DNA of 64,000 nucleotides from Eledone cirrhosa (taxonomy: Eukaryota), in assembly GCA_964016885.1 (NCBI GenBank), contig OZ024740.1, positions 360,034,001 through 360,098,000 of the forward strand, read 5' to 3'. Under the pieces are notes generated by a model. It had not been told where the DNA came from, made no database searches, and was given only the letters and a program-made list of their open reading frames with translations. Within the stretch, counting starts at the first letter, position 1, and every line of letters begins with the position of its first letter. The translations under genes and the position numbers were made by a program. Shown here in pieces: positions 1 to 64,000 of this stretch.

Positions 1-9
1 TGAACCGCG

Positions 10-558
10 TCAATGATAGTTAAATAGGTCAACCTTTGGTCCGACAAGTTTGGGCTCATTTTCCTCTAAGTATTGGGAAAGAGATTCGATGTCAAATGCT
101 GTTTCCCGCAACAAATCCGGAGCCAATGTGTTAGCTTCCTCTCTGACGGTTGACGGCAAGCCATACGTCGTCAACTCACTCCCACCCATGTCGAGGAGGG
201 CGTCCTCGATATCAATGAGTGCCCTGTTGTAGATAATGTCGCTGAAACCAACTTCCACCGAAGTATACTGCAGATAAGCCAGGCACAGGAAGTCCTCAGA
301 CATGAAGTCTCTGTACTTGACCCATAAAGATTTGGGATCACCCAATTCACACTTTTGAAGCAAAATGGCAAAGAGTTCCCGTAGATCTTTAGGTGATTTC
401 AACAAAGCACCCTCTGCTAAAGTGGAATCCCATTGCGAATCATCTTCCAAAAGACCACGCTTAAAACAGCTTCCCGGTACGTATCACATATTTCTCCATC
501 AACAGTTTTGAGGTCCTGAAAACTTTGTGGGCCTACAACTTCATGCAGAGGAAGGCGG
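10..558 (-). pseudogene. Helitron RepHel fragment (Rep-helicase linker), frameshifted
   Basis: GPQSFQDLKTVDGEICDTYREA / LEDDSQWDSTLAEG / LRELFAILL / LWVKYRDFMSED motifs typical of Helitron RepHel; split between ORFs 417-602 and 10-450. Confidence 0.85.
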
Positions 559-1135
559 TGTAGTGGTTGTGTGTGTATAATGGTGAAATATTGATAAGGC
601 ATGCGTATGCCGGAAAAATGAATAAGTAGGTGAATGGATTCATTATAAAAATAATTTATTTCACTGGAACTTAATTTGTGGTTATGTACACATCATGCTT
701 TACTACATACAAAAATGTTTATGTTGACAACTGCTACGAGCTGTTAGAAAATAGAACCAGGATACATTTGTGGAACTGGTGTGTTAGAATGAATATGTTT
801 GTGTGAGTGTGTGTGTGTAGTTCATCTGACACAGTAGGTCTCTCTGTGTGGTGTCAGACCAGCTTTCTGTCCCGGGTTTCCCTTGACTCTCATATATATA
901 ATGTTGCGGTGGCTAGAATGATAGACATACCGCAACAGGGTTTCTACGTCCTTCGGTCAATTTGACTTTGGCTTGACCTAGCTGAGGTCGTAGGTCAAAG
1001 GGAGGCGATCAATCACTTTTTGACAGGACAAAGAAAAAACCTTTCTTTGGCGCCTTTCGTCGTGATTTTGAACAGCGAGAATTCTTAGATTCGGTTTCGA
1101 ATCTAGGCTTGGAGAAGGAAGTGTTATTTGTTACA
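559..1135 (-). repeat. 3' LTR of CsRn1-like element
   Basis: Direct repeat of 6212-6786 with a few substitutions and microsatellite-length differences; TG...CA ends. Confidence 0.95.
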
Positions 1136-1148
1136 CTACCCCACTTCT
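1136..1148 (-). other. Polypurine tract
   Basis: AGAAGTGGGGTAG on the minus strand immediately before the 3' LTR. Confidence 0.8.
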
Positions 1149-1774
1149 AGTGAGAAAACCACAGAGATCGAACGATGGTGGAAATGTTTTTTTTTTTGTT
1201 TTTTTTTATGTGTATGCAGAAAAATATACAGTGTAACAGACAAATGAATGTATATCAAAAACATGCAATATAAAAAATATGAAACAAAGTTTTGATGTTG
1301 ATGTGTGCTAAATGGCAGAATTGTTGACGCTTTGAAAGTGGTGTGCGTCTATTAATTACTCGACCCACTAGGGATATAATAGAGGCGAGGCGACTTTCAG
1401 TGGCGCAAAAGATCGAGTGGTAGCACACATGAGAAAGTGACTGTTGTAAGTGTGTGTAAGCATACGGGTAGCAAAATATTTATACAAAATGGCAAAACAT
1501 TTAAAAAAAGAAAGCAAAACATGTGTACACTTTAAAAATGAAAGAAATGTTCATCGAAAAAAGTTCGTTTGTAAAATGTTCAGTAAAAGTTCACGCAGAC
1601 AGTTTTTCGTTGAGACGTTTCTTTGTTTTCCTTTTTTTTTTCTTTTTTTTTTAAATATATATATACCAATGTTCATTGATTTCTTTGAGTCTGTATGTGG
1701 GTGATGCAGTCATGTGAGTTATGTGTTGATGAATGCATTTCATTAAAGAAGATGGGTAGGTTAAGTGTTGGGAC

Positions 1775-4700
1775 TTACCCGAAAAACTTGCATAAACCTT
1801 GCGGGCCATCGAACTGTTCTTCCCGATTTGGTGTGCCGGGGTTGTGCAGAATCTGTGGTGTTTGTTGGAGAGGATGAGTCGGTTCGAAGAACGGAGGGAA
1901 CTGAATTGAGTCCTCCTCGATGAAGGCTTTTTTTAACCGATCGATTGATACCGTATTTCGTTTACCTCTAATATCGAGAACGAAATACTTGGGTTCTCTT
2001 TCGATAACTTTGTAGGGCCCGGAATATGGTGGCCGAAGTTGAGATGGTATCCCATCATTCCTCACGAAAACATGAGTCCACGTGTTGATGTCTTTGGGGA
2101 CATGTGAAACGACGTTCTGTTGTCTGGGGCCTGCAGGTGACAAATGCGACATGGATGTCCGTAGTCGGTGCACATATTGTGCTGGGTCAGGAAAATCTTT
2201 TCATGAAACAGGTTCGATCATCTGCCCAGGTAAGGTGAGTGCTGTGCCATAAACGAGTTCAGCCGGAGTATATCCAAGTTCCTCCTCAACCGTGGATCGT
2301 ATACCAAGGAGGATGAGAGGGAGATGTTCCAGCCAGTGAGAACTGTCTGTAGATGCTTTTATGGATGCCTTGAGTTGGCGGTGAAAGCGTTCGACCATGC
2401 CATTTGCTGCAGGGTGGTAAGCCGTAGTGCGGGTGTGTTTACACCCGAGGAGACGAGTCAGCTCGGTGAAAAGGTGGGAATCGAACTGTCGTCCCCTGTC
2501 GGTGGTGATTGTTGCGGGTGTGCCAAAACGCGAAACCCATTGTGATATCAACGTTTTGGCGACCGTTTCTGCCGATGTATCAGATAAGGGCCAAGCTTCG
2601 GGCCATCGCGAAAAACGATCGACGCAGGTAAGCAGATATGTATAATTCTGCGAAGGTGGCATAGGTCCCACGATGTCAATGTGAACGTGCTGAAATCGTG
2701 CGTCAGGTTGCGAAAAGGAACCGATTGGTGATTTTATGTGCCGGTAGATTTTCGCTTTTTGGCACGCGACACAGCACTTGGTCCATTCTCTGGTATCCTT
2801 GTTGATACTGGTCCACACAAAACGGGTCGATATCAGCTTTTGAGTGGAGCGAATACCAGGATGTGACAGAGTATGCAGAGCAGAGAAAACTTCTCGCCGA
2901 TGTTTATGTGGCACATACGGGCGTTGGTGACCGGTGGAGATATCACACCAAATGTGGGCCGTGGACGATGGTAGCGGAACATGCTGAAATTTCAGAGATG
3001 ACGAATTCCGGAGCTTTAGAAGCTCTTCGTCATTCTCCTGGTCAACTGCTATATGTGCCAGATCAATTGTAGCAGTGGTGTGGATAGCATTGATCTGTGT
3101 GCGTGAAAGTGCATCGGCTGCTAAGTTGGTCGTCCCTTTGATGTGGCGTATATCCGTCGTATACTGCGATATGAAGTCGAGGTGGCGGATTTCTCTCGGC
3201 GAGTGGCGATCCGGCTTGGTGTTAAATGCATATATGAGTGGTTTGTGGTCGGTGTATATGGCAAAATTTGTACCTTCTAGCATGTGTCGAAAATGCTTAA
3301 CGGCCAGGTATGCCGCTAATAATTCCCGACTGAATGTGCTGTATTTCGTTTCTGCGGGTTTTAACCGCTTCGAAAAGAAGGAAAACGGTTGCCATATGCC
3401 ACCAACAAGCTGCTGCAGCACACCTCCAACTCCCGAATCGGATGCGTCGACGAGTAGACACAGTGGGGCGTCTGGTTTTGGATAAACCAACATAGTAGCG
3501 TTGGATAATGCTTTTTTCAGGGCATCGAAAGAGGCGAGTTGCTTTTCATCCAGGGCAATGTTCGTGTTTTTGCAAGTTCGATGATGTAGCAAATCTGTGA
3601 GCGGTTGCGCTATCTCAGCGAGGTGGGGGTATAAACCTTCTATAGAAGTTCGCTAGCCCGAGATATTCCCTTAATTTGCGGAGAGATGTGGGTGGTGGAA
3701 AATCCACGATGGCCTTGACTTTCTCGGGCAGGGGACGAATACCACCCTTATCGACGATGTGGCCGAGGAAATGAAGGGAAGCAACTCCGAACGAACATTT
3801 GCTCGGGTTGACAACAATACCGTATTTTCGCAGACGTTCGAACAGCAGATGGAGGTGTTGGTGATGTTCTTCGTCCGAGTTACTGGCGACGAGTATGTCG
3901 TCTATGTAGGCATAGACGAAAGGTAAACCTCTGGTAACCATGTCTATAAACCTTTGGAATGTCTGTGCTGCGTTGCGTAAACCGAAAGGCATACGCAGGA
4001 ATTCAAACATTCCGAAAGGTGTAGTGAGTGCAGTCTTCGGGATGTCCGCAGGTTCCACTGGGATTTGGTTGTATGCTCGCACAAGGTCGATCTTGGTAAA
4101 AATGCGAGCTCCATGCAGCGAACTAGAAAAATCCTGCAGATAAGGAACTGGATAAGCATCGCTGACAGTGCTTTTATTCAGCGATCGATAATCACCGCAA
4201 GCTCGCCAATCGGTCTGTAGCGGTTGTCTCCCTTGTTTGGATTAACATCTAGACGGGAAGTAGAACCCTTTCTGTAACTTCCGGTCAGAACCCTATAAAA
4301 CTAACAACTTTAAGTTCTCACTCTCTCATTTGGCTCTGCCTCTCATTTGGCCTTCCGGCGCCTGGCTGGCCTTAGCCAGGCGTCCTCTGCCAGCCGCGTT
4401 TGCCTGGCAATCAAAACGGTAACGACTAACTTTGTTTCATTCTATCATCTATTTCTTTGACATGGTAACTATACTATCTACCATTGTTAATTAAATATTA
4501 TACACACAAACCATGTCTCGTTTTGTTACATTCATACTACCCAGTACTCTCGCTACAGGTCGATGATTTTTTGGGGACGCAGTGTATCGGCGAGGACCAG
4601 TTGCTGCTGGACAGACGGATAATTCCAAGGTCGAGCAGGTGCTGGAATTCCCGCTTGACGGCCTTTAAACGATCAGGTGGTAACCTTCTGGGTCTCGCAG

Positions 4701-5334
4701 CAACAGGTGGACCGCTGGTTTTGATGTGGTGGGTGATTTCGTGCTTGATCGGCTGGTTATGGAATAATGGTCGAGCGACGTCCGGATATTCTTTCAGGAT
4801 AGTGCTGTGAGGAGTCGTCGTTGTGAGCATAACAGTTGGGCTTACTGTGGCCATAAGAGCGGCTATACCGCGCACACTAAGCTGTGTGGTGCTGTCGACC
4901 AGTTGTCTATTTTTAATGTCTACCAGGAGACCGAAATGATGCAGGAAATCGGCTCCTAAGATAGGGGTCGGCAGTTTAGCAATGATAAATACCCACTGAA
5001 AAGTGCGGCGTTGTCCTAAGTTCAGTGTTAGGGACTGTTCACCGTAGGTTGTAATGGGTGAGTGGTTAACTGCCTGAAGACAAACTGGTGACTCTTTCCT
5101 TTTTCTTGAAGTGCTGGAAACAGGGATGATGCTGACTTCGGCGCTGGTGTCAACCAGGAAACATGTGCCTGTTACCCGATCGCAAACGAAAAACAGGCGA
5201 CTTTGTGGGTGCGAGCCAGGAACTTCCGTCGCGTTCAATTCCTGGCTGTGTCGTTTCCCTGACTGGATGCTGAAAACGAGCACGGGATTATGCATTTTTG
5301 CGCCCGTTTTCCGAACTTTCGGTGGTACCAACAC
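1775..5334 (-). pseudogene. pol: pol polyprotein (protease, RT, RNase H, integrase), disrupted
   Basis: PR FLVDTSAEVS (DTG altered to DTS); [14 protein letters not shown]; RH VDASD, YTDHKPL, ADALSR; [28 protein letters not shown]. Lesions: solo-LTR insertion 4216-4557, frameshift near 3620, in-frame stop at 2201. Confidence 0.95.
4216..4557. mobile_element. Solo LTR of an unrelated family inserted in the RT coding region
   Basis: Ends TGTAGCG...CGCTACA with a 4-bp TSD GGTC (4212-4215, 4558-4561). Removing it restores the frame [20 protein letters not shown]. Confidence 0.9.
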
Positions 5335-6110
5335 GTGTCCTGTGAGTTGCGGGTAGCACTGGGGCTTGGGGACCGTCTTCCATCTCGACGCGATCGGCTG
5401 CTGCTTCGGCGCTGGGTACCAAGCGATAGGGCCTGTATTTGTGTTGTGAGGGCCTGTATCTGCGCTGCTTGCTGCGTCATTAATGAACGCAAGTCCGAAA
5501 TTTCTGAAGAACTGGTTGCTGAAATGAAAGGATTGGTAATGGGAGCGGCTGGCGTCACCGTCGATACTGTTGCATATCTGTGTAGTACGTCGGCTATTTT
5601 GTTCGCTAGCTCCGCCAGTTCCTCAATGGATGTGGATTCCCGTGTGGCAGCGAGGACCACTTGCGTGTTGGAGGGCAGACGCTGGAGAAAGAGCTGCTTG
5701 AATATTTTGTCGGGTAGGCTTTCATCTCCAAGAAGCTGCTTCATTCTACGCAGAAGCTGAGAGGGCGTTTTATCACCCAATTCTTCCGATATCAGAAGCT
5801 GGTGAAGTCGCTTTTGTTGGGACTCGGAAGTTCTGTTGATGAGTGTCGTCTTAAAAATGTTGTACGACGATGGTAGTGCCATAATGAGATCGCGGACGAC
5901 GTTCGTGATCTCTGGCGATAGGGAACCGATGACATATGACAGTCGAGACGCATCGCTGTTTACTCGGTTAGAAGAAAACTGGGCCTCTATATGATAAAAC
6001 CATAATGCAGGGTCGTGTGTCCAGAATGGAGGAATTCTCAAAGTAACCGCCGCTTGGAATGCCATGTCGATAGATGTGTTCGCCGCTGGATTCTGTTCTG
6101 GGAGAGCCAT
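5235..6110 (-). CDS. gag: Gag protein of CsRn1-like retrotransposon (291 aa, ORF intact)
   Basis: LRIPPFW..DPALWF..IEAQF, LGDKTPSQLLRRM, LFLQRLP, and the CWYHRKFGKRAQKCIIPC knuckle. A G-GGA-AAC slippery site at 5259-5253 leads into pol in the -1 frame. Confidence 0.92.
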   Translation of the reverse strand: MALPEQNPAANTSIDMAFQAAVTLRIPPFWTHDPALWFYHIEAQFSSNRVNSDASRLSYVIGSLSPEITNVVRDLIMALPSSYNIFKTTLINRTSESQQKRLHQLLISEELGDKTPSQLLRRMKQLLGDESLPDKIFKQLFLQRLPSNTQVVLAATRESTSIEELAELANKIADVLHRYATVSTVTPAAPITNPFISATSSSEISDLRSLMTQQAAQIQALTTQIQALSLGTQRRSSSRSRRDGRRSPSPSATRNSQDTCWYHRKFGKRAQKCIIPCSFSASSQGNDTARN

Positions 6111-6198
6111 TGTGTTCGCGGAATTCTCAATTCTGTTTCTGTTTCCAAATGCAGTTCGGTTGGTGAAGCTGGTTCAAAGGAAGGCCGCAATTCGTTTA

Positions 6199-6209
6199 CG
6201 GGGTCACCA
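6199..6209 (-). other. Primer binding site, tRNA-Trp type
   Basis: TGGTGACCCCG begins 2 nt after the 5' LTR and is complementary to the 3' end of eukaryotic tRNA-Trp. Confidence 0.85.
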
Positions 6210-6211
6210 AA

Positions 6212-6786
6212 TGTAGTGGTTGTATGTGTATAATGGTGAAATATTGATAAGGCATGTGTATGCCGGAAAAATGAATAAGTAGGTGAATGGATTCATTATA
6301 AAAATAATTTATTTCACGAACTTAATTTGTGGTTATGTACACATCATGCTTTACTACATACAAAAATGTTTATGTTGACAACTGCTACGAGCTGTTAGAA
6401 AATAGAACCAGGATACATTTGTGGAACTGGTGTGTTAGAATGAATATGTTTGTGTGAGTGTGTGTGTAGTTCATCTGACACAGTAGGTCTCTCTGTGTGG
6501 TGTCAGACCAGCTTTCTGTCCCGGGTTTCCCTTGACTCTCATATATATATAATGTTGCGGTGGCTAGAATGATAGACATACCGCAACAGGGTTTCTACGT
6601 CCTTCGGTCAATTTGACTTTGGCTTGACCTAGCTGAGGTCGTAGGTCAAAGGGAGGCGATCAATCACTTTTTGACAGGACAAAGAAAAAACCTTTCTTTG
6701 GCGCCTTTCGTCGTGATTTTGAACAGCGAGAATTCTTAGATTCGGTTTCGAATCTAGGCTTGGAGAAGGAAGTGTTATTTGTTACA
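6212..6786 (-). repeat. 5' LTR of CsRn1-like element
   Basis: Direct repeat of 559-1135; abuts the PBS. Confidence 0.95.
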
Positions 6787-7813
6787 GCGGCGATGAAAGC
6801 ACTCGTGCTGACTTGGGGGCACAGTGTAAACCCTTCCAAGACAGCTGTCAAATTTTACACCAGGATGTCTTTCAACAGCCTGACCTGACTTTCTTCGTAC
6901 CAAAGTGTTCGACCATATAAAGTAGGATGGAACCTGGGGGCACACAATTGTTTGCGGAAATGTATCAAACTGGCAAAGTTTGAAGAAACCCGTCAGAGTG
7001 GTCTCTTTCGGATTGGCGGCGGTTTGGTACGTAAAGTAAACCCTTTGCCCATTTTCCAAATGTACCGTAAGCTGTACGATGGCGGGATGCCGTTGGTGTA
7101 GGGGTAAACCAAATAGGCGCCAAAAAGCTTCATTGCTACTGATGTACCGCCCCGCCAGGTATTCTGTGACCTCGTCCCTGCTATTTTCAGCTTGAAATGC
7201 GAACATTGCGGCATCAGAGCCCTTATTTACATATTTGCATATGTATTTTATCGACTTGACGAAGTTGCAAAACTCAACGTTGATGTGGGCATTGAACATC
7301 TTCAAAAGAAGCGGGCAGTAAGGGACCACCCATCTATTGTCAACTTGACCTCCCCTTACTGTTGTTGTGAAGCCACCGTTCTCGGGCCGTTTCCGCCTGT
7401 ACCCGTCGCAACCAGTCTGAGTCTGGTCAACAAATTTTGGGGGGTATCCCTTACTGCACGACCCCCGTTCAGACACGTGTGATGCTCATTAGGACGCGAT
7501 GCACACGGACCATGTTAGCTCTGACGATGTCATGTAATTCCTGGTCAGTTGCTGGGTTAGGGATTTCAGCCGAAATGAAGCTGTCTATGGCATTTGAATT
7601 GATTTTATCAGCGAACCAAATCAAAATGTGAGCATGTGGCAGTCCTCGATTTTGCCATGTGAACATGTCACATTTTACAGCCCCAAATACCTGACCCTTT
7701 TTGATTAAAGCCATGAGTTTAGCCAGTTTCAGTCTGAACACTCTGGCAATGAGGTCATGTCTGTTCGAATAATTTTGCCCAGGAAAACGTTCACGGGTTA
7801 CATTCCGATTCAC
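6787..7813 (-). pseudogene. Helitron Rep (HUH) domain fragment
   Basis: HUH motif PHAHILIW and YxxKYxxK (KYICKYVNK); frameshifted between ORFs 7469-7813 and 6775-7476. Confidence 0.9.
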
Positions 7814-9203
7814 ATGTCTATAGCATTAATCTGTTATATGAAGTTTTATTTTGCAGGTTGTTATTTGCAATAAGCCGATTGAAAATACCCCAGATAAGCC
7901 GTATGTCAATACGGAACGCTCCACTGCAGTGTTGTCATATAGGGAGTGAAGAGCGACAGAGAGAGTAAAGCAGTTAAATTATAGAGAGAGGAAATATACA
8001 GAACGCTCCATTTGATCATAAATATTGTTTCTCTCTCTACACTGTTGTCATATAGGGAGTGAAGAGCGACAGAGAGAGTAAAGCAGTTAAATTATAGAGA
8101 GGGGGAATGATCATGATCGATTTTTGCCATTATTGTTGATGGATTTGAAATTATTTTGCTTCATGACCTTTTCCTGATCAAAAGCAATAATTGTCCCGAC
8201 TTTGAATAGAATCCGTTGGAAATTGTGGACGTGCATACGTTACAAACCTTAACACGCACATCCTCAGCTTTATATATATAGACGGGTTACTGCTGTTTTT
8301 ATTCAGATTAGTAAACAATAAATATGAAGATGTTTTTTTTTCTCATATTCATTTTATATAAAATATGTCAAAGTTGTAATGATAATAAAATTTAAAAATG
8401 AAAATCTGTTTAATCCGGTTTTACCCGGGAGATTTGGTTCACTGATAAGAATTCAACTTCTTTTCCCAACCAAGAAACCAACAAAAATCACAAAAAGGGA
8501 ACACGAAAAACAAAAAATATTAGAGTATTGAAGTTTGCTTGAAGCATTGTGGAATAATAAGGTATATTTCTTTAGGTCGTTTTGGAAGCCTCAACAATGC
8601 AGATGGGTAGTTCTCCGGGTAACAAGATCCGGTGGTGGAGAGAGAGATGTAAGTGAATGTAGATTGAGATGTATAGTGTGTAGAAGAACGTAGGAATGGG
8701 CGTAAAAAATAAAAATAATAACACGAGATAGAGTTACCGTGATTTAATTGTCCCTATATATTTCGGATTCACATCCATCAACTGAGGGGGAAAGGTGCGA
8801 AACGTGTCCTCCGCTGTTGCTTTGAATATCTGAGGTATTCAGCAGAGCGCGCGTGCGCGTGAAATGGGGGCGGTCAAGTATAGGTCAGCGGTCGAAATAG
8901 TTCTTTCAATTGTGGGAGTGGGTTGGCGTTAACTGTCAGTCCATTGTATTATCTGCCCTGTTGAATAGTGTGTGGTTGTGGTAGTATTCTCTGCCTGTTT
9001 GGTGAATGTTAAGAATAACAAACCGAAATCCTAATAAATGTACTGTCAAATAAGGTTGAAAACAGAAATATGAAAACCCAAAAGAAAGAAAAAAAATTGA
9101 AATCCAAAAAGACAAAACACAAATAAAGACAAACATAAAAATCAACCAAATTAATAATCACAAACTTACGTGCATTTATTTGCCTTTCTTTCAATTAAAA
9201 TGG

Positions 9204-9333
9204 GGCTGGTACAGAAGCGAAGATCAACATGAAGTCGAACCATGTATGGCACGGAAAAGAGGCTGGCACAGAAGAGAAGATCATCATGAAGTCGAACCAT
9301 GTATGGCACGGAAAAGAGGCTGGCACAGAAGAG
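9204..9333. repeat. 57-bp tandem repeat (about 2.3 copies) just 3' of the helicase stop
   Basis: GGCTGGCACAGAAG...GGAAAAGA units start at 9204, 9261 and 9318. Confidence 0.85.
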
Positions 9334-9338
9334 CGTTA

Positions 9339-10150
9339 TCATTGTAGAGCCTCTTGGTAGACAACATTCTTAACTTCTCTTTTTGTTGAGTGAATGAAGA
9401 GTCCCCGCGGACTTCCTACTCGGGAACATCCAACGTACAGTTGGCCATGTGAGAATGCCTGTGCACTCAGATTCCGTCCAACCACTTGCATCGATTGTCC
9501 CTGTGCCTTGTTGATGGTCATGGCAAAGCTGAGTTTGATGGGATATTGCAATCGCGTAAATTCGTTGACGACGTCAGATGGACTGAGTTTTACTGGAGGA
9601 ATTAGAACGTCTGTGCCATCAGCTGGTCCGTTCAAGATTGTCGCAACCAGAATTTTGGACGATTTAATGATCATTCGTGTTCCGTTGCACATTGTTGGAG
9701 AGTCCAAGTTCCTTAGCATCATAACCGGCGCACCAACCTTTAGCTGCAGGTCGTGAGGCGGAAGTCCAGGAGGTGTTTGACTGTTGAGGAATTTAATGGT
9801 AAACATTGTGGCATCCTCAGCATTTTTGTTAGTGTCAATAGACTTAAATGAAACTGTATTCCCTGGAAGCGGATCAAGGAGTTTCTTGTTGATTTCGTCA
9901 ACTGTCACATTGTGTGGTGCCAAAATAGCCCTCTCTCTAAGCCAGTTGTGGTCACGAAACCGATTTTCAATGTCAGGAAACACAGACTCCGTTAGTTCGT
10001 CCACATCAGACACGTAGTTTCCAAACGGAAGACGGATATGCCCTTCAGCATCTGCATCTATATGTCCATTGCCGACATCAAGAAGCTGCGCCGAAAAAGT
10101 TAAATAATCTTGATCGCCATGTACCTGAACTCTCATGTTGGTAGTCAGAT
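9339..10150 (-). pseudogene. Helitron PIF1-like helicase, C-terminal part
   Basis: LTTNMR, ERAILAP, GLPPHDLQLKVGAPVMMLRNL, CNGTR, FAMTINKAQGQS, FSHGQLYVGCSRV, NVVYQEAL*. Confidence 0.92.
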
Positions 10151-10480
10151 GAAGTTTTTCAATTTAAACAGTCATATCAATCCCAGTACTAATTTTTCAA
10201 AGCTGGCACTTACTTTATTGATCTCTTTTGTCAAGTTGCACTAAGTTATGGGATATTAGCACAGTTACAAACCTAAACATGGTAACACACACACATATAC
10301 AAACCTAAACATGGTAACACGCGCACGTAGTAGTTTTACACGATCGAACAAACCGTAAATGATTTTTTATTGCAGTAGAAGTCTGCTTAGAACGCGCAAA
10401 AAATCAAATCTTGTAATCGAGCGTTCACGATACTGGGGTGACGTTAATGCAACCCATTTAAACTGATTATTGTAGTTAAA

Positions 10481-12183
10481 TCTAATATATATTTGTGAAA
10501 TGGGCGGTGGTTGAAATTCAGATGTGCACGGTTAAATGGTAGTAGACCTGATCGGACTGACATGAACATTTACACACCTATGTAAAAAGTGCCAAGGAAG
10601 CAAATAGACTAGGTTTAAAAAATGTGGTCCCTGGCGCCCCAAAACTATCGCGTTCGGTGAGTTATTTCTAAAAAAACATATCAAAGACAACGTTATTTCG
10701 CTGTTAATAAACTTTTGGCTACTACAGTACGTTTCATTTTCATTTTTAAAATACAATTGCTCTATATTAAATTTAAATAATTCTATAACGATCATACAGT
10801 ACTGTTTTATGAAATCGATTCTGCAGTAGAATTTTACGAAATGCCAAAACGAAACAGGTAACTGTTTTCTAACAAAAGAAATAAAACCCTTACATTGCGA
10901 ACCCCCTGTTCTAATACTGGAGTTAGTTATTTCCCCCTCTTCTAATAAATATCTAATATATAGAAGCCCCTCTTGCTGACCAGGGCAATCAAAGTGTAAA
11001 CTATCATACAGTACCGTTTTATGAAATCAATTCTGCAGTACCATTTTACGAAATGCCAAACCGAAAACAGTCACTGTTTTCCATCAAAAGAAATAAAACC
11101 CTTAAATTGCGAATATGGGAGTCATGTTCTCAAGTACGTTTTTTCAGATATCATTTTCATTTTATTTCTAATACATGTTAACCACCACTAACAGTAAGTA
11201 GTATTTTTCAATTCATTGTCTTATTTAAAATAACATATCAAAGACAACGTTATTTCGCTGTTAATAAACTTTTGGCTACTACAAGCTTCCATGGTTACGG
11301 AGAAAATCGATGAAACAGGAATTTCCCATTCAAATTGAACTGAGAGTAATCTGTGAACGCAGAAGTAAATATTTCGAGAAACGTTGCAACCGAACGAAAA
11401 CAGGAAGACGATATTTTGGTTCGTGAAGACGTTCCCTGGCAATGAACGGGAAAAAAGCGAGGATAATACATCGTTATGTGGAGCGTGAAGAACAATTTCA
11501 TGCAAAGACAAGACCAAGTTTCTGGTATAAATGGAGTCGTTAGACTAATATTCTATTTAAAATAACAGAATGATTTCCAGCCCCGGAGTTTAAGAATGAT
11601 GTAAATAAAATTGAAAACGAAAATGACAGAGGTTATTAAAGTAGTAAAAGTAAATAGTGAAGATTTAGGCCAGTATATACGTATGCCCCGACGGACATAC
11701 ACATACATACGCACACACAAATACACACACACACGAACACGCGCGCGTATGTATAAACCTTATGCATTTCTACAGTATTTTCACCAAACTTAAGACATAG
11801 GTTACTTATGTACTCCGGATGGTCATGGGCACTTTCATTTTTACAGATATTGATTATAGGGCGGATATTGATTATAGGCAGATAACCCCCTTTAATCACT
11901 TCCTCGGAGTCGACTGAAGCACTGCAGTGCAATGCAACAAAAAGTCATAACTTCTGGAGTTCGCAACCGATTTTCACAAAACTTGACACATGGGCTACAG
12001 ATGAATGTGAACTCTCAGAATTGGCACATATTGAGTAGGGGACCCCTGGAGACAGGAACCCTCTTTTGGAAAAAGCCGATGATTTTGTAAAAGTATAGTT
12101 TTCGAAGTAACACTGAAGTATTGACATAAATGGTATACACAACTGCTATTTAATACCCGAGCAACGCCGGGTACCTCTGCTAG
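10481..12183 (+). mobile_element. Non-autonomous Helitron (copy C) nested in copy B
   Basis: 5' A|TCTAATATAT at 10481. 3' hairpin TACCCGAGCAACGCCGGGTA is followed by CTAG|T at 12180-12184, an A|T target. Internal duplications are present. A second TC start at 10952 is an alternative 5' end. Confidence 0.7.
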
Positions 12184-12876
12184 TAAACTAATGAAATGCA
12201 AAGTATGCCTTATTAATTTGAATGTGTTGTTTATGCAGAAGTCTGCTTAGAACTGTATTGTCCATTTAAGAATGAAATAAGTTACGAAGAAATGTTGTTC
12301 ATCAACCAAAAACTCACGTGTTATTAAGTTTGAATGTGTTGTTTATGCAGAAGTCCGCTTAGACCTGTATTGTCAAGAAATCGATAAAAATATTTTTTAT
12401 CCAATAACCACGTGTTGAAGTATCAGTGGAAAATTGTCAAGAAATCGATAAAATTTCAAGGGAAAAAAGTCTGCTTAGAACTGTATTGTCAAGAAATCGA
12501 TTAAAATATTTTTTATCTAATAACCACGTGTTGAAGTTTCCGTGGGAAATTGTCAAGAAATCGATAAAATTTCAAAGGAAAAAACTCTTTTAAAAAAAAA
12601 AGAGGTTATCTTCCTTGGTTATTGGATCATTGAATTTCATCGATTGTTTCATCGATTTTCTCTGTAACCATTGAAGCTTTTAATTTGAAAGTCGACCCAA
12701 CGCCTCCTTGGGTCATTCTGCATAACTGTGTAAATTTTCGCTGCATTGCACTAAGCAGTTTCGACGTTTATCCGACTACACCTACTTACTTACTTAAATA
12801 TACAACATCCGACTACTTCCAATTTATATAGTAGATAAAATTCTATTCTCCATTCTGTCCGCCGGGTGGGGGTGGG

Positions 12877-12909
<33 letters not shown>

Positions 12910-13479
12910 GGCATTACGTTTCATTCCACTGAATCAAGTTCATTAGAAATATGGTAGTGAAAGCAATAGTCTATTTCCTTTATTTAAAGATCATGCAAAG
13001 TAAATTTCTGTTTTAGATTAGTTTTAAATCTCAGAAAAAAAATTGTTTGTTTGTTTAAATAATACAAATTTCAATAGCTGAATGTTTCACAAATTAACCG
13101 TAATTGTGTATATAAATTCACAGACTTTTTAGTATATAGACATGTAAACATGGCATATAAGCATATTTCCCTGTAAATTTTCAAGCCTTGTTGAGTTTTC
13201 ATCAGAAGGCATGTATATCATCCAAACAACAACAAAGAAATATGTAATCGAGGGGCTTATATAATCTATCACTTATAGTAATATCCTGAAATGGACATAC
13301 AAATTTGCATATTATTAGCGCTATAGTAAGTAGAGAATTTTATTCATGAAAATGAAAATGCATAAAATAATAGAGAAAAGAGAAAAAAATTAAATAGGAA
13401 AAGGGAGAGTGGTAGACTCCACACACTGTGTTTCAAACGCAAGGGCCATTACTTCCTGGGGAAGAGGCACAGTGAGCCA

Positions 13480-15910
13480 AATATGTAATGAGGTGAAATG
13501 GTAAAGGCATTGCTGCAGAGAACAGCCAATGACACCCACTGCATCAGCCATTCAACCTAACAGGGCTCCTTCTTCAAGTGGGATGCACTCCTCCTGATTT
13601 TGCAGAGGAAAACAGCAACTTGTGGACCAAGGTAGGCCAGTGGTGCCCAGTCATATGTAGCTTGGAGACCAAGGTAGGCCAGTGGTGCCCAGTCATATGT
13701 AGCTTGGAGACCAAGGTAGGCCAGTGGTGCCCAGTCATATGTAGCTTGTGGACCAAGGTAGGCCAGTGGTGCCCAGTCATATGTAGCTTGGAGACCAAGG
13801 TAGGCCAGTGGTGCCCAGTCATATGTAGCTTGGAGACCAAGGTAGGCCAGTGGTGCCCAGTCATATGTAGCTTGGAGACCAAGGTAGGCCAGTGGTGCCC
13901 AGTCATATGTAGCTTGGAGACCAAGGTAGGCCAGTGGTGCCCAGTCATATGTAGCTTGTGGACCAAGGTAGGCCAGTGGTGCCCAGTCATATGTAGCTTG
14001 GAGACCAAGGTAGGCCAGTGGTGCCCAGTCATATGTAGCTTGGAGACCAAGGTAGGCCAGTGGTGCCCAGTCATATGTAGCTTGTGGACCAAGGTAGGCC
14101 AGTGGTGCCCAGTCATATGTAGCTTGGAGACCAAGGTAGGCCAGTGGTGCCCAGTCATATGTAGCTTGGAGACCAAGGTAGGCCAGTGGTGCCCAGTCAT
14201 ATGTAGCTTGGAGACCAAGGTAGGCCAGTGGTGCCCAGTCATATGTAGCTTGGAGACCAAGGTAGGCCAGTGGTGCCCAGTCATATGTAGCTTGGAGACC
14301 AAGGTAGGCCAGTGGTGCCCAGTCATATGTAGCTTGGAGACCAAGGTAGGCCAGTGGTGCCCAGTCATATGTAGCTTGTGGACCAAGGTAGGCCAGTGGT
14401 GCCCAGTCATATGTAGCTTGGAGACCAAGGTAGGCCAGTGGTGCCCAGTCATATGTAGCTTGGAGACCAAGGTAGGCCAGTGGTGCCCAGTCATATGTAG
14501 CTTGTGGACCAAGGTAGGCCAGTGGTGCCCAGTCATATGTAGCTTGGAGACCAAGGTAGGCCAGTGGTGCCCAGTCATATGTAGCTTGGAGACCAAGGTA
14601 GGCCAGTGGTGCCCAGTCATATGTAGCTTGGAGACCAAGGTAGGCCAGTGGTGCCCAGTCATATGTAGCTTGGAGACCAAGGTAGGCCAGTGGTGCCCAG
14701 TCATATGTAGCTTGGAGACCAAGGTAGGCCAGTGGTGCCCAGTCATATGTAGCTTGGAGACCAAGGTAGGCCAGTGGTGCCCAGTCATATGTAGCTTGTG
14801 GACCAAGGTAGGCCAGTGGTGCCCAGTCATATGTAGCTTGGAGACCAAGGTAGGCCAGTGGTGCCCAGTCATATGTAGCTTGGAGACCAAGGTAGGCCAG
14901 TGGTGCCCAGTCATATGTAGCTTGGAGACCAAGGTAGGCCAGTGGTGCCCAGTCATATGTAGCTTGGAGACCAAGGTAGGCCAGTGGTGCCCAGTCATAT
15001 GTAGCTTGTGGACCAAGGTAGGCCAGTGGTGCCCAGTCATATGTAGCTTGGAGACCAAGGTAGGCCAGTGGTGCCCAGTCATATGTAGCTTGGAGACCAA
15101 GGTAGGCCAGTGGTGCCCAGTCATATGTAGCTTGTGGACCAAGGTAGGCCAGTGGTGCCCAGTCATATGTAGCTTGGAGACCAAGGTAGGCCAGTGGTGC
15201 CCAGTCATATGTAGCTTGGAGACCAAGGTAGGCCAGTGGTGCCCAGTCATATGTAGCTTGGAGACCAAGGTAGGCCAGTGGTGCCCAGTCATATGTAGCT
15301 TGGAGACCAAGGTAGGCCAGTGGTGCCCAGTCATATGTAGCTTGGAGACCAAGGTAGGCCAGTGGTGCCCAGTCATATGTAGCTTGGAGACCAAGGTAGG
15401 CCAGTGGTGCCCAGTCATATGTAGCTTGGAGACCAAGGTAGGCCAGTGGTGCCCAGTCATATGTAGCTTGTGGACCAAGGTAGGCCAGTGGTGCCCAGTC
15501 ATATGTAGCTTGGAGACCAAGGTAGGCCAGTGGTGCCCAGTCATATGTAGCTTGGAGACCAAGGTAGGCCAGTGGTGCCCAGTCATATGTAGCTTGGAGA
15601 CCAAGCTTACCGAATTTCATGAGGTGTTTTGCCTTTTGCCAGCCGACACTGTCAAAACTAACATTGCAGATGATTCCGCAGTGATGGATAGCGGCATTGA
15701 GTTCATTGGGGTGATCCGGATGAGTGTGACAAAGTGCACTGCACAGTGTGAAGAGAAATTTAGAGGAGCAAAACAGTTTCTCGGAAGGAAGAGCATGGGA
15801 TTCGCATCAATGAGGTACAATTTTTCTGTCTTCCTTGCCAGGTCAACTTGTTTGGTCTCCGGGTACTCTTTTTTGGCTTTCTGGAGAATTGGAGAACAAA
15901 GAATGTAGGC
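13480..15910 (-). mobile_element. Degraded CRE-like (RLE-type) non-LTR retrotransposon relic, internally deleted, hosting the minisatellite
   Basis: Minus-strand translation gives ID..LFL.RNCFA / ICNVSFD..W..A...KFGKLGL above the array and GPQVAVFL / WLMQWVSLAVLCSNA below it. This parallels LVNVRL..DQAALPKRFGGLGL and GPLTARFL / WLFQRISLDITRGNA in the element at 52298-53452. Confidence 0.75.
13619..15605. repeat. 42-bp minisatellite, 47 full units plus 13 bp, two unit variants
   Basis: Unit CTTG(GA/TG)GACCAAGGTAGGCCAGTGGTGCCCAGTCATATGTAG; 13619 + 47x42 = 15593, the start of the partial unit. Confidence 0.98.
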
Positions 15911-16011
15911 ATCATCTCACAGTGTTATACATGTCCCAGTTAGGATAGATTAAATGCTGAGTATATGCATGATGAATTTTGCCATAGCTCACATTTTACG
16001 TACATATATAT

Positions 16012-16900
16012 CATTATCATCATTTTACGTTTGCTTTTCCTTATTAGTAAGTGTAGGACGGTCCTTTTCGGCACAGCATCTCTCCATTCGTCATCTCCTC
16101 TGTGAGCTTCAGCGATCTGAGGTCAGCTCTCACTACCTCCCCCTGTGATTTTCGTGGTCTTCCTCTACTGCATTTTCCTTTCACTGGGATTTCTTGGCAC
16201 TTCTTTACCCAGCGGTCATCCTCCATGAGCATCACATGTCCATACCAATGCAGTCTTCTCCCCCACACACTACAGTTTATCCCTATTATACAGTTTCACT
16301 CTCAACTCATCTATGCTTGGTCATTCACGCACATTGACATTGCACATCCATTGGAGTATGCTTGCTTCATTTCTCTCCAGCCGTCGCATATCCTCTGCAG
16401 TTGCTGCCCATGTCTCATTACCATGTAGCATCGCACATCTCACACAGGCATCATATAACCAGCCTTTCATTCGTAGGGAGAAACCCTTCTTTGTTGACAG
16501 AGGAAGCAGCTGCCTAAACTTCTTCCAACCTGTCCTTATTCTAGATACTATGGCTTCAGAGCACCCTCCTCCCTTGCTAATCTGATCACCTAGGTATCGG
16601 AAGCTATCAACCACCTCTATAGATCCTACCTGCATTTGAAAAATGTGTCTATCACTGCCACTTCTACTATCAAATTTCCCTGTACTTCTACTGCATATGT
16701 AGTTTTCCCTTCCTGTTATTTTACCTGCTATCCCACTACACCTTTTGTGTACCCAAGATCTGCATTGTGTACATTCTATAGAATTTATGCGAACTCCTTT
16801 TCTACATATCAAACATGGCCATTTCCCTACTGGAATCAGAGTTTTGTCCTCTTTCCTACTTATCAACACTTTAGTCTTAGCCGGAATTTATTCTCTAGCT
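16012..16900 (-). mobile_element. RTE-type LINE 3' fragment with embedded PHD-type finger
   Basis: KTKVLIS..KWPCLICRKGV..CTQCRSWVHKRC..VVDSFRYLGD..RIRTGWKKF..LYDACVR.AMLHG.ETWA..RRLHWYGHV..RGRP, then an (ATG)n-like tail. Confidence 0.88.
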
Positions 16901-17006
16901 CCTCTACTGATTCTGCTATAAGTACCTTTACATATATCTATATATATAAAGTTGTAGTTCCTGTCTGTTTGTTTGTTCACGAATTCCGCCTATGGTTTTG
17001 GAGATA

Positions 17007-17159
17007 GCAGAGCTCAAGCCATTTCGACGGCTATTTCTGGACTCAGTAGCTCTGCCGTCGGGGTCTTAACTCTTTTCCTATTTCCCACTCTACTACCCAA
17101 AGTATCGAGTAATCTGGTGCATTATGGTCCACCTGGTTCCTTACCACACTTCCCTCGTT
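17007..17159. repeat. Member of a (TA)n-associated fold-back repeat family (also 28769-28973 and 62155-62347)
   Basis: Shares about 150 bp (GCCGTCGGGGTC...CCTGGTTCCTTACCAC) with the other two copies and has a partial inverted duplication. Confidence 0.75.
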
Positions 17160-17639
17160 TATATATATATATATATATAAAGTTATATCTGTATACATAC
17201 AGAGTGGGTAACTGAAACTGCACCAATGTGTATACAAATATACACACTTTTAATATTTAAGCATGGAAACATACCAGATATATTCAATAAATTTTAAAAA
17301 ATGATAAACACCTTTAATCATTTTTCAGATCTAATTGGGCCCTTATCAGGTTTGTATATCATCCAAACAACCACCAGGAAACACATATTTGATGGGCTTA
17401 TATACCCATTCACTCACAGTATTATTCTGAAATGGACTTACTATTTTACATATAATTAGTGCTTGTGTTTGTAGTTAATTTTATCGTACATTTTTAATTA
17501 ACCCCTTTACCACCTTATTTTTCCTCAGTTTTTTTGTACTACCAACTAATCTTACCTCTGAACATGCTGCAAAAGACTTTTTATCCAGAAAATGGAGGGG
17601 GAAAAAGGGGGACCCTTTTGCTTGATCTTCTTTCATGGG

Positions 17640-18570
17640 TTCCATCAACTTCGTCATCCTCCATATCACATGTCCATACCAGTACAGTCTTCTCCCTTGC
17701 ACACTGCATCTGATCCCTCTTATACTCAGCTTTTCTCTCAGTTCTTTAATGCTTCATTTTTCATACACACTTCTATTTCACATCCATCTGAGCATGCTTA
17801 CCTTATTTCTTTCCAATTGTTGTAAATCTTCTGTGCTCAAGGCCCAAGTCTCACTGCAGTCATTGTACAATCTGCCTCTCGTTCTGATGGAGAAATCCTT
17901 TGTAGTCAGCTAAGGTAGTAGTTCCCTGAACTTTTTCCGCGTAGTTTTCACTCTAGTTGCTATATTTTCAAAACATCTACCCCACTGTTAATTAAATCAC
18001 CTAGATAATGAAAGGTGACAACCACAGCTAGGGAGACATCTGAGTACTTGATAGTCCTTATTTCATGTGAGTTATTGTTGCTCACTGCTCCTTTGTTAGC
18101 CTGCCCAAGATCCCACTACATTTCTTGTATACTTATAGTTGATATTTTGTACAGTGTATAGAATTTCTATCAACTCCCTGTTCATATTGAGCATAGCCAT
18201 TTCCAAGACAAGATCAGGGCCCTGTCATCTTTCCTACTTACTAGGATTTTAGTGTTCACTAAGTTGATTTTAAGGCCTTTTGATTCCAGATTTCTTTTCT
18301 ACTTCCTCTGCAGCTAGGAGAACTAGGTCATCTGCATATAGGAGTTCCTTTGGACAGGTTGTCACAAACTCTTTTTAAGGCCTAGAGGACTATAATAAAC
18401 AGTAGGGGGATGATACCAGAGCTCTGCCGAAGCCCCACCTCCATGCTAAACTCATCATTATACTCATTGTTAACTCTAACTTAGCTAACTGCACCTTTGT
18501 ACATGGCTTGTACAGCCATCAAATGCTACTAGTCAATCCTTAGTTTCCTAAGAGCCCACCAGATTATGGT
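17640..18570 (-). mobile_element. Older RTE-type LINE RT fragment
   Basis: ELLYADDLV, VVTFHYLGD and RRLYWYGHV remnants with many stops and frameshifts. Confidence 0.8.
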
Positions 18571-19116
18571 GGAGGGGCACTTTTTGCTGTGTCATCTATA
18601 TGGCCACTTTACAGTGAGGGCTGGAGACTTAGGTGGGGGAGGTGCATGGGGATTGGGGAGGTAGATCTAGGGGCGTGGGTGAGGAGTAGGGGCTTATCCC
18701 TCTCTCTCTATATATTTATATATATATAGAGAGAGAGAAACCCCCACCCCTCACCCACGTCCCTATATATATATAGACAGAGGGGGGTGGAGAGAGAATA
18801 AAGAAACAAGAAAACTGACAGAAAATGGTCCACATTGAAAATGTGAAAAAAGCCAGTACATAACATTTCAGGCATTGTCCTTTTTCATACGATAGAGAGA
18901 GAAAGATGAAAATGCAAAAAAAAAAGAAATAAAAAAGAAACAAAATCAAGAAGATAAAATAAAAACATGTTTGGGTTTGTTTATCAATCATGGTATTTGT
19001 AAAGGCAGGATAAGCAAGGAGGTTAGTGTGAAATTACAGGAAAATATTCATATGTACAACTAAGTGTGTATAGGCACAAACACCTGAAGCAAATAAATAT
19101 AGTGTGTGCATATAAG

Positions 19117-19800
19117 TATAACGGCGGCGAAGATTCGAAACCGAATCTGAGCTTTCCCGCCTCTGGGACAAGCTGTGGTTAGTTGTTTACGCCCGGCAGA
19201 CCAACCCTTTGGGAGATGCTAACTACAGGTCAGAGGTAGTTTACGCCTGGCAGAAAAGAGGTCAGAGGATATATCTATCCTTCTAACTTCAACCCTTATA
19301 AATACAAGGGTTGTTTACGCCTGGCAGAAAAAGTGAGACTACAGACAAGACAGGTCACATTTACACGCTCTCGTCACAAAAAAAACAGTCTGCCCACTAA
19401 TTTCTCACACGCATTTCCCGCCTGGCTGATTGATTACTACTACTGCTAAAACAAGAAAATATACTAATACGCACACACGCACACATAGTAAGTTCACACT
19501 GTTTTCATTTCACACGCACCATTTCCGTCTTTCACATTGTATCTTTCAGATACAATTCAAATTATATTATATAGTATTCTGTGATACTTGTATTTACTTG
19601 GCTCAAAGAGCCACCTACTTATTGTACGAATATTTCATGATATAGATTTTATCATTCAATATTCAAATTGAATATTGTTATAAATAAAATAAACATTGTA
19701 ACAACACAATCTTGGTATTATTCTTTGCATTGAAACCATCATACCAGCAATTCCACTTATCCGTTACAACTGAATTCCATCTATTCACTTATTCGTTACA
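19117..19800 (+). mobile_element. Solo LTR (684 bp)
   Basis: Ends TATAACG (decayed TG)...CGTTACA with a 4-bp TSD TAAG (19113-19116, 19801-19804). Internal TATAAA and AATAAA. Confidence 0.75.
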
Positions 19801-19954
19801 TAAGTATCAAAAGACGTGGAGGACTATAGTAACTGGAATGGAACATTCAGTTCAAGTGGGTTGGAGGTTTGCAGACACAAATGAATTGTTGCTTGCGGTT
19901 TAAGTCTCAAATGGGGTGAGCAATGGTGCAGAGCCACTCTAAACACATTCAAGT

Positions 19955-21140
19955 TCATCATCATCGTTTACGTCTATCTTCCACGCTAGCATGGGTTTAG
20001 ACGGGAATTGTCCCACGTGAGGCAAGATTGGTTGTCTTGCTCGTATGGGACTGTCTGGCAGGTTTTCTATGACTGGATGCCCTTCCTAACACCAACCACC
20101 TTTACAGTGTGGACTGGGAGGTTTTTACCGTGTTACCTAGATGGCCACATTACAGAGTGGACTGTGTGTTTTTTTGTCGTGACACCTACACGACCTCATT
20201 TATTTAGGACTGGATGGTGTGGCACCAACATAACTTTACAGAGAAAGGGGTGGTGTAGATGGGGGTGGGGGTATGGGTAGTGGGATGGGGTGTATTTTTG
20301 GTTAGGAGGTGCCTACTGACTGTAGGTTTCACTTTGTACTTAGGCAAGGCGGGTCTTCTGTATTACTGCGTAGCGCCAAAGATCTCGGACCAGTGACATT
20401 GTCTTAGAGAAGTGTAAGTGTGTGAGGTGGGAATTTATCAAGTCGTCCCAGGTTTTTCTGGATCTGCCTACTCAGTAGCTTCCATCTATTTTGATTGCCT
20501 TGCACTTTTTTATACAGCTGTCGTCTTTCATGCGCATCACGTGACCATACCAACGTAGTCTTCTCTCAAGTAAACAGCATCTGATCCCTCTTATACCTAA
20601 TTTTTCACTTAGTTCATTTATGCTTTGCCGTTCACGTATATTACTATTACACATCCAACGGAGCATGCAAGCTTCGTTCCTCTCCAGTCTGCGCAGATCC
20701 TCTGCACACAATGCCCATGTCTCACTGCCATGTAACATTGCTGTTTGTATGCAGGCATCATACAGTCTGCCTTTCATTTTTAGAGAGAAACCTTTAGCGG
20801 CCAATAGTGGTATAAGCTCTCTGAACTCTTTTCATCCCGTTCTGACTCTGGCTACTGTACTTTCAGAGCACCCTCCACCACTGCTGATTTTGTCACCCAG
20901 GTAGCGGAAGGTGTCCACTATTTCTATAGAACCATCTGGGCAATGGAAGGAGCTAGTATCATGTGGGCACTTGCTACTACTTATTGCACCTGAGCACCGG
21001 CCACATATAAAATCTATGTTCTTAGTTAGCTTACCTGTGATCCCACTACATCTTTTATGTACCCATACTTTGCATTTAGGACATAAAATGGAGTTTCTGC
21101 CTACTCCTTTCCTACACACTGAACATGGCCATTTCCCAGA
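19955..21140 (-). mobile_element. RTE-type LINE 3' fragment with PHD-type finger, plus associated 3' repeat/(ATG)n tail
   Basis: GKWPCSVCRKGVGRNSILCPKCKVWVHKRC..FICGRC, VDTFRYLGD, MLHGSETW, RRLRWYGHV. Confidence 0.85.
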
Positions 21141-21739
21141 AATATTCAGAAGAGTGAAAATAATGGGATATGGGAGAATTTTTTCCACAATGAATGTTGT
21201 AAATGTGTTTGTCATAATGATCTGCTAACCAGTGACCAGTTTGGGAAATGTCCGTAGAGGTTATTACATCATGAGCATTTAAGGCAGTAGATAAGGTTAG
21301 TGGAAGTGCAGGGGCAGTGGAACTGGGTGTGGGTGACATGGTTCCTCCCAATAATTATATTTTTCTCCCTAAACTACCAAAACACATCTATTTGTATATG
21401 CGCTACAATTTATGTACGTACGTTTATCGCAAATCAAAGTTTTTTTTATATCTTGGTTGAGGTTGATATTGGATAATAACAGTGTAATATATAATGTTAA
21501 CCTTCATAGAAAAATTTGTTGTCATGTCATAACTTTCCTCTCGATATCACTATTTGCCAGTTGCTAGTAGGTGTAGAGACAGATTTCATAAGTCATTTTG
21601 CTATAATCACTTTATAATTATTGAAAGCTATAAATGTAATATGACCCGCTTGGACTCAAATTGCATTTTCTTACTATTTTAAAGTGCAAAGAGCTAAACT
21701 AATTACTACAACTAAATTGACCAAATTTGCCCTCCTCCC

Positions 21740-22590
21740 GCTCCTATTCAGAAATGCTTCCACCACCCCTGGAGGTGTAACTAAAAGAGTCGGGAATGTG
21801 GAAGGTGCTGCTATTGGGTCTAATGAAGCTGATGGTGTGACAATGGGACTGGGAGCAAGGGTGGGATCCAAGTGGTGCTGGATGGTTAAGGAAGCGGAAG
21901 AATAGGAGCTGTGAACCAAGGGTTCGCATAGCTTGTGGGTGCACTTGAAGGAAGAGAGTGGTGGGTTGGAGAAGAGTTGAAGGGTGGTGGGATAAGAATG
22001 GAGGAGGTGGAATGTATGCATGATTTGAGAATAGAAGGTTAGATGAAAGAGAAAAGGGATGTGATTGGCGGTAGGGTGGGAATGTGGTAATAAGGTAATG
22101 GTACTGTCAACTGAGTGGGCAGCTTGGTCAAGGATGTGAAGGCCCTCTTGTCAATAGAAGTGCTGCCAGGTCATGTTTTAGAACTGGATCTTAAATTTTC
22201 AATCATGGCTCAAAGATGATGGAGGCAGAGGATGGGGTCGAAAGAGGTGAAGTCAAGATAGGAGTGGGAGTAGTTAGGTTTGGAGAGGGTGGGGTGATGA
22301 GGGAGGAATTTGGGTGGTGGATGGAAACAGAGAAGTCAAAAACGTTGATGGAGGTGTCAGAGATGATCGATGTGTACTGGAGAGAAGGATGGAAGGACTT
22401 GACAAAGGGAAGAAAGGTACTGAGTTGTGTACAGGAGAGGAAAATGACTTCAATAATGTCATCAATGCAGTGACCATTTGGTTCAAGAATTGGGGCCAGC
22501 AAACAATGAGAAGATCTAGGTTTCAACATAGTTGACAAAAAGGTTGGTGTAGTTGGGGCACATTCTCATTCCTATAACCATGTTCAGGCT
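21740..22590 (-). mobile_element. Penelope-like element RT/GIY-YIG relic
   Basis: GMRMCPNYTNLFV..CIDDI..FHPSLQYT..FDFSVSI..KPNYSHSYLDF remnants typical of PLE RT; RLKECFSE near 21750. Confidence 0.7.
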
Positions 22591-25500
22591 TGGTAAAACT
22601 CTCCCACAAAAGATGTGTCAAACTTAGTAGCTCCACAGGAGCCACTAAGTTTGACACATAAGCTTTAATAGATGTTTGTTGTTGTTGGTTTTTTTATTCT
22701 GAAAGGAGAAACCTACGTTATAGATGTTAAAAGAAACAGTAATATTTGTTTTGCTTTACAATAAAATTCCTTTCAAAATAGGAATTCAGAATAAAACATT
22801 GAAAACATATTTTCGGCATTTATTCCTGACACTGGATTAATGATTTTCTCTTCTTGCTGTGGATGTTGGAAGCATTTTTTTAAACCTTAGTCACTTCCTC
22901 AAATACTTTCTGTAATTAAAGAAATGATATCCTTAAATATGGATATGGAATGATTTTGAATGTTGAACCTTATTATTTATGCTTTTTAACAGATTTTGAA
23001 ACTGTTTGTTCTTAATGAGATAGAATTTTTTAAATTTTTCCATTCATTTCTTCATGCTTGTTTTGGGTGGAATTTTTTTTTTTTTTTTTCTGTTAGAGAA
23101 ACTATTTTTTACAGCTGATTGACCTCCCTATCACTAATAACACAAATAATGAAGAAACTGTATCTTGTAGATGCCACCAGTTTATCACAGGTAAATATTT
23201 GTTAATGATCTGGTGCCTGCCAATGGCAGTTAAGTAAATAAAGGTAACATGTGCTTTGTTCCTAAACACCATTACCATAACACAACAAAACACTTACAGT
23301 GGATTTCCAAACAACAGACTAGGAGATGGTAGTCAAATACTGTACCCATTTTTCCATTTAATTTCTATAAGACATTTAAGAAAACAAATAACTGTAATAG
23401 TGAATGTGTCAGCATGAATTTATTTCTAGTCACAAATTGAAGTTTCAAAATGGTCATAACCTACAAATTACAGAATTGAGAATAAAAAGGGTGAAAAAAT
23501 ATTCAATAAAATAAAATGTCATATTATCATACATGTAGTCATTCATATCACGAAAAAAAAATATCCTTCTAAAATAAAAATGAGCCAAAGAGTTTAGACT
23601 ATTTTATAAATGTATGTTTTAACAGCTGTGGTTTGGAACAAAATCATGTTTTTAGTTTATCTTTATGGTTGAATTTCTCTTTTTGCATTGTTCATTAGTT
23701 ATCTCTTTTGCCATTTCTTACAAGAAGATACTCCATTTTGTTCTAAATTTCACAATTCTGTAAAAATTCATTACATCTATAAAGCAGTTAATGCTTCTTA
23801 ATAAAGTAACCTTTCTGATAACTGTTCCTATAGTTTCAGTGTTCCAGACATGTATATCTAAAGGTAAATATTAGATTTTTACAAAGTAATAAAAACAAGA
23901 CCAATTTTTGTTGTAGGGAAAATGTATAATTGATTAAATCTACATTAGTATATTGCTGGTATCTAATTTAGCCCATCTTCAATGGAGTGAAAATCAACTT
24001 CACAAGGAATTTGAACATAAAGTATAGAGAGATTAAACTGAATACTGTAAATAATTTCTGCAAAGTTCTCATCCTCTCTACAAGTAATATTGGCTGTTTT
24101 TTATTGGGATAGGAGGATAGTAAATTAAATCAACTCGCCAAATATGATTATCACTTATTTTATTGATCTGAAAAAAGAATAAGTTGACTCATGACAAGAT
24201 ATTGAATTAACTATAGATAATACTGAATAGTATAAGGTAAAAAAAATCAAGACAAAAATACCAGTTATACAATATTTGTCTCAAACATGGTTTGTTAGAA
24301 TGAGAGAGAAGTAGGAAGTTGCAATTTCCATAACTTTACCGAAAACATCTGTAATGTAAAAGAAATAAAGTAGTTTGACTTGAGAGTGCATATCTCATTA
24401 CAGATTAAATTTACAAAAAAATAACTAGCAGACTTTGGCTCTGACTTAGGGTCTCAGTGATGGAAATGAAGTAAAGAAGTTCCAACTATGAACTGAAAAC
24501 TAAATTCTAGGATTGGTTTAGAAGGAACTAACCACAGTATTTTGGCACTCATTAATGTTGTAAACAATTATTATTTCTTTATATTAAACATATTAAATTA
24601 CTTTTTTAGTGAAGTTAAAACCCAAAAGGGATAATTACACCATACATTTGGTAAAACTGTTTTGTATAAGAGCATATATGTTTAATCATGCTCTAGAATT
24701 ACTTTTTGGTTAATCTCCAAATTGACTTCAGAAATCAAAACAGTCTTACACAGAAGTAGAATACTCATTCACTTTGTTGTGTATCAAGTAAGTTTTTGTT
24801 CCTTTCTTAGTTTACATTATTGGATTATTAATCCTGGATATTAACATAGATTGTGTATATTTCAACAAAAATTGGGAATATAACTATATCCTAAATGAAG
24901 GAAATTAAAATTGCCTGAAACCATGAAAAATAAGTCATAAGATTGACATAATATTTTTAGGAGTTTTAACAAAATTATTTATTTGAAAATGTACTCTGGA
25001 TGCAAATACAAATCTACATATAAATTTGCGCGACCTCTGTCCATCTGTCCGTCACACAATGCTTGTGTGTCTTTGTGTGAATGTATGTGTGTGTAAAAGG
25101 AAGGAAGGGGATGGTGAAAAAACTATGGCAAAACAGTGGCTGGCATTCCATTTGCAATGCTGTGTGTGAATGTATATGTATGTGTGTGTTTGTGTAAATG
25201 TATGTGTGTATGTGTTTGTGTGAATGTATGTCTGAGTGTGTATTTTTCTAAGCGTATCTGTGTTTGCCCATTTTTATTTATATACTCATACATATAAATG
25301 TATGCATATGCACATACACACACACACACATATATACACAGGTGTGTCAGAGTGTTGAAAAAAATCCTAGTGACTTACAAGGCACAAAATTAACATTTAA
25401 AAAATGAGTACCCAATTTTGAATGCATCCAGGCTAAATTTTAAAATATAAGCATGTACTGTTTATTTAATTCTAGATTAGTTCTTGAATATTTAAATTGA

Positions 25501-25699
25501 TTATATATATTATTATATAGAATTAATTGCTTTGTTAGGTCTACAGAATAATAGCAATAATAGCTTTACTGCTTACACAACAGCAAAGCTAAATATTTTC
25601 ATATCATATACAGAATGAATTATTTTTTATATGGTGATAATATACCATACATTTTGAGTGTAACTAAAGAGTAATAAGTAATGTAATAGCAATAATACC

Positions 25700-25931
25700 A
25701 ATATATATATATATATATATATATACATATGTGCGTGTGTGTGTGCATGCATGTGTAAACACACACACACACACATATATATATATACACACATATATAT
25801 ATATATACACACATATATATAGGAGAAAATGAAGGGAATTCTTTGGTACAGTAAGAAACAATTTATTGTAAAGATTTGAATTATTAAAGAACATCAACCA
25901 TCAATGAAGTCATTCTTCCCCCTTTTTACAA

Positions 25932-25978
<47 letters not shown>

Positions 25979-26232
25979 CACATATATATACATACACACA
26001 TATATACACATATATATATACATACACACATATATATACATACATTTATATATGCATATATATACATACATATATATATGTGTGTGTGTGTATATATATA
26101 TATATATTTATACACACATACATATGTAGTGGTCATTGGCAAATCCTTGTTCGCTCTTTTAAGGGTCTTCACCACATTTTATAAGCTATGTTTATAACAT
26201 TTCTGTGCTTCAGCACTTTCTTTATACTTATA

Positions 26233-26270
<38 letters not shown>
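25700..26270. repeat. Compound (TA)n/(CA)n microsatellite region
   Basis: Direct inspection; similar tracts at 27500, 27900, 28980, 57650 and 63510. Confidence 0.95.
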
Positions 26271-26275
<5 letters not shown>

Positions 26276-26626
26276 AAATATAGATCAAAATAAATTATCT
26301 CAATCCAATTATACCATAAAAAGCTCAATGAACATTAAGAGCAAAAATCCAAATTTTCAGAGCATCATTTACACAATATTATTGAGGTATAGGAAGAGCA
26401 TCCAGCTGTAGAAACCAAACCAAAATCAGTTCTGTATAAGAAAGGCATGATCATCTGACCTAGCATTGCCCACAACAAGACAACTCATCTAACACATGCT
26501 AGCGTGGAAGAATGGACATAAAATGATGATGATGATGATGATTTAATAAAACAAAGCATAGTAAGTAAAACATATTAAAAACCAAATGTAATTTTACTTA
26601 CATTATAATTAGTAACTCCAATTATA

Positions 26627-26809
26627 TTGCTGACGTTTGAGACGTTTGGTGGAGTTGGGCCACTGACAGCGCAGTTCTTGTCATCGTTGGCGGCTCACCT
26701 TACTGAGGTGTCAGGTGATGCCTGTGAGGGTGCCTGGTTATTTCAGCGCCTTAGCCTCGCCCATGGTAATGGTGCAAGCATGTTGGCTTGCCTGAAAGTG
26801 TGCAATTAA
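26627..26809 (+). mobile_element. 3' fragment of CRE-like non-LTR element (RLE C-terminus)
   Basis: FETFGGVGPLTAQFL..WLFQRLSL..GN..MLACLK, nearly collinear with 53270-53452. Confidence 0.85.
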
Positions 26810-27405
26810 CCCCTAAGGTGTGAGGTGCAGCTGATTATTACACTTGGTGGAGAATCCCCCCCCACACACACACTTTTTTTTCCTTCTATTTTTCTTTCCT
26901 TTATCATTTTTGTTCAATGAATTTATATTATTGTGTTATTATACACGGTTTAAACATTATATTTGCAATGTCCTTCTGAATGAATTGCGAGCAATTTATA
27001 ATGTCATTTACGCATTTGTAATGTTCTTTATGTATATATTTAAAACATATTTGCAATGTTATTCTACTGTAAATTTATACAATTGTAATAAAACCCATAT
27101 TTTGTTCAAATTATATTGCTTATACCAGTTTTGAACAACAAAGAAAAAATACTAACTACCATAATTAAAATGAGTTAATCAGTAAATTAAGACAATTTGT
27201 CCTCATCAGTAAGCTTGTCTTACAGATAGATAAGCCTATGCAAGGGAATTCAAATGAAATGACTTGTGTTGGTATCAAACTAAAAAGACAACTAACTTGT
27301 AAGTAAAATTGTGTTTGCCTCTAGATATACTTTTGCTAATTATGCTTTGTTTTACTAAATATAAGTATCATTATACCTCAATAATATTGTACATATATAT
27401 ATATA

Positions 27406-27500
27406 CAGGACGTCCCCAAAAATGTATACACACTTCAACAGCATTCTAATAAATATTGCCTATACAGGTAAACCAAATGTGTATACATTTTTGGGGGACA

Positions 27501-27504
<4 letters not shown>
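27406..27504. mobile_element. Tc1/mariner-type MITE
   Basis: TIRs CAGGACGTCCCCAAAAATGTATACAC / GTGTATACATTTTTGGGGGACACCT flanked by TA; same core as 28601-28708. Confidence 0.75.
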
Positions 27505-27547
<43 letters not shown>

Positions 27548-27899
27548 TCATCATCACCATTTAACGACCATTTTCCATGCTAGCATGGGTTAGACAAATT
27601 GTTATATATGATTATATATATATATATATAATCATAATCAAATGAAATTTTGTTTTTAGCTTGATTAACAAGTCTGATGAACACATCGATGCTGGAGTTG
27701 GGTCTATAACACAAATAGGGACCTTGAGCCAACCATCTATGGAAAGTACATAACTGGTTGATAATCAATAAAAACATTAATTGAAACTTGATTGTGTTAA
27801 ACTTAATACACACACACACACACACACACACCCACACATATATATCATCATCATCATCATCATCACCATTTTACATCCATTCTTCCACGCTAGCATGGG

Positions 27900-27975
<76 letters not shown>

Positions 27976-28600
27976 TACATAGGTGAGTGTGTGTGCATTT
28001 AATATAACAATAGTGAAAAAAATTACTACAATTCATTTAGGTATAAAAATAACAACAAAAAAGAAGAAAAATAGTATTTACATAGATTTAGAAAGACAGA
28101 GAGTGGAGTGGTGGTGGTGGGTGTGTGGGAGAAAACAGGTGATTTTGTTTCAAAATTAGATTTAGTGAGAGATTTAATGCTAATTTCTTTTTTAGACTCA
28201 TGGCCAATTTTGTAGAAAAGTGAATATAGTCAAGTGAATAAACTCTAATAACTTACTGGTATGTATTTTATAGACTGCATCAGGATGAAATGCAAAGTTG
28301 ACTGTGACAAGATTTCATTACTTCATAAGAGCAATGGGACTAAATACTGGTGAAGGAGGCCTTCAGTCTTCTGCTCTGTCATTTCTTTCAACTTGCCATC
28401 CTTAGTGAGAAGAAAATATTTAACAAAACGTTTGATGTCAGTGGGTGATAAGAAATATGATTTCCATGAAAAATTTATATTTTATTGTAAGTATTGGACT
28501 AGGAAAATGTATTGAAATAGTTAGATATGATATCAAACAAGTAAATATAAGGTAAATTCTCATATTTGTATCAAAGCATATATATATATATATATATACA

Positions 28601-28708
28601 CAGGTTGTCTCCAAAAACATGTATACACACTTCAACAGCATTCTAATAAATATTGCCTGTACAGTTAATCAAAGTGTGTATACATTGGGAGGGGGGGGGG
28701 ACACCCTG
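28601..28708. mobile_element. Tc1/mariner-type MITE, second copy
   Basis: Same TIRs and internal TTCAACAGCATTCTAATAAATATTGCC as 27406-27504. Confidence 0.75.
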
Positions 28709-28719
28709 TATATGTATGT

Positions 28720-29069
<350 letters not shown>

Positions 29070-29094
29070 TATATATACATATATACAGATATCA

Positions 29095-29675
29095 CCACCA
29101 CCACTATCATTTAATGTCCACTTTCTTTGCTAGCAAGAGTTAGATAGGTCAATGCAGACTAAGTCAATATTTAATTGGAGCTACTGACTTTTGAGATGGG
29201 TCAGGGGCCTGCATCTCATTTACATTATCACATTCTACAGAGAGCATTTTATCATGGTCCCAACATTAGGCAGGTTGTCATGTCTTTGACACAACTGAAG
29301 AGCTCTCCCGACCCTTTGTTAGACAAGTTTTCTATGGCTGGATGCCCTTCCTATCACCAACCAATTTACAGAGTGTAGATCAACAAAATGAAAGAAATTG
29401 TCATGCCCTTGACACAAATCTTGGTGATAGGATGGGCATCCAGCCACAGAAATCTTGCCAAACAAAGGGTTGTTGGTAGGACCCTAAGTTGTGTCAAAGG
29501 CATAATAACCTATCCTGAGCATTCGATAGAATGAAAGATTGTACATAAGCGAGACACAGTCCCTAGCCTGCCTGGGAGATCAGTGGCTTTCCTTCAATAT
29601 TGACTTGGTCTGTATGGACCCGTCCAACCCTTGCTAGCAGGGAAAGCGGATATTATGATGATGATGATGATGATG
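29095..29675. repeat. Inverted pair of SINE/LINE-tail repeats
   Basis: The left part (about 29095-29380, minus) and the right part (about 29420-29675, plus) are diverged reverse complements, both ending in the TTGCTAGCA..(ATG)n tail family. Confidence 0.7.
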
Positions 29676-30139
29676 ACATATATATAAATGAATAAGGAAT
29701 AACCAGGATTTAAATTAGATAATTTAATTGATTGACAAAAGTTTCAATTAGAATACCAATCTTTTCAAAATCTATTAAACAGCATTAACATTTACCAATA
29801 CATGACCATAAGACAATCACAGAAGTCCAAAAATATAACAAGAATTAATATAACAGGAATGAATATTCCTGTTATTTCAATTGAAATGTACATCAATCAA
29901 TTAAATGATTTAATTTAACCCTTTAGCATTTAAACTGGTCGTATCTGGCCAGAATTCTCTCCCCTCTTTCTGTTCAAACCGCCCATAACTGGCTTCTCAT
30001 ATTTATGTTAAGGTATTGTTCTTAAAATAAATAATATCAAAATCTTGTAGATACGATATTATGTGGGATAATTATGTGAGGTAAAGTGTTTACTGTGAAA
30101 ATACAATAGTAAATATAGAGTAATGTAAATACTAAAGGG

Positions 30140-31445
30140 TTAAATTCTGGTTATTCTGAATCTGGGGCAAAACCCACACTGTTTGTCAGCCAGCTTGGAC
30201 TCAACAATCTCCCTGAATCTTTTTGTCAGACACTTAGCATAGACATTACTGGGAAGGCTTAACAAGGAGATCCCTCTATAATTGAAGCAATCTCTCTTGT
30301 CTCTATTTATGAAAATTGGGATTATCACTTCTGATTGCCATTGCTTATGAGCTTTTCCAGAGATAGAAGCCACCTTGCATACACAAATCAGCTAGAGAAT
30401 ACATTCTCTATTTATGGCTTTTAACATCTTGGGTCAAATCTCATCATCCCTATTGGCCTTGCTACATTTGAATTCTTTAATTGCTCTTGTGACCTTAGCC
30501 CCCGAGAGGTTAGTCATCGCTCCCAGATGCAACTCATGTAAATCAAATGTTGTTGTGACCAAGTTTAGGAGATCAGTAAAGTATTCTCTCCACTTCGCAA
30601 AGATGCACTTCTCTGAAGAGAGGAACAACCCTGGTGCATTCCTGATAGCAGGTGTGGAGGAGGACTTCCTATTACAAAGTTGGATCGTTTGCCAGAATAT
30701 TTTATTTGCTGATCTGAAGTCGAATTCCAGCTTAACCTTCAAATCCTCCCATGTCTTAACTTTGGACACTTCTAATGTCTCTACTGTAACCTTTTGTGCC
30801 TGCTTGTACTGCAAATACAAGAACTTATTTCTGACACCACACTAAGCATTTAACAGCTGTAGCAGAAACTGCTGAGCTGAACAATCTCCACTCAAAGACA
30901 ATAACAAAATCAATTATTGATCTCTGTCCCTGATTTCCCTTATACCATGTATATTTATGGATGTCTCTGTGCTGGAAGAAGGTGTTCATAACAGAAAATC
31001 CATTACTAGAACAGAAGTCTAATAAGGCCTCTCCATTCCTATTTAGATAGGGATTGCCATTTCTTCCAATCACTTCTTTCCATGTCATAGAGTCACTGCC
31101 AACATATGCATTGAATATAGGATATATAACTCAGTCTTAACTACATCTAATGCTGCAATGACTTCATCAAGGATGGATCTGTATTCGAACTCTCTATTTG
31201 GTGCCTAAATATGCACCCCACACACACAGACCTTTCTTTCTGCCTAAGCTGATCCACTTCCACCTGTGCAGTCATTTCTGGCACCACACCTGAATAGTGG
31301 AGTTTCCATCCCCCATCCTAGTCTATAGTACCAGAGCCACAGAACTTTGTTGAGGAAACCCCGACTATATCTAGCCAGTAGCATCTGGCTTCCTCTAATA
31401 GTTCCTACTCTTTACCTGTAATGGTTATAATATTCAAGTTACCAA
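30140..31445 (-). mobile_element. RTE-type LINE fragment: APE endonuclease and start of RT
   Basis: LDIVGVSSTK, NGEALLDFC..NTFFQHRDIHKYTW..SIIDFV, WREYFTDLLN, IIPIF..NYRGISLLSLP..QCGF. Confidence 0.85.
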
Positions 31446-32941
31446 TTGTAAAGGTTTGCTCTTTTCTGAACCCTCTTTTGAGTTTCTGGATATGTCCCCT
31501 TTCTGCTTCCATCCCACACCATGAGGACAGGTATTGCAGCATTGAATGGAGACTGCAATATATTTTTCAAACAGGCTCCTCTACCTAACGTTTGAACATG
31601 TCCCTTGTTATTCTGCACGATGAACGATGCAGTAGGACTGCCTTTATTGTTTCTCACCACATTGCAGTGTTTTGTGGGTCTTATTCCTGCCAGTCACCAA
31701 TTGATACTTTTCTCAGACCTGTGAAGACTAGGCTTTTTTGGAGGTGGCCTTTACTTGCCTCATCATAGCTACATCACTGGGTTATGATAGTTTTCTTGGA
31801 AGCTAACAGTTTCACCCATTGTTTTATCTCCCCTAGTAGTTTGCTACTATTGGTCCAAGTTTCTTCTTCATCTGGCAGGAGCCCGCTTATATTACAAATA
31901 ACTATCATATCTGGAGGACATATTGCTATCTGCCATCTGCAACCCATTCTCTATCAGAGCAGCTCAGCCAAGAATCATCATAATAATTTTATTTTAGATA
32001 TTTTTCTGAGATGATGTTCTAGATATCAGCTTACTAATGAAAAACTTATTTTATTAAATTCCTCAAAATGTTTGGATTTTTTCAAAATTATTTGAAGCAC
32101 ATAGGCAGTGTGTTTCATTAGAAATGCGGTAATACCACCATCTGGTGAGTCACTTCAATTTTTTCATGATTTCTTTCTGTAGAGGCAGTTCCTTGGTTAT
32201 TTCACATTAATATTCTTTTATGTGGAGAGGGAAGAAAGAAGAAAATATGAGAAGTTTATATTAGTTGTGTTTTTTCCTATTTCTCTGCCTTCATCTTTCT
32301 TTCAGTCTCTCTCACTCTCTCTCTCACTCTCTCACACACACTCACATTCATACACATACTCAGTTTAAGAGACTAACAAACTCATAAACTTACATACTCA
32401 TACAATGTGTTCTTTTAAACTTGCATACAAGTGTATGCTTGCTTTCTTGCTTGCTTACAGTTGTCCATCGAAATTTGATCATGACCATTTTTACATTCAA
32501 TTGTGGGTCCTTTGGTGACGATACAACCCAATTCTTGATGTGCAATTTTATCCGTAAACAAGACATATGAATGTTTGGTTGGAGAGGTAAGGGGATTTCC
32601 CCCTTTCTTACTTCTCTTGATACTGTTGAGTGTGTTTCTCCTCCATATCTTCAGCCCCCTTCCAACTGAGAGAATGCCAAAGTAAAAGGTTGGTAGTGGT
32701 GTTTTTCGTTTTTGAAGGGTTGATGTTACTCCTTTTCAAAATGGTGTGCATCTGATCTTTGAAGTGCTCTTTTGGTCCTCCAAGCCAGGCAATGAGCATA
32801 GTGTAGCTGACCATCAAGTATCCTACACAGGAAACACATATCAGATAAGTGCACTACATGTCAGAATCATTTTAGATGATACCTGTATAGTATGGCTTCC
32901 ATGCTGGTGATATTAGTTCTATGGAGGATTTCTGTGTATAC

Positions 32942-33211
32942 TGTGCGTATGGTGTGGTGTGCGGTGGCCGGAAGCTGGTGAGTGCTCGACCGGAAGAGTG
33001 CTTGACCGGAAGGGTGCTTGGCTGGAAGGGTGCTCGACCAGAAGGGCTAGCAGATCGGTCTCTTTCTAGTGGTGATCAGAAACGGTGTGGACACGAGTTT
33101 GGCAGCTCCCGGGTGTTAATGAGTTGGACGCACGTGGAAGAGGAGAAACCAGCCATGGGATTTAGCGGCGCCTATGAAAAGCGGTAAGTGAGAAAGCTTT
33201 TTCTAACCACA
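32942..33211 (+). repeat. 5' LTR (270 bp)
   Basis: Repeat of 36843-37128; internal roughly 18-bp subrepeats GACCGGAAGGGTGCT. Confidence 0.93.
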
Positions 33212-33337
33212 AGCTATTTTGGCACTGGAAACTGAGATCTGATTGAAAAAAAAACTTTCTCGAAAACAAAGCTACTGGAAAAACAGAGAGGAGTCTGTTA
33301 TTTTTTTCTTATTACGTACCGCAAGACAAATTAGGAT

Positions 33338-34096
33338 ATGGCGACGAGACTACGAACAAGCGAAGCAATTAGGGCATTTACCGGTGAAGGCGATGTTGTC
33401 GCTTGGCTGCGAAAAGTCCGGCTGGTCGCAAGCTTACAGAAAATAGATGTGACTGGCCTCATGGCACTGTACCTCGAGGGAGACGCATTGGTACTCTTCC
33501 TTGAGTTGGATGAACACAGCCAAAGGGATGCGCAAAAGATTGAGAGGCGCATGATGGAAGCGTTCGCGGAGGGACCGTTAGCCACTTTTGCTAAGCTGGC
33601 AAGGATTAGATGGAACGGTGAACGCGTTGACATTTTCGCAGCGGAAATACGGCGATTGGCCATGTTGGCTGGATATCAGGTGGAATGCGAATGCACGGTG
33701 CAGTTGGTGTTCATAAATGGATTTCCAGACAACATAGCAGTGAAACTGCAGCAAGTCCCGGGTTACAAAGAAATGGAGATGCGTTCACTGGTGGAGCAGG
33801 CCTGCATCATAGAAGAAAATGCCAAGAAGAGTGTCGCGGCGATAGCAACTAGAGAGGCTCAAGATAGCTGGCAGTGAAATCATGAAAGGGAGGCAACCAC
33901 GGCACGCGGTCGCCCGCGAACGTTTAGAGGTTGCTGTTTTAGGTGCCAGGGCCCGCACATGGCGAGAGACTGTAGAGAGTCAAGGCCGGAAATAATATGC
34001 TACCGGTGTAAGCGACCAGGCCACATCACTACTAACTGCGACCAGGGAAACGATCCAAGGGGAACTACTGCGCCAGTAGTTGCCCCTTACGAGTAG
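33338..34096 (+). pseudogene. gag: gag with premature stop at 33875
   Basis: Reading through the TGA gives CFRCQGPHMARDC and CYRCKRPGHITTNC knuckles, ending at TAG 34094-34096. A G-GGA-AAC slippery site lies at 34045. Confidence 0.88.
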
Positions 34097-34099
34097 TGG

Positions 34100-36829
34100 C
34101 GCTGCCCGTGGTGGAAGTCTTCGTGAGGGGATAGCAACAGCGAGCCCTTGTGGACACGGGCTGTACGACGACACTGGTGACCGCGGGGGTGGCGCAGAGG
34201 TGGAGAGGGAAGAGCAGCATAAGGAAAATTGATATGGGGAAGGAAAATAAGGCTTTCTGCCATTGTAGTTGACAACGTGGTGGATGGGATCGGTGTGGTT
34301 ATGGATATGGATGCAATTGGCCGTCTAGGAGGCGTCACAGTGAACAATGTCGGTGTGTCGTTTGGCGGCGCTGCGTCGGTATGCGCTGTGAGTACGCGAC
34401 AGGAGAACCAGGAGGCCCATGAGGAGAAATACCCCGTTTACACTGTGCAGGACAAAGACTTCAAGGCCATGTTTGATGGACAGCGATGGGTTATTGAGTG
34501 GTACTGGAAGGGAGAACCACCAACACTGAAGACCAAAGTGGGCTGCTATCAACACACATTGAAGGGAGACATTAGGAGCGAGTTCAAGCGAGAGGCAGAG
34601 AGATGGATTGAGGAGCGCATGCTGCTTCCCTGGAAAGAGGGTGAAGTGCGGAGTATTGCCGTTAATGGTGGTGGTGCAACCCACGAAGAACAAGGTGAGG
34701 CCGGTACTGGACTTTTGGGAACTGAACGAGCACGTGTCATGCCACACGGGTGGCGAGGTCACGGATGTCTGTTGGGAAACCCTGCGTAAGTGGAGATGCA
34801 TGACGGGGGGTTCTTCAATCGTAGATCTAAAGTCGGCATACTTGCAATTGCATATAGATGAGAAGCTCTGGCAGTATCAGCTGGTCAGGTATAAGGGCCG
34901 GACATATTGCCTGACCAGGCTCGGTTTCGGGCTGAGCTCCGCACCGAAGATCATGGCGGCGGTCCTCGAGACCATCTGGGAAAGGCCGACAAGATGAAGA
35001 GGGCCACTAATTCCTACATTGACGACATTCTAGTGGACGAGTCTGTAGTGTCGGCGGCAGAGGTCATGAGCCATTTACAGGGGTATGGACTGGCTGCAAA
35101 GCCGTCAGAAGCGTTGGAGGGAGGAGCCGCGCTGGGACTTAGGCTACAGCGAGACAGGACGGGCGTCTTGGTATTCCAGAGGGGAAATGAAGTTCCAGAA
35201 CTGGGCCCAAGTGGTGTGGGGAAAGTTGGTGGGTCACTACCCGATTGCTGGGTGGCTCCGGACGGCATGCAGCTATGTCAAGAGACGAGCGGGAGGGATG
35301 ACTTGGAGTGACAGAGTGGGAGAGAGGACGGTGGCCATGATGCAGGAGATCATGAAGAGGGTGAAGGCCGACCACCCAGTGCGGGGACGCTGGTATGTTC
35401 CCAAATCGCAGAGCAGGACCGTATGGTGCGATGCCAGCAGCATAGTGCTGGGTATCACGTTGGAGATAGGAGGTGTGAGGTCGAGGATGCAGCCTGGCTT
35501 AGGAAGAAGAACGATTGTAACCACATCAATGTGGCCGAACTGGATGCGGTGTTGAGAGTGGTGAACCTCGCCCTGAGGTGGGGACTGCGCACCATCGAGA
35601 TACGCACCGACTCGGCTACTGTACTTGGATGGGTGTGATCAGTGCTCACCAGTGAGAAGAGGGTGCGAACGAGAGGGGCGGCGGAGATGCTGATAAAGCG
35701 CCGCCTGGGAACTTTAGGAGAGCTGGCCACCGAGTTCAACCTGAGGCTGAGTGTAGTTTTCGTGCCCTCAGAGAAAAATAGGGCGGACATCTTAACTAGG
35801 GTAAAGAAAGCCTGGATGGAAGCGCCGGAGGAGGTAGAAGAGGAGATAGCTGCCGTGTGTCGGCTGACTGAGTCGGATCTGAAAGGGTTGCATGACATGC
35901 ACTACATGGGAGTGGATAGGACCCTGTTCCTAGCCAGGAGAATCGACTCGGATGTTAACAGACACAGTGTTCAAAGGGTGGTTAGAGGCTGCATCCGATG
36001 TCAGTCCATTGATCCCGCCCCGGGTGTGCACGAAGCAGGAAGCCTCCCGGTGGATCGTGACTGGAAGCTATTGGCGGTGGATGTAACGCACTACCGACAG
36101 GGAACGTACCTCTCGATGGTCGACTGTGGACCAGCACGGATGGCAATATGGAGGGAGATGAAGACTGGAACGGCCGAGGAAATCATGCGGATGTTGAGAG
36201 AGGTGTTCTTGGAGCGGGGCCCTGTGGACGAACTGCTGATGGACAACAGTGCAGCGTTCCGCTTGAAGGCGCTGAGGGAGATGCTCGATGGATGGAAGGT
36301 GGACCGTTTCTTCAGAGCAGCGCACAGGCCGAGCGGAAATGGAATTGTGGAGCGACACCACCGGACGATCAAGGCAATGGTGGAACGGGGCCACATCTCA
36401 CCAATGGAGGCAGTGTTCTGGTACAACATGTCCCCTCGGGTGGGACAGGTTGAGGAATCGGTGCCACACAGAGCAGTATTCAGATACGAGTGGCGGCACC
36501 CGTGCATGCCACCACAACGGCCAGTAGGGAGAGAGAATGCATTCGTGCAGGTGGGTGAAGAAGTCTGGGTTAAGCCCCCAGATGCACGTTGCACATCTCA
36601 ATGCGTAAGGGGAACGGTGACGGCCGTAAATTCCCAGAACAATGTGTCCGTGGACGGAGTACCACATCATGTCCTGGATGCCCGTAGAATCACTGTGTCA
36701 ACGGACTCCGAGGAAGAGGAAACCCAAAGTGCCGCCCCAACACTGTGGAGATCGCAAAGAAGTCGCAAACCACCAACCTGGACAGCAGACTTTCATATGC
36801 AGAAGGACGAGGGGGAAATTGATCCTTGA
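34100..36829 (+). pseudogene. pol: pol (PR, RT, RNase H, IN), frameshifted
   Basis: PR LVDTGC; RT RPVLDF, VDLKSAYLQ, RLGFGLSSAP, SYIDD; RH VWCDASS, HINVAEL, RTDSATV, NRADILTR; IN H..H..C..C, AVDVTH, LMDN, NGIVER. Confidence 0.9.
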
Positions 36830-36842
36830 GATCAGGGGGACA

Positions 36843-37128
36843 TGTGGGTATGGTGTAGTGTGCGGTGGCCGGAAGCTGGAGAGTGCTCGACCGGAAGAGT
36901 GCTTGACCAGAAGAGTGCTTGACCGGAAGGGTGCTTGGCCGGAAGGGTGCTCGACCGGAAGGGCCAGCAGATCGGTCTCTCTCTAGTGGTGATCAGGAAC
37001 GGTTTGGACGCGAGTTTGGCAGCTCCCGGGTGTTAATGAGTTGGACACACGTGGAAGAGGAGAAACCAGCCATGGGATTTAGCGGCGCCTATGAAAAGCG
37101 GTAAGTGAGATAGCTTTTTCTAACCACA
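36843..37128 (+). repeat. 3' LTR (286 bp, one extra internal subrepeat)
   Basis: Repeat of 32942-33211, followed by the TSD TATAC. Confidence 0.93.
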
Positions 37129-38941
37129 TATACAATCATGTCTCACCAGGTGACTGAAAAGATCTTCTGAAGACACTGAATATGAAAGGTCTCAAGAGAC
37201 TTAATATTCTGGATGTATATAGTCCATGTCTCACACCAATACTAGAGTGTGGAAATATATACTGGTCAGTAGACGATAAGAACCTTGAGATATATTTTGA
37301 GAAATATTATCTTTCTGAGCCTTCCAAAAGCTAGAGGCCTGTCTGAGGCAATTTGATATCTCACTTAGTGTGCAGTCACTGGATATTAACTGCCTAGATA
37401 TTTGAATTGGGACGGTGTAATCAGTTGTTACTGTTCTTTTGAAATAATTGATAGATCACCTCAGTTTCTGAATATAAACAATCAGACCCATCCTGATTAT
37501 ATGATCCTTGTGTTTAATTATAAACAGGACATATTATATCATAGTTGTGTTCAAACTGCTATGCTATGAAGAACACCCTCACATCATTCTTGTTAGGAGC
37601 AAGCCTGTAGATCTGCTGTCTTATCAATTCACCACTAATCCTTCATTCTGTGCAAGGAAACCTATGCACTCTGCCTGACATGGTGATATGTTACCTTCTT
37701 TGATACTGAGGTCTTGTTGTCCACATACTTTGCATGAACTTGATATAGTTGCACGTGGCAAACCTCAGGACATCTTCCACAATATGGTGAATACAATCTC
37801 TTTATGTACTACAGTGAGTCTCAAAGATTTCATTTTGGGCAGATTCAATGTCAAGCAGGGCCAGTTCTGTCAGAAGTAGGCACAGACCTCTAGAGAAGAG
37901 AATGTTACCACATTAAGTTTCTTCACTGGTGCTGTGCAAACCCTGCTTCTGGGTGGCCTGCAGCTAAATAGAACTCAATCTCATCAACTGGTGATCAAAG
38001 AAATAGATGGTTCCCTGCATTGCTCATGTATGGTGAATATTATGAATGTCGCACTGTCTAACAATGATAAAGTCAATCTGGTATCAATGACCAGAATGCA
38101 GCTGCTTCCAAATTATATTTGTTTTTCTATTGGAATCGCATATTGGTCATAGCAAGTTAACACTGAGCAGATATGGACAAGAGATAGGTGTCATTGGCGT
38201 GCTTCTTCCTGACACCTTGAACAGCCAAATATGTTGTCTCAATTAGAATGGCCAGTGCTGACATTGCTTGGATGGCCAAAGACTTTGTCTCAGTTAGAAT
38301 GGCCAGTACTTACATGGGTACTGCAGTAGTTTGTATGAGTTCATTGAGTTCTTCATAGAACTGCTCTTTGATCTCCTCCATATGCCTCATGATTGGTGCA
38401 TATGCCCTGATTATGATCACATAGCCACAGTCAAGATGAATCATAGTACCATCAACCATTTATTAACTCCATGTGGAAGAGAGTCACAAAGCTGGAGGTA
38501 ACAGATCTTGACTGTAAAGCCCATGGCAGATGTCTGGTCAGATAGAAGAGTTTCACTTGAGGCTGCTATAGTGATGCAGTTCCTTCCTCTGATACAGAGG
38601 CTGTTCATCACTGTAGGCTGATGGCAGAGAGAGAGGAAAGGGAGAGGAAATGACCAAAAAACTTGATGGGTACTTTCTTTTATTGATTCTGGAAAGGTGG
38701 TAAGTTTGCTCCAGTGGAATTTGAACTCAAAACATAAGATATCAGAAAAATAGCACAAGGCATCTATCTGATGCTCTAGTAATTCTGACAAATGACAGCC
38801 AATAACATCTACTATTTTAACAAAAGGGAGGATGCATTAAATAATATAGTCTTAAATATGAGATGTTTGATCAAAGATCTGCTTAATCAGAGTTGACCAT
38901 AACCTAAGCAACAACAACTGGTATACATTATTAACAATTAA

Positions 38942-39130
38942 GGGCAGTGGATTGGCAGTATCGGTAGAGGGTCAGACACCATGCTTTGACGTATAGTTAC
39001 GGCCCTTGCCATTATGAGTTCAAATCCCGCCGAGATTAGCTTTGCCTTTCATCCTTACGGGGGGGTCGATAAAATAAAGTACCAGTAATGCACTGGGCAT
39101 TTGCTGGCCTTGTGCCAAACATAGAAACAA
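38942..39130 (+). mobile_element. tRNA-derived SINE with TSD
   Basis: Box A-like TGGCAGTATCGG and box B GAGTTCAAATCC; flanking direct repeat ATTATTAACAATTAAG. Other copies at 50514-50690, 55438-55620 and 61563-61668. Confidence 0.85.
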
Positions 39131-39181
39131 TTATTAACAATTAAGTTCTTAATAATGTTTTTATTGACCAGACTTAATGGA

Positions 39182-39212
<31 letters not shown>

Positions 39213-39723
39213 CATCCATTTTCCCTGCTAACAAAGGTTAGTGTCAGTACTCATATAGAGCTAGGGACCTTTCAAATATGCTGAGAACCTGCATCTTACT
39301 TACTTTCATTCCCACATTCTGCTAAGTGCTGATGGGATTAAAAATAACTGTTGTTGGTTTTCTTCGAGTCAACTTTAATTCAACTATGATCAAACACTTT
39401 AACTTTTGATGTCCCTATGTTTCATTTTTCCAAGTATAGTGTAAGAAAGACTACATTATCTAATGTGTCTCTCCGGTTTTATGATGATCTGAGAAGAATT
39501 GGTTACTAATTCTGGCATGTTATGCAACAGTGTAGACGCTCTTGATTGATTTATATTGAAGATAGTTTTCAACAGAAGAGAATGAAAGCAAATAAGAATG
39601 GAAATATTTGTTACATACAGTAAATCTATGATAAATGTTCTAAGGCCAGGAAAAATAAAAAGACCTACCTGTAAATTAAAGTAACGCTGTGGCAAGTAAC
39701 CGCATTGGTAGAGACATAGTCGT

Positions 39724-39990
39724 CTATTCCTTCTGGATAGCAATAGGATAGTTGACAGCTGACTCATTTGATTCCAAAGGACACTGGATACTGAGAACAC
39801 CATCATTAGAAAGGGTAGCTCTCAAATGATCTGAATTTGTGCCATCGGGGAGTGTATATTGCCGAGAGAAAACATGATAGATGCTGGAAGTGGCTGTTTT
39901 CTGATCATGTTTTGCATGGATGGTCAGTTGGTTATCAATTGTCTTGATGGTAATCTCATCAGGCTTGAATGGACTGACGTCAAGTTGTAC
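39724..39990 (-). CDS. Small heat-shock protein (alpha-crystallin/HSP20 family), last coding exon
   Basis: VQLDVSPFKPDEITIK..LTIHAKH..FSRQYTLP..LSNDGVLSIQCP alpha-crystallin domain with a C-terminal IAI (IXI) motif. Acceptor tgttgcag|GTA is in phase 0; stop is TAG. Confidence 0.93.
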   Translation of the reverse strand, partial: VQLDVSPFKPDEITIKTIDNQLTIHAKHDQKTATSSIYHVFSRQYTLPDGTNSDHLRATLSNDGVLSIQCPLESNESAVNYPIAIQKE

Positions 39991-42317
39991 CTGCAACAGT
40001 GATAAAAAATTATATCAATAACATCTAGTTTAAACAAGCCAATGGCAGAGTCTCTTACCAGTCATTCAGCCTGCTAGAAATGGCAACTACATCTCTCTCA
40101 ATTCCCACCCTATAGTTTTTAAAAAAATAAGGACACATAGGATAATGTAGTCTTAGACACATTGTGCTCTTTAAAAAAAAATCCAAACAACAATAATAAA
40201 TAATAATTAATAATGAAGTTCCCACAAGTGGTACAGCCAGTAATTGGACTGCCACTCTAGACACTTGACTGTGTCAATTATAGCATTTCAGTGGGTCATA
40301 GAAGTGCTTGGCAGCAGCTATCTTCTTTCCAAGCATCTAATCCCTCACTAAGTTTAGCTTGCCAGGAGAAGTTGTTAACAGGGTCATCAACAAAAAATAA
40401 CTGGATAGCCACAGCTATTTTATCAGGGCTGGCTTGTAGCAAAACAACATCCTAGCTAGTCAAATTTGCACTATATGTAAATGAACATTTACAGCCGATG
40501 TTTCATTTGAACTATATGAAAATTGAGTCTCCAGAAAAGATATAGACTTTAGCTTATTCTTGACTCAGTTCCGAGCAAGTAAATGTCACTGATGAAGGAT
40601 AGAAATCACAAAACAGTTGTCTGGTATTCTCATCAGCTACTGAGATAGCTGTGACATACATGATCACAGTTTAAAACATTCGTAGCGAGACACTCATAGG
40701 TTTATTGTACAAGAACATTTATAAGCTTTCATAAACATGCCCATTATATTATTATGTTAGTGTTACTGATAACATTTAGTTTAAATTGAGTCTGAATTAC
40801 CAAAATCCTTAGAGAGTCACACAAAATTCCCTTGAGTATTTATTTACTAGTATTTACTGTGATATTTACTTAAGTTCGGGGGTGAAATCCCATTAAAGTC
40901 AACTTTACATTTCATATTTCTAAGGTCAATAAAATAAAGTACCAGTCAAGTACTGGAAAAATTAAATACTCTTATAATGTATCCAAGGTGAAAATGAAAT
41001 AATAGAAGACAAAGACTAAGTTTTAATTATAAGATTAGTAGACAACTGTAGCATCTTTATTTTGTCCACAGTTTCTTATTGTCATATTGTATATGTCCTT
41101 CAATTTCTCTAAATAAACACGGTTATGCAATAAAGAAGATTATATTACAACTAATCTCACTCTGCAGTACTTTGGGCAAGTGTCTTCTACTATAGTCATA
41201 GGTTGATTAATACCTTGTGAATGGAATTTGGGAGACAGAAACTCTGCAAATGCTTGTGTACATATAAATTTATGTGAGCATATGTGCGTGTGCATATGTA
41301 TGTTTGTGTGTGTATATGTCTTTTTTTGTGTGTGTGTGTATGTGTGTGTCAGTGTTGTTTATGTTTATATCTCATTATGAGAGTAGAAACAATTATGAGG
41401 TTTACGAAATAGTAATTAATGAAATAAGGTCCAGACTGGAATAATGTACCTCAGGATGATCAAAATTCAGTGACTAAAACCATTAAGAGATATTAATTTT
41501 TCCATGATGGCATGCGTTAGATGGAACCTTTTGAGGCAGTGTTTTACAGCCAGATGCTCTTTCTGACAATAACCCTTTTAGTTGCCTCTTATGACATGCA
41601 TAGTGACAATGTACCTATTCTAAATTCCAAGAAACACAACTTAGTATAATTACAGGATAATTTTGATCAGTGAATTATTACTCACAAATTTCCTAAACGA
41701 TATACTAATTGCTATAAACAAAAGATTATTTTAACACAGACACAAGGCACCAAGTTTATAAGATGTATGTCCATAACTTGTTAGGTTATTTGTGACTATA
41801 CATGACTTTTTTTCTTGTATCTTTGGAGAAATTCTAATCTGCTCTCTCTTTTCTTCTTTTCTGTCTCTCTTCTTCTATCACACATTTTTTTTCTCTCAAC
41901 CTCTTCTTGTCCATTTATTTTTACCACTTGTATTGATTTGATTTACTCACAACAAGTAAATGTTTTCAGTATCATATGCTCCTTACATATGGACAATATA
42001 CAGCTAAAAGACAGAGTTTTATCATTCACAAGCAATTTAACCCGTTCATATCCATATTTCTAATGAAATACACTCTATTTCAATTAATTAATAAAGAATT
42101 TTGGGGGATTTACTAAAATTATTAATTACTTCATTTCTAAGATAATAAATGAACATATAGTTCTTATATAAAATTATGCTGGAGGATTTTAATTCAAATA
42201 GGAACACATTAAAATGGGTGGTTTTGTTTCATAGAACTAGAGGGTGTTTTAACCAAATTGATATCAAAAGGGTTAAATAACAATACCCAGCACTTATGAT
42301 AATAATTATACCCTTAC

Positions 42318-42560
42318 CTGAAAACATTTATCACCATCTGGACCCACAACTATAGGATCACGAAATTTGTCCAATGGTGTACTAGATTCAGCACCAAAAT
42401 CATCACTTGGATTCATTCGAAGCATTGCAGTGCGCATTGTTTGAATGTCGCGGTGCATCTGATCAACTTGAACATTCATTTCTCGAAACAGGCTGTCAAA
42501 GAATGGCACATCACTAAGGGTTGGCGTCACCACACGCTCATTTTGGTTGGAGGCAGACAT
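42318..42560 (-). CDS. Small heat-shock protein, first coding exon (81 aa N-terminal region)
   Basis: ATG at 42560 (MSASNQ..PFFDSLFREM..DPIVVGPDGDKCFQ). Donor CAG|gtaagg in phase 0 joins exon 39990-39724 in frame, giving 169 aa. An upstream acceptor (ttccacag at about 42652) implies a further 5' exon. Confidence 0.88.
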
Positions 42561-44040
42561 GTTGTCGCAAATCAACTGTAGGATGAGTTGCCCCAGTGTT
42601 GGATCTGATGTCGATGGAGCCACCTATGGCTCCTTACCTACATTAAATGTCCTGTGGAAATAGATAATAATATTAATGAGTTACAAAGTGATAACAATAA
42701 TAATAATTGTTTCTTAAATAGATACAAGACTAGAATTTGACTGGTATTTTATTGTATTAACGTCGGCAGGACTTGAACTCAGAACACAAAGAGCTGAAAT
42801 GAATACTGCAAATCTGAGTGTCTAATGTGTCTATCCTGGATATAATCTTCAAACAAGCAAGAAGGACAAAAAATGATGATGGACATAATCCTGAGAGGAA
42901 CTTAATGACAGCACTAACAGAACAATTAGAGCAATGGATTGGCAAAAATGGTAGGCACTGTACTAAATAGTTTGTGATATTTAGTTGAAGCTAATCATCT
43001 AGTCATGGGGCCTGCAAGGTAAACCCTTGCTTTAGAAGGGAAACTGGCCTTAAAATGCTTGTTGTTGCCAAAAAAATCTTAATGAATTGATATTTGTCTT
43101 TTTGTTGGAGAAAAAAATCAAAAGCCTAGTGATAATTGTTTGTGATTCTCAAAAAAAAGGGATAAAATTTCAAGGGATTAAGAATTATTTCACAGAAAAT
43201 TTAATTTTCATGTAAAGAGAAGCATCTTACTTTTGTTTTTATAACATTGGCTTTAAAATGATTAAGGATAACATTTTCAACAGACTATAACCAATTTCAA
43301 ATGAATAAACATAAGCAACCATTCTTCTGTCATTTAATATTGTGTTTTATTCTTTGGAATTCTGTATTCAAACCCTCTGTAATTCCCTACATGTCTAAAT
43401 TTCTCATCCAATTACAAACCTTGAACAGTTCAAACTCATTCTGTTATCCCTGTTCCTCAATTTAACTGGATACACTTCTACCCATCCTTGCTAATATATA
43501 AAATAAATGGTCAAATATTTAGTTTAGTTAGATGGTGAATTGGAAGAGTCGTTAGAATGTTGACTAGAATGCTTTGCAGTATTTGTTCCAGCTCTCTGTG
43601 CTCTTTGACTTGTGTGTGTATCTGTATGTGTATGTGTGTGTGTGTGTGTTAACTTTGCTTTTCATCCTTTGGAGTCCAATAAAAAAAAAAGTATAAGTTC
43701 AGTACTGGAATCAATGCCTGCCACCCCCTTCTCTCTGGAAGAAATGGGCTGTGTTCAGATCTGGAGAGGGGATGGATTCTACCCAGTTTAAAATGCCCAA
43801 GACAGGAGTTGTGGGTCCATACATACAGATATTTATTTTCTTTTTCTATATATGAGACTAGTTTATGTAGGGGTGGGGCAAAGTTAATAGACATGTCTCC
43901 ACAAGGAATAGTGTAAGGGACGATCCGCCCTTCTTCCCTGAACAATGGTGCACATCAGAGTTAATAAAAAGTATGACAGAGAGCACTATCAGCACATGCC
44001 AAAATAGTGCAAACTGATAGGCAGCTACTAATATAAGTCA

Positions 44041-44999
44041 TTAGCTGAATTACCCGGTGTTGCCCAGGTTACTGCTGTTCTTAATCAGATTAGTAAACAA
44101 TAAATATGGAGATATGTTTTTTTTCTCATAATTATTTCAAAATATCTATATTTTATTTTTAAAATATCAAAATTGTAATGATAATAGAATTTAGAAATGA
44201 AAACATGTAAATCTTGAAGCACCTTAGGGTAAACAATATTCATTGTGTAATTTTTTGTTGGTGTCCAAATGAATAAATTGTTGCTACACACTCACACACA
44301 TACACTCTAATATACATATAATATGACAGACACATACAGACATACATTCATACTGACACACACATAGCTTTTCACCTCATTTATGGTCAGTTGCTACATA
44401 TGTGTAGATGTATGTGTGTATTTAATTATGTACCTAATGAACTCACAGATACATACATATTCATATACAAAATGTGAAATCGGTGTGTTGTTTTCTATTG
44501 TTTTAATGCAAATGAAAATAAAAATTATCACACATACACTCACACACACATACACTCTCACATACACTCACACACACATACACTCTCACACACACTCTCA
44601 TACATATACTAAGACAGACACACAGACATACATTCACGCCCACTTGTCTGTCATCACATATGTATCTACATGTGTAGATGTGTGTGTGTGTTTAATTGTC
44701 TGTGTGTGAAGATAATGTGTATGCAACTTATGTAGTAACAAACTCGCAAACACACACACACTCACAAACACATACACACTCATTTATAAAATGTGACTCG
44801 TTGTCATTGTGGTTTACTATAGTTCACTATAGAAAGGTTATTTTAGTTAAAATATTATATTATTTTATTCCAAATAAAAATAAAAATTACATGTTAACAC
44901 TCCCAGGGGTCTAGTCCTATTACCTTGATTTGGTCCAGCCATTTGAGAATGCATAAGAACAGACAGACAGTCAGACAAAGAATTTTATGTATATAGAGA
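44041..44999 (-). mobile_element. Non-autonomous Helitron with (CA)-rich internal repeats
   Basis: 5' A|TCTCTATATAC at 44999; 3' hairpin CCTGGGCAACACCGGGT followed by CAGCTAA (decayed CTAG) at 44041. Confidence 0.75.
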
Positions 45000-46596
45000 T
45001 GACAGAAAAATGAAGCCCACAGGCAGGCAGTTTTGAGAAGAGGTTCACATGCTAAATGTCATGGAAAACTCTTTGCTGATGTCAAAGGAAGCAACATTAC
45101 TTTCACCAAATTACACTAGGTGAGTAATTTGGTGAGCCTACTGGTAAATGACATTAACTGAGTAGGTCTCTAGTAGATCTGGCTTTACAGAAGAGGCGGT
45201 ATTATTAGTCAGTGATGTTAGAGAGAGATTAAAATTATTTAGAGGAGCTTTGCCAAGTTTGTGTTGGAAAAAATAAGAATTACAGTTGTATAATTGTTGT
45301 AGCTAACTTTTAAGTATTGTACTCACACTTCCTCATAAGAATATTCAGATAATGAACTTTTAGTTCTTTGTATTTTGATTGCTTTACAAGGATGTCCATT
45401 CAAGTGGTGACTAACTCAATAAATATAGATACATAGAGATAAGTTGTTTGCATGTGGAAATGTTATTTGCATCACACTTTTGAAACAATCATTTAACAAA
45501 AGTAATTATCTTCTGTGATATTTTTTTCAAAATTTGACAGATTACTACTACTTCTCTCTCTCTCTCTCTCTCTACCTTTTAACATTGCCCTATTATCTGC
45601 CAGGAAACTCTGTTTTATATCAAACACATACACTTCTCTCATGCTTTATATATGTACCTATGTATATATCTGTAAAGATAAGTAAATAAACAAAAAAAAT
45701 AAGTTTAGATGGACTTGCGTGACAACCCCACCTCTATATATAATAAGCTACACAAGTGTTGGATAATGTGGACCTGGATTACCTGCCCATTGGTAAAAGA
45801 TAGGATGGTCACAACTGGAATGTCTTTAACCATAAGTCTGCTTGATCAAGACTGGCCTGGGGCTAAACAACATAAATAATTTGACTATATCCATTTCTAC
45901 ATGTCAAAATCCTAACAATAGTTTTAACACACACTAAAGAAAGTAACAACAAAACAGATGAAAAAATGAGGGAACTAAGGTGACATATGAAGTTCTAGTC
46001 TGAAACACTGTTATATATATATATATATTTCAATTGAGTTCTTAAACACGTTGGATTGATAATGTTTTCAAAAAAACTAATTAACCCGCGTGTATATTAT
46101 TTTTTTTCCTCATTTCGTGGATCGTGGGTTGTCTCCCCTTCCCGCTTCGTGTCGCTATGATACTTCCTCAGTCAAAAACTGCTGGAATTTCAAATTTGGC
46201 GGTCATTTGAGGTGAGAGAGAGCAACTTTACGGACACGATTTTTGACAGCGGTAAGAAATTGTTTTCTTATATCAATGTTTAATGGGCTTCCACTGATGA
46301 TTTATAAGTGCCCACCTAAATATATTCTTACATGAATATATATTAGGCTTCTACATAAACTGGAAACATTCTTCCAAACTTGTAGAAAACTTATAATGAA
46401 ACAATTGTTTGGAAAGAGAGATATACTTTAACTTTAATTATATCTCATAAAATAATACAACTGGTTTTTCCACATTATACATATTGTTAGCACCCCAAAC
46501 ACTTAAATTGGGTTTATATTTTAATATAACCTAATGTTTGTTGAGTGAGATGGTTACCAGTCAGAGTTTAGCTTTAAACTATCTCTGTTATTGTAT

Positions 46597-46638
<42 letters not shown>

Positions 46639-47336
46639 AAAGATGAAAATTTAAGGGTTAAAGCAAACAAACAAAAACACTTCTGCAAATGTCTGTTGAA
46701 GATATATTGATAGATTCAGGTAACTGACTGATTATTTTTGTAGTACTGCTACAGATATATAAGGTATCAACAATTTTTATATCGGCACAAAATCTGATTA
46801 TTTGTTATCTCTCTCTCTCTCTCTCACACACACACAGACATACACACACACACACACACACAGACACACACACACACACACACACACACAAATTGGCTCG
46901 GTCTGAATCAAATTCAAACATCAGGTAAGATCTAGATGAAATCAATAAGTGAGATCTAATCTATTCAATGAAAAAAGAGAGATAAAATGCAGAAACACAG
47001 AGTTACACACTCTCTCTCCCACACACATATAGTCACACCCTCTCTCTTTCCCACACACACACAGATACAGTCATTGAATCTCTTTTTTCTCTCTCTCACA
47101 CACACACACATATCTGTACGTATTATGTAATAAAGTTGCCTGTGAGGGTGTGAGTATATGTATGTGTGGTTGTGCACGCACATGCATATATAAACAGATA
47201 ATTTACACAATGTGGAAGTATACACGTGTCTACACACTTTCAATGCTTCCTTAGCTCACATTTACATTTACTTAATCAGATCTGTTTACCTAATTTTTCT
47301 TAACCTTTTAGCATTTACATTACTCTATATATACTA

Positions 47337-47442
47337 TTAGCTGAGGTACCCGGCTTCGCCCAGGAGAATAGTTAAGAGAAGATGGATAAAAGAGAAAACG
47401 ACTGTATTGGATGTTTTGTCTGGTATGAGGTGAGACTGTAAT

Positions 47443-47480
<38 letters not shown>

Positions 47481-47760
47481 CATAAAAAAAGCAATCATAA
47501 AACTTCCTTATTAGGCTGGGGGAATAAACTGCTGATTAAATGGTAGCATTGGCCTTGGATTTTAAATGTGGTGAAATAACCATAATCAGTATGATCTTTT
47601 TCAGCTCCAAAGGACATCTGAAATGCAGCAATATACCGCATAACATTGCTTCTGAAGTGTTTAGTTTTGTTAGTACAGTCTGTAAGTAGTATATGGATAA
47701 AAACTGGAGGGTAGATTAATTTCAAATAGTATCAATTTTTCTTTGTTCTGTAAAATTAAA
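47337..47760 (-). mobile_element. Helitron deletion derivative: N-terminal RepHel fragment joined to the 3' end
   Basis: HFRSN..AFQMSFGA..FKIQGQCYHLISSL; 3' hairpin CCTGGGCGAAGCCGGGTACCTCAGCTAA. Confidence 0.72.
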
Positions 47761-48259
47761 GACTGTAAAACGACTTTATAAAAGCTAATGCAATATTGTT
47801 AAACCTTCCTATAGATCAAAGGATCTATAGTTTTAGCCGATTCTAGACTTTTGTGGGATGTCACTCTCTCTCTCTCTCTCTGAATATCTAACACTTTAAT
47901 TGTATCTCTCTCTGTATAATGGCATATCTCTCTCTTTCTGCCTCTCCCTCTGTATCTCTCTTTAGATGTGTGTGTATGTGTATGTGTGTATGTGTAGTTT
48001 TCGTCTGATTCAACCAACCAACCAGCCAGCCAACCAGCCATCCAACCAACCAACCAACCAATAAACATCTCTCTATTATTTTTGTGGTAAAGGCTTTACC
48101 TCACATAATTATCTCACATAATATCGAATCTATGAGATTTTTATATCATTTATTTTGAGAACAATACCTTAACATAAGTATGAGTGGCCAGTTACAACCG
48201 GTTTGAACAGAAAGAGGTGAGAGAATTCTGGCTGGATATGGACTGTTTAAATGCTAAAG

Positions 48260-48590
48260 GGTTAAGGAAGTTGGGTGTAAATGAATTTCTAGTGAGAGCA
48301 ATGCAAGCCATGTACAGAGGTGCTGTCTGTAAAGTAAGAGTAGGTAATGAGTTTAATGAGGAATTTAATAGGCAGAAGGGTGGGTGTTCAGAGAAGTTTA
48401 AGAGCAACGGTCTTTGAGAAATTCTGAATACTGATGACCTACTTCTTCTAGCAAATTTATGAATAAGCTAAGTAAGAAATTTCTGCTGTGGAAACAAAAC
48501 TTAGAATCAAATGGCTCAGAGTAAACTTAGCAAAGACTAAAGTCTTAATAAGTAGGAAAGAAGACAAGAACCTACTGCCATCAAGGAAAT
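48260..48590 (+). mobile_element. RTE-type LINE fragment
   Basis: LRKLGVNEFLVRAMQAMYRGA..VRVG, LRVNLAKTKVLISRK. Confidence 0.75.
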
Positions 48591-49189
48591 GGCATACACA
48601 CACACAAATATGTATATATAACATATACACACATACGTATATACATATATATGATGTTATTCTTGCTTGTATGTGCCATCCTACATTAGTCAAAAGACTT
48701 ATTCATTGTAGCAGCTTCCAAGACATAACCCCTTTCGAAAAGTAGTTACATCTTGGAAGCTGCTACAATGCAAGCGTGTGTTAAAACTATTACGGCAACA
48801 AAAGGGGAGGTTGTAGCAGTTTCCAAGACATAAGCACTTATATATGTATATTATTCTACTTCAGTAGAAAAACTTATTCATATGCTGCTTATTTGCTAGT
48901 AAACAGAAGCTAAATAAAATTTATGGTGAGTAGCTGATGATGGGGCATTATTGTCTGTGTTCCTTGTATTGCCAGTAAAAGGAAGCCATGGTAGAAGTAG
49001 ACCAAGAAAGCTGACTTCAAATCACTGAGGAGTCACAGAGGAGATGACAAAGGATCACAACAAGTGGAGAAATGCCATACTGAGAAGGACCCGTGGAAAA
49101 ACGGACGTCAAAACGATGATGATATATATAATTTAGATTCCAGAGTTGAGCTGATCAATCGCAAAACGCGCATCACACATGAATCTGTT

Positions 49190-49465
49190 CCCAGCAGAGC
49201 ATGCCTTTTGAAGTGTTCCAAAAAGCGGAGCTGAACTAATCTTCTTTAACCATCCTTGGAAACTCTTTGAGATAGTACCTAGTGCGCCTATGACAATCGG
49301 GACGACCTTGATTTCATGGCAGTTCAAAATCCTTTTTAACTTCCACTTTAAGTCCTGGTATCGGTTAATTTTCTCCCTCTCCCTTTCTTGCACTCTCGTG
49401 TCAAATGGGTTGGCTACATCTACAATCAGGCACAATCTTTTTTCCTTGTCCAAAACCACCAGGTC
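49190..49465 (-). mobile_element. R4/Dong-like non-LTR fragment (restriction-like endonuclease)
   Basis: DLVVLDK..CLIVDVANPFD..EREKINRYQDL..VVPIVIGALG; abuts a (TAA)n tract at 49466. Confidence 0.8.
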
Positions 49466-50513
49466 ATTATTATTATTATTATATTATTTATTTGGCCTTG
49501 TGCCAAAGGTAGAAACAATTATATTCGTTATTCTTCCAGCTATTTCAAGCGTTAACCTAACATATACTGTACCGATTGTGTTGTTATTTCTGTTTACCTT
49601 TACACATATATGTAGTGACCTACATTCTGATACATTCTCCGTGCGTTGTTTGGCTCAGTTCAGCCAATCGCTATCAGCGAGAATGTATCTCGACTTCCAC
49701 CCAGAGGGAAAAATTCCTGCGGCGATTCGAAACTCTCTCTCTTGCTGCTTTGGACTCTGAAAGGTCAACACGCAATTATGTAACAATGAGATTTTCACTT
49801 TGGCCTGTTGGCCTCCTTTGGCCCGGCACAGTGCTTTTTCTTTACTCCTTAAAACTCTTAATTTTGTTTGTTATCTTCTTTGACTTGTCAACCCAACTTA
49901 ACATTTGTGGTCAGTTGTAAATAAAGCTTGTAAAATATTATAAAGTCTCATAATATTTTCTACAAAGCCTACAATGAACTCCAACTACTTCAACAAACAT
50001 TCACTTTATAGCTAACTTTGCCTCTCTCTCACTTAACAAACCTTACATTTCTCACTATAACAAACAACAACAATAACATATATTCTTTATTATTAATATT
50101 ATGCCATGTAGGCATAATATTATTTTTCTGCTAAATATATATATATATATATATATAGTGAAGAATAACATGGTCGGCTATACAAGAAGGGTTTTATTTA
50201 CAGAATTAGCAATTGTTTCATTGATCAGGTGAGTCTAAAGGTCGCTGATCACTTGAAATTGCGTCACTCGACCTTAAATACAGTGTGTGTGTCTGATCAA
50301 ATCATCAGAATACTGGAGGGTGTAACATGTTACTGGTATTTATAGATATATCGGAGAATCAAGTGAATGAAAACAATAACACCAATAATACAAGATAATA
50401 AAAAAATAATAAAAAAGTATAAAAAGATAAAAATGAAAATGATAAAGATGTAAAAAATAAGTAAATAATACGGTTATTGATAATAGTAGTAGTGGTGGTG
50501 GTAGTTAAAGTTA

Positions 50514-50690
50514 TAATTGTTTCTACTTTTGGCACAAGGCCAGCAATCACCCAGTGCATAACTGGTACTTTATTTTATAGACCCCATAAGGATGAAAGGC
50601 AAAGTTAACCTTAGTGGGATTTGAACTCAGGCGTAACTCTGTGCTGCAAAGCATAGCGTCCGACCCTCTACCGATACTGCCAATCCAACA
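50514..50690 (-). mobile_element. tRNA-derived SINE (same family as 38942)
   Basis: Reverse complement match to 38942-39130. Confidence 0.85.
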
Positions 50691-50850
50691 TAGTGAATAA
50701 GTGGATGTGTAAAATAGTGATGACAGTAATGATAACAATAACATGAAAAGAAATACGATATTTGATAGGTGAAATATAGTGTATTGAGTTCATAAATTGG
50801 CGAAATAAAAATGCAAAAAGTACAATATATATATATATATATATATATAT

Positions 50851-50975
50851 GGAGGCACATGGCTTTGCAATCGAAAGGTTGTGAGTTCAATTCTCAGACT
50901 GGGTGATGTGTTGTTTCCTTGAGCAAGACACTTTATTTCACATTGCTCCAGTTTACTCAGCTGTAGAAATGAGAT
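50851..50975 (+). mobile_element. CORE-like SINE fragment
   Basis: Box B GTGAGTTCAATTC followed by CCTTGAGCAAGACACTT...CAGTTTACTCAGCTGTAGAAATG, resembling the MIR/CORE domain. Confidence 0.55.
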
Positions 50976-51342
50976 GATAGGGACTGGGGTCCCTATCATT
51001 CCACTGCAAAATGGTCATGGAGGTGCCACAGCAAAAAATCACCCACCACTCACTGTAAATGAGGTTGGTGTTAGGAAGGGCATCCAGCTGTAGAAATCAA
51101 GCCAGAATCAGTTCTCGTCCCACCCTTGCAAGCAAGGAAAAGGGGACATAAAATTAAATGATGATGATGATGATATATATATATATTAGGTTATGCAAGA
51201 AATGCTTAGGGTTATCCTGAATGCAGTAATGGTTAATTACTACACTAGATAGAGTTGACGTACGGTGAGGGGTTACTCAACGAGTTATGGAAGAATAGTC
51301 GGAAAAACTCAGTTTCTGATCCTTCTGTATTCCGGAGTGTAG

Positions 51343-51641
51343 ATAAAGAATGAATAATAACAGGTAGACATCATAAAAAGGTAATTTATTCCGAGTGCTT
51401 ACAAATGTTTCAACAGTAGTTATACAGCCTAGTCATGCTATGTGCAAACTACCATTTCTGCAGAGCATTCTGCTCTGAGGAAATGGTAGTCGCAGTATTT
51501 GAAAATTGAGTTTCTGCAATCAAATAATTATCATTTTTGCACATAGCATGACTAGGCTGTATAACTACTGTTGAAACATTTGTAAGCACTTAGAATAAAT
51601 TACCTTTTTATGATGTCTACCTGTTATTATTCATTCTTTAT
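51343..51641. repeat. Inverted duplication of a Penelope-like pseudo-LTR end
   Basis: Arms of about 106 bp (51343-51448 and 51536-51641) are near-perfect reverse complements and contain hammerhead motifs. Confidence 0.8.
51471..51588 (+). ncRNA. Type I hammerhead ribozyme with long stem II loop
   Basis: Stem I TGCT/AGCA; CTGAGGA (51475-51481); stem II AATGGTAGT/ACTACTGTT; GAAA (51573); C-ATTT-G; GUA cleavage triplet. Confidence 0.7.
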
Positions 51642-51654
51642 ATATATATATATA

Positions 51655-52298
51655 TAGTGGTAGAACACTGGAAGGTAATATCTGTAGTGGTAGAGCACTC
51701 AGTCCATGGGACGAGTTAGGTAGAAGTGGTTACACAACAGTTAGTTCACCATACCGAGAACAATTGTTTCACCTTAGCGGATCCTCAGCTCGTAATGGGT
51801 ATGGTTATACGGAACAGGAAGGACAACCTTACGAACGCGCATGCGCAGAAACCCGTCACTTCACACAGGCAATACTAAAATGTGTGCGAGAGGTGTAAGG
51901 GAGATAACTGCGAAAGTCCGAAAAGTTTTTAGTTGATAAGAAAAAAATATTGATGTTGTTACAATAATTCATTCAATCCAGAGCTTTGTAGTTATGCAAT
52001 AGGTGTTTCGAGACGTGTGGACAATGTGTGAAAAATTCATTTCTCGTGTTTAGGCAATCACTATTGCATAATATCTTTAGAATATTTATTCGTTCGTCAA
52101 TACACAGTCCACACGACGGATTTCCCCTTGCGTATGACTTAGTGATGGCTTTCCGTTGAATGGAGTAGTCTATACTTGAGTCCTTGAGGGACCATACGTG
52201 GCTCGCGAGTTTCGTGGATGAACGTCTGTCCGGGTACCTAAAGGCCGACTGGTGGTTCAGGAAACATTCCTTAAATCGGCCCTCCGCCATGCCCACAT
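51655..52298 (-). mobile_element. Penelope-like element 3' end: GIY-YIG endonuclease C-terminus and pseudo-LTR
   Basis: VGMAEGRFKECFLNHQSAF..STKLASHVWSLK..CGLCIDE..LNTRNEFFTHCPH, followed by a hammerhead. Confidence 0.85.
51749..51798 (-). ncRNA. Minimal type I hammerhead ribozyme
   Basis: The minus strand reads CCATTACGAG CTGAGGA TCC-GCTAA-GGT GAAA CAATTG TT CTCGGTATGG: complete core, stem I CGAG/CTCG, palindromic stem III. Confidence 0.8.
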
Positions 52299-53520
52299 CA
52301 AAGTTATCGAACCCCATCAAGGTTTCTTCATACTCAGGAACTACCTGTCTATTCCTAAGCTTCTGTATCTGCTCAGGGTCAGCCCCTCTCACAGATTTCC
52401 GTCCTGCCTCCAACGCTTCGACGACTTAATCTTCGAGAGACTCAAGTGCCTGGTCAATGTTAGACTCTCTCCGGAGTCCCACGATCAGGCTGCGTTGCCC
52501 AAGCGATTTGGGGGTCTTGGTCTTCGTAAGTGTTCGTCACTCTCTCTCCCCTGCTTCCTTTCCTCCACCCACGCGAACTCCACCCTGGTGAGTAGCATCC
52601 TCTCCTCTCCAACATGGACTAGTTCCAACAGGGAGTTGGGTGAAGCTCTCCAGCAATGGAGTGAGTTGGGCTTGTCTCTTCCTGAGAAGGTGGAGGACAG
52701 TCGAAATCAGAGAACTTGGGACAACATAAGTTCGAAGACCACCTTCGACTCCCTCTTCAGCCAGTCAGATCAGTTTGTAAGGTGCCGCTTACTATCTGCC
52801 AGCGCCAAATACTCAGGTGACTGGGTCGATGCTCTACCCGTGGCCAACGTTGGTGGACGAACTTCGTGTCTCCATTGCCCTCAGAGTGGGAGCTGACGTC
52901 TGCATGGGTTTGAGGTGCCGATGCGGCAACTCCTCGACTCCACGGTCTTTCTTGCCGCCTGAATGCCAGCCACTTCGCGCATCACACGGAGCTAAAACCT
53001 CATTCTGAAGAGAGCTTTGGCCTGGGCGAATATTCCCTCAATCTTGGAACCATCTGGGTTGTCCAGAAGTGACGGCAAAAGACCTGACGGCCTTACCCTG
53101 TGCCCCTGGTCGAGAGGCAGGCCTTGTCTGGGACGTCACTGTTAGTGACTCATTTGCTCTTTCCCACATCCTGGATGCTGCGGTTAGGACGAAAGCCACA
53201 GCTTCTGCAGATGGGCGGAGTAAGACCCTCAAATACTCTGATCTGTCAGCCAGCTACATTTTTCAGCCAGTGGCTTTCGAGACGTTTGGGGGAGTCGGAC
53301 CGCTGACTGCGAGGTTCCTCTCCCCACTGGCGGCTCACCTAATAGAGGTAACTGGCGAATTTCGCGAGAGCGCTTGGCTGTTTCAGCGCATCAGCCTCGA
53401 CATCACCCGAGGCAACGCTGCGATTGTGCTGGCTTGCCTCAAAAATCATTAGAGAGGTTGCCCAGAACTCGCGACGTTGCTGTCTTTTGCTCTGGTGTTG
53501 GCTCCGTTGTTCACCCCTTC
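52298..53520 (+). mobile_element. 5'-truncated CRE-like non-LTR retrotransposon (RT thumb, Zn finger, RLE)
   Basis: IPKLLYLLR, LPKRFGGLGL, CRCG..HGLSC..H, GKRPDGLT, WDVTVSD, FQPVAFETFGG, WLFQRISL..RGNA; frameshifted. Confidence 0.9.
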
Positions 53521-54317
53521 CTTTACATTTTCTTTAATATGAAATTGAAAAGTAAGAATGGGTGTTTCGAAAGCCATACCATGCAAGTGGAAAACAAAAG
53601 CAAATATCTAGTCCATGTTATGCATCAGTTAAAGTTAGTGTTTTACTTTCCATTTAGTAATCACATTCTTCCTGTTGAGTAATGCGTAATTTTTTCTAAT
53701 GAAACTGAAAACAGAATAGCTTGTATAGGTTGTAAATGTAAAATGTTGATATAAATCGCAAAATGTATCTCTGTATTATTTTAGGTTGTTAAGACAATCA
53801 ATGCAAATGACACAATTGTAATTATTTTTATATAACAAAATAGAATATAATAATCATAACAATATATTTAAAACGCATAAGAAGTGTCCTTGTATCGTTT
53901 TTGTTTTGTTTAGAAAGTGAAATATAGTATTAGGGATGTATTTTGAAGTATACACCTTCATTTGCTGCTGCTGCTGCTTCTTCTTCTTCTTCTTCTAAGG
54001 AGTGTCGTGGAAGCAGTGTCCTCAAGCATACCTTCCAGCGGATCCTGTCAGAAACATCCGTCTCCGATTGATCCGTCTGGATCCCCAAGTGAGAGCAGTG
54101 GAGCTCATGGATGTTATCCAACAATTTTTATCAGCTTCAACTCATGGTTCTCCGGTCAGTTTGTTTTGCGTAAAATCTGCCCAGTGACTCTTTCCTGAGA
54201 CATTCTAACCACATGTCCAAATTATCGGAGCTATGATCTCTCAATTCTGAGAAGTAACGTCTCCACCTGGAGTGACTCTCTGATTTCCAAGCTATGCACT
54301 GTAAATGGTAATCATCT

Positions 54318-54460
54318 TTATTATTATTGTTGTGTTATTTCGCTTAACTTAGTTCTGTTTCTCTATTGCCGGGTTCAGGCCTTCAACCTAGGGCAATAGA
54401 TGTTTTCATTGTAGAGAGAGAACTCGTCTGAGAATGTGTGCTGTTCCTAGTAGCCGGATC
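54318..54460 (-). mobile_element. R4/Dong-like extreme 3' end
   Basis: LGTAHILRRVLSL* followed by a short UTR and a (TAA)-rich tail. Confidence 0.6.
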
Positions 54461-54639
54461 TCAGCTTTTAGTCCAGTGTTTCAGAGCCAGTTTTGTGTAT
54501 TCTTTGTCTACTTCCTTTTAGCTTTTTGGGCTATTGGTCATGTAAGGATTCTCTTGCTATCGTTTTACCATATTGGTAGTAGTGGTGGTGGTGGTAGTAG
54601 TAGTGTGAGGAGGATATTTTAGACAAATTCTCTCAGTCA

Positions 54640-55747
54640 TTCCAAAAGGCAAAAGGATTGATCAAATCTGAGCCTGTTTGAAAAAACTCAACACTTTGGA
54701 CTTCTATCAAAGTTTTGAAGCTTGCTACAAACATGAGAGCATATCTTGGTAGAAATGAACAGTTTGCCCAGAATCTATTAATGCTTGGGGACAGAAAACT
54801 TCCTGTAGATAGAAAGGGAGCTATTGATATAAGCCCCATAGGCACGATGGTGGAGTCTTATTGAATCTCATAGAAAAAAGTGTTGCCTAATCTTGAATAT
54901 CAGTTTGCAAGTCACAAGTGGCTCAGGGAAAGGGCCATATTGGCCCTGAAAAATGCGACTTGGAATTGGTAAATCAAGAGCTGTTAAATAAAATTCCAAA
55001 GGTTTTGAAGCTCTATTGATCTGCCAACACTGGTAGAACAGCAAGAAGCTGTCAATTACCCGACAGAGTTCCTCAACTCTTTAGAACCATCAGGAATAGC
55101 CCTTCACCTGTTATTAAGGAATTTGGAGCCCCTAAAGGCTATGCAACGGCCCTCGATTGGTTGTGGAAAATATGTATCCACAGGTGATTCAAGCCAGCAT
55201 TTCAACAGGATGTGGTAAGGGAGATGATGTGTTCGTTCCAAGAATTCATCTTATTTCCAGTTCAATTTTCTGTAGGTCTTAGTTTTGCCATGACCATCAA
55301 CAAATCATAAGGACAAACATGTCCGGTTGCCAGTTTACACGTTGAAGAGCTCTGCTTTACATTGGATATTCAAGAATAGAAAGTCAGAAAAATCTTTACA
55401 TTTATGCACCAGATGGAAAAACAATAAACATTATTTAGGGCGGTGGATTGGCAGTATCGGTAGAGGGTCGGACGCCATGCTTTGACGCATAGAGTTACTG
55501 CCCTTACCATTCTGAGTTCAAATCCTGCCGAGGTTAACTTTGCCTTTCATCCTTATGGGGTGGATAAAATAAAGTACCAGTAATACACTGTGTGCCTTGT
55601 GCCAAAAGTAGAAACAATTATTTATACAAATATTATAAACTGACCCAAATTAATAAAGAATTCCGTCCTCATCAAGGGGACCTTTCTTCGGGGAAGACAT
55701 GAAAAAAAAATTGAAATAGAGGCATTGACGGGCTACTCAGCTAGCTA

Positions 55748-55748
<1 letters not shown>
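54640..55748 (+). mobile_element. Degraded Helitron helicase fragment with 3' end
   Basis: NYPTEFLNSLEPSG and FAMTINKS remnants; CTAG terminus at 55741-55748; paralogous to 56590-57370. Confidence 0.75.
55438..55620 (+). mobile_element. tRNA-derived SINE inserted in the Helitron
   Basis: High similarity to 38942-39130. Confidence 0.85.
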
Positions 55749-55784
<36 letters not shown>

Positions 55785-56014
55785 CGCGCGCGTGCGTGCA
55801 TGTGTGTTGTGAAAGACGCAACTACTTTCTAGTTTCAATTTTTTATCAGTCTTATATTTTCCAAGACATCTACAGTTTGTTTGTAACAAGGTTCCTTAGT
55901 CCATAATTTTGTCAACGTTTCCACAGCCTCACGGTTTCGTTTTTAGAGATGTTAGTTTATTTATACTGTCCCTTTTATTACAGACGTGTATTTTATAGCA
56001 TATACGTATACATA

Positions 56015-57370
56015 TCTACTATATATTTGAGAGCATATGCGTCTTTGTATATATGTATGCATCTGAAAGGCTCCTAAACGGTGTGACCTAGAGAAAAACA
56101 GATTAGTTTTTCAACATCGGCATCCCAAGAGGAATGTTTTTGGTTTTTAGTAATCATAAAATATAATTTGCTAAGAGAAATAATTCAACCTCAAAATCAC
56201 AAAAATTGAACGTCATAGAAGACGCCATCATTTCAATCAACAAAAAATATCCATTAATGCGCGAAGTGAAAAGGTGACAGCCAATCAGATTAGTGAATGT
56301 TTATTTTTATCGTCCGTCGAAGCGCTCTTTTCTTCTGTCCGTCTTTCGATTTCGTTGTTAATATGTGAGTACGACTTTTCGTCGTAGCGTGACTTAGTTG
56401 TTAGGGTATTCGGCTCACGATCGTAAGGTTGTGAGTTCGATTCCCGGCAAGACATTTTATTTCGTGTTATTCTAGTCCACTTTCCATAGAAACCACCATG
56501 GAGATGATTGACAATTCACAGGAAATAAGTAACGGGTGATGAGGCTCGTGGGAGACATGGTTTGACATGGAATAAAAAATTGCCCGGAACCACGGGCTAC
56601 TAGAATTGATGAAATTCGAGCTTCTTTGAAAAATTCAACACTATGGAGTTTAATCAAAGTTTTCAAACCCTCTACAAACATGAGGACATTATTGGTAGAG
56701 ACGAACAAAAAGGGCACTTCGCAGAAAATCTCTTAATGTTTGCAAACGGAAGACTTTCTGTAGATAGCAAGGAAGCTATTGATATAAGCCCCATAGGCCA
56801 TGATGAGTAGAATTCATACCCGATCTCTTAGAGAAAAGTGTTCCCTAATGTTGAGGATCTGTTCGCAAACCACAAGTGGCTCCAAAAAGTGTGACAGGGA
56901 AATTGATAAAACAAGAGCTGTTAAAAAGAATTCCAGGAGTTTCGAAGCTCTATCGATCTGCCGACACTGTGGTGGAACAGTCAAAAGTTGTCAATTACCC
57001 AACAAAATTCCTCAACTCTTTAGAATCATCAGAAATGCCTCCACATGTCCTTCACCTTAAAGAGGTGCACCCATCATGTTATTGAAGAATTTGGATCCAC
57101 CTAGGCTATGCAACAGCACTCGATTGGTTGTGTAAAACATGTATCCAAATGTGATTCAAACCACCATTTCAACAGGATGTGCTCGTCCTAAGGATTCCCA
57201 TTGATTCCCATTGATGTCCTATTTGAATTCAAACGAATTCAATTTCCAATGAGTTTTAGTTTTGCCATGACCATCAACAAATTGCAGGGACAAACATTTT
57301 TGGTTGCTGGTTTACAGCTTGAAGAGCCTTGCTTCACCCATGGTCAGCTTTATATTAGATGTTCAAGAGT
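56015..57370 (+). mobile_element. Helitron deletion derivative (5' TC end plus helicase fragment)
   Basis: A|TCTACTATATAT at 56015; FAMTINKLQGQT..FTHGQLYIRCSRV; contains a tRNA-like SINE head at about 56385-56450. Confidence 0.75.
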
Positions 57371-57642
57371 TCAGCTTCACCTTACTATTTATTTTTTCTT
57401 AGTTAGCTTTATTTTTGCTATGTTTTTCTTACCAAACCCAGATAAATAAAAAAAGTCGGTTTTGGTGAAATCTCTGCCCTAATAAGTAATGAGAGATGAG
57501 GCACGAGGGAGATATGGTCAGAAAAAATTGGAAGAAAGGCATTCAATGGTGAAAATTGCATGGCAATGACAGGCTACTCTGCTTGTATATGTAGAAAATG
57601 TAATATATACACACACATATATATATGCATATATGTATGTGC

Positions 57643-57703
<61 letters not shown>

Positions 57704-57739
57704 TATATATATATACAATGAAAATGGCGTCTGTGGTGC

Positions 57740-58195
57740 CTCTACCAGGCATAAAGCCGAATGTTCACCATCTTGGGCTCCAAATGCCTCAGATCTGCAA
57801 TGGTTCAGGCAAAATGATCATGCCATGATTAGGTGGATCTCTGGCACCGAAATGAAAGATGAAACCGCTTCGATCATGCTCCACCAGAAGCTGGGTGTGG
57901 ATGAGATCACTGGTGTCCTTCGCACACAAAGTCTCCGTTGGTATGGACATGTACAGCAAGCCACATCATGCATCAACTCCATCATTCACTTGGCAATCCC
58001 TGGCACTAGAGATCACAGCAGACGAAGGAAGATGTGGTTGGAGTGTGTAAAGAGTGATTTGTATAAATAGAACTTGGCCGATGTCGATACTATGGATGGA
58101 AATTCATGGAGAGCGGCTGTGAGACATTGTCTGGTGTTGCCTACCTCTGAGTCCAGGACAACTGTAGCACCCTAAAGACCAAAACTGGATATGGA
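57740..58195 (+). mobile_element. RTE-type LINE 3' fragment
   Basis: WAPNASDL..RNDHAMIRWI..LRWYGHV..WLECVKSDL, followed by a (GGAT)n tail. Confidence 0.8.
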
Positions 58196-58234
58196 TGGAT
58201 ATATACATACGTACACATTATATATATTTATATA

Positions 58235-58386
58235 TGAGGGTCAGCTAAAACGTTCATAGGCTGACCAAGACACTCTCATGGAATGGCCAAATAATATTAT
58301 TTTTTAACATAGTCCCTGGAAAAAGATTTCATAGCACTAGCATCACTCCTTCATAGTCAGCCTATGAACTTTTCAGCATACCCACA
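58235..58386. mobile_element. mariner-type MITE
   Basis: TIRs TGAGGGTCAGCTAAAACGTTCATAGGCTGAC / GTCAGCCTATGAACTTTTCAGCATACCCACA within TA flanks. Confidence 0.7.
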
Positions 58387-59133
58387 TATATATATATGTG
58401 TGTGTGTGTGTAAGTATGTATATATATATATGTATGTGTGTAAGTATATATACATGTGTATGTATATATATAGGTGTGTATGTATGTCAGTCTGGTGAAA
58501 GAAGACATAGAAGTTGAAAGCTGGCAACAAATTCAGAAAAATCCTACTCAATGCTTAGAATAGGGACGAAGAGGGAGTGGAGACCTATAATATAAAGAAA
58601 ACCTGGGGATTTTTTCTAGACAATCTGCTGAAGGCCACTGACCAAGGTCGTGGCTGGAGCAAGGTCTCAAAGTGACATAGTGGTGGGATGATAGAGTAGA
58701 TAGAGCCATAAAAACAAAAGGATGGTCATGGAATGACTAGATTAAAGTGTGAAAACAGTGCAATATCCAATAGCTAGAAGAAAAGTTAAGTGACTGGTAT
58801 ACATAACGAGGGGGAGTAGAAAAGCAATTAAAGATATGCCTCATAGGACTTATACTGATGCCCTCTTCCTTGTAAGAAAACAGCAGAAGTACCTAGCTAA
58901 GAGTAAGCCTCTATAACTGGAGAAGGCCTTTAACAGCATCCCCTGCTCGGTAGTCTGGTGGGCATTGAGGGAGCTTGGTGTAGACCAGCAGTTCTCACCT
59001 TTATTTACCAAGAGACCCCCCTTGATTCCTATTTTACTCTGGTGGAGCCCCATAGCCATTCGATGTTTAAAAAATTCTATTATCTTTCTTCTGTTCAGTT
59101 CTGACACAACTCAAGGGAGGTAAATCTCTCTCG

Positions 59134-59179
<46 letters not shown>

Positions 59180-59699
59180 GCGGACGTAAAATGATGATCA
59201 GTGGTGATGACGTGTAAATAAATGTTATATATATATATATCATCATCATTTTACGTCCGCTTTTCCCTGCTTGCAAGGGTGGGATGGGTCCTATTCAGCA
59301 CAGCATCTTTCCACTTGTCACGGTCCTTCGTCATCTACTCTGTGAGCTTCAGCAATCTGAGGTCTGCTCTCACCACCTCCGCCCATGTTTTTTGTGGTCT
59401 TCCTCTACTGCGTCTTCCTTCTACTATATATATTACATTCATTTACACTTCCTCACCACTGATTCTGGTTGTCTTTTGATTTCTATTAATTCTCTTGGGA
59501 ATTTTTTGATCAACTGTTTTAATTAACTGTTATATTTTTTTTATATTTTTTTTAAATTTGGTTTCTTTCGCTGGGGCTCAGAAGGAAAGCAAAATTTTTC
59601 CATAGACTCCTAAAATAATACCATTGACCCCCAATTTACTATTTTTGTGTGGAACCCCAAAATTTGTATATGGACCTCAGGGTCCACATGATTGAGAAT

Positions 59700-60660
59700 C
59701 ACTGGTGTAAATGAATTTCTCAAGAGGGCCAGGCAAGTCATTTATAGGGGTGCAACTAGCAAGGTGAGAGTTGGTTTTGAGTACAGTGATGAATTTGAAG
59801 TGCAGATGGGAGTCCACCAGAAAAATCTAGAATCAAAAAGCTTAATAGTAAACTTAGCAAGGTCTAAAGTTTTAATAAGTAGAAAAGAGGACAGGAACCT
59901 AATACTGTCAGAGAAGCGGCCTTGTTAAATAGGTTGAAAAGGGAGTTGGAGGAGAGAAACTCCAGTGTAATTTATGGATGCACAAGAGATGTTGTGGGAT
60001 TGTAGATATGTTGAGGTTATATGTGGCAGATGCACAGAAAAAGTAAGTATTAAAAGCAAATGTGAAAAAGATTGCGTCAATTGTTCAGGAGGCTTCTTCG
60101 AAGATGTTGACAGCTTTTGTTACCTAGGTGACCTAATCAGAGGTGGGGCAGGTTGCTCTGAAAGTGTGGAAGCTAGGATAAGAATGGACTGGAAGAAGTT
60201 TAGGAAGTTGGTACTTCTGCTGACGACAAAGGGCTTCTCCCTCAGAGTGAAGGGTAGACTATGATACTTGCATGCAAACCACAATGCTTCATGGTAATGA
60301 AATGTAGGCCTTGACTGCAGAAGACATGTGAAGGCTAAACAGAAATGAAGTGAATATACTCCGATGGATGTGTACTGTTAGTGAGAATGAATGCTACAGC
60401 ATAAGCAAGCTGTGAGAAAACTTCTGTATATGAGGAATTATGCAGTGTACCAAAGAGAAAAATGTGGTGGTTTGGGTATGTGAAGCATATGGAAAATGGC
60501 AGCTATGTAAATAAATACAGAGAAATCTGTGAATGGGACTCATAGCTGAGGTAGACCAAGGAAGACATGGAATGAAGTAATAAAAAATGACCTTAGGAAG
60601 CAGATGACAAAGGACCACAAGGATTGGTGACATGTGACAGTGGAGAATATCCACCTGTCA
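59700..60660 (+). mobile_element. RTE-type LINE RT/3' fragment
   Basis: VQMGVHQ, VNLARSKVLIS, ICGRC, VDSFCYLGD, ARIRMDWKKF, GFSLRVKGRL. Confidence 0.82.
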
Positions 60661-61888
60661 GCATAAAAATATGACCTGACTCCCTACTTCCCTGTTGCTC
60701 ATTAGGAACTTCTCTCACCATTATTGTACACTCCTACTCTGCCCAGGATCATCCCCACTCTTCCTCACCTTCTCATCACCCTGTTAAACTACATGACACA
60801 CTTTCTCCCCATCACCATTTGAACCCCAGCATTTAACTTTTCACTCTCCCCCACACCTCCAGTCCCTTACCCATGGTATACCTATCATCCTTCTTATCTC
60901 CTCCATCCTATTCCTACCATAAAAACCCACCACCACAACAAGAGTAGAGAGAGCCCTTCAATTAAGTCTATGAGCAACAACCTCCCTAGAGCTGGTGCCA
61001 CAATAAAATGCAACCAATATTCTGTAAAGGCCTTCCAGACATAGAAACCCTGCTTACATAGGTAGAGAGGACTTTCCAATCATTACACAACTTCTCTAAT
61101 GCTGGCCCAATGGAAAACGTATTTAATATACCCTGTTAGGTGACTGATGAAAGGAAGGACATCCAACGGTAGAAACTATACCAAAAACAAGTTGGGAAGG
61201 CACAACAACCTCTCTAGTGTTGGTGATCTACATGATAAATACACCCAGTACACTTTGTATAGGGTTAGAATTAACATTGGTGCTAGCACTAAGGCTAAGT
61301 GTAAAGTGGTTAGTGGTAGAAAGGACATCCAGCCATACAAAATTTGATAAACAAAGGGTAGGCAGGACCATTTGGTTGTGTCAAAGACATGACTACCTAC
61401 CTAGTGCTAGTGTCCCCTTAAAATGCACCAGTAGAGTGTGGGAATGTATGTAAGCAAGATGCAGGTCTGTGGCTCATCTGAGAGGTCAGCAGTTTTGATT
61501 AGTACTGACTTGATCAGTGATGACCCGTCTAACCTTTGCTAGCAGGGAAAATGGCCATTAAATAATTGTTTCTACTATGGGCACAAGGCCAGCAATTACC
61601 CAGTGCATTACTGGTACTTTATTTTATCGACCCCGTAAGGATGAAAGGCAAAGTTAACCTCGGCGGGGTATATATATATATACACACACAAACATATATA
61701 TATATGTGCATGCATGTGTGTGTTTATATATAGAGAGAGAGATGGTGATGCTAATGATGATTATATATATATATATATATATAGAGGGCGGCCGACCAGG
61801 ATAGAAGCTGCTAAATGTTCGGTTGCCCTCATATCTCTGATTTTCAGCCCCATGGATTTTGTCTATTATATTCCTTTGTTATATTTCG

Positions 61889-61950
61889 ATTACCTGATGA
61901 TGTCATCGGATTCATACTGAATCTGGTCATTGAAATGATCATAGCATAAT
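61889..61950 (+). ncRNA. Type I hammerhead-like motif with degraded stem I
   Basis: CTGATGA (61894); hairpin ATCGGATTCA-TAC-TGAATCTGGT; GAAA (61932); palindromic TGATCA; TA. Confidence 0.55.
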
Positions 61951-62154
61951 AAACTTTTAAGGAATTACACCAGTCCAGCCTCCTGTTATTTTATAATAAT
62001 TAACTCCGTACTCGCACCACCAACTACACAAACGAAGATGGGTGAGTTGCATTACGTTGAGTGCTCTCCATAATATGACATCGAGGTTGACCATACGGAA
62101 TGACCAGTTCTATCCAGTGGTGAACCAACAAACCTAAATAAATATATATATATA

Positions 62155-62346
62155 TAGGAAAAAGTATGACCCTGACGGCAGAGCTCAAGCCGTTTCGACA
62201 GCTATTTCTGGACTAGAAATAGCCATCGAAACGGCTTGAGCTCTGCCGTCGGGGTCATACTTTTTCCTATTTCCCACTCTACTACCCTAAGTATTGAGTA
62301 CTCTGGTGCGTTATGGTCCATCTGGTTCCTTACCACATTTCCTTTG

Positions 62347-62347
<1 letters not shown>
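62155..62347. repeat. Third fold-back family copy, flanked by (TA)n
   Basis: Inverted arms around CTATTTCT-GGACT-AGAAATAG; same body as 17007 and 28769. Confidence 0.82.
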
Positions 62348-62399
<52 letters not shown>

Positions 62400-62917
62400 A
62401 ATGGCTTCTATAGGTCTAGAACTGTTTCCTGCTGATTTCCTTTGAATGAAATAGTTCTAGTCCTGTAGAAGCCATTTCTATATTAAATTTGTTGTTTACA
62501 CTCTACTAATGTATTGAGTACCTTCTTACTGTGGTTACCCCAGATTGAACCTTGGACTCTCATACACACACACACATATATATACTTAAATTGTGTTGTA
62601 GTATAGACATTATCTTAAATCACCCATTTATGGTCATATCTAGTTTCTGTCTGTAAGATGGTAGCACTGGTGCTATGATAAAAGGTAACCAGTTTACCCT
62701 ATAAGGTGGTTATGTTGGTGACATGTAAAAGGCAACCAGTACACACTGTAATGTAGTTTGTGTTAGGAAGGGCATACAGCCATAGAAAACCAAGCCAGAA
62801 CAGATTTGTATGAGCAAGACATGGTTACCTCACCTGCCTGGCTTCATAAAGTGATAAGCTAACTCATATGAGTATAGAAAATAGATGTTAAATGGTAATG
62901 ATGATTATATACATTTA

Positions 62918-62949
<32 letters not shown>

Positions 62950-63008
62950 CATAAGGCTCTGATACCATCAACACTATAAACACAGAGCTGGCATATCTAA
63001 GAACTGAC

Positions 63009-63068
63009 TTACTGCCTGATGAGGTCATAGCCATTCAATGGCTATCATCAAAATATATATAGCAGTAA
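63009..63068 (+). ncRNA. Type I hammerhead relic with one core mutation (GAAA to AAAA)
   Basis: TTACTGC CTGATGA GGT-CATAGCCAT-TCA-ATGGCTATC-ATC AAAA TATATA TA GCAGTAA: 7-bp stem I, long stem II, palindromic stem III. Confidence 0.65.
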
Positions 63069-63506
63069 ATAAAGGATTATGAGTTCATGCAATTGACTTA
63101 TGTTTCGTCACTATATATATAGCTTCCTCCTCAATTCCCCATGCATCTCCCCCACCCAAGTCCCCAATCTACTCCATAATGTGGTCATCCTGGAGCCACA
63201 ATAATAAGCGTCCAATCCACACTGTAAAGTGATTGTCTTGGTGACACAACGAAAAGTGCCCAGCCCACACTGTAAAGTGGTTCAGCAGGAGTCATGTTAA
63301 AAAGTGCCCAGCCCACACAGTGAAGTGGTCGTGTAGGGGTCACGACAAAAATCACCCAGTGCACACTGTAAATGTGGTTAACATTAGGAAGGGCATCCAG
63401 CCATAGAAACCAAGCCGAAATTAGTTCTGTCCAAGCAAAACCAGGTCCTCCGAACATGGTTGTCTCACAATGAGACAGCACGTCGTACCAAATGGACGTT
63501 AAATGA

Positions 63507-63589
<83 letters not shown>

Positions 63590-64000
63590 CATATATATAC
63601 ACACACATTCATGTATATAAATATAGATATGCATATACCTCACATTTGTTCACCTTCATCGACTATAGCCTTGACCATGAGAAGTTAATGTCATCAGACA
63701 GTCTTCAACATTCATTGGGTGTTTCAACCCTGAAACATAACACCATCCCAGGGTGGATTAATAGTAGTCACCATGATTTTTTTTTTGCCTGGCTCCTTCT
63801 TTCCTACTCCATTTTGTGAGCTGTTGTTTTCTTCTGTCGTTCCAATGGCAGTTAGCAATCTCCATACTAATTGAGCCAGGAATCCTCTGGAGACAACCCC
63901 AACAGGAAATAGCCATGGCCATTATCCTTTCTCTCTGCATTCATACACAAGGTATTTAGCCCTCTTTGGCTCAAAGGCTTGGCTGCACCTTTTTTTTCCA

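Follow-up and report, generated by a model that had tools for sequence, protein, structure and literature searches.

Tf1, an element of S. pombe, starts from an 11-nt primer, obtained by an RNase H cut of an RNA duplex. More generally, the relevant passages of two reviews list priming from the tRNA 3' end, from a bipartite site, from a half tRNA and by self-priming; the tRNA 5' terminus is not named in these passages (PMC5371799, PMC3592414). The closest precedents for the site described here are the half-tRNA mode of copia and Ty5 and the self-priming of Tf1: an internally cut tRNA is already used by copia and Ty5. In both copia (Drosophila) and Ty5 (yeast) a host tRNA is cleaved internally, and its 5' part, with the new 3' end, acts as the primer, as we infer for the present elements; there, however, tRNAiMet is cut in the anticodon arm, and the end of the fragment alone is paired (PMC5371799, PMC3592414). 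Here, the match is to nucleotides 1-12 of tRNA-Phe, the proposed cut is in the D-stem, the whole primer would be paired and RT precedes integrase; complementarity to the anticodon arm of tRNAiMet was not found at the site. Tf1 likewise features a short, fully paired primer, derived from the natural 5' end of an RNA and cleaved at the LTR boundary, where the duplex stops (PMC3592414, PMC5445492), but its partner is the element's own RNA, while here it would be a host tRNA, in trans. In Ty1 and Ty3, tRNA parts beyond the 3' 18 nt pair with the element RNA, yet priming occurs from the native CCA end (PMC5371799), for which no conserved complement is present here. Conserved, non-canonical sequences at the edge of the 5' LTR are also described for the fungal elements GalEa (Conserved Hairpin Site) and FunCo1 (internal tRNA-Lys site); these are copia elements, where the sequence is a palindrome or matches an internal tRNA region, not the tRNA 5' terminus (PMC5445492).

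No report of the site, or of the lineage carrying it, was found in the literature searched; Repbase, subscription journals and supplements, which lay outside the search, may already note it. The motif strings matched no retrotransposon paper, DUF7047 and PF23088 do not occur in the papers searched, and a term search found neither PBS nor tRNA in two surveys of LTR elements in molluscs and annelids. Since annotation pipelines, such as the one outlined in PMC13524379, seek 3'-end matches alone, the site may have been overlooked so far.

The window, i.e. the whole stretch of 64,000 nt of Eledone cirrhosa DNA analysed, contains on its plus strand a decayed LTR retrotransposon of 4187 nt (32942-37128), which features the usual hallmarks: paired TG...CA LTRs, a target duplication and a polypurine tract. 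The 5' LTR (270 nt, 32942-33211) and the 3' LTR (286 nt, 36843-37128) terminate on the same base, and differ by 12 mismatches over 270 aligned positions and by one 16-nt indel. The element is flanked by the target-site duplication TATAC (32937-32941 and 37129-37133); 5-bp duplications are also found around other copies. A gag frame (33338-34096) contains zinc knuckles (zf-CCHC, E 4.8e-06, supported by homologues) and one premature stop; pol (34060-36829, start approximate) encodes protease, RT, with YIDD at about 35015, DUF7047 at the thumb position, RNase H and a DDE integrase, and is broken by several stops and frameshifts. Rfam returned no match for the element. Its family is large, with 1224 candidates in the 3.0-Gb genome, 40 of which were scored.

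The polypurine tract, a G run with a short spacer (36835-36842), adjoins a short hairpin, TGATC-loop-GATCA (36820-36834). A perfect stem of at least 5 pairs is present at this position in 34 of 41 rows of the clade alignment, versus 3% in shuffles, and compensatory changes are observed across the clade (loci L074-L136 and the window). The hairpin may mark the plus-strand primer.

The sequence AGCTATTTTGGC (33212-33223) directly adjoins the 5' LTR. The preliminary description, made from the sequence of this stretch, had reported a spacerless 12-mer, pairing with the 5' end of tRNA-Phe with one G:U, and both statements hold: the boundary is fixed by the LTR ends and by the TATAC flanks, and the tRNA-Phe(GAA) genes of the host begin with GCCGAAATAGCT. 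This 15-mer has 247 matches in the genome, and ARAGORN calls a tRNA-Phe at five of the six host loci examined. The exact complement of nucleotides 1-12 of the host tRNA-Phe is AGCTATTTCGGC, which is found, perfect, in 21 of the 30 best family loci, the remaining 9 differing by one base; the 12-mer is thus conserved across the family, a check that had been proposed along with the claim. At position 33220 a C is read throughout the contig depth, in all four runs of one study. Because of these contig reads and of the 21 perfect copies, both the G:U wobble and the TGG at 33220-33222, generated by a C-to-T change, are private to the window copy.

Genome-wide, the LTR end followed by the perfect 12-mer occurs at 514 sites, versus one for a reversed control. 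When the variants of other hosts are placed after the LTR end, 17 sites are found in the same genome, versus 38 for the control, i.e. background; in one further pattern count the control gave 1530, likely a repeat. The combination of LTR end and 12-mer spans several families of this genome, with unrelated U5 and leader sequences, including one (L143) with a Pol just 36-53% identical to its nearest homologue. Paired LTRs, flush with the 12-mer, were found in 8 of 17 stretches fetched from this genome; in the others the second LTR is damaged or absent, or pol is missing. The LTR/site junction of the window does not fold better than its shuffles, as evaluated by minimum free energy (z 1.16).

To avoid selection by motif, relatives were fetched by Pol alignment alone: 80 of 152 relatives were kept, yielding 66 metagenome loci, grouped into 48 families. 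The exact 12-mer follows ACA, within unrelated flanks, in 15 of the 66 loci, for a pattern fixed beforehand. A gag start is present in 42 of the 48 families, and the other 6 were left out of the site counts. In 38 of these 42, AGCTA-NNNN-GGC is found flush with the LTR end (0.24% in shuffles), and 40 carry at least 7 of its 8 fixed bases (7.5% in shuffles), this pattern having been chosen after inspection of the data. The remaining two families read AGCTATCACGCG and AGCTATCGCGCA. ACA directly precedes the site in 37 of 40 families; in most metagenome contigs the LTR end is itself inferred from this ACA, and paired LTRs confirm it in three. The share of the commonest base falls from 1.00 at site position 12 to 0.44 at position 13, so that the block ends where the mature tRNA begins. 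All this holds over a wide divergence, Pol identity among tree rows being 34-93% (median 49%). No relative was found in the set of viral contigs searched. Deviant sites are present in L089, L121/L130, L124 and L135, reading AGCTATCCGGGC, ...CACGCG, ...CGCGCA and AGCGAACGCGGC, respectively; they may point to other tRNA isotypes or hosts.

From the place of the site flush with the LTR, its exact complementarity, its conservation, the way its variation mirrors tRNA-Phe acceptor stems and the lack of other primer sites, the minus-strand primer of this lineage is probably a 12-nt piece from the 5' end of tRNA-Phe, with a cut predicted in the D-stem. Priming from a short 5' fragment had been suggested from the window alone: it is now strongly supported by conservation in 42 distant families, and came through the three refuting observations set beforehand (an unconserved 12-mer, a host tRNA-Phe with a different 5' end, an ordinary TGG site near the LTR). 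As to the last one, a TGG-starting site near the LTR is found in 0 of 40 families, which confirms the original remark on its absence and led to the rejection of canonical 3'-end priming. According to the proposed mechanism, the 5' strand of the tRNA would anneal to the site, with help from the zinc knuckle of Gag; cleavage between U12 and C13, at the end of the duplex, would yield a 3'-OH, and DNA synthesis would begin on the last LTR base. Plus-strand strong-stop DNA would then copy the primer and run off its 5' end, and for this reason the site would stay fixed at 12 nt and, after transfer to a new host, could be recopied from the tRNA present there. With all 12 nt of the primer paired, the model would account for the missing spacer, for the sharp distal boundary and for the lack of any other site. 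In none of 40 families can tRNA nucleotides 13-16 (CAGT) be paired with the LTR end, which would need TGTN in 37 of them: priming at this place therefore requires a tRNA 3' end at U12, an internal position.

A possible trace of the last step is found in one copy (L153/L362, G000:C2:388.03 Mb), composed of an LTR, the exact 12-mer, about 95 nt of reversed RNase H sequence, a forward pol and a second LTR. Its junction features a 6-nt microhomology, corresponding to the last six bases of the site, as might be expected for a remnant of plus-strand strong-stop DNA ending at nucleotide 12. It is, however, a single event among the 15 junctions found in its family, and joining by microhomology does not need a free DNA end at that point. 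Further fossils of this kind were sought at 22, 2, 3 and 15 sites, which turned out to be ordinary junctions of several families, plus a few gag-less sites.

The cut is the step for which two agents have to be weighed. The likeliest one is the element's own RNase H, of archaeal type, acting on the RNA duplex as in Tf1, with a host nuclease being about equally probable. The model of this RNase H (pLDDT 88) is closest to archaeal RNase HI from Halobacterium (Z 17.4, rmsd 1.8, 123 aligned residues) and to the Sulfolobus tokodaii enzyme (Z 15.4, rmsd 2.4, 126 aligned), versus a Z of 8.8 with Ty3. The S. tokodaii enzyme cleaves double-stranded RNA, as stated in a review (PMC9719913). Together with the precedent of Tf1, this makes the element's enzyme a fair candidate for cutting the tRNA; the shared fold is itself no proof of activity on double-stranded RNA. 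Alternatively, a host nuclease would cut the D-loop, giving fragments of about 14-16 nt, and trimming of the unpaired tail would then leave just the 12 bases that are paired. Short fragments from tRNA 5' ends have been recognised as a class (PMC7515703), the internal primer end of Ty5 is credited to host RNase P (PMC5371799), and in folding models on the leader a free 12-mer binds better (-16.1 kcal/mol) than an unmodified, whole, folded tRNA (-9.9 kcal/mol). Against a host nuclease, the strict 12-nt length and the use of one isotype over very distant hosts fit better with a cut encoded by the element and defined by geometry, and the element does encode an archaeal-type RNase H. Trimming by the host is a possibility of less than even weight; it differs from the explanation favoured above in the cutting step alone, and its share is included in the confidence given to the 12-nt primer.

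Other uses of the tRNA would leave it intact. Its 5' strand could merely serve as an anchor, in packaging or dimerisation, with the freed CCA end priming at a second site, a bipartite arrangement that the preliminary description had also considered. In the window's family, the leader (33224-33250) is loosely complementary to the T arm and 3' strand of tRNA-Phe: the likeness to the complement of the tRNA 3' end, first noticed there, is real (12 of 20 ungapped matches at 33220-33239), and it is confined to this family, the leader being unconserved in the clade. The predicted pairing of this leader with the tRNA 3' arm reaches -17.9 kcal/mol, with 0 of 200 shuffles as good and 1.6% of 2000 dinucleotide shuffles matching it, and the U5 of the same family pairs with the D arm (q 0.02). 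Over the clade, however, leader pairing beats shuffles in just 2 of 20 families, the window's being one of them, and pairing of U5 with the D arm in 3 of 45; none of 40 families has a TGG within the first 8 nt, complements of the CCA end are scattered and no longer than 5-9 nt, and a start of priming 14 nt further in would give the cDNA a long terminal tail. A bipartite leader, a longer pairing extending from U5 into the D arm and a displaced CCA-end site were accordingly all rejected for the clade, and the anchored, intact tRNA appears very improbable. In the window's family, the contact between leader and 3' arm may be auxiliary, or due to chance over 20 tests.

Even less credible is a self-priming of the Tf1 type, where the site would pair with the LTR RNA of the element itself. 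The U5 of the window's family contains GAGATAGCT, which could bind the site through six Watson-Crick pairs and additional wobbles; the motif is missing from another family of this genome. When up to 300 nt upstream were tested, pairing of site and LTR rose above shuffles in 3 of 42 families (q <=0.05), which is the chance level, and never included 8 anchored pairs. Self-primed sites are moreover expected to vary freely with their LTR, which the observed ones do not. The check for self-priming, proposed at the outset, thus came out negative, and this mode was discarded for the clade.

A putative splice donor, GTAAGT, is located within U5 (33184-33189), and an AG, a putative acceptor, immediately precedes the gag ATG (33333-33334). 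In families of this genome (L329-L345, L075; 33184-33334 in the window) the site lies between such a donor-like motif and the AG, so that a spliced mRNA would lack the primer site. The donor-like motif is found in most families of this genome, and in 3 of 39 metagenome families.

The four variable letters of the site (positions 6-9) face the acceptor stem, while positions 1-5 face U12-U8 of the tRNA and positions 10-12 face C3-G1. The main variants are TTTC (13 families), TCGC (10), TCAC (6), TCTA (4) and TCCC (2). A scan of public contigs for tRNA-Phe, with 80 of 125 matches listed in one part, yielded at least 53 different 5' ends, at least 18 of them of the GCC type, for which 256 are possible; ARAGORN calls a tRNA-Phe at 9 of 10 loci checked. 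TTTC, TCGC, TCAC and TCTA, which together cover 33 of the 42 families, each complement exactly the 5' end of a tRNA-Phe gene among the matches listed. For the other 9 families no matching end is present among these matches, and in two families the last three letters are GCG or GCA. Where the variant is TCTA or TCGC, the tRNA that matches it contains a non-Watson-Crick acceptor pair: here it is the 5' strand to which the site is complementary, and the 3' strand is not copied.

These observations bear on a further alternative, in which the 12-mer is a signal that a protein recognises (integrase, Gag), or the target of regulation by a tRNA fragment, and its likeness to tRNA-Phe is secondary. The primer being deduced from sequence, and a few families deviating at positions 10-12, such a role has some room. 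Invariant positions, however, map onto tRNA nucleotides 8-12 and 1-3, and variable ones onto 4-7; the variants correspond to tRNA-Phe ends that really exist, another primer site is absent, and a silencing target would be expected to be lost, not kept. We regard this alternative as unlikely, if slightly less so than the bipartite one.

The tRNAs with matching ends belong to unrelated records (archaeal, bacterial-bin and viral), not to the hosts of the elements: for this reason the variants are established as real tRNA-Phe ends, not as tracking the host. For host tracking there are indirect signs, namely the enrichment of its own variant in the Eledone genome, sharing within record sets and recurrence on the tree. 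Among pairs of different families from one record set, 19 of 38 carry the same variant, versus 188 of 903 overall (p 0.0018), the pairs being non-independent and one family being counted in two sets. On a quick tree, composed of clade members only, with three families dropped for low coverage, the variants need at least 15 changes, 7 being the least possible; well-supported branches force three changes each for TTTC, TCGC and TCAC. On the same tree variants cluster by descent, too. Two arrangements of tRNA-Phe genes were also observed. One bacterial-bin contig contains five identical genes (L220-L222, L240, L241), 3.7 kb apart, and may be eukaryotic DNA in the bin; in the Eledone genome, tRNA-Phe and tRNA-Asn genes are repeated in tandem, about every 1.26 kb, over a long array at G000:C4:117.36-117.54 Mb.

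Named protein relatives are found in crustaceans, a sea spider, a cephalopod and a sea hare; after clustering at 50%, 1314 representatives have scores below E 1e-30. The domain order, PR-RT-RH-IN, is gypsy-like and matches Ty3/gypsy (Metaviridae). RVT_3 and DUF7047 are matched in all 35 members tested, while RNase H of the Ty3 type (Pfam RT_RNaseH, RT_RNaseH_2) is found in none of them at E 0.01. Markers of BEL/Pao (Belpaoviridae) are Peptidase_A17, DUF1759 and DUF5641: they are absent from all 35 members, and a BEL search of the genome gave one weak match alone. The integrase profile scores best on retroviral integrases. In the Atlas comparison the clusters of the lineage itself come on top, followed by gypsy, retroviral and BEL clusters with similar scores. 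Pol is about 950 aa long, and in the model of a homologue the RNase H strands start about 15 residues after the thumb helices. A non-Ty3 RNase H is also reported for Odin retrotransposons and lokiretroviruses (PMC9040795) and for plant Tat elements, which carry an additional RNase H (PMC4408406); these, however, feature a tether and a second RNase H (PMC9040795, PMC4408406). The single RNase H modelled here, directly behind the thumb, places the lineage outside the dual-RNase-H type of Odin elements and retroviruses. A sister group (P0251, P0255, P0259, P0262, P0267) has the same DUF7047 RT-RNase H in one long ORF (1340-1420 aa), with a different, longer integrase; it is absent from the Eledone genome, where the best identity is 24-31%.

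Taken as a whole, and only tentatively, these data suggest that a large, unclassified lineage, compact, with a DUF7047 thumb and a single archaeal-type RNase H, captures the 5' strand of tRNA-Phe and cuts the D-stem itself. This would be a fourth mode of priming, the chemistry of Tf1 in trans, with a site rewritten in each new host and thus recording host switches. If true, a lineage matched to tRNA nucleotides 1-12 adds a new way of priming beside the tRNA 3' end, the half tRNA and self-priming, and a very short 5' tRNA fragment gains a defined job. If the element's RNase H does cut the tRNA, it would represent a programmable cutter of RNA duplexes, along with a primer-making step. In metagenomes, the four variable letters may also act as a barcode for the host of an element.

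Other repeats are present in the window. On the minus strand, positions 2201-6173 contain a second element, which we take to be of the LTR type, with gag, RT and integrase ORFs and an ordinary gypsy look; ORFs at 10-483, 6775-7485 and 9339-10163, also on the minus strand, are presumably pieces of a Helitron Rep-helicase. From 13493 to about 15700 a tandem array is found, with a 42-nt unit, open in several frames, for which 47 overlapping 300-nt copies show 97-100% identity.
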